Assembly (NCBI GenBank): GCA_040882355.1
Contig: JBBEBM010000018.1
Span: 1-36,841, forward strand
Reading direction: 5' to 3'
DNA: 36,841 nt
Source: Dehalococcoidia bacterium
Lineage (GTDB): Bacteria; Chloroflexota; Dehalococcoidia; DSTF01; RBG-16-68-14
Shown here: piece by piece, positions 1 through 36,841 of the stretch
How the letters are laid out: each line of letters starts with the position of its first letter
Position numbering within the stretch: position 1 is the first letter of the stretch
Made by a program: the position numbers and the translations under genes
The notes under the pieces: model-generated
What the model was told of the DNA's origin: nothing
Seen by the model: the letters and a program-made list of their open reading frames with translations, nothing else
Database searches by the model: none

Positions 1-1
1 C

Positions 2-124
2 GTGTTCTGCCGGCGGCTCACCGATGGCCCCGACCGCCCGGCGCCGCCCGGCGCGTCTTGCGGGCGCCAGACGGTGCGCGTGCTGGAGCACGTCGAGGTG
101 CGGGTGATCGTGGACGGCGACTGA
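2..124 (+). CDS. 3' end of a possible hypothetical CDS running in from the left edge
   Basis: Frame open from window start to TGA 122-124 with GC-rich third positions (…CGRQTVRVLEHVEVRVIVDGD*). Confidence 0.3.
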   Translation: MFCRRLTDGPDRPAPPGASCGRQTVRVLEHVEVRVIVDGD

Positions 125-405
125 GCCGGCTCCGGTCCCCGCGTCCATCGCCGGCCCACTCACCTTGCGCCTACCTTACGCCGGGACGCCGAGAGCTCCA
201 ACGCCGCCATGGCACTCAGCCTGCTGGGAGATTCAGGGCAAAGAGAGAGGCCCAGAGCAGTGGCGGCTACGCTGGGCCTACGTGAGTGTAAACCCACGCA
301 CCGGCTAGGATACGCCCGTGGCGAGCGGGCTGTCAACGGGCTGACGGTGACTATGTGCTCATGGTGATGGGCGGCTCGGAGCGCCAACCGGCTGGTGCGG
401 GCGAT

Positions 406-663
406 TCATGATGGTTTGGCGCGCGGGCTGGGGCGTGCGTCAGCCAGGAGGCGCTCGACTTCTCGTAACGCGTCCAGCACGTCGTCCTTCGTCAAGCTGA
501 TCTTGCGTTGCCGCCGCTGCTCGCGAAGCCTTTCGACCTCCAACGCCAACTCGTCCAGTTCTGATCTGATCGCAGAGAGCTTCGGCTGGATCAAGGACCC
601 GTCGGCGCCGTCGGCGATGGCTTGAACCAGGTTGTCGGCGGAGCTAAGCTGGGCCTGCTCCAC
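406..663 (-). pseudogene. Remnant of the C-terminal coiled-coil of a large serine recombinase
   Basis: DNLVQAIADG…LIQPKLSAIRSELDELALEVERL resembles the post-zinc-ribbon coiled coil of serine integrases; no catalytic N-terminus or good start. Confidence 0.45.
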
Positions 664-757
664 GCAGCAGGCAGGCTAGGACAGGACGGCTCGCCGAGTT
701 GACGCGGCTCGTTTCGGTGCTAATCTTAGGCACGCACCCCGTCGGAGAGGAACTCGC

Positions 758-3700
758 GTGCTAGGTGGCAGACCCAGGCTCGAGGCGTCCGTGCGCAGGT
801 GGTCGGTGTGGCTACGCATCAGCCTGCTGGCCTTCGTCGCGCTGGCGCTCTTCGTCGTCCCTTCGCTCGCTCGATCCCAGACTGGGCAGGGTACCAGCCC
901 GATCGCGATCACGATCACAGACAGCGGCTTCGTTCCGCGCCGCGTGATCGCCCTCCCAGGGCAGAGCATCCTCTTCACCAACGTATCTGGCCAGCCCCAG
1001 ACCGTCACTGCCGAGAGCGGCCTGTTCGACTCAGGTAGCCTGGCGACGGGCGCCGGCTTCAGCCTGGCGCTCTCCATCCCGGGACCACACCTCTACCACT
1101 CCAGCAGCAATCCCGCCTTCAAGGGCACGATCCTGCTCGCGCGCGCCGGGCTCGAGGGCCCAAACGCTGACCTCGCAATCGATCACATCCCCGACGTCGC
1201 CTTCCCGCCGCAGGGCGAGGACGAGGTTGACATTCACCCGCGCCTCGCCACGCTCACATCCCGCACGGACATCATCGTCGGCTTTACGTCGACAGCCACG
1301 GTCGGCGACGCGAACGACGCCCTCGCCGATGCCGGCGTCATCGTGGTAGGCGGACTGCCGGATCTGGGCATGGTGCTCGTCCAGGCGCCAGACACGCCCG
1401 ACTTTTCCGGCCTGGATGCCGCGCTCGGGGTGCTGCAGGCGCATCCGGCCGTCGAGTTCGCCGCCCCGGACCTCCAAACGGAGACGACGGCGCTGCCCCA
1501 AATCGCCGAGAGCGCCGTCGAGACCTTCGCGGGCCAGCCGTGGACATGGTCGACGGTCGCGGCCGGGACGGGCGGCAACTGGGGGCTGGAGGCGTCGCGG
1601 TTCCCGCAGGCGTGGAACCTGCTGGAGGCGGTCGAGCGCAAGAACAACGACATCCGCACAGGCATCGTCGACGGCGGCTTCCAGGCGCACACCGACCTGA
1701 CCAACCTCCAGATCGAGACGCTCTGTCGGACCGTGGCGCTGGTCTCCTCGATCTGTACTGTCACCCAGGCGAGCGACCATGGCAACCACGTGGCGGGTAC
1801 GATCGGCGCCGTCTACGACGATCCTGCGCCAGCGGAACCCGGGCGCTCGTTGGGCGTCAGCGGCGCGAATCCCGTCGCGAAGATGCATGGCGTGACCAAC
1901 AAGCGCACGGAGGGCGTCATCGCGAACATGTTCGCGCGCGAGCTGGAGGTCTGGGAGCTGCTGCTGGACGCTGCGGAGTCCGGAGCCATCCCGAACCTGC
2001 GTGTCGTCAACTTCAGCATGGCTTTCTCGACGGGCAACGGCGACACCTGCCTTGATGACGATGACGGAGACGGCGCGGGATGCGAAGGAGCGAACACGGG
2101 CGGGGCGGCCGACAGCTGCTCCGTGCTTGGTACTACGCCGGACTACGATCCAGCCTTGCACTCGATCGACTGCAACGGCGGCGAGTTCAACGATAAGGCC
2201 GGCTGGTGGGCGGCCCACCCTACCGCCGACTGCGGGCCTGGCGATAGCGACGATGGTTTCGGTGTTCAGGTCTGTACGCCTAACAATGAGGACGGCTGGC
2301 TGAACACCATCGCCAACCTCGGTCGGGCGCACCGCAAAGTGGCTGAGCGCGCGTCCGGTCTCAACGTCATCCTCGTGCCGGGAGCGGGCAACGAGAGCAC
2401 CAGCTTCTGTTCTGCCGCCGCCCACAGTTGCCCCTCGCCCACGATCATCAACTCATCCAGCACGCAGGCCTTCGCGTGGGCCTCCAACCACTGGGTGTCG
2501 CCACTGGATAACCCGATCGTCGTGGTGGAGGCGATCACGAACGGCGCGGGCATCATGTCCCGGGCGCCCTTCTCTAACGTGCGAGGGCCTGTCCTGCCGG
2601 GCTGCACCCCGGCCCAGTGCCTCTACATCTCCGCACCCGGCTTCAACATTCTCAGCGACGTGCTCGGGAACGGATACGGCGTCATGTCCGGCACTTCCAT
2701 GGCGGCGCCTCACGTCACCGGCCTGATCAGCTACCTGCTCGCGTATGACCCGTCACTCACCATCCCGCAAGTCAAGGAGAAGCTGCGGACGTGGGTGAAG
2801 GCCGACACCTGGGCTGGCGCTTCGTTTCGGATCGATGCCTTCGCGACGCTGCTCTCGACGGCGGGCGCGGCCAGGGACATGGTCGACGTGAGCGACCCGT
2901 CGAAGGACGGCAATCGACGCGTGATTCTCGGACCGAACGGCGCGGAGACCGGCGCCGACACGACGCTCAGCTCGCTACCGAACCAGCAGTCCGAGCCCGA
3001 CGGCAAGATCGACATGCGCGACTTCCGCCGCTTCCGCGACGCCTGGCTCCAGACGTGCGCGATCCTGCCAGGCAACGACGCGCTCTGCCCGGAGGCCTTC
3101 GAGATCGCTCTCAACGGCGCCGAAGACCACCCGAAGAAGGACCTCAACTTCGACGGCTGCGTCTACTTGGGCGGCGATCCGAACGGGTGCATCACCCAGG
3201 AGTTGATCCAGCCTCGCTTCGACTTCAACGGCGACGGTCGGGTGCGCAGGGGCGGCGGCGCGGAGCTCCCGATCAAGTCCAACGGTACGCCAGCAGCGAA
3301 CCAAGGCGAAGCGGCCACGATGACCGACCTCGAAGTACTCCTTAGTCAGTGGGAGCCGGCCGCGGCCCTCACCGAGGGTTGGACTCCCGCCGCCATCAAC
3401 CTCCACGACATGATGCGCTCCGGCGACCTGGAGGTCCACGCGGAGGAATTCTTCAACCAGGGCGCGACCGAGGTCACGATCCAAGTCAAGCGCACCGATA
3501 CCGCCGCCTACCTGCCCGAGCGCACGCTCAGCAGCAACGACCCCGACGGTTTCATCGTCATCACCGCGCCAGCCACCGAGCTCGAGATCACCGCGTCTGC
3601 TTCGCTCGACAGCCAGACGGTGGAGACTGCGCCCGTAGACGTCACCCTTCAGCCGGGCGAGGACCGGCGAGTCGAGCTCTGCACATCCTGTCTCGTCCTC

Positions 3701-6700
3701 AAGGCCGAACCGCCACACGTTCCCGCCAACGGAGCGGCGACCTTGATCATTGCCGCCACGCTGAAGAACGACGCCGGCGCCGTCGACGGGGTGCCCGTCA
3801 CGTTCTCGATCGAGCCATCGGGGCCTGGCCACGCAACGCTGAATCCGACCAGCGGCCCGACCGACGCCACTGGTGCGGCGATGACCACCTTCACAGCCGG
3901 CACGATCCCGGCCACCTACACCATCACCGCGCTCGCCGACCTGGGCGGAGGCCAGCAGATCGAGGCGACCCTGGAGATCGAAGCGCTGCCGGAACTCACG
4001 ATCGTCTACACGTGGCGCCAACAGATGGTCAACTGGACGGAGGCGGGGTCGACTCGGTGGACGGGCAACCCGCCGGCGATGCCGGATTGTGAGGTGCCGG
4101 GCGTCGTGCCGTACTGCATCGACAGCTTCGAAATCTCGGCGGACTTCAGCCAGCCCTCTCCCATCCTGGAGCGCGATGGCGTTCTGTCGGGTCCCGGGTT
4201 CGCGCTGGCTCTGGACGAGAACGTAGGTCCCGGCGTTGGGCACTCTGTCAGCTCGTGGACGATCAGCGATCCCGATGGCTCCAACGTGCGTTTCGGCTCC
4301 GAGGAAGCGACGTGGCAGGTGACGGACCCCGACCCTTATCAGGACTACGCCCTGCCCTCCACGGTGTTCGTCGACGACGAGCCGGGAGGGCTCACACTTC
4401 ACGGCTTGGAGGACGTCGCCGAGCTTGGGTACACGCACTCCCTCATCAGCACGCTCACCAGCGGGAACGAAGACCCGATCGAGTTGCATGCGACGCGCGG
4501 CGACTTCCTGCTGATCCCGCGCGGGGATGGCTCCGCCCTCCGCTTTGCCGTCGATGTGTCCGAGCCGCTCTCCTTCGAGCGCCAGCCGGACGGCACCTTC
4601 GCGCCCTATCAGTTCTGCGGCAGGTTCGAGAGCGACCTGACGACGGACTTCGGCTATCGCGTCGCCGCGCCAGCCGAGTGGATCCCGGGCGCCACCGACC
4701 TGACCCGCAAGACCAGCTACCAGCCTAACGACCGCCCTATGCCCGTCGGCCCCGGCAACATGATCGTCCAATATTCCTTCGCTGCTGCCGCCGGGTACGC
4801 CGGTCAGCCGCTCTCGGTCAGCCTGCCGGACTGCTCCATCAACAACCCACCAGACGCGGACTTCGACTACAGTCCTGCGAACCTCAAAGAGGGCCGCGTC
4901 GTTCTCTTCACCGACACGTCCAGCGACCCCGAACACAACATCGATACTTGGGAATGGGACTTCGGTGACGGCGCCACCGACTCGGAACCCGATCCATACC
5001 ACCTCTACAAGGACAACGGGAGTTACGTCGTCACACTCACAGTCACGGATACCGGGGGCGAGACGGATACCGTCAGCGAGACCGTCTCCGTCGCCAACCT
5101 GCCGCCGGAGCCGGAGCTGGACGACGCCGTGGGGCAGCAAGGCCAGCCGCTGGTCATGCGTATGCGGCTCTTCGACCCGGGCATGGCAGACCGCGCCGAT
5201 CTCGACTTCGACCTGCGCTTCACCGGCTCGAGCACGGCGCTCGCCCAGGGGACGCTGGCCGCTGGTGCGTACAATGTCAGCTTTCCCCAGGGCCTACCCG
5301 TGGGTGTGCACTCGGTCACCTTGACCGCGACCGACAAGGACGGCGCCAGCGCTTCCGATGAGGCGACGGTGGTCTCGCTCGGCGAGCCTCCGCCGCCACC
5401 GCCGCCTCCCCCTCCGCCTACGCCCACGTGCGACCTCAACGTAGAGCTCGACGCCGTTGAGCAGGCCTTCCTCGACCTGCTCAACGAGTACCGGGCGCAG
5501 AACGGCCTGGCGCCCGTCGGCGTCTCGCCAACGCTGACCCAAGCGGCCGAGCGGCACTCAGACGACATGGTGGTGAACAACTTCTTTGGCCAGCTCGGGA
5601 ACCCAGGCTTCGACCCGCACACCGGCTCGGATGGCAGCAGTTCGCTCGACCGCGCGCGAGATGCCGGCTACCCGGGTGACGTCGTGAGCGAGAACCTGGC
5701 GATGGATCTCGAATCTGCGCCGGACGCCCTCCTTGGCTGGAAGACCTCCACGGCCGGCCACAACGAGAACATGCTCAACCCAGACTGGAAAGCCGTCGGG
5801 ATCTCACGAGAGGAGGGCGGCGTCTGGTACTGGGCGACGAGCTACGGCGATGTGCTCGACTGCCCGCCTCCCGGTAGCTCGTCCCTCCAATCCTTCTCCG
5901 CGCCCTCCTCCGGGCACTTGCCGACGAGTCTAGACCCGGCGCCGGCTGGAGGCGGCGAGCCCGTTATCCTCGAACCGGCCGCCCCAGACCGGCCCGGCCC
6001 GGCCGATCAGCCGCCCGCTCTCATCGGCTCGACCCAGACCATCACGCTGAGCCGTGGCACGACCGGCGCATTGGGGCCGGCTGCTCAGTCGCAGCCGTCA
6101 TCGGGCCCGGTGACCCAGTCACAGCCGTCGTCCTACCCGCCGGTGCCGGCGTTCGTGATCTCTAACGCCGCGCCGGCCGCCGGCCTCCCGGTCACCTTCA
6201 CCAACCGCTCGCGCGACGCGAACGGCAGCCTGATCGGGGCGACGCTCGACCTCGACGATGGGTCTCAGGCAGTGGCGCTGGGCCCGGGAGCGACCCTCGC
6301 GCACACATACACGGTGGGTGGCGACTTCGATGTCACTGTGACCGCCACGGACGCGAAGTCGCACCAGCTCACGGTCACGCGCCGCGTCACCGTGATGGCG
6401 GCCACCCTTACCCGCACCCCGACGCCGACACGCACAAGCACCCGCACGCCCACCATCACCCCGACTGCCACCTCCACCCCAAAGCCCGAAAAGTTCACGG
6501 TGAACAGCACCGCAGACGCTGAGGACCTGAACATAGGCGACGGCATCTGCGCGAGCTCGACCGGCGCCTGCACGCTGCGCGCCGCCATTCAGGAGGCGAA
6601 CGCGACTCCCCTGACCGCCGACACTATCAACCTGTCCGCAGGCACCTACACGCTGGAAGGCGGTAGCAGCGACGCCGACGAGGAGTTCGCCGAGGAAGGC

Positions 6701-8296
6701 GACCTGGACATTCGCGCGAGTCTGACGATCAATGGCGCTGGTTCCGGCAGCACCATCATTCAGGGAGGGACGCAGCCCTTGTGGGTGGACCGGATTTTCC
6801 AGATTCACTTCGGCGAGGTCGAGATGAGCGGCGTCACCATCCGCTACGGCTTCGCCCGGAACGACAATAACCAGCACGTCCCAGGCGGCGGCATCTGGCA
6901 CTGGGCCGGGCAGCTTACGCTGGACGACGTCGTCATCGACCAGAACCGCGCGGCCACGGGCGGAGGGATCTACAGCGTCGGGGGCGGACTGACTCTGACC
7001 GACAGCACAATCAGCGATAACGCGGTTGGCGACAGCATTGTCGTGCCCGCAAGCCAGGAGAGCGTTGGTGGAGGCGTCTACGTCGGTGGGTCCGACTCCG
7101 TGACGATCGCGAATAGCGTCATCACGGGGAACTTCGGTATTGGCGGCGGGATTGGAAACGACGGAACGGTCGACATTACTCATACGACCATCACGATGAA
7201 CCGGTCGACATCGTTCTTCTCGCCCTGCCGCGGCGGAGGCGTCATGAACCGCGGCACGGTCACCGCGACGCGAACAACGATCAGCTTCAACTCGGTGGGC
7301 AATCCAAGCGGCTGCGAGAGTGACGGCGGCGGCATCTGGAACAACGGGACGTTTACCCTGGCCAACAGCACGCTGAGCGGCAATGGTGAGCTTGGGCCAG
7401 GTGACGTGGGAGGCGGTGTATTCAACGCCGGCGGCTCGTTCTCCGCGCAACATTCGACGATCACGGGCAACAAAACGGGTGTCTACATTACCGCGGGTAC
7501 CGTCAGCTTGAAGAGCACCATCCTCGGTGCTAACTTGTTCAGTGACTGCCTGGGCTTCGTGGGCGCCAACAGCGTCAATTCTCAGGGTCACAACCTGATC
7601 CACGACACCAGCGGTTGCACGATCACGGGCGACACGTCGGGCAATGTCACCGGCGTGAGCCCTAACCTCGGCCCGCTCGGCGACAACGGCGGGCCGACGC
7701 TCACGCACGCGCTGCTCCCTGGCAGCGCCGCCATCGATGCCGGCAGCGCCTCCTGCCCGCCGCCGTCCACGGATCAGCGTGGCCACCCGCGACCCGAGGG
7801 CCCGGCGTGCGACATTGGCGCCTTCGAGGCCTCTCCGGATGACTTCTCTACGCCTACGCCTTCGCCTACCCGTACGCCCACACCCGTCGCGCCCGACTCC
7901 GACAACGACGGCTGCACCGATAGCCAGGAGAACGGCTCGAACGCGCAGAACGGCGGCCGGCGCGACCCTGATAACTTCTGGGACTTCTTCGACGTGCCGA
8001 CAGGGTCGCCGCTTCAGCGCGATCACGCCGTGACCGCAGGCGACCTTGCCGCCGTCGTCTCGCGCTTCGGCTCGAACGACGCCACACCGGGCGCGTTCAA
8101 TCGCAGCAGCGACCCGCGTTCGACGCCGAACCCCGCCGTCCAGCCATCAGGCGCGCGCCCGAACTACCACCCGGCATACGATCGCGGCGGAAGCGCTCCC
8201 GGCGGCGACCCCTGGGACCTGCTTCCCCCGGACGGGTCGATCACGGCGGGGGACATCGCGTCAGCGGTGGTGCAGTTCGGCCATAGCTGCGTCTAG
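758..8296 (+). CDS. Giant secreted/surface S8 (subtilisin-like) serine protease: signal peptide, cupredoxin-like, S8, Ig/Big_1, PKD x2, CAP, CSLREA/beta-helix, choice-of-anchor-Q-like and flexitail-like C-terminus
   Basis: Catalytic triad motifs GIVDGG, HGNHVAGTI, GTSMAAPHV; oxyanion GAGNE; PKD WEWDFGDG; CAP LLNEYRAQNGL/HSDDM/GHNENML; CTLRAAIQEAN; DQRG…CDIGAFE; DSDNDGCTD…NFWDFFDVP. Confidence 0.92.
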   Translation: MLGGRPRLEASVRRWSVWLRISLLAFVALALFVVPSLARSQTGQGTSPIAITITDSGFVPRRVIALPGQSILFTNVSGQPQTVTAESGLFDSGSLATGAGFSLALSIPGPHLYHSSSNPAFKGTILLARAGLEGPNADLAIDHIPDVAFPPQGEDEVDIHPRLATLTSRTDIIVGFTSTATVGDANDALADAGVIVVGGLPDLGMVLVQAPDTPDFSGLDAALGVLQAHPAVEFAAPDLQTETTALPQIAESAVETFAGQPWTWSTVAAGTGGNWGLEASRFPQAWNLLEAVERKNNDIRTGIVDGGFQAHTDLTNLQIETLCRTVALVSSICTVTQASDHGNHVAGTIGAVYDDPAPAEPGRSLGVSGANPVAKMHGVTNKRTEGVIANMFARELEVWELLLDAAESGAIPNLRVVNFSMAFSTGNGDTCLDDDDGDGAGCEGANTGGAADSCSVLGTTPDYDPALHSIDCNGGEFNDKAGWWAAHPTADCGPGDSDDGFGVQVCTPNNEDGWLNTIANLGRAHRKVAERASGLNVILVPGAGNESTSFCSAAAHSCPSPTIINSSSTQAFAWASNHWVSPLDNPIVVVEAITNGAGIMSRAPFSNVRGPVLPGCTPAQCLYISAPGFNILSDVLGNGYGVMSGTSMAAPHVTGLISYLLAYDPSLTIPQVKEKLRTWVKADTWAGASFRIDAFATLLSTAGAARDMVDVSDPSKDGNRRVILGPNGAETGADTTLSSLPNQQSEPDGKIDMRDFRRFRDAWLQTCAILPGNDALCPEAFEIALNGAEDHPKKDLNFDGCVYLGGDPNGCITQELIQPRFDFNGDGRVRRGGGAELPIKSNGTPAANQGEAATMTDLEVLLSQWEPAAALTEGWTPAAINLHDMMRSGDLEVHAEEFFNQGATEVTIQVKRTDTAAYLPERTLSSNDPDGFIVITAPATELEITASASLDSQTVETAPVDVTLQPGEDRRVELCTSCLVLKAEPPHVPANGAATLIIAATLKNDAGAVDGVPVTFSIEPSGPGHATLNPTSGPTDATGAAMTTFTAGTIPATYTITALADLGGGQQIEATLEIEALPELTIVYTWRQQMVNWTEAGSTRWTGNPPAMPDCEVPGVVPYCIDSFEISADFSQPSPILERDGVLSGPGFALALDENVGPGVGHSVSSWTISDPDGSNVRFGSEEATWQVTDPDPYQDYALPSTVFVDDEPGGLTLHGLEDVAELGYTHSLISTLTSGNEDPIELHATRGDFLLIPRGDGSALRFAVDVSEPLSFERQPDGTFAPYQFCGRFESDLTTDFGYRVAAPAEWIPGATDLTRKTSYQPNDRPMPVGPGNMIVQYSFAAAAGYAGQPLSVSLPDCSINNPPDADFDYSPANLKEGRVVLFTDTSSDPEHNIDTWEWDFGDGATDSEPDPYHLYKDNGSYVVTLTVTDTGGETDTVSETVSVANLPPEPELDDAVGQQGQPLVMRMRLFDPGMADRADLDFDLRFTGSSTALAQGTLAAGAYNVSFPQGLPVGVHSVTLTATDKDGASASDEATVVSLGEPPPPPPPPPPPTPTCDLNVELDAVEQAFLDLLNEYRAQNGLAPVGVSPTLTQAAERHSDDMVVNNFFGQLGNPGFDPHTGSDGSSSLDRARDAGYPGDVVSENLAMDLESAPDALLGWKTSTAGHNENMLNPDWKAVGISREEGGVWYWATSYGDVLDCPPPGSSSLQSFSAPSSGHLPTSLDPAPAGGGEPVILEPAAPDRPGPADQPPALIGSTQTITLSRGTTGALGPAAQSQPSSGPVTQSQPSSYPPVPAFVISNAAPAAGLPVTFTNRSRDANGSLIGATLDLDDGSQAVALGPGATLAHTYTVGGDFDVTVTATDAKSHQLTVTRRVTVMAATLTRTPTPTRTSTRTPTITPTATSTPKPEKFTVNSTADAEDLNIGDGICASSTGACTLRAAIQEANATPLTADTINLSAGTYTLEGGSSDADEEFAEEGDLDIRASLTINGAGSGSTIIQGGTQPLWVDRIFQIHFGEVEMSGVTIRYGFARNDNNQHVPGGGIWHWAGQLTLDDVVIDQNRAATGGGIYSVGGGLTLTDSTISDNAVGDSIVVPASQESVGGGVYVGGSDSVTIANSVITGNFGIGGGIGNDGTVDITHTTITMNRSTSFFSPCRGGGVMNRGTVTATRTTISFNSVGNPSGCESDGGGIWNNGTFTLANSTLSGNGELGPGDVGGGVFNAGGSFSAQHSTITGNKTGVYITAGTVSLKSTILGANLFSDCLGFVGANSVNSQGHNLIHDTSGCTITGDTSGNVTGVSPNLGPLGDNGGPTLTHALLPGSAAIDAGSASCPPPSTDQRGHPRPEGPACDIGAFEASPDDFSTPTPSPTRTPTPVAPDSDNDGCTDSQENGSNAQNGGRRDPDNFWDFFDVPTGSPLQRDHAVTAGDLAAVVSRFGSNDATPGAFNRSSDPRSTPNPAVQPSGARPNYHPAYDRGGSAPGGDPWDLLPPDGSITAGDIASAVVQFGHSCV

Positions 8297-8489
8297 CTGA
8301 GCCAGCCCCAGGAGGAGCGCTGGCGGTCGTCCACCGAAGCCAGACTGCTGCGCGTCTCTGCGACTATCGGCGCATAGTGCTGGCCCGTGTGCCGATGAGG
8401 CTCGACGCCCTCAATTAGCGAGACGAGCCGCAGAGGGGCTCGAGGCCAGACCCTCCTCTACTGGCGGATGCAAACTGTGCCGACTGGTG

Positions 8490-9080
8490 CTACTCCGTGC
8501 TTTGCTGTTCGCCGTCCATGGCGGTCTCGGCGCCTTCGGCCAGATTAGCGATCGCCGTGGGCTCCAGCATCTCCCGCAGGTCAGTGTCGTTCTCCTTTTC
8601 GGCTGGCATGCCGAGATGCTGCTGCAGCCTCGCGATCATGTCCATCATCTTGGTGATCTCGCGCTCGGCAACCATGTTGAGCTCCAAGTCGACGCTCGCC
8701 CGGTGGTCAGCTTGATATGCCTGCCGGTTCTGGCTTATCAGCACGAACGTTGAGAGGAAGATCGCTTCCAGCGACACGATCATGGTCAGGAACGTGAACG
8801 GGAACGGATCAAAGTGAAACCAGACAGCATTGCCGGCGATCCATGCGCCAAACCAGACGACGTGTAGCCAAACATAGACCATGCTGCCGCTAAAGGCGGT
8901 GATCCGGTGGGCAAGGCGTTCGCTGGCATCGGTGTCGCTTTCCGTGCGCTCGTGCAGCGCTGCCAGCTCGCCTGCGCTCTCGATCTCAGCGCGACCCGGT
9001 CGTGGCGGGGAGGTTTGGGTACCGCCGTTTCCCTCGGGCGTTGAAGCGCTGCTCGCCCCCGTTTCAGCCTTCATGGGCAT
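8490..9080 (-). CDS. DUF1003-family membrane protein
   Basis: FDPFPFTFLTMIVSLEAIFLSTFVLISQNRQ signature; GGAGG at 9083-9087 favours ATG 9074 or 9080 over 9149. Confidence 0.88.
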   Translation of the reverse strand: MPMKAETGASSASTPEGNGGTQTSPPRPGRAEIESAGELAALHERTESDTDASERLAHRITAFSGSMVYVWLHVVWFGAWIAGNAVWFHFDPFPFTFLTMIVSLEAIFLSTFVLISQNRQAYQADHRASVDLELNMVAEREITKMMDMIARLQQHLGMPAEKENDTDLREMLEPTAIANLAEGAETAMDGEQQSTE

Positions 9081-9145
9081 GGCCTCCGGTTCGCGCGCGC
9101 CGTGCGTTACGGGGTGGCGCCGCTTCGCCGGCGGCCCGGCCGGTA

Positions 9146-9748
9146 TCAAGACGTTCCCCTAAGCAGCTTCTCACGCGACTGCTCCGCTCGGGCTGCGCCG
9201 ATGGCGGTCGTCACGTCCTTCTGTTCTTCCGGCGGCGGAAGCACGGCCGGCATCCCGAGCGACTCGATCCAGAGCTCGCGCGCCCAGCCCTTGGTGTGGA
9301 AGAGGTGCTCGTCTTCCTGCTCCTCTACCTCACCGAAAGCTTCTCGCAGGGCGCGCTGTTTTGCGCCGTTGAGTTCCTCGGCGACCTGGCCGATCAGTTC
9401 CCAATTTGCATGGTCTTTCGTCTCGGCGAGCACGACGCACTCTGCGGCGACGATCTGCGCCGTTGGCTGCCCGGCCTGGAGCGCCATCTCCATTGCTTCC
9501 ACGAGCGACCGGCCGAGATGTCGCACGACGTGTCGCCCCGTTGTCTCCGTGGCGGGGTCCAGGGCCAGCTTCTCGAAGACGTCGAGGACGATGCGCTCGT
9601 GGTTGCGAGTTTCGTTCAAGTACTTCTCCCACTCGTCCCGCAGATCCGGCTTGTCGGCGCAGCGAATCGCCGTCTCGTAGACTTGCTGCCCGCCGATTTC
9701 AGTTTCCAAGGCTTGGTACAAGAGCTCGTTGATCTGTTCCGTCTTCAT
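9146..9748 (-). CDS. Ferritin-like (diiron four-helix) protein
   Basis: LYQALETEIGG, ExxxH/ExxDH/EDEH carboxylate-His motifs; RBS-like GAGGA upstream. Confidence 0.8.
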   Translation of the reverse strand: MKTEQINELLYQALETEIGGQQVYETAIRCADKPDLRDEWEKYLNETRNHERIVLDVFEKLALDPATETTGRHVVRHLGRSLVEAMEMALQAGQPTAQIVAAECVVLAETKDHANWELIGQVAEELNGAKQRALREAFGEVEEQEDEHLFHTKGWARELWIESLGMPAVLPPPEEQKDVTTAIGAARAEQSREKLLRGTS

Positions 9749-9770
9749 GTTTGCATCCTCTCCTTCGGCT

Positions 9771-10619
9771 TCAAAATCGTTTGCTGCAGGCTCTCGCCCT
9801 TGCTGGCCCTTGGGTTCCTATGTCGCGGGCTGCGGTTGGACCGACCTGTGACTCGCACCTGGCTGCCATCGCAGCGGCGAGCGAGCGGATCGTCGCCGCC
9901 TGCTTCAGCCCCTTGCAGAGGTCTACGACGAGTGGCGCATACGACTTGCCATCGATCCGCGTTCGCTTCGCCTCGAACGCCGCGCGTACGCTCTCCAGCG
10001 AGAGTTCGTTTCCCGGGATGACGGTGCTCCGAATGCCGACCTGGAAGGGATGATGGGCATCGCTTCCTCCCGAGACAGGAAGGCCGGCCGTCGCGGCCAG
10101 CGGAGCGACCGCGTCATCGAGCCTATAGTCTTTGCCGTTGATCTCGAGCGCGGCGACGCGGTCCAGCGTGGCACCCAGCGGCAGTCGGCCCAGCTCTTTC
10201 CCCTCGCGGAATGGGTGAGCAGCAATCACGAGCAGATCGCGGCGGCGCGCCTCCTCCAGGAACACGATGCCTGCTGGGAAGTGGCCCTCAGACAGACTCG
10301 GCGAGAAGGCGAAATCCAAGCGCTCTAGCTGATCGAGTTCGCCGAGCAGGATGAAGTCGACTTTCTCGGCCACCGTGACCTCGCAGCCTGAGAGCATGGG
10401 ATACCCACCGCCAACGTCGTACGCCCCGTGCCGGTACGCATACCGGCGCCGCAGGTAATCATGCATCTCCCAGAACTGTTTGGCGTGGATGTGCTCGGTC
10501 AACCCAAACCCCGTCAGGCCCCGCCGATTGGCAAGTTCCCTCAGTCGCGATATTGCTGCGGGTTCGAAGTCAAATCCCTTGGACAAGCGCCCATGAACGT
10601 GGAGGTCAGCGTACTGCAA
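9771..10619 (-). CDS. PHP-domain metallophosphoesterase
   Basis: DLHVH, LTEH, AHPFR, GGSDAH motifs; TTG start after AAGGAAGGA. Confidence 0.88.
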   Translation of the reverse strand: MQYADLHVHGRLSKGFDFEPAAISRLRELANRRGLTGFGLTEHIHAKQFWEMHDYLRRRYAYRHGAYDVGGGYPMLSGCEVTVAEKVDFILLGELDQLERLDFAFSPSLSEGHFPAGIVFLEEARRRDLLVIAAHPFREGKELGRLPLGATLDRVAALEINGKDYRLDDAVAPLAATAGLPVSGGSDAHHPFQVGIRSTVIPGNELSLESVRAAFEAKRTRIDGKSYAPLVVDLCKGLKQAATIRSLAAAMAARCESQVGPTAARDIGTQGPARARACSKRF

Positions 10620-10658
10620 GTCGCACTTTCCTTCCTTCTCCGGATGACCGGAGTGTTC

Positions 10659-10748
10659 CTAGCGAGCCACCAATCCAGCGGCAGCTACGAGCAACACGTA
10701 GCTCATGACACCGGTGATGAGCAGCCACGTCAGGACCTCGCGCGCCAT
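10659..10748 (-). CDS. 29-aa single-TM microprotein (MAREVLTWLLITGVMSYVLLVAAAGLVAR), not in ORF track
   Basis: ATG 2 nt after upstream stop in the same operon; hydrophobic helix. Confidence 0.4.
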   Translation of the reverse strand: MAREVLTWLLITGVMSYVLLVAAAGLVAR

Positions 10749-10750
10749 GG

Positions 10751-11065
10751 TTAGGCGTTCCGCAAGCGAAGCCAGAGCGCGCCATTGACGAGCGACAGTG
10801 TGGCCAGGCCGGTCAACGTGTACACGACAAAGGCTAATAGCGACGCCGGCTCGAACGTGCCACCGGTGTCCTCGACGGCCCTGTTCGTGAGGTCGAACAT
10901 GTTGAAGAACGGCTTCACCCAGAAATCGCTGTGCCGGTAGAGGCGTTCGATTATCTCGCTCTCGGCGTTGGCCCCAGCGAGCAGCGCCAAGAACCGACCG
11001 CCGACCAGCACAAGAACCGAGGCCCAGAGAACCGTGAATGCGGTGATGAGCACACTTCTCAGCAT
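10751..11065 (-). CDS. YggT-like membrane protein
   Basis: RFLALLAGAN…S+FWVKPF…FEPASLLA pattern; GAGGGTG RBS. Confidence 0.75.
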   Translation of the reverse strand: MLRSVLITAFTVLWASVLVLVGGRFLALLAGANAESEIIERLYRHSDFWVKPFFNMFDLTNRAVEDTGGTFEPASLLAFVVYTLTGLATLSLVNGALWLRLRNA

Positions 11066-11377
11066 TTAGACACCCTCGTTTTGTTGTCGTCCTCTTGGAG
11101 CTCGATTATGGCCCGTCACCCATCACGCCAGCATAATGCGCCCGCACGATGACGTTGCGGAGGTCTTACAGACCGTTGTTCACTGCGTTCTGGTCGGCAT
11201 CATCGAGATGTGTGCGTGCCGAGTCGCTCGGACGCTGGCAGTCGCGGACGGCGAGCGGCGGTGTTAGCCGCAGTTACGCGACTCGAGCCTTCCCGGCGTA
11301 TCGAGCGGCTCGGTCGAACTCCCACGGATGCGGCGTGGCGGAGATGGGCGCGAGACTAAAGGCTAAGCGTACGGATG

Positions 11378-11590
11378 CTACGCTGCGTCCGGTACGTGCG
11401 GGCGACGCTTCTGCTGGACGCGGCGGTGCAACTCTTCCACAAGCAGCACTGCTTCTGCAACAAGCCGCCGGCGCTGCTCTCCCGTTGACTCCGTCGATGG
11501 GCCGGCGACCTGGTACGGGTCCCCACTTTTGAGTTCGTCGCGGCCATGCCTTGTGGGAGACTTTCGTTGGCTGTACGTCGTGGCCTTCAT
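11378..11590 (-). CDS. Hypothetical small protein (70 aa)
   Basis: AAGGAG RBS before ATG 11590 (MKATTYSQRK…). Confidence 0.5.
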   Translation of the reverse strand: MKATTYSQRKSPTRHGRDELKSGDPYQVAGPSTESTGEQRRRLVAEAVLLVEELHRRVQQKRRPHVPDAA

Positions 11591-11824
11591 CAAGAACTCC
11601 TTTCCATTCAATGGACGGCAGGTGTGCGACCCAATACCGACGGGAGCGTACGAGATCCATCGTTGCATTCTGATAAGGCCCGAGCGGGACCATGTTGCAA
11701 TCGCATCTCAAACACCGAGACGCGCCGGGCGATGACACGCCGGGTCGAGCCCTCGCCGGCCGGCGGCGGTACTCTAGGTTGGGTCCGGTCGTCTCCTGAG
11801 CGCCCGCCAGGGACCTAGCCCTGC

Positions 11825-12049
11825 CTACCAAGGACCTGCCATCCAACGCCCTTCGCTCTTCAGGATGTCTTCGAGCGCGTTCGCGAAGCGCTTCTTTCGC
11901 CCGCAGCGCCTGCAGACGCCCAGGCTGGTCGCTGTGCCCTGCGGCGTCGCGACCAGCCACCGATGCCGACACTGGTCGGCGGCCGTGTCCGGCCGCGACG
12001 GCTTCGCGAGCCGGCTCTCGATGGCGATGACGTTGTTCCTCGTACCCAT
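11825..12049 (-). CDS. Small zinc-ribbon-like protein (CRHRW…CRRCG)
   Basis: GGAGG RBS before ATG 12049; CxHxW and CxxC motifs. Confidence 0.65.
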   Translation of the reverse strand: MGTRNNVIAIESRLAKPSRPDTAADQCRHRWLVATPQGTATSLGVCRRCGRKKRFANALEDILKSEGRWMAGPW

Positions 12050-12119
12050 GAGAGCCCTCCAATCCGCGCCCCTGGCGGAGGCGCCCCTCACCACTGGGAC
12101 GCCCCCGCCTAGATTGTCA

Positions 12120-12299
12120 CTAGGCTTGTCGCTCTGAGAGCTCTCGCTCTCCCAGCTTGACCGACTCCTGCAGATTGGTGAGGACCTGGTCGATGTCGGT
12201 CCCGGCGGCGTCGGCCGCCTCCTGCAGGTCGTCGAGAGTGATGTGACGCTCGTCACCGTGGTCTTCGTTGACGAGGCCGCATCCGCACGATGCGCACAT
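12120..12299 (-). CDS. 59-aa CxxCxC metal-binding microprotein (MCASCGCGLVNEDHGDERHITLDDL…), not in ORF track
   Basis: AAAGGAG RBS, ATG 12299, TAG 12120-12122; host-like codon usage. Confidence 0.75.
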   Translation of the reverse strand: MCASCGCGLVNEDHGDERHITLDDLQEAADAAGTDIDQVLTNLQESVKLGERELSERQA

Positions 12300-12371
12300 G
12301 GCAGGCTCCTTTCGAATCGAGTAGTTCGTGGTTGTACGCGGTTGTCGTGTCTTGCGCTGGTTCCTTGTTCG

Positions 12372-12578
12372 TCACCTCCTCTTTGATCGCGGCGCGAACC
12401 GTCTCGACTTACGGTGCGCCTCCTTCTTGGGGAGCTCCTTGTGGACGGTAGCCCAGGCGACTTGCCCCTCCCGGCCCTTGTATCGGCCTTCTTTCTTGGC
12501 GCTCTCTTCGATGTGCTCCGCCATGCGTTCTGCCTTGGCAGTGTGCTGCTGCTTGCTTCGCTTCTTCGTCGCAGGCAC
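12372..12578 (-). CDS. Small basic protein similar to the 'plasmid stabilization'/stress-associated family
   Basis: GGAGGAGG before GTG 12578; RMAEHIEESAKKEG…VAWATVHK. Confidence 0.65.
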   Translation of the reverse strand: MPATKKRSKQQHTAKAERMAEHIEESAKKEGRYKGREGQVAWATVHKELPKKEAHRKSRRFAPRSKRR

Positions 12579-12628
12579 CTTGCCTCCTCCTTCGCTAGGG
12601 CTTCGAGAATCGATGCCTCGGACTGCGG

Positions 12629-12700
12629 TCAAAGGAGCCAAATGAGAATGAGGATCACTACGAGCAGCGTGAGCGCGCCACCTCCTATGCCCATGTACAC
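12629..12700 (-). CDS. 23-aa DUF3309-like hydrophobic peptide (MYMGIGGGALTLLVVILILIWLL), not in ORF track
   Basis: Perfect AAGGAGGT RBS before GTG 12700; GGG plus hydrophobic helix. Confidence 0.65.
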   Translation of the reverse strand: MYMGIGGGALTLLVVILILIWLL

Positions 12701-12740
12701 AGTCGCACCTCCTTGCTGAAAAGGGTCGTCGCGGTCTGCA

Positions 12741-13196
12741 CTAGCGGATCACGCCACGCCAGGCGCCCGTCTCTAAGCCTCGCCCTTCGATGAACTCCTT
12801 GAATCGCTCGAGGTCTCCGGTCACGCGCCGGGACACGAACCCGAGCGCATCGCCGACCTTCTCGATCACCTCGCTGGGTTCATACTCCATCTCGAGCGTG
12901 ACGCGGGTCTTGCCGCTCTCGAGCGGCTGGAACGTGACCATCCCGCGGTTCGGTGTACCGGCCTCGCTCTCCCACGCGATGCAGCGGTCGGGCTCCTGGC
13001 GGGTGATCATCGCGTCCCATTCCTCGCGCGTGCCGGCGACGTCGACGACCCAGTGGAGCCGCCGGTCATCGAGCTGACGGACTTCCTGAACGCCCTCCAT
13101 GAACTGCGGGAACTGTTCGAACTGCGTCCACTGGTTGTACGCCGTGCTCACCGGTACATCGATGTCAATGGACTTCTCAAACGTGGTCACTGTCAT
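12741..13196 (-). CDS. SRPBCC/polyketide cyclase-dehydrase family protein
   Basis: SIDIDVPVSTAYNQWTQFEQFPQFMEGV…DLERFKEFIE…ETGAWRG. Confidence 0.92.
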   Translation of the reverse strand: MTVTTFEKSIDIDVPVSTAYNQWTQFEQFPQFMEGVQEVRQLDDRRLHWVVDVAGTREEWDAMITRQEPDRCIAWESEAGTPNRGMVTFQPLESGKTRVTLEMEYEPSEVIEKVGDALGFVSRRVTGDLERFKEFIEGRGLETGAWRGVIR

Positions 13197-13420
13197 CCTC
13201 CTTCTTTGTTTGTGCTTCTACCGTAAGCCCATGCGCATCACATTCGTACAAAGCGACTATGAGCGTTGCATTTCAGAGCTGTAACGACACGGGTCGACTT
13301 GAACGAACCGCGTTCCGGCGCCTGTTATACCGGCGCAACCTCGGCCGCCTGTAGGCATTTATTCGCCCGCAATCGCCCGGCAGATATGCTCCCTAAAACC
13401 CTGAGAAAGGAGGTGGGACT

Positions 13421-13654
13421 TTGATGCAGCGCAGGAAGTGGCTGGCCGGGCTCACCGCCGGGACGGTGGTCATAGCAAGCATCCTCTTCGGAGCGGCGTG
13501 CGACGACGATGCAGATTCGGTGGACGAGGTCCAGGAAACCGCCGAGGACGGCATCGAGGATGCTGGCGAAACGGCCGAGGACATCGCGGATGACGCGCAG
13601 GACAGCATCGGCGACGCGGTTGATGGCGACGAGACCGCCACGCCGGCCCCGTAA
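13421..13654 (+). CDS. Small acidic lipoprotein
   Basis: AGGAGG RBS; basic N-terminus, hydrophobic core, lipobox-like GAAC, D/E-rich tail. Confidence 0.7.
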   Translation: MMQRRKWLAGLTAGTVVIASILFGAACDDDADSVDEVQETAEDGIEDAGETAEDIADDAQDSIGDAVDGDETATPAP

Positions 13655-13683
13655 GCACTGATCACGGCCGACTCGAGCATGGA

Positions 13684-13714
13684 GAAGAGGACCGGGGCCG
13701 GCCCGGTCCTCTTC
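13684..13714. terminator. Hairpin between convergent genes
   Basis: GAAGAGGACCGGG / CCCGGTCCTCTTC 13-bp perfect stem. Confidence 0.65.
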
Positions 13715-13740
13715 GTTAGCCCTGACAGTGATCAGCAGTG

Positions 13741-14214
13741 CTAGTGATGCATGACTTGGCGGCGCCGCGTCACCGTTCGATGCTGCGCCGACCAAGGCGC
13801 CGCTGCGAGCGCCCACAACATCGCGATCGTCAGCAGCGCAGCGACGAGGTAAACGCCCATAGCGATGACGGCCGCCGGCTCGAAGACGCCACCGCTATCT
13901 AGCGTCCGGTTCTCCGCGATGCTCTGGAATGGCTGGACCAACGGGCCGCTGACGTCGTAGATGAAGTCAACGAAGCTGTTGGCCGCGTTGGCTTCTGCCA
14001 TCAGGAAGCCCAGGCGGAACCCGAGCAGGACGAGGACGACCGTCGCGGCCACGCCTACCCAGATGCCAAGGGTGCTGAGCCAGGCAACGGCAGGACGATA
14101 GGCGTCATCCTCTAGGTCAGATTGGGTCCGGACCTCTGTGAGCTCCTCTGTCGCCAGGGCCGGCGGGCCTCCGTCTTCGACTTCGTTGGATGGTCTCATG
14201 GTCATTGCTGACAC
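13741..14214 (-). CDS. YggT-family membrane protein
   Basis: LGFRLGFLMAEANAANSFVDFIYDVSGPLVQPF; GGAGGAG RBS. Confidence 0.8.
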   Translation of the reverse strand: MSAMTMRPSNEVEDGGPPALATEELTEVRTQSDLEDDAYRPAVAWLSTLGIWVGVAATVVLVLLGFRLGFLMAEANAANSFVDFIYDVSGPLVQPFQSIAENRTLDSGGVFEPAAVIAMGVYLVAALLTIAMLWALAAAPWSAQHRTVTRRRQVMHH

Positions 14215-14247
14215 TCCTCCCTTTCGAGTTGGTGACGTCGGGTTCGA

Positions 14248-14460
14248 CTAGGACGTCGCGTCGGTGCCGTCGCCCATCAGCTGGCTCAGCTTCTGGCGAA
14301 CGCTGTCAGCTGCCTCGCCGGTCTTCTGCTTGATCGTCCCGACGAGCTGCTCCACGTTGCCTTTGGCGCTGGCGACGTCGTCATCGGTCACGTCGCCCCA
14401 GGTTTCGCGGATCTTGCCCTTCGCGCGCTCCAAGCTGCCGTCTGTCTGCAGGTCGCTCAT
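14248..14460 (-). CDS. CsbD-family general stress protein
   Basis: GSLERAKGKIRETWGDVTDDD…EQLVGTIKQKTG; GGAGG RBS before ATG 14460. Confidence 0.88.
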   Translation of the reverse strand: MSDLQTDGSLERAKGKIRETWGDVTDDDVASAKGNVEQLVGTIKQKTGEAADSVRQKLSQLMGDGTDATS

Positions 14461-14486
14461 GCTTCGTTCCTCCCTTTCCGGTTCGT

Positions 14487-14645
14487 TCAGGCTGTCTTGG
14501 CCAGCTCGACTCCGCCTCCGAGTCCCGCTGGTCGGATTGCCTGCCGACAGCCACATTGCAGGCAAACCAAGTCCACTCCGTCGCGTGCATCCCTTTCGAC
14601 AAACAAGTCTCCCCGACACCGTCCGCACGCCTTCAGCAAGAGCAT
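14487..14645 (-). CDS. 52-aa zinc-ribbon microprotein (CGRCRGDL…CLQCG)
   Basis: AAGGAGGT RBS; two CxxC motifs. Confidence 0.7.
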   Translation of the reverse strand: MLLLKACGRCRGDLFVERDARDGVDLVCLQCGCRQAIRPAGLGGGVELAKTA

Positions 14646-14867
14646 CTCGGCACCACCTCCTTGCTGACACGATGGTATGACTCGATGTGTCGCAGCGGCA
14701 TAAAGTCCGGTCGTTGAGCAAGGTTGCAGCCGCGTGACAGGCGAGGACGACATGACTCCTAGCCCCGGGCGCAGCCAGCACGCGAGAAACTGCGATGAAA
14801 ATGATATGCGTACTGCTAGGCGCTTTAGGGTCGTGCGATGTCACGTCGCCTACCTTTGACTCACGAG

Positions 14868-15248
14868 ATGAATTCGCGAGTACGGGTGCTATTGGTTGAC
14901 GACGACACGATCCTGCTCCGGCTCTTGAGACTCTGGCTCGAGGGCTCGGGCTATAAAGTGAGTACCGCGGTGAACGGCGCGGATGCGCTGGACGAGATGA
15001 GCCTGGAGACGCCCTCCGCCGTCGTCTTAGACCTGGAGATGCCGGTGATGGACGGTCGCACCTGTTTCCGCGAGATGCGCGCGCGCGGCATCGAAGCGCC
15101 AGTACTCATCCTTTCTGCCTACAACGCCAAACAGGCGCAACGTGAGCTCCAGGCAGAGGCCTCGATGAACAAGCCGTTCGACCCTGGCGAGCTCTCAGAT
15201 ACGATATCAGAGCTCGTCGGCGATCGTGGACGGAAGGCCCACGTCTAA
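14868..15248 (+). CDS. Single-domain response regulator (receiver)
   Basis: VLLVDDD, LDLEMPVMDG, ILSA, KPFD; start 14838 or 14868. Confidence 0.9.
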   Translation: MNSRVRVLLVDDDTILLRLLRLWLEGSGYKVSTAVNGADALDEMSLETPSAVVLDLEMPVMDGRTCFREMRARGIEAPVLILSAYNAKQAQRELQAEASMNKPFDPGELSDTISELVGDRGRKAHV

Positions 15249-15342
15249 AGGAGCCAAGCCCGCGGACGCAGCCGCGGTGGTGTAAAGTGAAACGTAGCGG
15301 GCCGCATCGTGCCTGCCCGTCTCGCGAAAGGGTGGGGACTCG

Positions 15343-18309
15343 ATGACAGCAAGGCAAATAGCAGGCGAAGCCGTCACTCTATCTACCCAGGCAGCGAGCA
15401 CGGTGAACGGCGAGGGACAGCGCGGTCTGCTCGAAGCGCTGGGCGTGGCGGTCTACACTACGGACGCCGACGGGCGTATCACGCTCTTCAACGAAGCCGC
15501 CGCCGCCCTCTGGGGGCGCCGTCCCGAGTTGGGCAAAGACGAGTGGTGCGGATCCTGGCGCATCTACTATCCGGACGGGACGCCGATGGGGCTCGACGAG
15601 TGCCCGATGGCCGTGACCTTGAAGGAGGGCCGGCCAGTTCGCGACGTGGAGATCATCGTGGAGCGGCCGGACGGTAGCCGCGCAACGATTGTCCCGTACC
15701 CTACTCCGCTCCGAGACGCGTCAGGCGCGCTCGTCGGTGCCGTGAACGTGCTGGTGGACGTGACTGAGGCGAAGCGCGCCCAACAGCGCCTGCAGGCCCA
15801 ATACTCCGTGAGCAGGCTGCTCGCGGAAGCAGCCACGCTGCAGGAGGCGGCCGGGAAGCTGCTCCAGGCGCTCTGCGAAAGCCTGGACTGGGACGTCGGC
15901 TGCATCTGGATGTTCGAGCCGGAGGTCGACGCGCTCACGCTGCGAGAGATCTGGCACCGGCCCGATTTCGACGCCGTTGCCTTCGTCGACGCCTCGAGAA
16001 ACGCGTCCTTCACCCGGGGCGCTACCCTGCCCGGCCGCATCTGGTCTCGCGGGGAGCCGTACTGGATCGCGGACGTAGCCTCTGACAGCGATTTCCTGCG
16101 CGGGCCCGTGGCGATGCGGGTCGGCCTCAGGAGCGGCTTCGGATTTCCTATTCGCCTAGGAACAGAGACCCTCGGCGTGGCTGAGGTCTTCAGTCGCGAG
16201 GCCCGGTATTCCGATGACGCCCTCCTGGACGCAATGGCCAGCTTAGGCAGCCAGTTCGGCCAATTTATCGAGCGGAAGCGCGTGGAAGATGAGCTTCGTG
16301 AAAGTGAAAGCCGTCACCGCCAGCTGATCGAAGGGCTCTGTGTACCCGTCTATACAACTGACGCGGGCGGCCGCATCACGCTCTACAACGATGCGGCGGC
16401 CGAGTTCTGGGGACGACGCCCCGAGTTGGGGAAGGACGAGTGGTGCGGGTCGCTGCGTCTCTTCTCGCCGGATGGCCAGCCAATGCCCCACGACCAGTGC
16501 CCGATGGCGATCGCGCTGAAGGAGAACCGTCCTGTCCGCGGCACCGAGGCCATCATGGAGCGACCCGACGGGCGCCGAGTCCACTTCGTCCCGTACCCGA
16601 CGCCCTTGCATGATGCGTCAGGTGCGCTGGTCGGTGGCGTGAACGTCCTCATCGACATCACAGAACGCAAACGAGCCGATGAGGAGCTGCGGGAGAGCGA
16701 AGAGCGAATGAGGCTGGCCATGGTCGCCGGGGGTATGGGCACATGGGACTGGAACGTCCTCACGGGCGAGGTCCGTTGGTCAGAGAGCCTGGAAGCCTTG
16801 CACGGCCTCGTGCCAGGGACATTCGCCGGCACGTTCGAGGCATTCCGGGCCGACATCCATCCTGAAGACAGAGAGCCGCTTCAAGCCTCAATCAAGAATG
16901 CGTTGGATACGGGTTCGTACGAGATCGAGTATCGGATCATCCGACCAGATGGTGACGTTCGTTGGATAGCCGCTCGGGGGACCGCACTCTATCAGGCGGG
17001 CCAGCCCGCGCGTATGCGTGGCGTTTGCATGGACGTCACAGAACGCAAACGTGCGGCGGACCGGCAGCGCTTCTTGGCTGAGGCCGGCGCTGTCCTCGCG
17101 TCATCGCTCGACTATGACACGGTCTTGGAGCGCATCGCCGATCTGATCGTGGGGAGCATTGCTGACTGGTCCGCAATCGACATGCTTCAGGATGATGAGA
17201 CGGTGGCCAGGGTAGTCGTCGCGCACTCGGACCCGGCCAAACGCGAGATCGCGACGCAGTTCGAACGGTACGTCTACAATCCGAACCAACTGCGGGGAGT
17301 GATGGAGCTGCTCCGCCAAGGGAAAGCACTCCTCTTCAGTGAACTGTCGGAAGAGCAGCTCGCTGGAGCCGCGCTGGACGAGAATCACTTCAGGATCATG
17401 CGCGACCTCGGCTTTCGTTCCGTAATGGTCGTCCCGCTGATCGCCCGCTGGAAGCTGCTGGGCGCGATCACTCTCGTCTGCGCAGAGTCGGGCCGGCACT
17501 ACACAAACGACGATCTAATCCTGGCGGAAGATCTGGCCCGCCGCGCGGCATTAGCGGTTGACAACGCCCGTCTGTACGGCGAATCTCAGCGCGTTCAGGA
17601 GGAGCTGCTCAAGGCGAACGAGGCGAAGGACGAGTTCCTCGGCCTTATCTCGCACGAGCTGCGCACTCCGATCACGACCATCTACGGCGGGGCCCGCGTG
17701 CTTCGCTCCCGCGGCGACCGGCTGGAGCCCGAAAGCCGAGACGAGATTGTCCGTGATATCGAATCGGAGACGGAGCGGCTACACCGCATTGTGGAGAACT
17801 TGCTGGTGCTCGCACGCGTTGAGCTAGGCGAGCGCATTGATTCGGAGCCCGTACTCCTGCAACGGCTCGTCGACAAAGTCACGCAGTCTTTCACCGAACG
17901 GAACGCGACCAGACCGCTTGAGTGTCGCGTTGACGCTCAACTCAGACCGGTGGCGGGGGAGGCGATGTACCTCGAGCAGGTGCTGCGCAACCTGCTCAGC
18001 AATGCGGAGAAGTACAGTCCTCAAGGCCTGGCGATCGAGCTCCATGTTGAGAGTTGTGGCGACGAAGCAGTGGTGCGTGTACTGGACCAGGGGGCGGGCA
18101 TCGAGCCAGAGGAAGCGGAGTCGATCTTCGAGCGCTTCTACCGTTCGCAGTCCGCGAGAGCCAAGGCGCGCGGGCTCGGGCTGGGCCTCACCGTCTGCAA
18201 GCGTCTGATCGAGGCGCAATCAGGACGGGTTTGGGCCCGACCACGAGAAGCCGGGGGACTTGAGGTGGGGTTCGCCCTTCCTTACTACGAGGATGAGGTG
18301 GAGTCATGA
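15343..18309 (+). CDS. Cytoplasmic PAS-GAF-PAS-PAS-GAF sensor histidine kinase
   Basis: H-box SHELRTP, N-box NLLSNAEKY, DQGAGI, GLGLGL; PAS and GAF motifs; no TM. Confidence 0.93.
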   Translation: MTARQIAGEAVTLSTQAASTVNGEGQRGLLEALGVAVYTTDADGRITLFNEAAAALWGRRPELGKDEWCGSWRIYYPDGTPMGLDECPMAVTLKEGRPVRDVEIIVERPDGSRATIVPYPTPLRDASGALVGAVNVLVDVTEAKRAQQRLQAQYSVSRLLAEAATLQEAAGKLLQALCESLDWDVGCIWMFEPEVDALTLREIWHRPDFDAVAFVDASRNASFTRGATLPGRIWSRGEPYWIADVASDSDFLRGPVAMRVGLRSGFGFPIRLGTETLGVAEVFSREARYSDDALLDAMASLGSQFGQFIERKRVEDELRESESRHRQLIEGLCVPVYTTDAGGRITLYNDAAAEFWGRRPELGKDEWCGSLRLFSPDGQPMPHDQCPMAIALKENRPVRGTEAIMERPDGRRVHFVPYPTPLHDASGALVGGVNVLIDITERKRADEELRESEERMRLAMVAGGMGTWDWNVLTGEVRWSESLEALHGLVPGTFAGTFEAFRADIHPEDREPLQASIKNALDTGSYEIEYRIIRPDGDVRWIAARGTALYQAGQPARMRGVCMDVTERKRAADRQRFLAEAGAVLASSLDYDTVLERIADLIVGSIADWSAIDMLQDDETVARVVVAHSDPAKREIATQFERYVYNPNQLRGVMELLRQGKALLFSELSEEQLAGAALDENHFRIMRDLGFRSVMVVPLIARWKLLGAITLVCAESGRHYTNDDLILAEDLARRAALAVDNARLYGESQRVQEELLKANEAKDEFLGLISHELRTPITTIYGGARVLRSRGDRLEPESRDEIVRDIESETERLHRIVENLLVLARVELGERIDSEPVLLQRLVDKVTQSFTERNATRPLECRVDAQLRPVAGEAMYLEQVLRNLLSNAEKYSPQGLAIELHVESCGDEAVVRVLDQGAGIEPEEAESIFERFYRSQSARAKARGLGLGLTVCKRLIEAQSGRVWARPREAGGLEVGFALPYYEDEVES

Positions 18310-19019
18310 GTACGGAACCGCTGATTCTGGCAGTGGACGATGAGCCGGGAATCTTGCGGCTCGTGCGCTTGGAGCTCAGCGACCAGGGCTTCCGGGTGAT
18401 CGCGGCTGAGACGGCCGAGGAGGCCCTTCGCTTGATCGAAGAGCAGCGGCCGGACCTGGTGCTGCTCGACGTTCTGATGCCGGACGTCACCGGGCTGGAG
18501 CTGATGCGTCGGCTGCGGGAGCGCATGAACACGCCCGTGATCCTGCTCACCGCCAAGGACCAAGACATCGATAAGGTTCGGGGCCTGGAGTCCGGCGCGG
18601 ACGACTACATAGTGAAACCATTCGGGGCAGACGAGCTGGCGGCGCGGATCAGAGCTGTACTGCGCCGAAGCAATGGCACAGCAGACGGAGGGCAGGTCGT
18701 AAGTACAGGCGGCGTGGAGATCGACCTGGGCCGCCGCCTTGTATCGCGCGATGGCGAAGCAGTCGACCTTACGCGAACGGAGTGGCTCCTCCTGCAGCAT
18801 CTGGCGGCGAACGCCGGCAGGGTCTTGCTCAATGCGGAACTGCTCACCAAGGTGTGGGGACCTGAATACCGCGACGACTTGCAGTACCTGCGCGTCTGGG
18901 TTTCGCGGCTGCGACGGAAGCTCGAAGCGGAGCCGTCCAGCCCGACCATTATCAAGACGAAGCCGGGCATCGGCTACATGCTCGAGCTGAACGAGACGCA
19001 GGTCCCGGTTGCGCCATAG
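18306..19019 (+). CDS. OmpR/KdpE-type DNA-binding response regulator
   Basis: Receiver plus winged helix (LTRTEW…VWG…LRVWVSRLRRKLE…PGIGY); ATGA overlap with kinase. Confidence 0.93.
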   Translation: MSTEPLILAVDDEPGILRLVRLELSDQGFRVIAAETAEEALRLIEEQRPDLVLLDVLMPDVTGLELMRRLRERMNTPVILLTAKDQDIDKVRGLESGADDYIVKPFGADELAARIRAVLRRSNGTADGGQVVSTGGVEIDLGRRLVSRDGEAVDLTRTEWLLLQHLAANAGRVLLNAELLTKVWGPEYRDDLQYLRVWVSRLRRKLEAEPSSPTIIKTKPGIGYMLELNETQVPVAP

Positions 19020-19062
19020 AGCGTCCCCGCCCCCGTGACCCGGCGCGCCAACCCAACCAGAG

Positions 19063-19107
19063 CGCGAGCCTCGGTGAAGGGTGGCGGGTCCTCCACCGGG
19101 GCTCGCG
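19063..19107. terminator. Imperfect hairpin between convergent genes
   Basis: CGCGAGCCTCGGTG…CACCGGGGCTCGCG. Confidence 0.5.
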
Positions 19108-19124
19108 GCTGGCGCTGACTGGGT

Positions 19125-19271
19125 CTAGCGTTCTCGGATCACGAGACCGCCGGTCAGCAGGCTTGCGACCAGGACTACGGCCAGGGCGATGAGAAAGACC
19201 TTCGCAACGAAGATGCCCAGGCCGCCGAACAGTAGGATCAAGAGCAGCAGGACGAGCAGTAGCGCAACCAT
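19125..19271 (-). CDS. 48-aa hydrophobic membrane microprotein
   Basis: RBS GAAGGGG before ATG 19271; MVALLLVLLLLILLFGGLG…. Confidence 0.7.
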   Translation of the reverse strand: MVALLLVLLLLILLFGGLGIFVAKVFLIALAVVLVASLLTGGLVIRER

Positions 19272-19284
19272 TACCCCTTCCTTT

Positions 19285-19518
19285 CTATTGGTCTGACCCC
19301 TTGGCAGCGTTCGAGCCGTCGCCGCCGGACTCCTGAGTTGCACCGTTCTGGCTGTCGGTCTGGGCGCTGCCGCTGGATCGCGAAACCAGAAGGATGACGC
19401 CGAGAACGGCCGCGGTCAACACGATGGCGGCGATGGCTATCACGAAGCCGCCGGCCAGGTGAGAAGCGCCGTCCTCCTGCAGGTCCATCTGGTCGGGGAC
19501 TCTTGCGGTGTCCATCAC
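19285..19518 (-). CDS. Small single-TM protein
   Basis: GGAGG RBS; one hydrophobic segment and polar tail. Confidence 0.65.
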   Translation of the reverse strand: MMDTARVPDQMDLQEDGASHLAGGFVIAIAAIVLTAAVLGVILLVSRSSGSAQTDSQNGATQESGGDGSNAAKGSDQ

Positions 19519-19905
19519 GGGAACCTCCTCTCTCCAGGCGTTACTCGCCTACTCGCCATGCTAGCCGCCGGAAGGTTACGCGATGACAAACATAGCGGGC
19601 TCGTGGGTTGCAGTGACGTTGCACGCGGGTCGCGGTGCGCCGGACTCTATGTAGCGCTCCTATGTGCAAGAGGGTCACGCGGCTTTCTCCACCGAAACAC
19701 TGGCTGATTCCGGTTGGCACTCCTGCCAGAGACGCCACACAGGCGCGCGCGACGTAACGCATGAGGGCTCGTCGCGCCTCCCGGCGGCTCTTTCCGTCGG
19801 AGATGCCGGCCGCGCTAAGACTTACGCCTGCGTCTCGCGGCTTCCCGCGCGTTCGGGCGGAGCCATCCATACGTGGGGATAGATCTGGCGAGGGCGAGCT
19901 ACGGA

Positions 19906-22900
19906 TTAAGCGGTCGCTAGCAATGCCGAAACTAGTTCGTCGATCTCCTGAGACAGGCCATCCTCGGCCAACGCCGCTCGGATGCGCCCGCGAACGCGAG
20001 TGAAATACTCGCCGGGCCGCAACTGAACGCGCTCGGCAGCGCGCTCGGCCTTCGCTCCTGCGCTCGCGAGCAGCCCATGCAGCCGATTCGCAGGATCGAA
20101 CCTTGGGATGGGAAGTGAGAGCATCACCTTGTCAAAGTCCCGCGCACCCCACTGACCTCGGCTCTGCAGATGCTCGACGCGCGACCGCGCAGTTTCGCTA
20201 TTTAATATCGCTGCAAGATACCGGGCCTCCTCCAAGGTCAGGACCGGGGCCCAATAGAGCTTGTGGTCTACGACGGCTCTATCGTCTTGAAGGACGGCAG
20301 CCGCCGGGAGCGTGCCAGCTTTGGAGAACAAGACCCTTACGGGCGCGCAGGGAAACTGAGCGGACAATTGGCCATAGAAATCCAGCTCCTCCGCCAAAGT
20401 ACGAGTACCCCTTCCATGGGACTCCCACAACTGCTCGGCATTTCTCAACCACCGTCGGAGGTGCGGGTAGCCAGCTTGGCGTGCCTGATCAGAGTCCATG
20501 AGTTGCCGGGTTTCGCTCCCCCACGGAATGACTCCCAGTACCGGCGCGAGAAGTCTGAAAGGCGCGAGAGACTCACCCAGGAAGATTGGGCGAAGGAACT
20601 CCCGTTCCACAGCCCCTCGGAGTGCAGGCAGTTCCGCCCAGGGCCTCTTTTCTTGTCGGCTCCGACGGCTCTCGACGCGTGGGGCCGCCGCGTCTTGACC
20701 AAGGATGCCTGTCCGCGTGTCCTGAACCGTCCAGATCATTCGCGGGATTACGATTGCTCCCTGCCGGAACAGACCTGCATACGTGGATGTTGTGCTCTCG
20801 ACCCGTGCTTCTCGCCACGGCTGCTCATGCCACTCCAGCGCCTCATCCGCCTCACCTGTCGTGGCGTCGCGCCTAGGCAGAGTGCCAGAAGCCGCCTGGA
20901 CCTGGGCAGGAAGGCGTTGAGACGAAAGGTCCCCTGCAGCCAACTCTGGCTCGTTCTCGGCAAAGAGGACACATGAGGGAACGGGAAAGAGCGGCTGGAC
21001 ATCGTCTGAAAATGCCCATGCTTCGACGAAGCGAACTGACGCGTGGATGTTGACGACTCGCCCTCGCTGCCTGGTTGCGAAGATGCCACGCCTAAACGCC
21101 TCGAACTGGCGTCGGCTCATCGTGGCGTACGGCATCACGAATGCAATGGAGCCTGATGGCTTTACATAGAGCTCCGCGCATCGAGCGAAGAAGTACGCGC
21201 ACAAGTCTTGATGCGGGGTCACACCTCGTCCGCCGACCCAAACTCCGATTCTTTGACATTCTGTCCTGAATGGCTCCTGAACAGCAGCAGACATGAAGTT
21301 GAACGCCAGCCACGGAGGATTGCCGACAACTACGTCCGCGCGCTGTTCGAGTTGGGAAAGCCAAGCTGGACGCGAGAGATTGCGTGCCACGAAGCCCCAG
21401 ATATGGTCGCGCCCTTCTTCGTGCAGCGTACAGAGGTGCTGATACGTTCCCACCAGGACTTGGCTGGTGTGATCGTCAAGACCCTGTTGGCGCTGCAGCC
21501 ACCGCGTCAGAGTGTCCGGTGCCTCCCCAGCGGCACTGAGCTCGAGCATGCGCTCGATGACCTCGTCGAACAGCGAGGGATCTCGCGCTACTGTTACGGG
21601 GAACTCAAGCAACGGCCCTCCGTCTGGCACTTCGATGAGTACTTCGCGGTCGGCCAGGAAGCCACGAGTGTTCCACTGCAGGGAATCACCCAAGTAGACC
21701 GGAATGGTCAACTGGGGCCGGTCTTGGAGCCGTTGTTCACCCAGCGCAAGCAGATAGGTCACCCGAGCGATTTGAACGGCTAACGGGTGAACGTCTATAC
21801 CAAACACCTGACTTCCACAGAGGGCCAAAGCTTCGTGATTCGAAGTTCCAGCCTCCGCGGCGGCTGCGAGGAACTTGCGGACTGCGTGAAATAGAAAAGT
21901 GCCGGAACCACACGCGGGATCGAGCACACGCTGATGAAGCGGGTCGCTTATGACGCGCTCACACATTCTCGCGGCGAGCCAGTCCGGAGTATAGTATTCA
22001 CCCAAGTAGTGGCGTTGCTCGGGATCGATGAGCGACTCGTAGAGACCCTTCAGCACGTCCGTCTCCACGTCCCGGAGCCGAAATCTTGCGGCCTGGATCG
22101 AGATTCTCCGCACAAGTGACGCCCCGCTATCCGCCGCAAGGAGCCAATCAAAGAAATCAGACTCCACCACGCCTGAAATTCCCGCCTGGCTGAAAGGAAG
22201 TCCGGATAGCAGCTCCGCCGGCTCTGGCATGGCGATCCCCAGCGCGTGCACGGCGATGGTCTTGGCAACAACACTGAGGTAGGTATGTTGGAAGAAGAGA
22301 GCATCGCTATTCACCGGCGAGCCGTAGACACGCTCCAGCAAACGAGCCCAGAGCTCTCGCTTTAGGCGAACATCGGGATGATTCTGGACTTCCTCCCACA
22401 GTCCTCCAAGTTCCTCAAAGGCAACGTGCCAGGCGAGACTTTCGCGGCCGAGCTGTCGACGAACCGTTTCTGGATCGGGAGGAAGATCAACGGAAATCAC
22501 AACCGCGCCATCAAGCCACGCAAGGATATCTCTTGGGGAATCGGGAGAAGCAACATGTGACGGGAGTCGCCGAAGGTGACCGTCGCGCAGTTCGTACGGT
22601 ACGAACGTCGCGCCATCAGTTGCAATGCCCACGAAGTGCTCGCCGGTCTGAGCCTCCCTTTCGGCGAGATAGCGCGTCAGCTCTTGCTCCGCGTCGCTCA
22701 ACTCGCGCCGGAGGTCAGACTTGAACTCAAGGACCGTCCGTCCAAGGAGGGCGTCAAGGCGACCGTGCACCTCAGGCAAAGGGCGTTCGAATTGGATGTC
22801 AGCGCTGCTGGCTCCGAGGCCGCCCACGAGCAAGCGATGAATGAGTGCTCGAACCTTCTCGTGTCCGGGCCTGGTGACCAGCTCGACAACGATCTCCTGC

Positions 22901-22923
22901 AGCTCCGCGATATCGATCGTCAT
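19906..22923 (-). CDS. Fused restriction endonuclease-N6 adenine methyltransferase (type IIG-like)
   Basis: N-terminal PD-(D/E)xK-like RLDALLGRTVLEFK; LGEYYTP; motif I DPACGSGTF; motif IV GNPPW; C-terminal TRD-like region. Confidence 0.9.
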   Translation of the reverse strand: MTIDIAELQEIVVELVTRPGHEKVRALIHRLLVGGLGASSADIQFERPLPEVHGRLDALLGRTVLEFKSDLRRELSDAEQELTRYLAEREAQTGEHFVGIATDGATFVPYELRDGHLRRLPSHVASPDSPRDILAWLDGAVVISVDLPPDPETVRRQLGRESLAWHVAFEELGGLWEEVQNHPDVRLKRELWARLLERVYGSPVNSDALFFQHTYLSVVAKTIAVHALGIAMPEPAELLSGLPFSQAGISGVVESDFFDWLLAADSGASLVRRISIQAARFRLRDVETDVLKGLYESLIDPEQRHYLGEYYTPDWLAARMCERVISDPLHQRVLDPACGSGTFLFHAVRKFLAAAAEAGTSNHEALALCGSQVFGIDVHPLAVQIARVTYLLALGEQRLQDRPQLTIPVYLGDSLQWNTRGFLADREVLIEVPDGGPLLEFPVTVARDPSLFDEVIERMLELSAAGEAPDTLTRWLQRQQGLDDHTSQVLVGTYQHLCTLHEEGRDHIWGFVARNLSRPAWLSQLEQRADVVVGNPPWLAFNFMSAAVQEPFRTECQRIGVWVGGRGVTPHQDLCAYFFARCAELYVKPSGSIAFVMPYATMSRRQFEAFRRGIFATRQRGRVVNIHASVRFVEAWAFSDDVQPLFPVPSCVLFAENEPELAAGDLSSQRLPAQVQAASGTLPRRDATTGEADEALEWHEQPWREARVESTTSTYAGLFRQGAIVIPRMIWTVQDTRTGILGQDAAAPRVESRRSRQEKRPWAELPALRGAVEREFLRPIFLGESLAPFRLLAPVLGVIPWGSETRQLMDSDQARQAGYPHLRRWLRNAEQLWESHGRGTRTLAEELDFYGQLSAQFPCAPVRVLFSKAGTLPAAAVLQDDRAVVDHKLYWAPVLTLEEARYLAAILNSETARSRVEHLQSRGQWGARDFDKVMLSLPIPRFDPANRLHGLLASAGAKAERAAERVQLRPGEYFTRVRGRIRAALAEDGLSQEIDELVSALLATA

Positions 22924-23038
22924 GGGAATCGGGTTCTAAGTCCCGCCAGCGGTCGGACGCCCGTACCGGTACGGTTCGAAGGCGACGATTCTAGAGTCCT
23001 TAACTGCAACCGCCCACTATCGACCAATTGTCGTTTCC

Positions 23039-23341
23039 CTAAGCGGCGCGCGGTCGCCGCGACCCTGGTGGGCGCCCCCGCTTCCGCCGCACCACCTTCG
23101 CGTAGACCTTGTTGCCCGCGTCCCAGTGCATCCACGTGGACCCGATCTGCTTGCCCGCCCGTGTGATCTGCGCCTTCACGCCCTGCGCCGTCCGCCCGCG
23201 CGGCACCTCGACCTCCAGCACGCTGGCCGGTGGCAGTTTCGCCATCGCCGCCCTCAGCGCCTCCAGCTCCTCGTTCACCTTGCCATCGGCTGCGGGCTGC
23301 GGTACCTCGCTCTCCTTGCGGGCGGTGATCTTCATCGGCAT
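23039..23341 (-). CDS. Small basic hypothetical protein with C-terminal AT-hook
   Basis: GGAG RBS, -10-like TAGAAT (23375-23380, minus); RRKRGRPP motif. Confidence 0.7.
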   Translation of the reverse strand: MPMKITARKESEVPQPAADGKVNEELEALRAAMAKLPPASVLEVEVPRGRTAQGVKAQITRAGKQIGSTWMHWDAGNKVYAKVVRRKRGRPPGSRRPRAA

Positions 23342-23502
23342 GAGTTAGGTCTCCCTCCGTGTCGACGCTGGTGCATTCTATCCGTCGCCGATGGGCGAGC
23401 GCCAACGGGCGCGTGAGGGTACACTTGCCTTGGGTCCGCCCGGCCATTGTTTGCGTGGTACCCGTTCCAGAACTGCCGGGCGATGCTTGGTGTTCGTGGG
23501 AA

Positions 23503-23559
23503 GGCATGGTGCGGCCTGGTTTGGCAAGGTTAGGCAAGGCAAGGTCTGGTATGGCAGGC
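23503..23559 (+). repeat. GGY-NN tandem pentamer array
   Basis: GGCAT GGTGC GGCCT GGTTT GGCAA GGTTA GGCAA GGCAA GGTCT GGTAT GGCA GGC. Confidence 0.92.
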
Positions 23560-23572
23560 AAAGGAAAGGCGA

Positions 23573-23608
23573 AGGAAGCGCCGCTCTGATATTGGAGCGG
23601 CGCTTCCT
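23573..23608. terminator. 14-bp perfect hairpin
   Basis: AGGAAGCGCCGCTC / GAGCGGCGCTTCCT. Confidence 0.75.
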
Positions 23609-23651
23609 CATTCCAATTCCGCTTTCCGGAGCCTTCCTCCAGTTAGACCGG

Positions 23652-24362
23652 TCAGTTGTTGGCCTGCTTCAGCGTCGGCCTCTGCCGCTCCAGCCAGCCA
23701 ATGAAGCGCGGAGCGTCAAGGAACCTCGGTAGCCGGGCACTCCGCTGAACGTAGCCGTCGTTGACGGACAGGCCGCCCCACTCATCCAGGAGGTTTCTCC
23801 GCACCCGGTACGCCCGATCACGGCGCTCGCCGATCGGCAGGCACCGCTCCAGCCTACCCGACACGCCGGGCTGGCCGACCACGATCAGGTCTTCAACGCC
23901 CGGCGCGAGCACGCGGCGGGCGTGCGCGTTCATGTCCCGATTGCGAGCGGGCACGTCCCTGGCAAGGACGAACTCCTCCACCACAAGGAGACCGATGATC
24001 GCGTACACCAGTTCGCGGGCGCCGTTGACATCTCTGAGACCCGCGTAGAAGACCACGAGATCGCCACGGCCCAGCCGTTCGTGGAGCTGCTTCGCTCGCT
24101 GTCCGACGTCCCTGTAGGTCAGGTGCGAGAAGTCCGGGTCAAGGTGCATCCGTCGCGACCGCAGGTGCCCAGGCAGCTCGACGGCCAGGTCCGCCAAGGC
24201 CGGAATGAGCGCCGTGTACCGCTTCTCCAAGCCTGCGTGGAGCCGGCTGGCCTCAGGAATCGGTACGTAGACGAACTTGCGCGACCGGCTGTCGACCGGG
24301 CCGTTCCATGAGCCGCCAACCGCAGTAAGGTCGGCTGCGACGCGGACGAGGAGTGCGTTCAA
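23652..24362 (-). CDS. Nmad3-like (nucleotide modification-associated domain 3) protein
   Basis: LLVRVAAD…FVYVPIPE…HLDPDF…LTY…GDLVVFYAGL pattern; TTG 24362 after GGAGG. Confidence 0.7.
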   Translation of the reverse strand: MNALLVRVAADLTAVGGSWNGPVDSRSRKFVYVPIPEASRLHAGLEKRYTALIPALADLAVELPGHLRSRRMHLDPDFSHLTYRDVGQRAKQLHERLGRGDLVVFYAGLRDVNGARELVYAIIGLLVVEEFVLARDVPARNRDMNAHARRVLAPGVEDLIVVGQPGVSGRLERCLPIGERRDRAYRVRRNLLDEWGGLSVNDGYVQRSARLPRFLDAPRFIGWLERQRPTLKQANN

Positions 24363-24432
24363 GGAGCCTTGACCTCCCCGCCCACCTATCGGATATATGG
24401 CGATGCCCAATTCTAGAAGGAGGAACCCCACC

Positions 24433-24549
24433 GTGCAACGCTACCTCACAGACTACGACGACACCGCCTCCGGCTGGGAGCGCGCCCTCTACGCCTTCCT
24501 CGTCGAGAAGCAGCGGCGCTCGGGCTCCGAGCGCACCACCCAGGCTTGA
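24433..24549 (+). pseudogene. Truncated N-terminus of a tyrosine recombinase/integrase
   Basis: AAGGAGG + GTG; MQRYLTDYDDTASGWERALYAFLVEKQRRSGSERTTQA* resembles integrase N-terminal S-x-R-T motif; premature stop after 38 aa. Confidence 0.55.
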
Positions 24550-25013
24550 GGCCGCATGCCCAGTCAGGATCTGGGCACGGCCGCCCTTGAGGCGGATCGG
24601 GCAGCTTGCCCCAATCGACGTACAGCTCGACGCGCTCGCCGCATTCATGGCACACTGGCTGGCTATCGAACCTGTAGGAGTAGACGTTGACTGAGACGAT
24701 CCCGCAGCGGCCAGATCGCCGGCCCCCAGTGGCCCGGGACTGTTGCGTCATCGTCACGTGCGACCCCAACCGCCTGCTGATAGTCGCAGGCACCGCAGCG
24801 GGCGTGGAGCAGCGAGACGGCACGGCGTCGAAGGACGTTGCGCTCACCGACCCGAAGGTGACGCGCCAGGGGCTACGGCGGCGCATGGTGGCGGCGCTGG
24901 AGGCGATAGCGGCAAGAGGGCCGGAAGCCGTGCAGAACGGGGGCCGCGAGGCGGAACGACTGCGAGCGCCGCAAGGTCGCGTCGGGCGTGGGGGTGAATT
25001 GAGGGGTCATGGC

Positions 25014-25033
25014 GACAGCCAATGTGACAGCCA
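25014..25033. repeat. GACAGCCA direct repeat (12-bp period), putative integrase arm-type sites
   Basis: GACAGCCAATGTGACAGCCA about 110 bp inside the split tRNA. Confidence 0.5.
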
Positions 25034-25139
25034 CGCCGACGAACAGCCGAGAACGCCTGCGAACGAAAGCGGGCGCCTAACCGCCCGCGCAGATACGCGC
25101 GCGACTCGGCTCGAACGCCTGTGATTGGCCCGATTCGAC

Positions 25140-25178
25140 TTAGGAAACCGTCGCTCTATCCTACTGAGCTACGGGGGC
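25140..25178 (-). pseudogene. 5' half of tRNA-Arg(CCT), truncated after the anticodon loop; probable att junction
   Basis: GCCCCCGTAGCTCAGTAGGATAGAGCGACGGTTTCCTAA followed by non-tRNA sequence; no T-arm or acceptor 3' strand. Confidence 0.85.
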
Positions 25179-25229
25179 ACGGCGCGCAAACGGCCCCGCG
25201 CCGGGGGCCGTTCGGAGGTCAGTCAGCTT

Positions 25230-25305
25230 TGGTGGAGATAGGGGGATTCGAACCCCCGACCTCTGCGATGCGAACGCAGCGCTCTCCCAATTGAGCTATA
25301 TCCCC
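25230..25305 (-). tRNA. tRNA-Ala(CGC)
   Basis: Full cloverleaf, loop TTCGCAT, GTTCGAAT T-loop, CCA end. Confidence 0.97.
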
Positions 25306-25313
25306 ACGCGATC

Positions 25314-25343
25314 ATTATATGGAGGCGCATCGAGCCGAATCAA
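25314..25343 (-). promoter_or_regulatory. Sigma70-type promoter of the tRNA-Ala/tRNA-Arg unit
   Basis: TTGATT-18 nt-TATAAT, 8 nt upstream of tRNA-Ala. Confidence 0.6.
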
Positions 25344-25368
25344 GCTGGCCAGCGGCGCGCAGGCCGCC

Positions 25369-25749
25369 TCACTCGTCGTCGAGCGAGCGATACGTACCCT
25401 CGATCGTCTGGTCGTCGCCTTCACGATGCCCGTTCGACGAAGGGCGCTGCTGGCGGCGCGAACGCCAGTTGAACGGGCGCCCGCCACGACCGCGCCAGCG
25501 CAAGAAAAACGGCACGACGATCGGCAAGAAGAGGAAGATCGGGAAGACCCGCCAAAGGAAGAACGCCGCGACGGGCACGACCAGCACGAGGAGCCAGCCG
25601 AACTGGTTCGGGTGCCAGCGCCAGGCGCCGAAGATCGACTCGCCCCGCGACGCCGCCCCGACCGCTCGACGTGCGAGCAGCGCCCCGCCCCCGATGAGGC
25701 CGAGCAGCAGCGCCGCGGCGGCGATCGTGATGATGACGGCGTACGCCAT
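25369..25749 (-). CDS. Hypothetical membrane protein
   Basis: Hydrophobic segments and C-terminal TIEGTYRSLDDE. Confidence 0.7.
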   Translation of the reverse strand: MAYAVIITIAAAALLLGLIGGGALLARRAVGAASRGESIFGAWRWHPNQFGWLLVLVVPVAAFFLWRVFPIFLFLPIVVPFFLRWRGRGGRPFNWRSRRQQRPSSNGHREGDDQTIEGTYRSLDDE

Positions 25750-25822
25750 GGCTTGTACTGATCATACCACGTCTCGCGGACGGCGAGGCGGTTCTGTACG
25801 ATGAGCATCGAGGAGGTTCGCT

Positions 25823-26464
25823 ATGCCACTGACGCTGGTCCCCGACGAGATCGAGTCGTTCGCCGCGGCCCACTCGACGCCGCTCCCGCCGCTGCTCGAA
25901 GAGCTGATCGCCACGACGCACCAGAAGATGGGCCAGCGGGCGCGCATGCTCTCCGGCCAGCTCGAAGGGCTGCTGCTCCAGACGCTGGTCGCCTCGCTTG
26001 GGGCGAAGCGTGTGCTGGAGATCGGCATGTTTACCGGCTGCAGCGCCCTCATGATGGCGCAGGCGCTGCCCGACGACGGCCGGCTCATCACCTGCGACGT
26101 CGACCCGGAGGCGATCGCGATAGCGAAGAGCTTCTTCGCGCGCAGCCCGCACGGCAGCAAGATCGAGGTGCGCGAAGGGCTGGCACTCAAGACGCTGGCT
26201 AAGCTCGATGGCCCGTTCGACCTCGTCTTCATCGACGCCGATAAAGAGAACTACCTCAACTACTACGAGGCGGCGCTGCCGCTGCTCGCGCCGCACGGCG
26301 TCATCGCCGTCGATAACGTGCTCTGGAGCGGGCGCGTCCTCGACCCGCAGAACGACGCCGATCGCGCCATCGTCGCCTTCAACGAGCACGTCCAGCGCGA
26401 CGACCGCGTCACAAACGTGATCCTCACCGTACGCGACGGCGTCATGCTGGTCAGAAGGCTGTAG
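25823..26464 (+). CDS. SAM-dependent O-methyltransferase (caffeoyl-CoA OMT/COMT-like)
   Basis: VLEIGMFTGCS, FDLVFIDADK, DNVLWSG, RDG. Confidence 0.93.
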   Translation: MPLTLVPDEIESFAAAHSTPLPPLLEELIATTHQKMGQRARMLSGQLEGLLLQTLVASLGAKRVLEIGMFTGCSALMMAQALPDDGRLITCDVDPEAIAIAKSFFARSPHGSKIEVREGLALKTLAKLDGPFDLVFIDADKENYLNYYEAALPLLAPHGVIAVDNVLWSGRVLDPQNDADRAIVAFNEHVQRDDRVTNVILTVRDGVMLVRRL

Positions 26465-26509
26465 GGGCGAGCGGCTGCTCGCCCTGGGCGGCCGGATGGC
26501 CGCCCCTAC
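26461..26509. repeat. Inverted pair of GTAG-type REP palindromes
   Basis: GTAG-GGGCGAGC/GCTCGCCC and GGGCGGCC/GGCCGCCC-CTAC. Confidence 0.7.
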
Positions 26510-27285
26510 AACGGGGCGAGCGACCGTACGAATTCGAGATCGCGCACGAGACGAGGCTTCATCACCCTGAGCCACTCGTCGCCGTACTTCGGTTCGCGCG
26601 CCGCGTTGCGCGCGAGGCCCGTGGCGATCATCGAATCGACCCGGCGCTCGGCCGTCTCCATGAGGCCGGACCGCTGCTCCAGGCCGTACGCGTCGCAGAA
26701 GAGCTGCGTACGCCGCGCCCGATCGGGCGGCTCGGGCCAGCCGATTAGAGAACAGATCTCGTCGGGGAGGAAGGGAACGAAGCGGTAGAGGGCGTACGCA
26801 ACGTCCCAGAGGCGCGGGGCGGGAGCGGCCTCGTCCCAGTCGATGAAGGCGGTCGGGTGCCCGTCGACGAAGACCGTGTTGTAGGGGCCGACATCGTTGT
26901 GGCAGATCACCTCGCCCGATCGCGGTCCGCCCACCAGGGAGGCCCACGCCGCGTCCGCCGGCGGCAGGAAGTCGAGCGTGGCGTCGTGGAGGCCGCGCAG
27001 CAGGCGCGCGACACCCGCGAGCGTCGTCTCGTCGCGGACGTGTACCGGGAGTACGCGCTCGCGTATCGGCAGCCCGACCTCGCCCGCGACGAAGCTCAGG
27101 ACCTCGCGTCCCTGCTCGTCGAAGCCGAGCGCCCGCGGCGAGCCGTCGAAGCCCTTCGCCTCGAGATGGCGCAGCACGCTGTGCACGGCAGGCGTCGACG
27201 GGCGGGAGATTCTGCGCACCGTGTCGCCGACGCGCACAACGGGCCCGTGTGTCCCACCCGGGAGGGCGATCTCTTCCTCTTGCAT
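26506..27285 (-). CDS. Aminoglycoside phosphotransferase/choline kinase family protein
   Basis: VICHNDVGPYN, FIDWD motifs. Confidence 0.9.
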   Translation of the reverse strand: MQEEEIALPGGTHGPVVRVGDTVRRISRPSTPAVHSVLRHLEAKGFDGSPRALGFDEQGREVLSFVAGEVGLPIRERVLPVHVRDETTLAGVARLLRGLHDATLDFLPPADAAWASLVGGPRSGEVICHNDVGPYNTVFVDGHPTAFIDWDEAAPAPRLWDVAYALYRFVPFLPDEICSLIGWPEPPDRARRTQLFCDAYGLEQRSGLMETAERRVDSMIATGLARNAAREPKYGDEWLRVMKPRLVRDLEFVRSLAPL

Positions 27286-27325
27286 CGGCAGTGACTGACG
27301 TGCTTGAAGGGACGCTATGCGAAGG

Positions 27326-27423
27326 GGCGCTTACGCTCGCATCGCCTCGGGATCGAGGCCGGCCGAGGCGCACCACTCACGGTAGGCGATCGGCGAGATC
27401 TCCGATGGCTTGATCTCGCTTCG
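27326..27423 (-). repeat. Diverged duplicate of the last ~30 codons of the ahbAB-like gene
   Basis: Matches 27487-27584 (offset 161) with only synonymous differences. Confidence 0.9.
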
Positions 27424-27491
27424 TTCGCTCCCTTCATCCGCGGGACAGGCTTCAGCCTGTCGGCTTGACCAACGGGCGTGCTAGCAGGCGC

Positions 27492-28631
27492 TTACGCCCG
27501 CATCGCCTCGGGGTCGAGGCCCGCCGAGGCGCACCACTCACGATAAGCGATGGGCGAGATCTCGGACGGCTTGATCTCGCTGCGGCCGCCCCAGAAGACG
27601 TTCGTGTACGAGACTGGCATGCCGATCTCCGCCAGGTGCGTGTCGATGGCGGCCTTGTGCGCGAGGAGCAGCTCTTTGTCGGTGCCGTGCGCAACGCCCA
27701 TGATGTTCACGTTGTTGAACTCGGGCCCGGCCTCGCGCCAGTAACAGTGCGTCAGAATGTGGTGGCGGCCGACCTCGCGGCCTGCCTCGAGCTCACGCCC
27801 GGCGGGCACGGCCCAGTGGAAGAGCGCGTTGTAGCGCGTGACGCGCTCCCCTGTTGGGAGCTGCTTCACATGCTCCAGGAACGTCGAGAAGCGCCCGATC
27901 ACCTTTCGTTCGTCGAGCGAGCGCGCGATCTCGTAGAACCTCTCGAGCGGCACGCCCGCCTCGTCGGCCCGCGCGTGCCAGACGTCCGGCACCAGTTCCT
28001 CCGGCTCGAACTCGCGCTTGAGGGCGGTCAGCACGCGCCAGTCCAGCTCGCTCAGCTCGGCGAGCTCGATCTGCGTCACGTCCGCCAGCTCGTCCGAACG
28101 GCTGCCCGGCTCCATGCCGCGCCTGCGCACGTGGCCGACGCCAAGCACGAAGAAGCACTTCGCGGGCATCAGCCGGTAGCGCTCGGCCTCGGTCTGCGAC
28201 GTGAGGTAGTCGCAGTGCTTCTCGAACGAGTAACCCTGTGGCACCTTGAGCGTCGTCCAGAGCTTGTAATCGGCGCCGGCTGTCGTTGCGGCGTCGGTCG
28301 TGCGGATGACGACGTGGCCGCTGAACGGGTCGCGCTGGAACATGTAGTCGAACGCCGCGTTGAGCTTCTCCTGCGGCACCTGCCAGGCGACGAGCGCGCC
28401 CTGCGCGAGGTTCGTCGAGAGCAGCGTCTGGCGCACGCGACGGATCGTGCCAGCGCGCAGCATCGCCCGGATGCGCTCGATGACGACCGGCAGCTCGACG
28501 CCGGAGCGCCGCGCGATTTCGCTGAGCGAGTCGGGCTGGAAGCCCTGCAGCCGGTCCTCGGAGACCGCGAGGATCGCCGCGTTCACCGGATCGTCGATGC
28601 GGACGGGCAGCGGCTCAGCAGTCGTTACCAT
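27492..28631 (-). CDS. Fused AhbA/AhbB-like siroheme decarboxylase (Lrp/AsnC fold)
   Basis: Two wHTH+AsnC-like halves; ALVAW, THCYWR, GVAHG motifs. Confidence 0.75.
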   Translation of the reverse strand: MVTTAEPLPVRIDDPVNAAILAVSEDRLQGFQPDSLSEIARRSGVELPVVIERIRAMLRAGTIRRVRQTLLSTNLAQGALVAWQVPQEKLNAAFDYMFQRDPFSGHVVIRTTDAATTAGADYKLWTTLKVPQGYSFEKHCDYLTSQTEAERYRLMPAKCFFVLGVGHVRRRGMEPGSRSDELADVTQIELAELSELDWRVLTALKREFEPEELVPDVWHARADEAGVPLERFYEIARSLDERKVIGRFSTFLEHVKQLPTGERVTRYNALFHWAVPAGRELEAGREVGRHHILTHCYWREAGPEFNNVNIMGVAHGTDKELLLAHKAAIDTHLAEIGMPVSYTNVFWGGRSEIKPSEISPIAYREWCASAGLDPEAMRA

Positions 28632-28654
28632 GCATGCCTCTTGGCGCTAACCTC

Positions 28655-28680
28655 GTAGGGACAGAGCTTTAGCTCTGTCC
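28655..28680. repeat. GTAG-type REP palindrome
   Basis: GTAG-GGACAGAGCT-TT-AGCTCTGTCC. Confidence 0.65.
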
Positions 28681-28715
28681 ACGGCCGCGCCCTGTCGACA
28701 ACGTCGCGAACCGTC

Positions 28716-29318
28716 TCAACCATAACGCTCTTCCTTCCACGGGTCGCCGCGAAGGTGGTAGCCGTACATCTCCCAGAAGCCGGGCTTCTCCTCGTTCATG
28801 AAGAGCAGGCCGCGCAGCCACTTCGCGCTCTTCCAGAAGTAGAGGTGCGGCACGACGAGACGCAGCGGTCCGCCGTGCTCCGATGCGATCGGCGCGCCGT
28901 TGTGCGTGTGCGCGAGCAGCACACCCTCCTGCTGCAAGTCGGCGAGCGGGATGTTCGTCGTGTAGCCACCGTAGGAGTGCGCCATCACATGCCTCGCTTC
29001 GGGCTTCGGCCGCACCCGCTTCATCAGCTCGCCGAACGCGACGCCCTGCCATTCGTTGTCCAGCTTGCTCCAGCCGGTCACGCAGTGCACGTCCGACGTG
29101 AGCGTCGCCTGCGGCAGCGCGTTGAACTCGTCCCACGTAAACGAGACGTCCTCCTCCACCAGCCCCGTGACGACGAACTTCCAGTCCTTCAGGTCGACGC
29201 GCGGCGCGCCACCGTACGTGAGCACGGGCCAGCCCTGCGTCAGCTTCTGGTTCGGTGGGATGCGGTCGCCGTACGTTTCGCGGTCGGCCTTTCCGCGTCG
29301 CAGGATGTCGAGGGCCAG
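28716..29318 (-). CDS. Sulfite oxidase-like molybdopterin oxidoreductase; probable CTG start
   Basis: RIPPNQ…WPVL, DVHCVTGWS, HGGPLRLVVPHLYFWKSAKW, GFWE…GDPWKEERY. Confidence 0.88.
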   Translation of the reverse strand: MALDILRRGKADRETYGDRIPPNQKLTQGWPVLTYGGAPRVDLKDWKFVVTGLVEEDVSFTWDEFNALPQATLTSDVHCVTGWSKLDNEWQGVAFGELMKRVRPKPEARHVMAHSYGGYTTNIPLADLQQEGVLLAHTHNGAPIASEHGGPLRLVVPHLYFWKSAKWLRGLLFMNEEKPGFWEMYGYHLRGDPWKEERYG

Positions 29319-29412
29319 GTGACTGCTCCTTCGTTCGTGACAGACTTCTCAATCTATGATACGGGCACTCGTGAGGAGCGGTCAACGGAGGTTTGCATAG
29401 AATTGCGCGGTC

Positions 29413-29557
29413 CATTGTCACCCTGAGCACTTCGCTACCGCTCAGCACAAGCTCCGCGAAGGGTCTCGTTGCCCAGATCGCTTGCGCTTGCCTCTCTGCG
29501 AAGAGGCATGTCTATCGATGGGCGGCGAGATTCTTCGCGTTGCTCAGAATGACAATG
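29413..29557. repeat. Palindromic TGTCA…TGACA miniature element
   Basis: Terminal IRs CATTGTCACCCTGAGC / GCTCAGAATGACAATG, inner IR GCGAAGGGTCTCG / CGAGATTCTTCGC. Confidence 0.75.
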
Positions 29558-29566
29558 ACCCGCCGC

Positions 29567-30304
29567 CTACAGCTCGATCACCTTGCCGTCCTCCGCCTGC
29601 TCCAGCTCGACCTCACCCAGCCGCGAGAGCATGTCGGCGCTCATGTGAGTCACAATCAGCCGGCGGCAGGTCAGCGCATCGCGATGCGCCATCAGCGTTC
29701 GATAGTCGAGGTGGAACTTCATCTGCTTATCGAAGTAGTAGGCCTCGCAGATGAAGATGTCGGCGTCGCGGGCGGCGTCGACGAGCGCGTCCGTCCACTC
29801 GGTGTCGCCGGAGTAGGCGATCGTCCTGCCGTCGCACGACACCCGCAGCGCGTACGCAGGGGCGCCGCTCGCGTGGACGGCGGCGTACGGCGTCACGTCG
29901 ATGTTGCCGATCGCGGTGGGCGCCGCCTCCGCCAGCTCGACGAACTCGAGCGCGAACGTCTGCTGCACGCGCGACGAGCCGGGAAAGAGCGCCTCCATCG
30001 CCTCGCGCACCCGCGTCTCGATGCCGGGCGGCCCGCCGACGACGAGCGGCCGCGCGCGTTTCGAGACGAGCTGCGCGTCGAGGATGAAGAAGGGCAGCCC
30101 ACCGAAGTGGTCGCCGTGGAGGTGACTGATTAGGATCGCGTCAATGTCGTTCGGCTCGACGCCGAAGCGGCGCATCGCAATGAGCGACGACGCGCCGCAG
30201 TCGATCAGGAACCGAGAGGCTTCGGACTGTACGGAGACGCACGCCTGGAAGCGCCCGCCGCTGCCGAACGCATCACCGGAGCCGAGGAACGTGAGGGTGG
30301 TCAT
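29567..30304 (-). CDS. MBL-fold hydrolase (RNase Z/BN-like)
   Basis: FLGSGDAF, SHLHGDHFGG, YSGDT, THMS. Confidence 0.9.
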   Translation of the reverse strand: MTTLTFLGSGDAFGSGGRFQACVSVQSEASRFLIDCGASSLIAMRRFGVEPNDIDAILISHLHGDHFGGLPFFILDAQLVSKRARPLVVGGPPGIETRVREAMEALFPGSSRVQQTFALEFVELAEAAPTAIGNIDVTPYAAVHASGAPAYALRVSCDGRTIAYSGDTEWTDALVDAARDADIFICEAYYFDKQMKFHLDYRTLMAHRDALTCRRLIVTHMSADMLSRLGEVELEQAEDGKVIEL

Positions 30305-30361
30305 GAAGAAGTGTACGTTTGACACTACCAGGGGTTCCCGCCAGATCAGCGAGCGCCCTGC

Positions 30362-30769
30362 CTACGTGCGAGAGAGCGCCCGGCCTCGCTTCGGGCGGTA
30401 GATGTAGGCGTCTTCCACGAATACGCCGTCGATGGTACTCCTGCTGATTCTCATCCCCGCAGTCTCGGGCCCCGTCTTCGCGGCTCGGCTGAGTGAACGA
30501 ACAACGTGGTCGCGTGGGCTTACGACGGATACCTGGTCGAACGCGATCTTCGGTGACGGCATCCCTTCGAGCACCGTCAAGATGCGGTCATACGCTTTCC
30601 GCGGTCCTTCCCTGTCCACGATCGGCGACGCAATGATTAGGCGCCATCTGTCAGGATCTGACAGATAGTACCAATAGGCGGCATCCACCTCGAACCTGGA
30701 CGCATCGAGTGCTTTGACCAGGTCATTCCCATAGATGATATCGTGGTCTACCAGCGTTCTCGTATCCAT
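30362..30769 (-). CDS. Hypothetical protein, partner of HEPN gene (possible degenerate nucleotidyltransferase-fold antitoxin)
   Basis: Overlaps HEPN gene end; AAYWYY…WRLIIASP…GPRKAY. Confidence 0.7.
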   Translation of the reverse strand: MDTRTLVDHDIIYGNDLVKALDASRFEVDAAYWYYLSDPDRWRLIIASPIVDREGPRKAYDRILTVLEGMPSPKIAFDQVSVVSPRDHVVRSLSRAAKTGPETAGMRISRSTIDGVFVEDAYIYRPKRGRALSRT

Positions 30770-31161
30770 TGCATCACTCCGTGTCGTCTGTCGTTCATAG
30801 ACTGATGAATGTCTTCTGCGTCCCGACGTTTCCGGCTGTCGTAGCGGCTGTCTGGTGACCAGTCCTTCACTACATTCCAGTTTACCCTAAACGCGTGATC
30901 GCGTCTGGCTGACTCGTCGAGTGCCTCCCGAAGCCCAGCCACCTTCACTAGCTTCTCAAGATCGTGGGAGTAGCTGTCGTTGACCGTCTTCCGGTCTGGG
31001 AAGTCTTGTTCTTTCGTCTGCTTGGCTATGCATGCTTTGAGGGCGCATTCGATGGCGTATCCTGCAAGGTAGTATGCTCCCGCGTACTGACGGGCGCGAA
31101 GCAGAGCCTGGGCTTCCTTCAGCCTCATGCCCGCGAGACGCTGGAGATCACCTCTGTTCAC
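30748..31161 (-). CDS. HEPN-domain protein
   Basis: RLKEAQALL…AYYLAGYAIECALKA…SHDL…W…RY HEPN pattern. Confidence 0.85.
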   Translation of the reverse strand: MNRGDLQRLAGMRLKEAQALLRARQYAGAYYLAGYAIECALKACIAKQTKEQDFPDRKTVNDSYSHDLEKLVKVAGLREALDESARRDHAFRVNWNVVKDWSPDSRYDSRKRRDAEDIHQSMNDRRHGVMQWIRERW

Positions 31162-31730
31162 GGCTTATCATACCTATCGCACCCGACCTCGTGGTCGTTC
31201 ACCATGCCCGTCGCCTGCATGAAGGCGTAGCAAATGGTCGAGCCGACGAAGCGGAAGCCGCGCTTCTTCAGCTCCTTGCTCATCGCGTCCGACTCCGGCG
31301 TCGTCGCCGGGATCTCTCGCAGGGAGCGGCAGCCATGCTTGATCGGCGCGCCGCCCACGAAACGCCAGACGTACGCGTCGAGCGAGCCGAACTCGCGCTG
31401 CGCGTCGAGGACGCGCTGGGCGTTGCCGATCGTCGACTCGATCTTCGCGCGGTTGCGCACGATGCTCGCGTCGGCGAGCAGCCGTTCGATGTCCCGCGGG
31501 CCGAATCGCGCGACCTTCGCCGGGTCGAAGCCGCGGAACGCCTTGCGATAGCCCTCGCGCTTGTTGAGGATCGTGTTCCAACTCAGCCCCGCCTGCGCGC
31601 CCTCGAGCGTGAGCAGCTCGAAGAGCGCACGTTCGTCGTGATGCGGCACGCCCCACTCCTCATCGTGGTACGCCAGCATCAGCGGCGACGCGCCGTCCGT
31701 CCAGCCGCAGCGCTTCAGCGTGCGAGGCAT
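31158..31730 (-). CDS. tag: DNA-3-methyladenine glycosylase I
   Basis: RCGW, YHDEEWG, LEGAQAGLSW, FVGSTICYAFMQATGMVNDH. Confidence 0.95.
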   Translation of the reverse strand: MPRTLKRCGWTDGASPLMLAYHDEEWGVPHHDERALFELLTLEGAQAGLSWNTILNKREGYRKAFRGFDPAKVARFGPRDIERLLADASIVRNRAKIESTIGNAQRVLDAQREFGSLDAYVWRFVGGAPIKHGCRSLREIPATTPESDAMSKELKKRGFRFVGSTICYAFMQATGMVNDHEVGCDRYDKP

Positions 31731-31757
31731 CGCTTCATGTCAGGTGCAGCTCCCTCT

Positions 31758-31784
31758 TGTCATCCTGAGCGAAGCGAAGGATCT
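31758..31784. repeat. Half copy of the TGTCA…TGACA palindromic element
   Basis: TGTCATCCTGAGCGAAGCGAAGGATCT resembles arms at 29413-29557. Confidence 0.65.
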
Positions 31785-31888
31785 TTCGTTTCCCCTTCGG
31801 CCTCACGTTTCAGATCGAAAGAGGGCGTGACCGGTCGCAGCACATGCCGCTCCTCGCCTGGCAGCGGGCCTAGTCGCTGCGGGCGGTC

Positions 31889-31916
31889 CCAGCGACCAGC
31901 GACCAGCAACCAGCGA
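31889..31916. repeat. Heptamer tandem repeat (CCAGCRA)x4
   Basis: CCAGCGA CCAGCGA CCAGCAA CCAGCGA just after the CoA-transferase stop. Confidence 0.8.
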
Positions 31917-31925
31917 CCCTTCGCC

Positions 31926-33275
31926 CTACTCCAGTCCCAACTGCTCCCGGTAGTCGGGGTCGATAGCGCGCAGGATGCCCGCCTCCAGGAAGCGGTCGTA
32001 TGGCAGCTTGAGGGCGGCGCTCACGATAGCGGGCGGCACGGGCAGGTTGGGCGCGTTCGCGATGACGCCCTGCTCCTCCAGCGCCGCCAGCTCCTCGTCC
32101 GAGAGACCGAGCAGCCCGCCGAGCACCTCGCGGTTGTGCTCGCCCAGCAGCGGCGCCGGCCCCCCGGCCGACGCCTCGAACGACGAGAACTTCGCGGCGA
32201 GGTGGCGCGGGATCGGTCGCTTCCCGACGTGGGGGTGGTCGACGGTGTCGAACTGGCCGCGCCCGCGGAAGTGCGGGTCGAGCAACAGCTCCTTGCCGTC
32301 GAGCACCGGCGCGGCCTTCACCCCCGCGCGCTGCAGCAGATGGAACGCCTCGTAGTGGTCCTGGTCGCTCGCCCAGCCTTCGATCAGCCGGTCGAGCTCG
32401 TCGTGGTGCTGATGGCGCGCGAGCACGTCGGCGAAACGATCGTCTTCGATCCACTCCGCGTGGCCCGTCGCGTTGCAGAACGACGCCCACTCGCCGTCGT
32501 TGCCGATCGAGATCACGAGCCAGTCATCATCGCCCTTGCATCGATAACAACCCTGCGGCGCGGCCCACGGGCTGCGGTTGCCGGCGCGCTCGGGCAGCCG
32601 GCCGTTCATCGCGAAGTCCATCAGCGCGGCGCCTGCGAGCGGCACCGCCGCCTCCTGCTCCGACAGGTCGATGTACTGGCCCTTGCCCGTGCGCGCTCGA
32701 TAGCGCAAGGCCGCCAGGACGGCCCCCGCGCCCAGGAAGCCGGAGTAGGGGTCGGTGAACGACATGCCCGTGCGCAGTGGTGGGCCGCCCGGGTAGCCGG
32801 TGAGCTGCGCGACGCCCGACGCCGGCTCGAGGCCCATGCCATAGGCCGACCAGTCGGAGTAGGGGCCGTCCTGGCCGTAGCCGGAGAGCGAGATCATGAC
32901 GATGTCCGGCTTGATCTGCTTCGCGTGCTCGTAGTCGAGCTCGAAGGCGCGCATCACGCGCGGCGTGAAGCTCTCGGCGAAGACGTCCGACTGCGCGATC
33001 AGCCCGCGCAGCAGCTCGCGTCCGCGCTCCTGGTTCAGGTCGACGACGATCTCCTTCTTGCCGGCGTTGCGGATCGTGAAGTAGAGGGCGCGCTCCCACG
33101 GCAGCTCCTGGCCGTCGTTGTCGGTGTGGATCAGGTTGCGCGTCACATCGAGGCGGCTCGGCGCCTCCATGCGGATTACCTCGGCGCCGAGGTCCGAGAG
33201 GATGCGCGTGCACGTCGGGCCCGCGTACACCTGCGTCAGGTCGAGGATGCGGACGCCTTCGAGCGGTTTGGGCAT
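31926..33275 (-). CDS. CaiB/BaiF family III CoA transferase
   Basis: PLEGVRILDLT…AGP…LSDLGAEVI, SLSGYGQDGPY, APLLGEHN. Confidence 0.93.
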   Translation of the reverse strand: MPKPLEGVRILDLTQVYAGPTCTRILSDLGAEVIRMEAPSRLDVTRNLIHTDNDGQELPWERALYFTIRNAGKKEIVVDLNQERGRELLRGLIAQSDVFAESFTPRVMRAFELDYEHAKQIKPDIVMISLSGYGQDGPYSDWSAYGMGLEPASGVAQLTGYPGGPPLRTGMSFTDPYSGFLGAGAVLAALRYRARTGKGQYIDLSEQEAAVPLAGAALMDFAMNGRLPERAGNRSPWAAPQGCYRCKGDDDWLVISIGNDGEWASFCNATGHAEWIEDDRFADVLARHQHHDELDRLIEGWASDQDHYEAFHLLQRAGVKAAPVLDGKELLLDPHFRGRGQFDTVDHPHVGKRPIPRHLAAKFSSFEASAGGPAPLLGEHNREVLGGLLGLSDEELAALEEQGVIANAPNLPVPPAIVSAALKLPYDRFLEAGILRAIDPDYREQLGLE

Positions 33276-33276
33276 G

Positions 33277-33891
33277 TTAGATCTCCTGCTGATAGGCTCT
33301 GGAGAGGGAGTCCGCGTATTCGTTCCAACGGGCGCCGTCGTGGCCCTTAATCCACTGCAGGTTGGCCCTTGGACACGACTGGGCTAAGGAGTACAGTTCC
33401 TTCACCAGATCGAGGTTCTTGATCTCCTCGCGCTTCTTGCCACGAGTCCAGCCGTTTCGCTCCCAAGCCGACGCCCACTTGGTAATCGTGTTGACACAAA
33501 GCGCACTATCTGTAAAGACCGGGATGCCTTCGTCGGCGCGCAGTAGCCCGTAACCTTCGATCAGCGCGCGTAACTCCATCCGGTTGTTGGTTGTCTGCTG
33601 CTCATGGCCGTGTCGCTCCTCGACTATTTTCCCGTCGACCACCTTCACGACTCCCCAACCTCCGTCGCCCGGATTGGGCTCGCAGTTGCCGTCTGTGAAG
33701 ACACCCGTCTGCGGCCCTGACTCGTACTGCTCCAGCACCTGTGACGGCGTGAGGGCTGGCTGGCTGCTTGGCTGTGTCCCGCGTCGACACTTCAGACACT
33801 GGCGCGGCGTCCAACCTGGGTATTTCGCAAGTGTGGCATCAGGTAGCGTGAACGACTTCCCGCAAGCCCCGCAGACAAATTCCTTCGTCAT
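33277..33891 (-). CDS. Ribonuclease HI with N-terminal CxxC…CxxC zinc ribbon
   Basis: FTDGNCEPNPG, TTNNRMEL, TDS, WIKGH, NEYAD. Confidence 0.9.
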   Translation of the reverse strand: MTKEFVCGACGKSFTLPDATLAKYPGWTPRQCLKCRRGTQPSSQPALTPSQVLEQYESGPQTGVFTDGNCEPNPGDGGWGVVKVVDGKIVEERHGHEQQTTNNRMELRALIEGYGLLRADEGIPVFTDSALCVNTITKWASAWERNGWTRGKKREEIKNLDLVKELYSLAQSCPRANLQWIKGHDGARWNEYADSLSRAYQQEI

Positions 33892-33983
33892 CGTTCATGA
33901 CTCCGACCTTCGTAAGGGAGGCGTCCTACTCTTGGCCGGACGGACCTGGAGCTTGGCCTGTTCCAATCAGCGTCCATCTGTGG

Positions 33984-35210
33984 CTACGTGATCCCTCGCT
34001 CGCGCAGGATCGCCTGCTCGTCTTTCGTGTAGCCGAGGGTGCCCAGTGCCTCCTCGTTGTGCTCGCCCAGCAGCGGCGCCCGGCCGATTTGAGGCGGCGT
34101 CTCGCTCATCCGGAAGGGCGGCCCGCTGTAGGTCAGCTCGCCCGTCTCCGGGTGCGCGATGCGACGGAAGAAGTCGCGCGCCGTGAGGTGCTCGTCCTCG
34201 ACGAGGTCCTTCACCGAAGGCACGAGCGCGAACGGCATGCGCAGCGCCTGCGCCGTCTCGACGATCTCCTTCGCCTCGTGCTCCATCAGCCACGGCAGCA
34301 CCAGCTCGTCGAACTGCCGCCAGTTGATCATCCGCTGCTGGCCGCTCTGGAAGACCGGGTTCTGGTCGAGGTCCGGGTCGCCCAGCAGCAGCGACATCGG
34401 CGAGACGGCGCCCTCGGTCGTAAGGCCGCGTTGCGGAAAGCCGGCCGCGCCCGGCACGAGCACGATGTGGCCGTCCTTGCACGGCATGATGTCCATCGGG
34501 TAGCCGAAGATGTGCCGCGAGTAGTAACGACGCCGGATCGCGCCCTGGAAGGCGTACATCGCGGCGTTGTACTCGTCCGCGCAGGCCGCGGCCTCGGCGA
34601 GCGAGACGTCGACGTGCTGGCCGGCGCCCTCTCGCTCGCGATACGCCAGCGCGGCGAGCGCGCCGATCCAGGCGTGGATGCCCGCGATGTAGTCGGCGGG
34701 GGTGCCGCCGGTCGAAAGCGGCTCGCGGTCCGGGTCGCCGGTGTTGTACATGATCGAGCTCATCGCCATCGCGGTCATGCTGTTGCCGCGGTAGTCCTTG
34801 TACGGCCCGCTGCAGCCGAACGCCGTCAGCGAGACGTAGACGAGCTTCGGGAAGTCGGCCCGCAGGTCGTCGAAGGCGAGGCCGCGCCCGGCCATCGTCG
34901 CCGGCCCGTCGCTCTCCACAAGCACGTCGGCTTCGGCGAGCAGCTTCTTCAGCACGACCTGGCCCGACGTCACGCCGACGTCCAGCGTGACGCTCTTCTT
35001 GCCGGTGTTCAGGTGCAGGTAGTGGCCGCTGCGCTCGTGGTGGGGCAGGTCGTCGGGATACGGGCCGAGGCGGCGCGAGCGGTCGCCCTCCGGCGGCTCG
35101 ACCTTGATCACCTCGGCGCCCAGGTCGGCGAACAGCTTGCCGCAGTACGGCCCGGCGATGCCCTGGGCCAGCTCGACGATGCGCAGGTCGGAGAGGGCGC
35201 CCTCAGTCAT
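33984..35210 (-). CDS. CaiB/BaiF family III CoA transferase
   Basis: ALSDLRIVEL…AGPYCGKLFADLGAEVIKVEPPEGD, APLLGEHN. Confidence 0.93.
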   Translation of the reverse strand: MTEGALSDLRIVELAQGIAGPYCGKLFADLGAEVIKVEPPEGDRSRRLGPYPDDLPHHERSGHYLHLNTGKKSVTLDVGVTSGQVVLKKLLAEADVLVESDGPATMAGRGLAFDDLRADFPKLVYVSLTAFGCSGPYKDYRGNSMTAMAMSSIMYNTGDPDREPLSTGGTPADYIAGIHAWIGALAALAYREREGAGQHVDVSLAEAAACADEYNAAMYAFQGAIRRRYYSRHIFGYPMDIMPCKDGHIVLVPGAAGFPQRGLTTEGAVSPMSLLLGDPDLDQNPVFQSGQQRMINWRQFDELVLPWLMEHEAKEIVETAQALRMPFALVPSVKDLVEDEHLTARDFFRRIAHPETGELTYSGPPFRMSETPPQIGRAPLLGEHNEEALGTLGYTKDEQAILRERGIT

Positions 35211-35305
35211 GCGTTGCTACCTCGCGCGAATGCGTTCCGGCGTAATGATGGGATGATACACGGGGCCGCGGGCCGTGACAACGAGCGCGGAAGACGCCGT
35301 CCGTT

Positions 35306-35330
35306 GTAGGGGCGGGTCTCAGACCCGCCC
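35306..35330. repeat. GTAG-type REP palindrome
   Basis: GTAG-GGGCGGGTCT-C-AGACCCGCCC. Confidence 0.7.
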
Positions 35331-35513
35331 GCCCTCAATGAACCTTCGTTGTGTGAACTACCTCACAGACAGCTTCCGGTGTCCGAAGCTACGCTTAGAG
35401 CGCAGGGCAAAGAGTCACAAGCGTTTCCTCCTACCGAGACTCGCCTGCAGGCCCCGCCCGCGCCGTATCCTCGCCACCAGTCACCCGGCGCGGGCGACTG
35501 CGTTTGTGGCGTG

Positions 35514-36533
35514 CTAACGAGGCAGGAATGACCCGACCGCCTCCCGCTCCGATACCAGGTCCTCGACGCTGGCCTGGATCATCCTGCGGGCGAACTCTCC
35601 ATGCTCGATCCCGCCCACCACTTCCCAGGTGTCACCGTGACTCCGCACCGGCAGGCCGAACTGCAGGCCGGCGGGTATGCCGTACTCGCCGCTCGAGCGG
35701 ACGCCCAGCGAGACCCAGTCGTCTAGCGGCGTCGGCGTGCGGATGGCCCGCACCATGTCGATAACAGCCGAGGCTGCGCTGGCCGCGCTCGATGCGCCTC
35801 GGGCGGCGATCACTTGGGCGCCGCGATTCTGAATGAACGGAACGAACTCCTCTTGAAGCCACCGTTCATCGGCGATGACGTTGGTGGCCGGCTTTCCGCC
35901 TATCTTCGCGTGCCAGGCGTCTGGGAACTGGGTTGCCGAGTGGTTCCCCCACACACAGACGTTCGAGACCTCCGTAACGTGGACGCCGGCGCGCTTTGCG
36001 AGCGCGGTCTTAGCGCGGTTCGCGTCCAGGGTCATCATTGAGAACCAGCGGTCCGGCGAAACATCGGGGGCGTTCTCGCGAGCGATGAGGCAGTTCGTGT
36101 TGGAGGGATTGCCGACGACACAAACGCGCACGTCTGCCGCCGCCCGCCGGCTGATCGCTTTGCCCAACGGCGCGAACGTCGATGCGTTGGCTTGCACGAG
36201 GTCCCGTCGCTCCATGCCCTGACGGCGCGGGACGGCGCCGAGGACGATCGCCCATGAACAACCGTCGAAGGCTTGGTCGAAGTCGCTCGTCAGGGTCATT
36301 CCTTGAAGCAAGGGGAAGGCGCAATCATCGATCTCTATCGCGAGCGCTTCAAGCGCCCAGACCTTGCCCTCCGTGTATCCCTTCTCGCTGCGAGCGACCG
36401 GCTCCAGCTCGTGGAGCCGCAGGCGGACCGGCGTGTCCTTGCCAAACAGCTCACCCGCCGCGATCCGAAAGACAAGGTTGTAGCCGATCTGCCCCGCCGA
36501 GCCAGTGACAGCGACCGTCAGAGGGTTGTTCAG
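35514..36533 (-). CDS. mdh: Malate dehydrogenase; probable CTG start
   Basis: VAVTGSAGQIGY, PRRQGMERRDL, VVGNPSNTN, WGNHS, RGASSAASAA. Confidence 0.9.
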   Translation of the reverse strand: MNNPLTVAVTGSAGQIGYNLVFRIAAGELFGKDTPVRLRLHELEPVARSEKGYTEGKVWALEALAIEIDDCAFPLLQGMTLTSDFDQAFDGCSWAIVLGAVPRRQGMERRDLVQANASTFAPLGKAISRRAAADVRVCVVGNPSNTNCLIARENAPDVSPDRWFSMMTLDANRAKTALAKRAGVHVTEVSNVCVWGNHSATQFPDAWHAKIGGKPATNVIADERWLQEEFVPFIQNRGAQVIAARGASSAASAASAVIDMVRAIRTPTPLDDWVSLGVRSSGEYGIPAGLQFGLPVRSHGDTWEVVGGIEHGEFARRMIQASVEDLVSEREAVGSFLPR

Positions 36534-36692
36534 GAGCGTGGCCTCCAGGGGCGTTGAGCGTTTGAGGATGGAGTGATGCAGCGTTTGTGAGTGGTGCGCT
36601 CTGCGGGACTCGTCGGAGAGTCGCCTTTGGCGACAGCCCACGACTTCAGCTCTCCGCCTCAGGCGGACTCCCTCCAATCGAGCTGGAAAGTA

Positions 36693-36769
36693 TGGTGCGC
36701 TCGGCGGGACTCGAACCCACGACCTCAGCCTCCGCAGGGCTGCGCTCTATCCAACTGAGCTACGAGCGC
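36693..36769 (-). tRNA. tRNA-Arg(GCG)
   Basis: Full cloverleaf; stem CAGCC/GGCTG, loop CTGCGGA; CCA end. Confidence 0.95.
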
Positions 36770-36773
36770 GCAT

Positions 36774-36841
36774 TGGTGCCGAAGGTGGGATTTGAACCCA
36801 CACGCCCTTGCGAGCACTGCGCCCTGAACGCAGCGTGTCTA
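36774..36841 (-). tRNA. tRNA-Leu(CAG), 5' end outside window
   Basis: Loop TTCAGGG, long variable arm, GTTCAAAT T-loop, CCA end. Confidence 0.93.

Follow-up and report, generated by a model that had tools for sequence, protein, structure and literature searches.

What purpose could a lone array of GGY triplets serve in the chromosome of a Dehalococcoidia bacterium? The question is raised by a tract in the window, that is, the whole stretch of 36,841 nucleotides that was analysed. On the plus strand at 23503-23555, 11 GGY triplets stand in an exact 5-nt register, the dinucleotides (NN) between them read AT GC CT TT AA TA AA AA CT AT, with A or T at 16 of the 20 positions, and the array ends in GGCAGGC at 23553-23559. 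All of these features had been described in an initial annotation made from the sequence and were read again at 23503-23559. Nowhere else in the 82-contig, 3.33-Mb genome, on either strand, is there a run of at least six GGY units; five runs have 5 units, and the chance expectation for 11-unit runs is about 5e-8. It lies within a lower-GC island of about 5 kb (GC content is 0.59-0.62 at 20-23 kb), between a gene for a type IIG restriction-modification enzyme and an Nmad3 gene. The features of the locus are the following:

19906-22923, minus strand: type IIG restriction-modification enzyme of 1005 aa, island cargo (PADLOC REase_MTase_IIG, E 1.9e-75; Pfam N6_Mtase/Eco57I)
23039-23341, minus strand: basic protein of 100 aa, from a Chloroflexota family without a name; its gene is divergently oriented relative to the guide
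23420-23425, plus strand: candidate promoter, a -10-like TACACT; the 100 nt upstream of the array contain no other TAnnnT
23503-23547, plus strand: guide region of the putative solo vrRNA, nine GGY-NN units (AT GC CT TT AA TA AA AA CT)
23548-23559, plus strand: end motif GGY-AT-GGC-AG-GC, common to guide L002 of the related genome G044 and typical of the ends of Vipr-locus arrays in the clade
23573-23608, plus strand: 14-bp perfect hairpin (sequence and folding)
23652-24431, minus strand: Nmad3 (nucleotide-modification-associated domain 3) protein, island cargo, converging on the guide (Pfam PF18754, E 2e-22)
24433-24549, plus strand: remnant of a tyrosine recombinase N-terminus, 38 codons (69% identity over 32 aa to the intact recombinase beside guide L022 of G044)
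25140-25178, minus strand: 5' half of a tRNA-Arg(CCT), ending after the anticodon loop (sequence; blastn to another tRNA-Arg)
25230-25305, minus strand: tRNA-Ala(CGC), right border of the island (tRNA call)

Arrays of this form are known from VIPR. A vrRNA consists of 9-16 GGY/NN units, which are read against DNA with one base skipped per unit (10.64898/2026.04.26.720920), and according to the vrRNA criteria of the VIPR preprints it is a small RNA of about 100 nt that co-purifies with Vipr. The window array contains 10-11 NN of seven different kinds, which is within the definition of 9-16 pentamers, and it shares with VIPR the number of units, the GGY scaffold, the 1-nt skip and a target in a coding sequence with the skips at wobble positions (10.64898/2026.04.26.720920). 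Judged by its sequence, the array is almost certainly a vrRNA, and the suggestion of the initial annotation that it is a VIPR-type GGY/NN guide was borne out computationally.

In contrast to a complete VIPR system, neither vipr nor vap is present at the locus or was found in the genome. We used a Vipr profile (A1) built from two proteins of the same order, their relatives and four phage proteins, which recovers the SUSP1 Vipr with E 6.7e-48 and positive controls with E 1e-78 to 1e-85. Over six frames of the window's genome, which is 93.9% complete, its best match has an E value of 0.83, although very divergent types could escape such a search, and tblastn with two vap proteins of the order reached a best E of 0.33. 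As no Vipr was found in the genome, we regard the array as a solo guide, a term introduced in October 2026 for arrays that lack a Vipr on their own contig or at a distance of up to 20 kb (10.64898/2026.10.15.759431, as far as its text was available). This agrees with the initial annotation, which had seen no RAMP-like gene nearby and had considered a trans-acting guide. Among 93 genomes from the order, two (G009 and G060) are matched by profile A1, and since both Vipr genes sit in the head modules of prophages, a Vipr donor exists for the order. In two prophages (L053:9103-10397 and L054:8917-9972), vipr, vap and a vrRNA lie between the genes for the head maturation protease and the major capsid protein, and the vap gene matches phrog_15946. 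Small complete genome G188, from the same class, carries one array in three copies (C1:247207, 269565 and 816977; L179, L193), and both of the copies that were fetched follow a vipr gene. In G555, an array that also appears to be solo (L180, G555:C1:462975) ends in AT-AG like the window's and follows a 356-aa gene; no target within three mismatches was found for it in its own genome.

What does the window guide read? A scan of the genome with skips of 0-3 nt gave a sole outlier, which lies at skip 1 at G000:C32:6371-6399 on the minus strand and matches 18 of 20 positions; the next best value is 15, reached by four sites, and apart from the self-match the skips 0, 2 and 3 stay at 14-15 matches, the null level. 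None of 900 base-shuffled and none of 900 unit-shuffled 10-unit guides reached 18. The guide without its tail unit, nine units long, matches 17/18, a value reached by none of 1,500 unit-shuffled guides. The gapped match that the initial annotation had anticipated was therefore found with a skip of one nucleotide, above shuffled controls. The site covers codons 567-575/576 (IALVKYKKL[V]) of a gene for a 932-aa vitamin B12-dependent class II ribonucleotide reductase, a PRK06556-type NrdJ encoded downstream of nrdR; the match is in frame and every skipped base is a wobble position. Because the guide has the sense of the nrdJ mRNA, it could pair only with the template DNA strand and not with the mRNA. 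The A+T-rich NN correspond to codon positions 1-2 of a Lys/Tyr-rich motif in a GC-rich host gene, and the AT-rich target that had been deduced from them did not hold.

Natural guides can reach such scores by chance: in this genome, 17/18 is also attained by two of 79 nine-unit windows, which stem from one of 30 natural arrays. The case for nrdJ therefore rests on recurrence. A match of 17/18 was seen between G000:C59:30021 and the guide at L065:3730-3830, whose source, a complete VIPR phage, is close to the prophage of G009. It falls on the opposite strand, at the 3' terminus of a frame predicted to be acetyltransferase-like, and is probably due to chance.

Recurrence was seen in two further places. 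An unbiased blastn search with the region over 60 relatives revealed two arrays in G044, an unpublished genome from another family of the order, and these match the nrdJ of their own genome at 16/16 canonical positions (L002) and at 18/18 (L022). Guide L002 lies between a tRNA-Leu and the integrase of an element with a primase, a small terminase and a toxin-antitoxin-like pair, whereas guide L022 is found near genes for an intact recombinase, a type IIG restriction-modification enzyme and PDC-S11. Like the window's genome, G044 contains a single site within three mismatches of the consensus guide, and profile A1 has no match in G044. A metagenome scan with the six-unit core yielded four loci (L151-L154). 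For the near-identical L151 and L152, the match to nrdJ extends on both sides (L-A-L-V-K-Y-K-K-L-V-G) and the guide carries an L variant that is found in a real nrdJ allele; for L153 and L154, there is no extension. Upstream of the L151 guide is a gene for a tyrosine recombinase of 189 aa, its end is formed by a hairpin with a run of U, and its neighbours include PD-T7-4-like and PDC-M03B-like genes; no Vipr was seen in the 6.9 kb that were fetched. In L151 (3981-4105) and L152, a 20-nt block of four units encoding K-L-V-G is repeated three times in one locus and four times in the other, which suggests that guide length changes by slippage.

With the window array, this makes four distinct nrdJ-type guides, two of them from the one unpublished genome. 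Each of them adjoins a tyrosine recombinase and defence-type genes, and their flanks are unrelated. Between the four guides, the Y of the scaffold varies in eight of nine columns and the NN in two of 18 (p = 1.7e-4), a column test that is partly circular because L151 was found with a pattern that fixes 11 of the 18 NN letters. Compared pairwise over eight core units, Y differs at 3-7 of eight positions and NN at 0-1 of 16, and in pairs of the window guide with G044 guides alone the values are 4/8 versus 1/16. The initial annotation had proposed to see whether NN varies while GGY is fixed: NN does vary within the array, yet across the homologous guides it is NN that is nearly fixed and Y that varies.

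This pattern also bears on the idea that the tract is a microsatellite, a protein-coding repeat or an antisense small RNA with no relation to VIPR, which we consider extremely improbable. Simple GGYNN microsatellites do occur in the order (G026, G082), but here the NN differ within the array and stay fixed between lineages while Y drifts, as the initial annotation had already argued against slippage on the basis of the varying NN. ORFs can be drawn over the tract; however, when a conserved coding use was looked for, two overlapping ORFs that were scanned gave no Pfam hit, and a 5-nt period cannot hold a reading frame. The decoded NN string is itself an in-frame protein motif, and a guide in the same sense as the nrdJ mRNA could not act as its antisense RNA.

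The nrdJ motif pattern occurs once each in 62 of 93 genomes of the order, four of which were checked and lie in a reductase gene, and the reversed control gave one match. In 41 of the 62 alleles, the codons for V and Y are those that the consensus guide spells. Taken by sequence comparison, the nrdJ motif is very probably the selected target. Elsewhere, blastn of the locus against 50,697 phage records gave only scaffold matches with E 0.2-0.6, and no plasmid targets or homologues were found. Seven loci in the viral collection match the 18-letter target pattern. One of them is nrdJ, and the remaining six, frames in AT-rich DNA that are either short or non-coding, were treated as chance.

Guides of this type are rare rather than widespread, as they are present in two of 93 genomes of the order and in one of 401 genomes of a phylum sample, the one being the window's genome. 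A search of the genome collection returned two loci (L063, L064) and no new guide sequence, and the guide patterns gave 0, 1, 1 and 1 matches in viral contigs, the three being Vipr-linked and without extension of the motif. Among 30 loci fetched with ±1.5 kb for the recombinase of the L022 type, an array is present only at L022 itself, and none of four distant viral relatives of the L151 recombinase has one. Because the 29 other L022-type loci and the four viral relatives lack an array, the guide appears to be an occasional cargo of recombinase elements and not a fixed part of them. Among arrays at Vipr loci, none of 65 matches the nrdJ site at more than 12 of 16 positions, as expected if the guide and Vipr were harmful together.

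The homologous guides also help to delimit the RNA. AG closes 47 of 107 Vipr-locus arrays, compared with a frequency of 2.5% at inner positions, and in 30 of the 47 it is preceded by AA, AT or AC. Since so many arrays end in this way, the guide proper probably has nine units and the last AT plus AG form a constant end motif, which would place the last of the ten NN listed in the initial annotation outside the guide. The end motif of the window guide resembles the staggered arrays of Vipr loci in the order, and we infer that it marks a staggered-array boundary; such arrays are described in the legend of fig. S18 of the VIPR study (10.64898/2026.04.26.720920). The GGCAG end is present in the window guide and L002 but absent from L022 and L151. 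Downstream, the 14-bp closing hairpin noted before is present at 23573-23608, and the region 23556-23615 folds with z = -6.1. It was not called by a terminator scan, and it is probably the RNA's 3' end and/or the terminator of the converging Nmad3 gene. A hairpin follows all four nrdJ-type guides, the hairpin sequences being unrelated. An end composed of a GGCAG motif and a simple hairpin would differ from the pseudoknot tail described for SUSP1 guides (10.64898/2026.10.15.759431).

On the 5' side, the TACACT hexamer and both arms of the stem that had been annotated are present in the sequence, but the stem does not form in predicted folds and is absent from the homologous guides, and the 5' part folds no better than shuffled sequences (z = -1.7). 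TACACT is also found 12 nt before guide L002. In the three homologous guides, a TAnnnT hexamer lies 12-28 nt before the array, compared with 83 nt in the window, and the guide length of about 180 nt proposed earlier is unsupported. A sigma-70 scan called no full promoter for the guide, and Rfam matches in the window are limited to tRNAs.

The distant hexamer might be a sign that a once-functional nrdJ guide has become a decaying relic in this genome, as might the truncated recombinase, the broken tRNA-Arg and the one NN mismatch: at a position where each of the 62 alleles listed has GT or AT, the window guide carries TT, and this mismatch may reflect decay. Nevertheless, we consider a relic very improbable. 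The array has kept its 11 GGY intact, its hairpin is perfect, and the frames for the restriction-modification enzyme and Nmad3 are open. The match of 90-94% exceeds the 80% cut-off for natural targets and is close to the mean of 89.2% of a validated guide, as given in the VIPR preprints. Furthermore, four DNA sequencing runs from one study, one of which may itself be the source, cover the island in pieces, and no variant is listed at the array.

The surroundings of the array may point to a mobile origin. The broken tRNA-Arg(CCT) is a probable integration scar: tRNA-Arg-like contigs of other organisms diverge at 25140, and no intact Arg(CCT) is among the tRNAs called in the assembly. A search for a second att site or att repeats of the island found none, and for this reason we use the term decayed integrative island as an inference. 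The locus is best explained as the gene of a solo vrRNA that belongs to the defence cargo of an integrative island, which would be decayed and linked to tRNA genes. The 100-aa protein encoded at 23039-23341 ends in RGRP, which we take to be an AT-hook-like motif, and 24 of 93 order genomes gave matches to it, including 21/21 of one family. It was considered as a vap or partner protein and rejected, given that this genome encodes two paralogues at other sites and contains just the one array, and that an array lies within about 1.5 kb at none of 14 homologous loci. Close to the left edge of the island, a non-coding segment at 19669-19790 has an 80%-identical paralogue at C4:72091-72171 and no Rfam match. 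Purine-rich GGA-NN pentamer runs (GGACA/GGAAA/GGATA) were seen at G000:C15:10574-10630 and 2193-2224 (-), C24:25984-26020 (+) and C74:2072-2103 (+); they lie shortly after the ends of genes, three have REP-like palindromes with a CTAC/GTAG end next to them, and the runs could be simple repeats or a non-canonical type of array.

How could a guide without its protein be of use to the cell? We propose that a short RNA would be transcribed from the locus, ending at the hairpin, and that it would stay inert as long as the cell is free of Vipr, none of which was found within the limits of the assembly. Upon infection by a VIPR phage, the Vipr of the invader would polymerise on the GGY units. Such polymerisation on GGY is reported for SUSP1 VIPR in the VIPR preprints, which also describe the binding of GGY by Vipr and its silencing of transcription, with targets on either strand and inside coding sequences (10.64898/2026.04.26.720920; 10.64898/2026.04.26.720927), and solo guides are reported to load on phage Vipr in trans (10.64898/2026.10.15.759431). 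The NN pairs, whose match to the gene is described above, would then bind the nrdJ template strand at the conserved EPD-IALVKYKKL-VGGG codons with the wobble bases skipped. Since the skipped bases are wobble positions, one tiny RNA would serve many hosts. A block of nrdJ transcription would lower the dNTP supply and could limit phages that lack a reductase of their own, and as a side effect Vipr would be diverted from the targets intended by the phage. We lean slightly towards such a tripwire, in which the nrdJ of the host would be silenced, and dNTPs limited, by a Vipr borrowed from the phage.

Several observations bear on whether this could work. The target lies mid-gene, at codon 567 of 932, and that a roadblock would silence nrdJ from so far inside is an assumption made by analogy with the CDS-internal targets in the preprints. 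The window's genome encodes a second class II reductase without the motif, about 3 kb from the first (G000:C32:1-2237 and 5299-8097), and no class I small subunit or class III enzyme was found in it; because of this second enzyme, silencing of nrdJ need not be lethal here. Counting against the proposal, reductase protein that is already present would outlast a block of transcription during a fast lytic cycle. The pair of reductases is also seen in G007 and G009, and G044 has one, the targeted nrdJ, which is the only reductase found there in a search that left out class III. None of five VIPR-positive virus records, four of them complete, encodes a reductase, so that these phages would depend on host dNTPs.

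One could also speculate that the selected target is the nrdJ of a phage, a reductase of the same subfamily, and that the solo guide turns the Vipr of a lytic or co-infecting phage on the viral gene, the host match being collateral since the motif is conserved. Two records in the whole viral collection, L155 and L156, match the 20-letter motif pattern; both encode host-type PRK06556 class II reductases with the exact motif, one beside a primase gene, these genes fit the guide no less well than the host gene does, and the D-L-A-L variant of L156 matches the L151 guide at 22/22 positions. Moreover, the published solo vrRNAs are described as mostly aimed at genes of phages or satellites (10.64898/2026.10.15.759431). 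However, these two viral records stand against 62 of 93 host genomes, the latter found with a looser pattern, no Vipr was seen in L155 or L156 (51% and 29% complete), the five VIPR-positive records lack a reductase, and binding to the host copy would occur regardless. We therefore consider a phage target unlikely.

Quite improbable, in our opinion, is a decoy or sink as in F5 satellites, which would draw Vipr from the element's own genes while silencing of nrdJ is incidental or tolerated. For E. coli satellites, solo vrRNAs are reported to redirect Vipr to host REP sites and thereby protect the satellite (10.64898/2026.10.15.759431); L021, which has an integrase, a primase and a small terminase, is clearly an integrated element and looks satellite- or prophage-like, and the window's host has a spare reductase. 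Yet the published decoy has more than 1,000 sites and a non-targeting solo guide served as a non-protective control (10.64898/2026.10.15.759431), whereas there is a single nrdJ site per genome here, so that the window guide is not of the REP-decoy type, and in G044 the only reductase found would be a costly place for a sink. On balance, that it is the host copy of nrdJ that matters, and not a phage copy or a mere decoy, seems to us somewhat better than an even bet. For the reading as a whole, namely that a tripwire guide without its protein has been retained time and again on unrelated integrative defence islands, aimed at the most conserved reductase codons of the host and of any phage copy, and would abort infection by dNTP starvation, we estimate a probability of about 0.45.

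The window guide resembles the solo vrRNAs of F5 satellites and of VIPR-null members of the SUSP1 family in being a GGY/NN array without vipr, probably on an integrative element, and it would share with them the wobble-aligned code with a 1-nt skip, the need for Vipr in trans and a target in the host chromosome (10.64898/2026.10.15.759431). The targets described in that preprint, all from Enterobacteriaceae, are multi-copy non-coding REP decoys, vipr, rival vrRNAs and satellites (10.64898/2026.10.15.759431). Here, by contrast, guides on unrelated elements in Chloroflexota all match a single-copy host gene for nucleotide metabolism, and they do so at one conserved motif. Also, the VIPR study reports no self-targeting guides at 80% or more on source contigs (10.64898/2026.04.26.720920), whereas the window guide targets its own genome, on a different contig. 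The terms ribonucleotide reductase and nrdJ have no occurrence in the VIPR preprint texts, a language-model survey and one supplement, although target tables may list such genes, and the text of the solo-vrRNA preprint (10.64898/2026.10.15.759431) does not contain ribonucleotide, nrd or abortive. Solo vrRNAs are thus already known; the new aspect is one aimed at a reductase, of which we found none in print.

In its proposed outcome, the starvation of phages for dNTPs, the guide is similar to the dNTP-depleting defences dGTPase (PMC13519002) and PUA-Cal-HAD (PMC12871103), as these are described in the parts of the literature available to us. These are host enzymes that destroy nucleotides, whereas here an RNA of about 100-180 nt would use a phage protein to block their synthesis; the window guide is not a member of this group and may work like it. 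With the RNA anti-CRISPRs (Racr, PMC10651486) and the CreTA/crlRNA guards (10.1101/2024.01.05.574328, 10.1101/2024.10.29.618823), the guide would have in common a lone guide-like RNA that reprograms the RAMP-type effector of another system, and the coupling of growth arrest to the state of this effector. Compared with them, the direction would be reversed, as an RNA on the side of the cell would capture a phage effector, and no CRISPR repeat or toxin gene is involved; harm would arise from the presence of the effector and not from its loss.

VIPR and solo vrRNAs were first described in 2026, and in the texts available to us the targets of solo guides are decoy repeats or rival mobile elements. 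If our reading is true, the nrdJ-type guides would represent a third use of solo guides, an RNA-only counter-defence that makes a phage effector toxic to the infection itself. It would also be relevant to the path that has been proposed to lead from inter-phage VIPR to host immunity, since on the cell side guides would be acquired before the protein, or without it.
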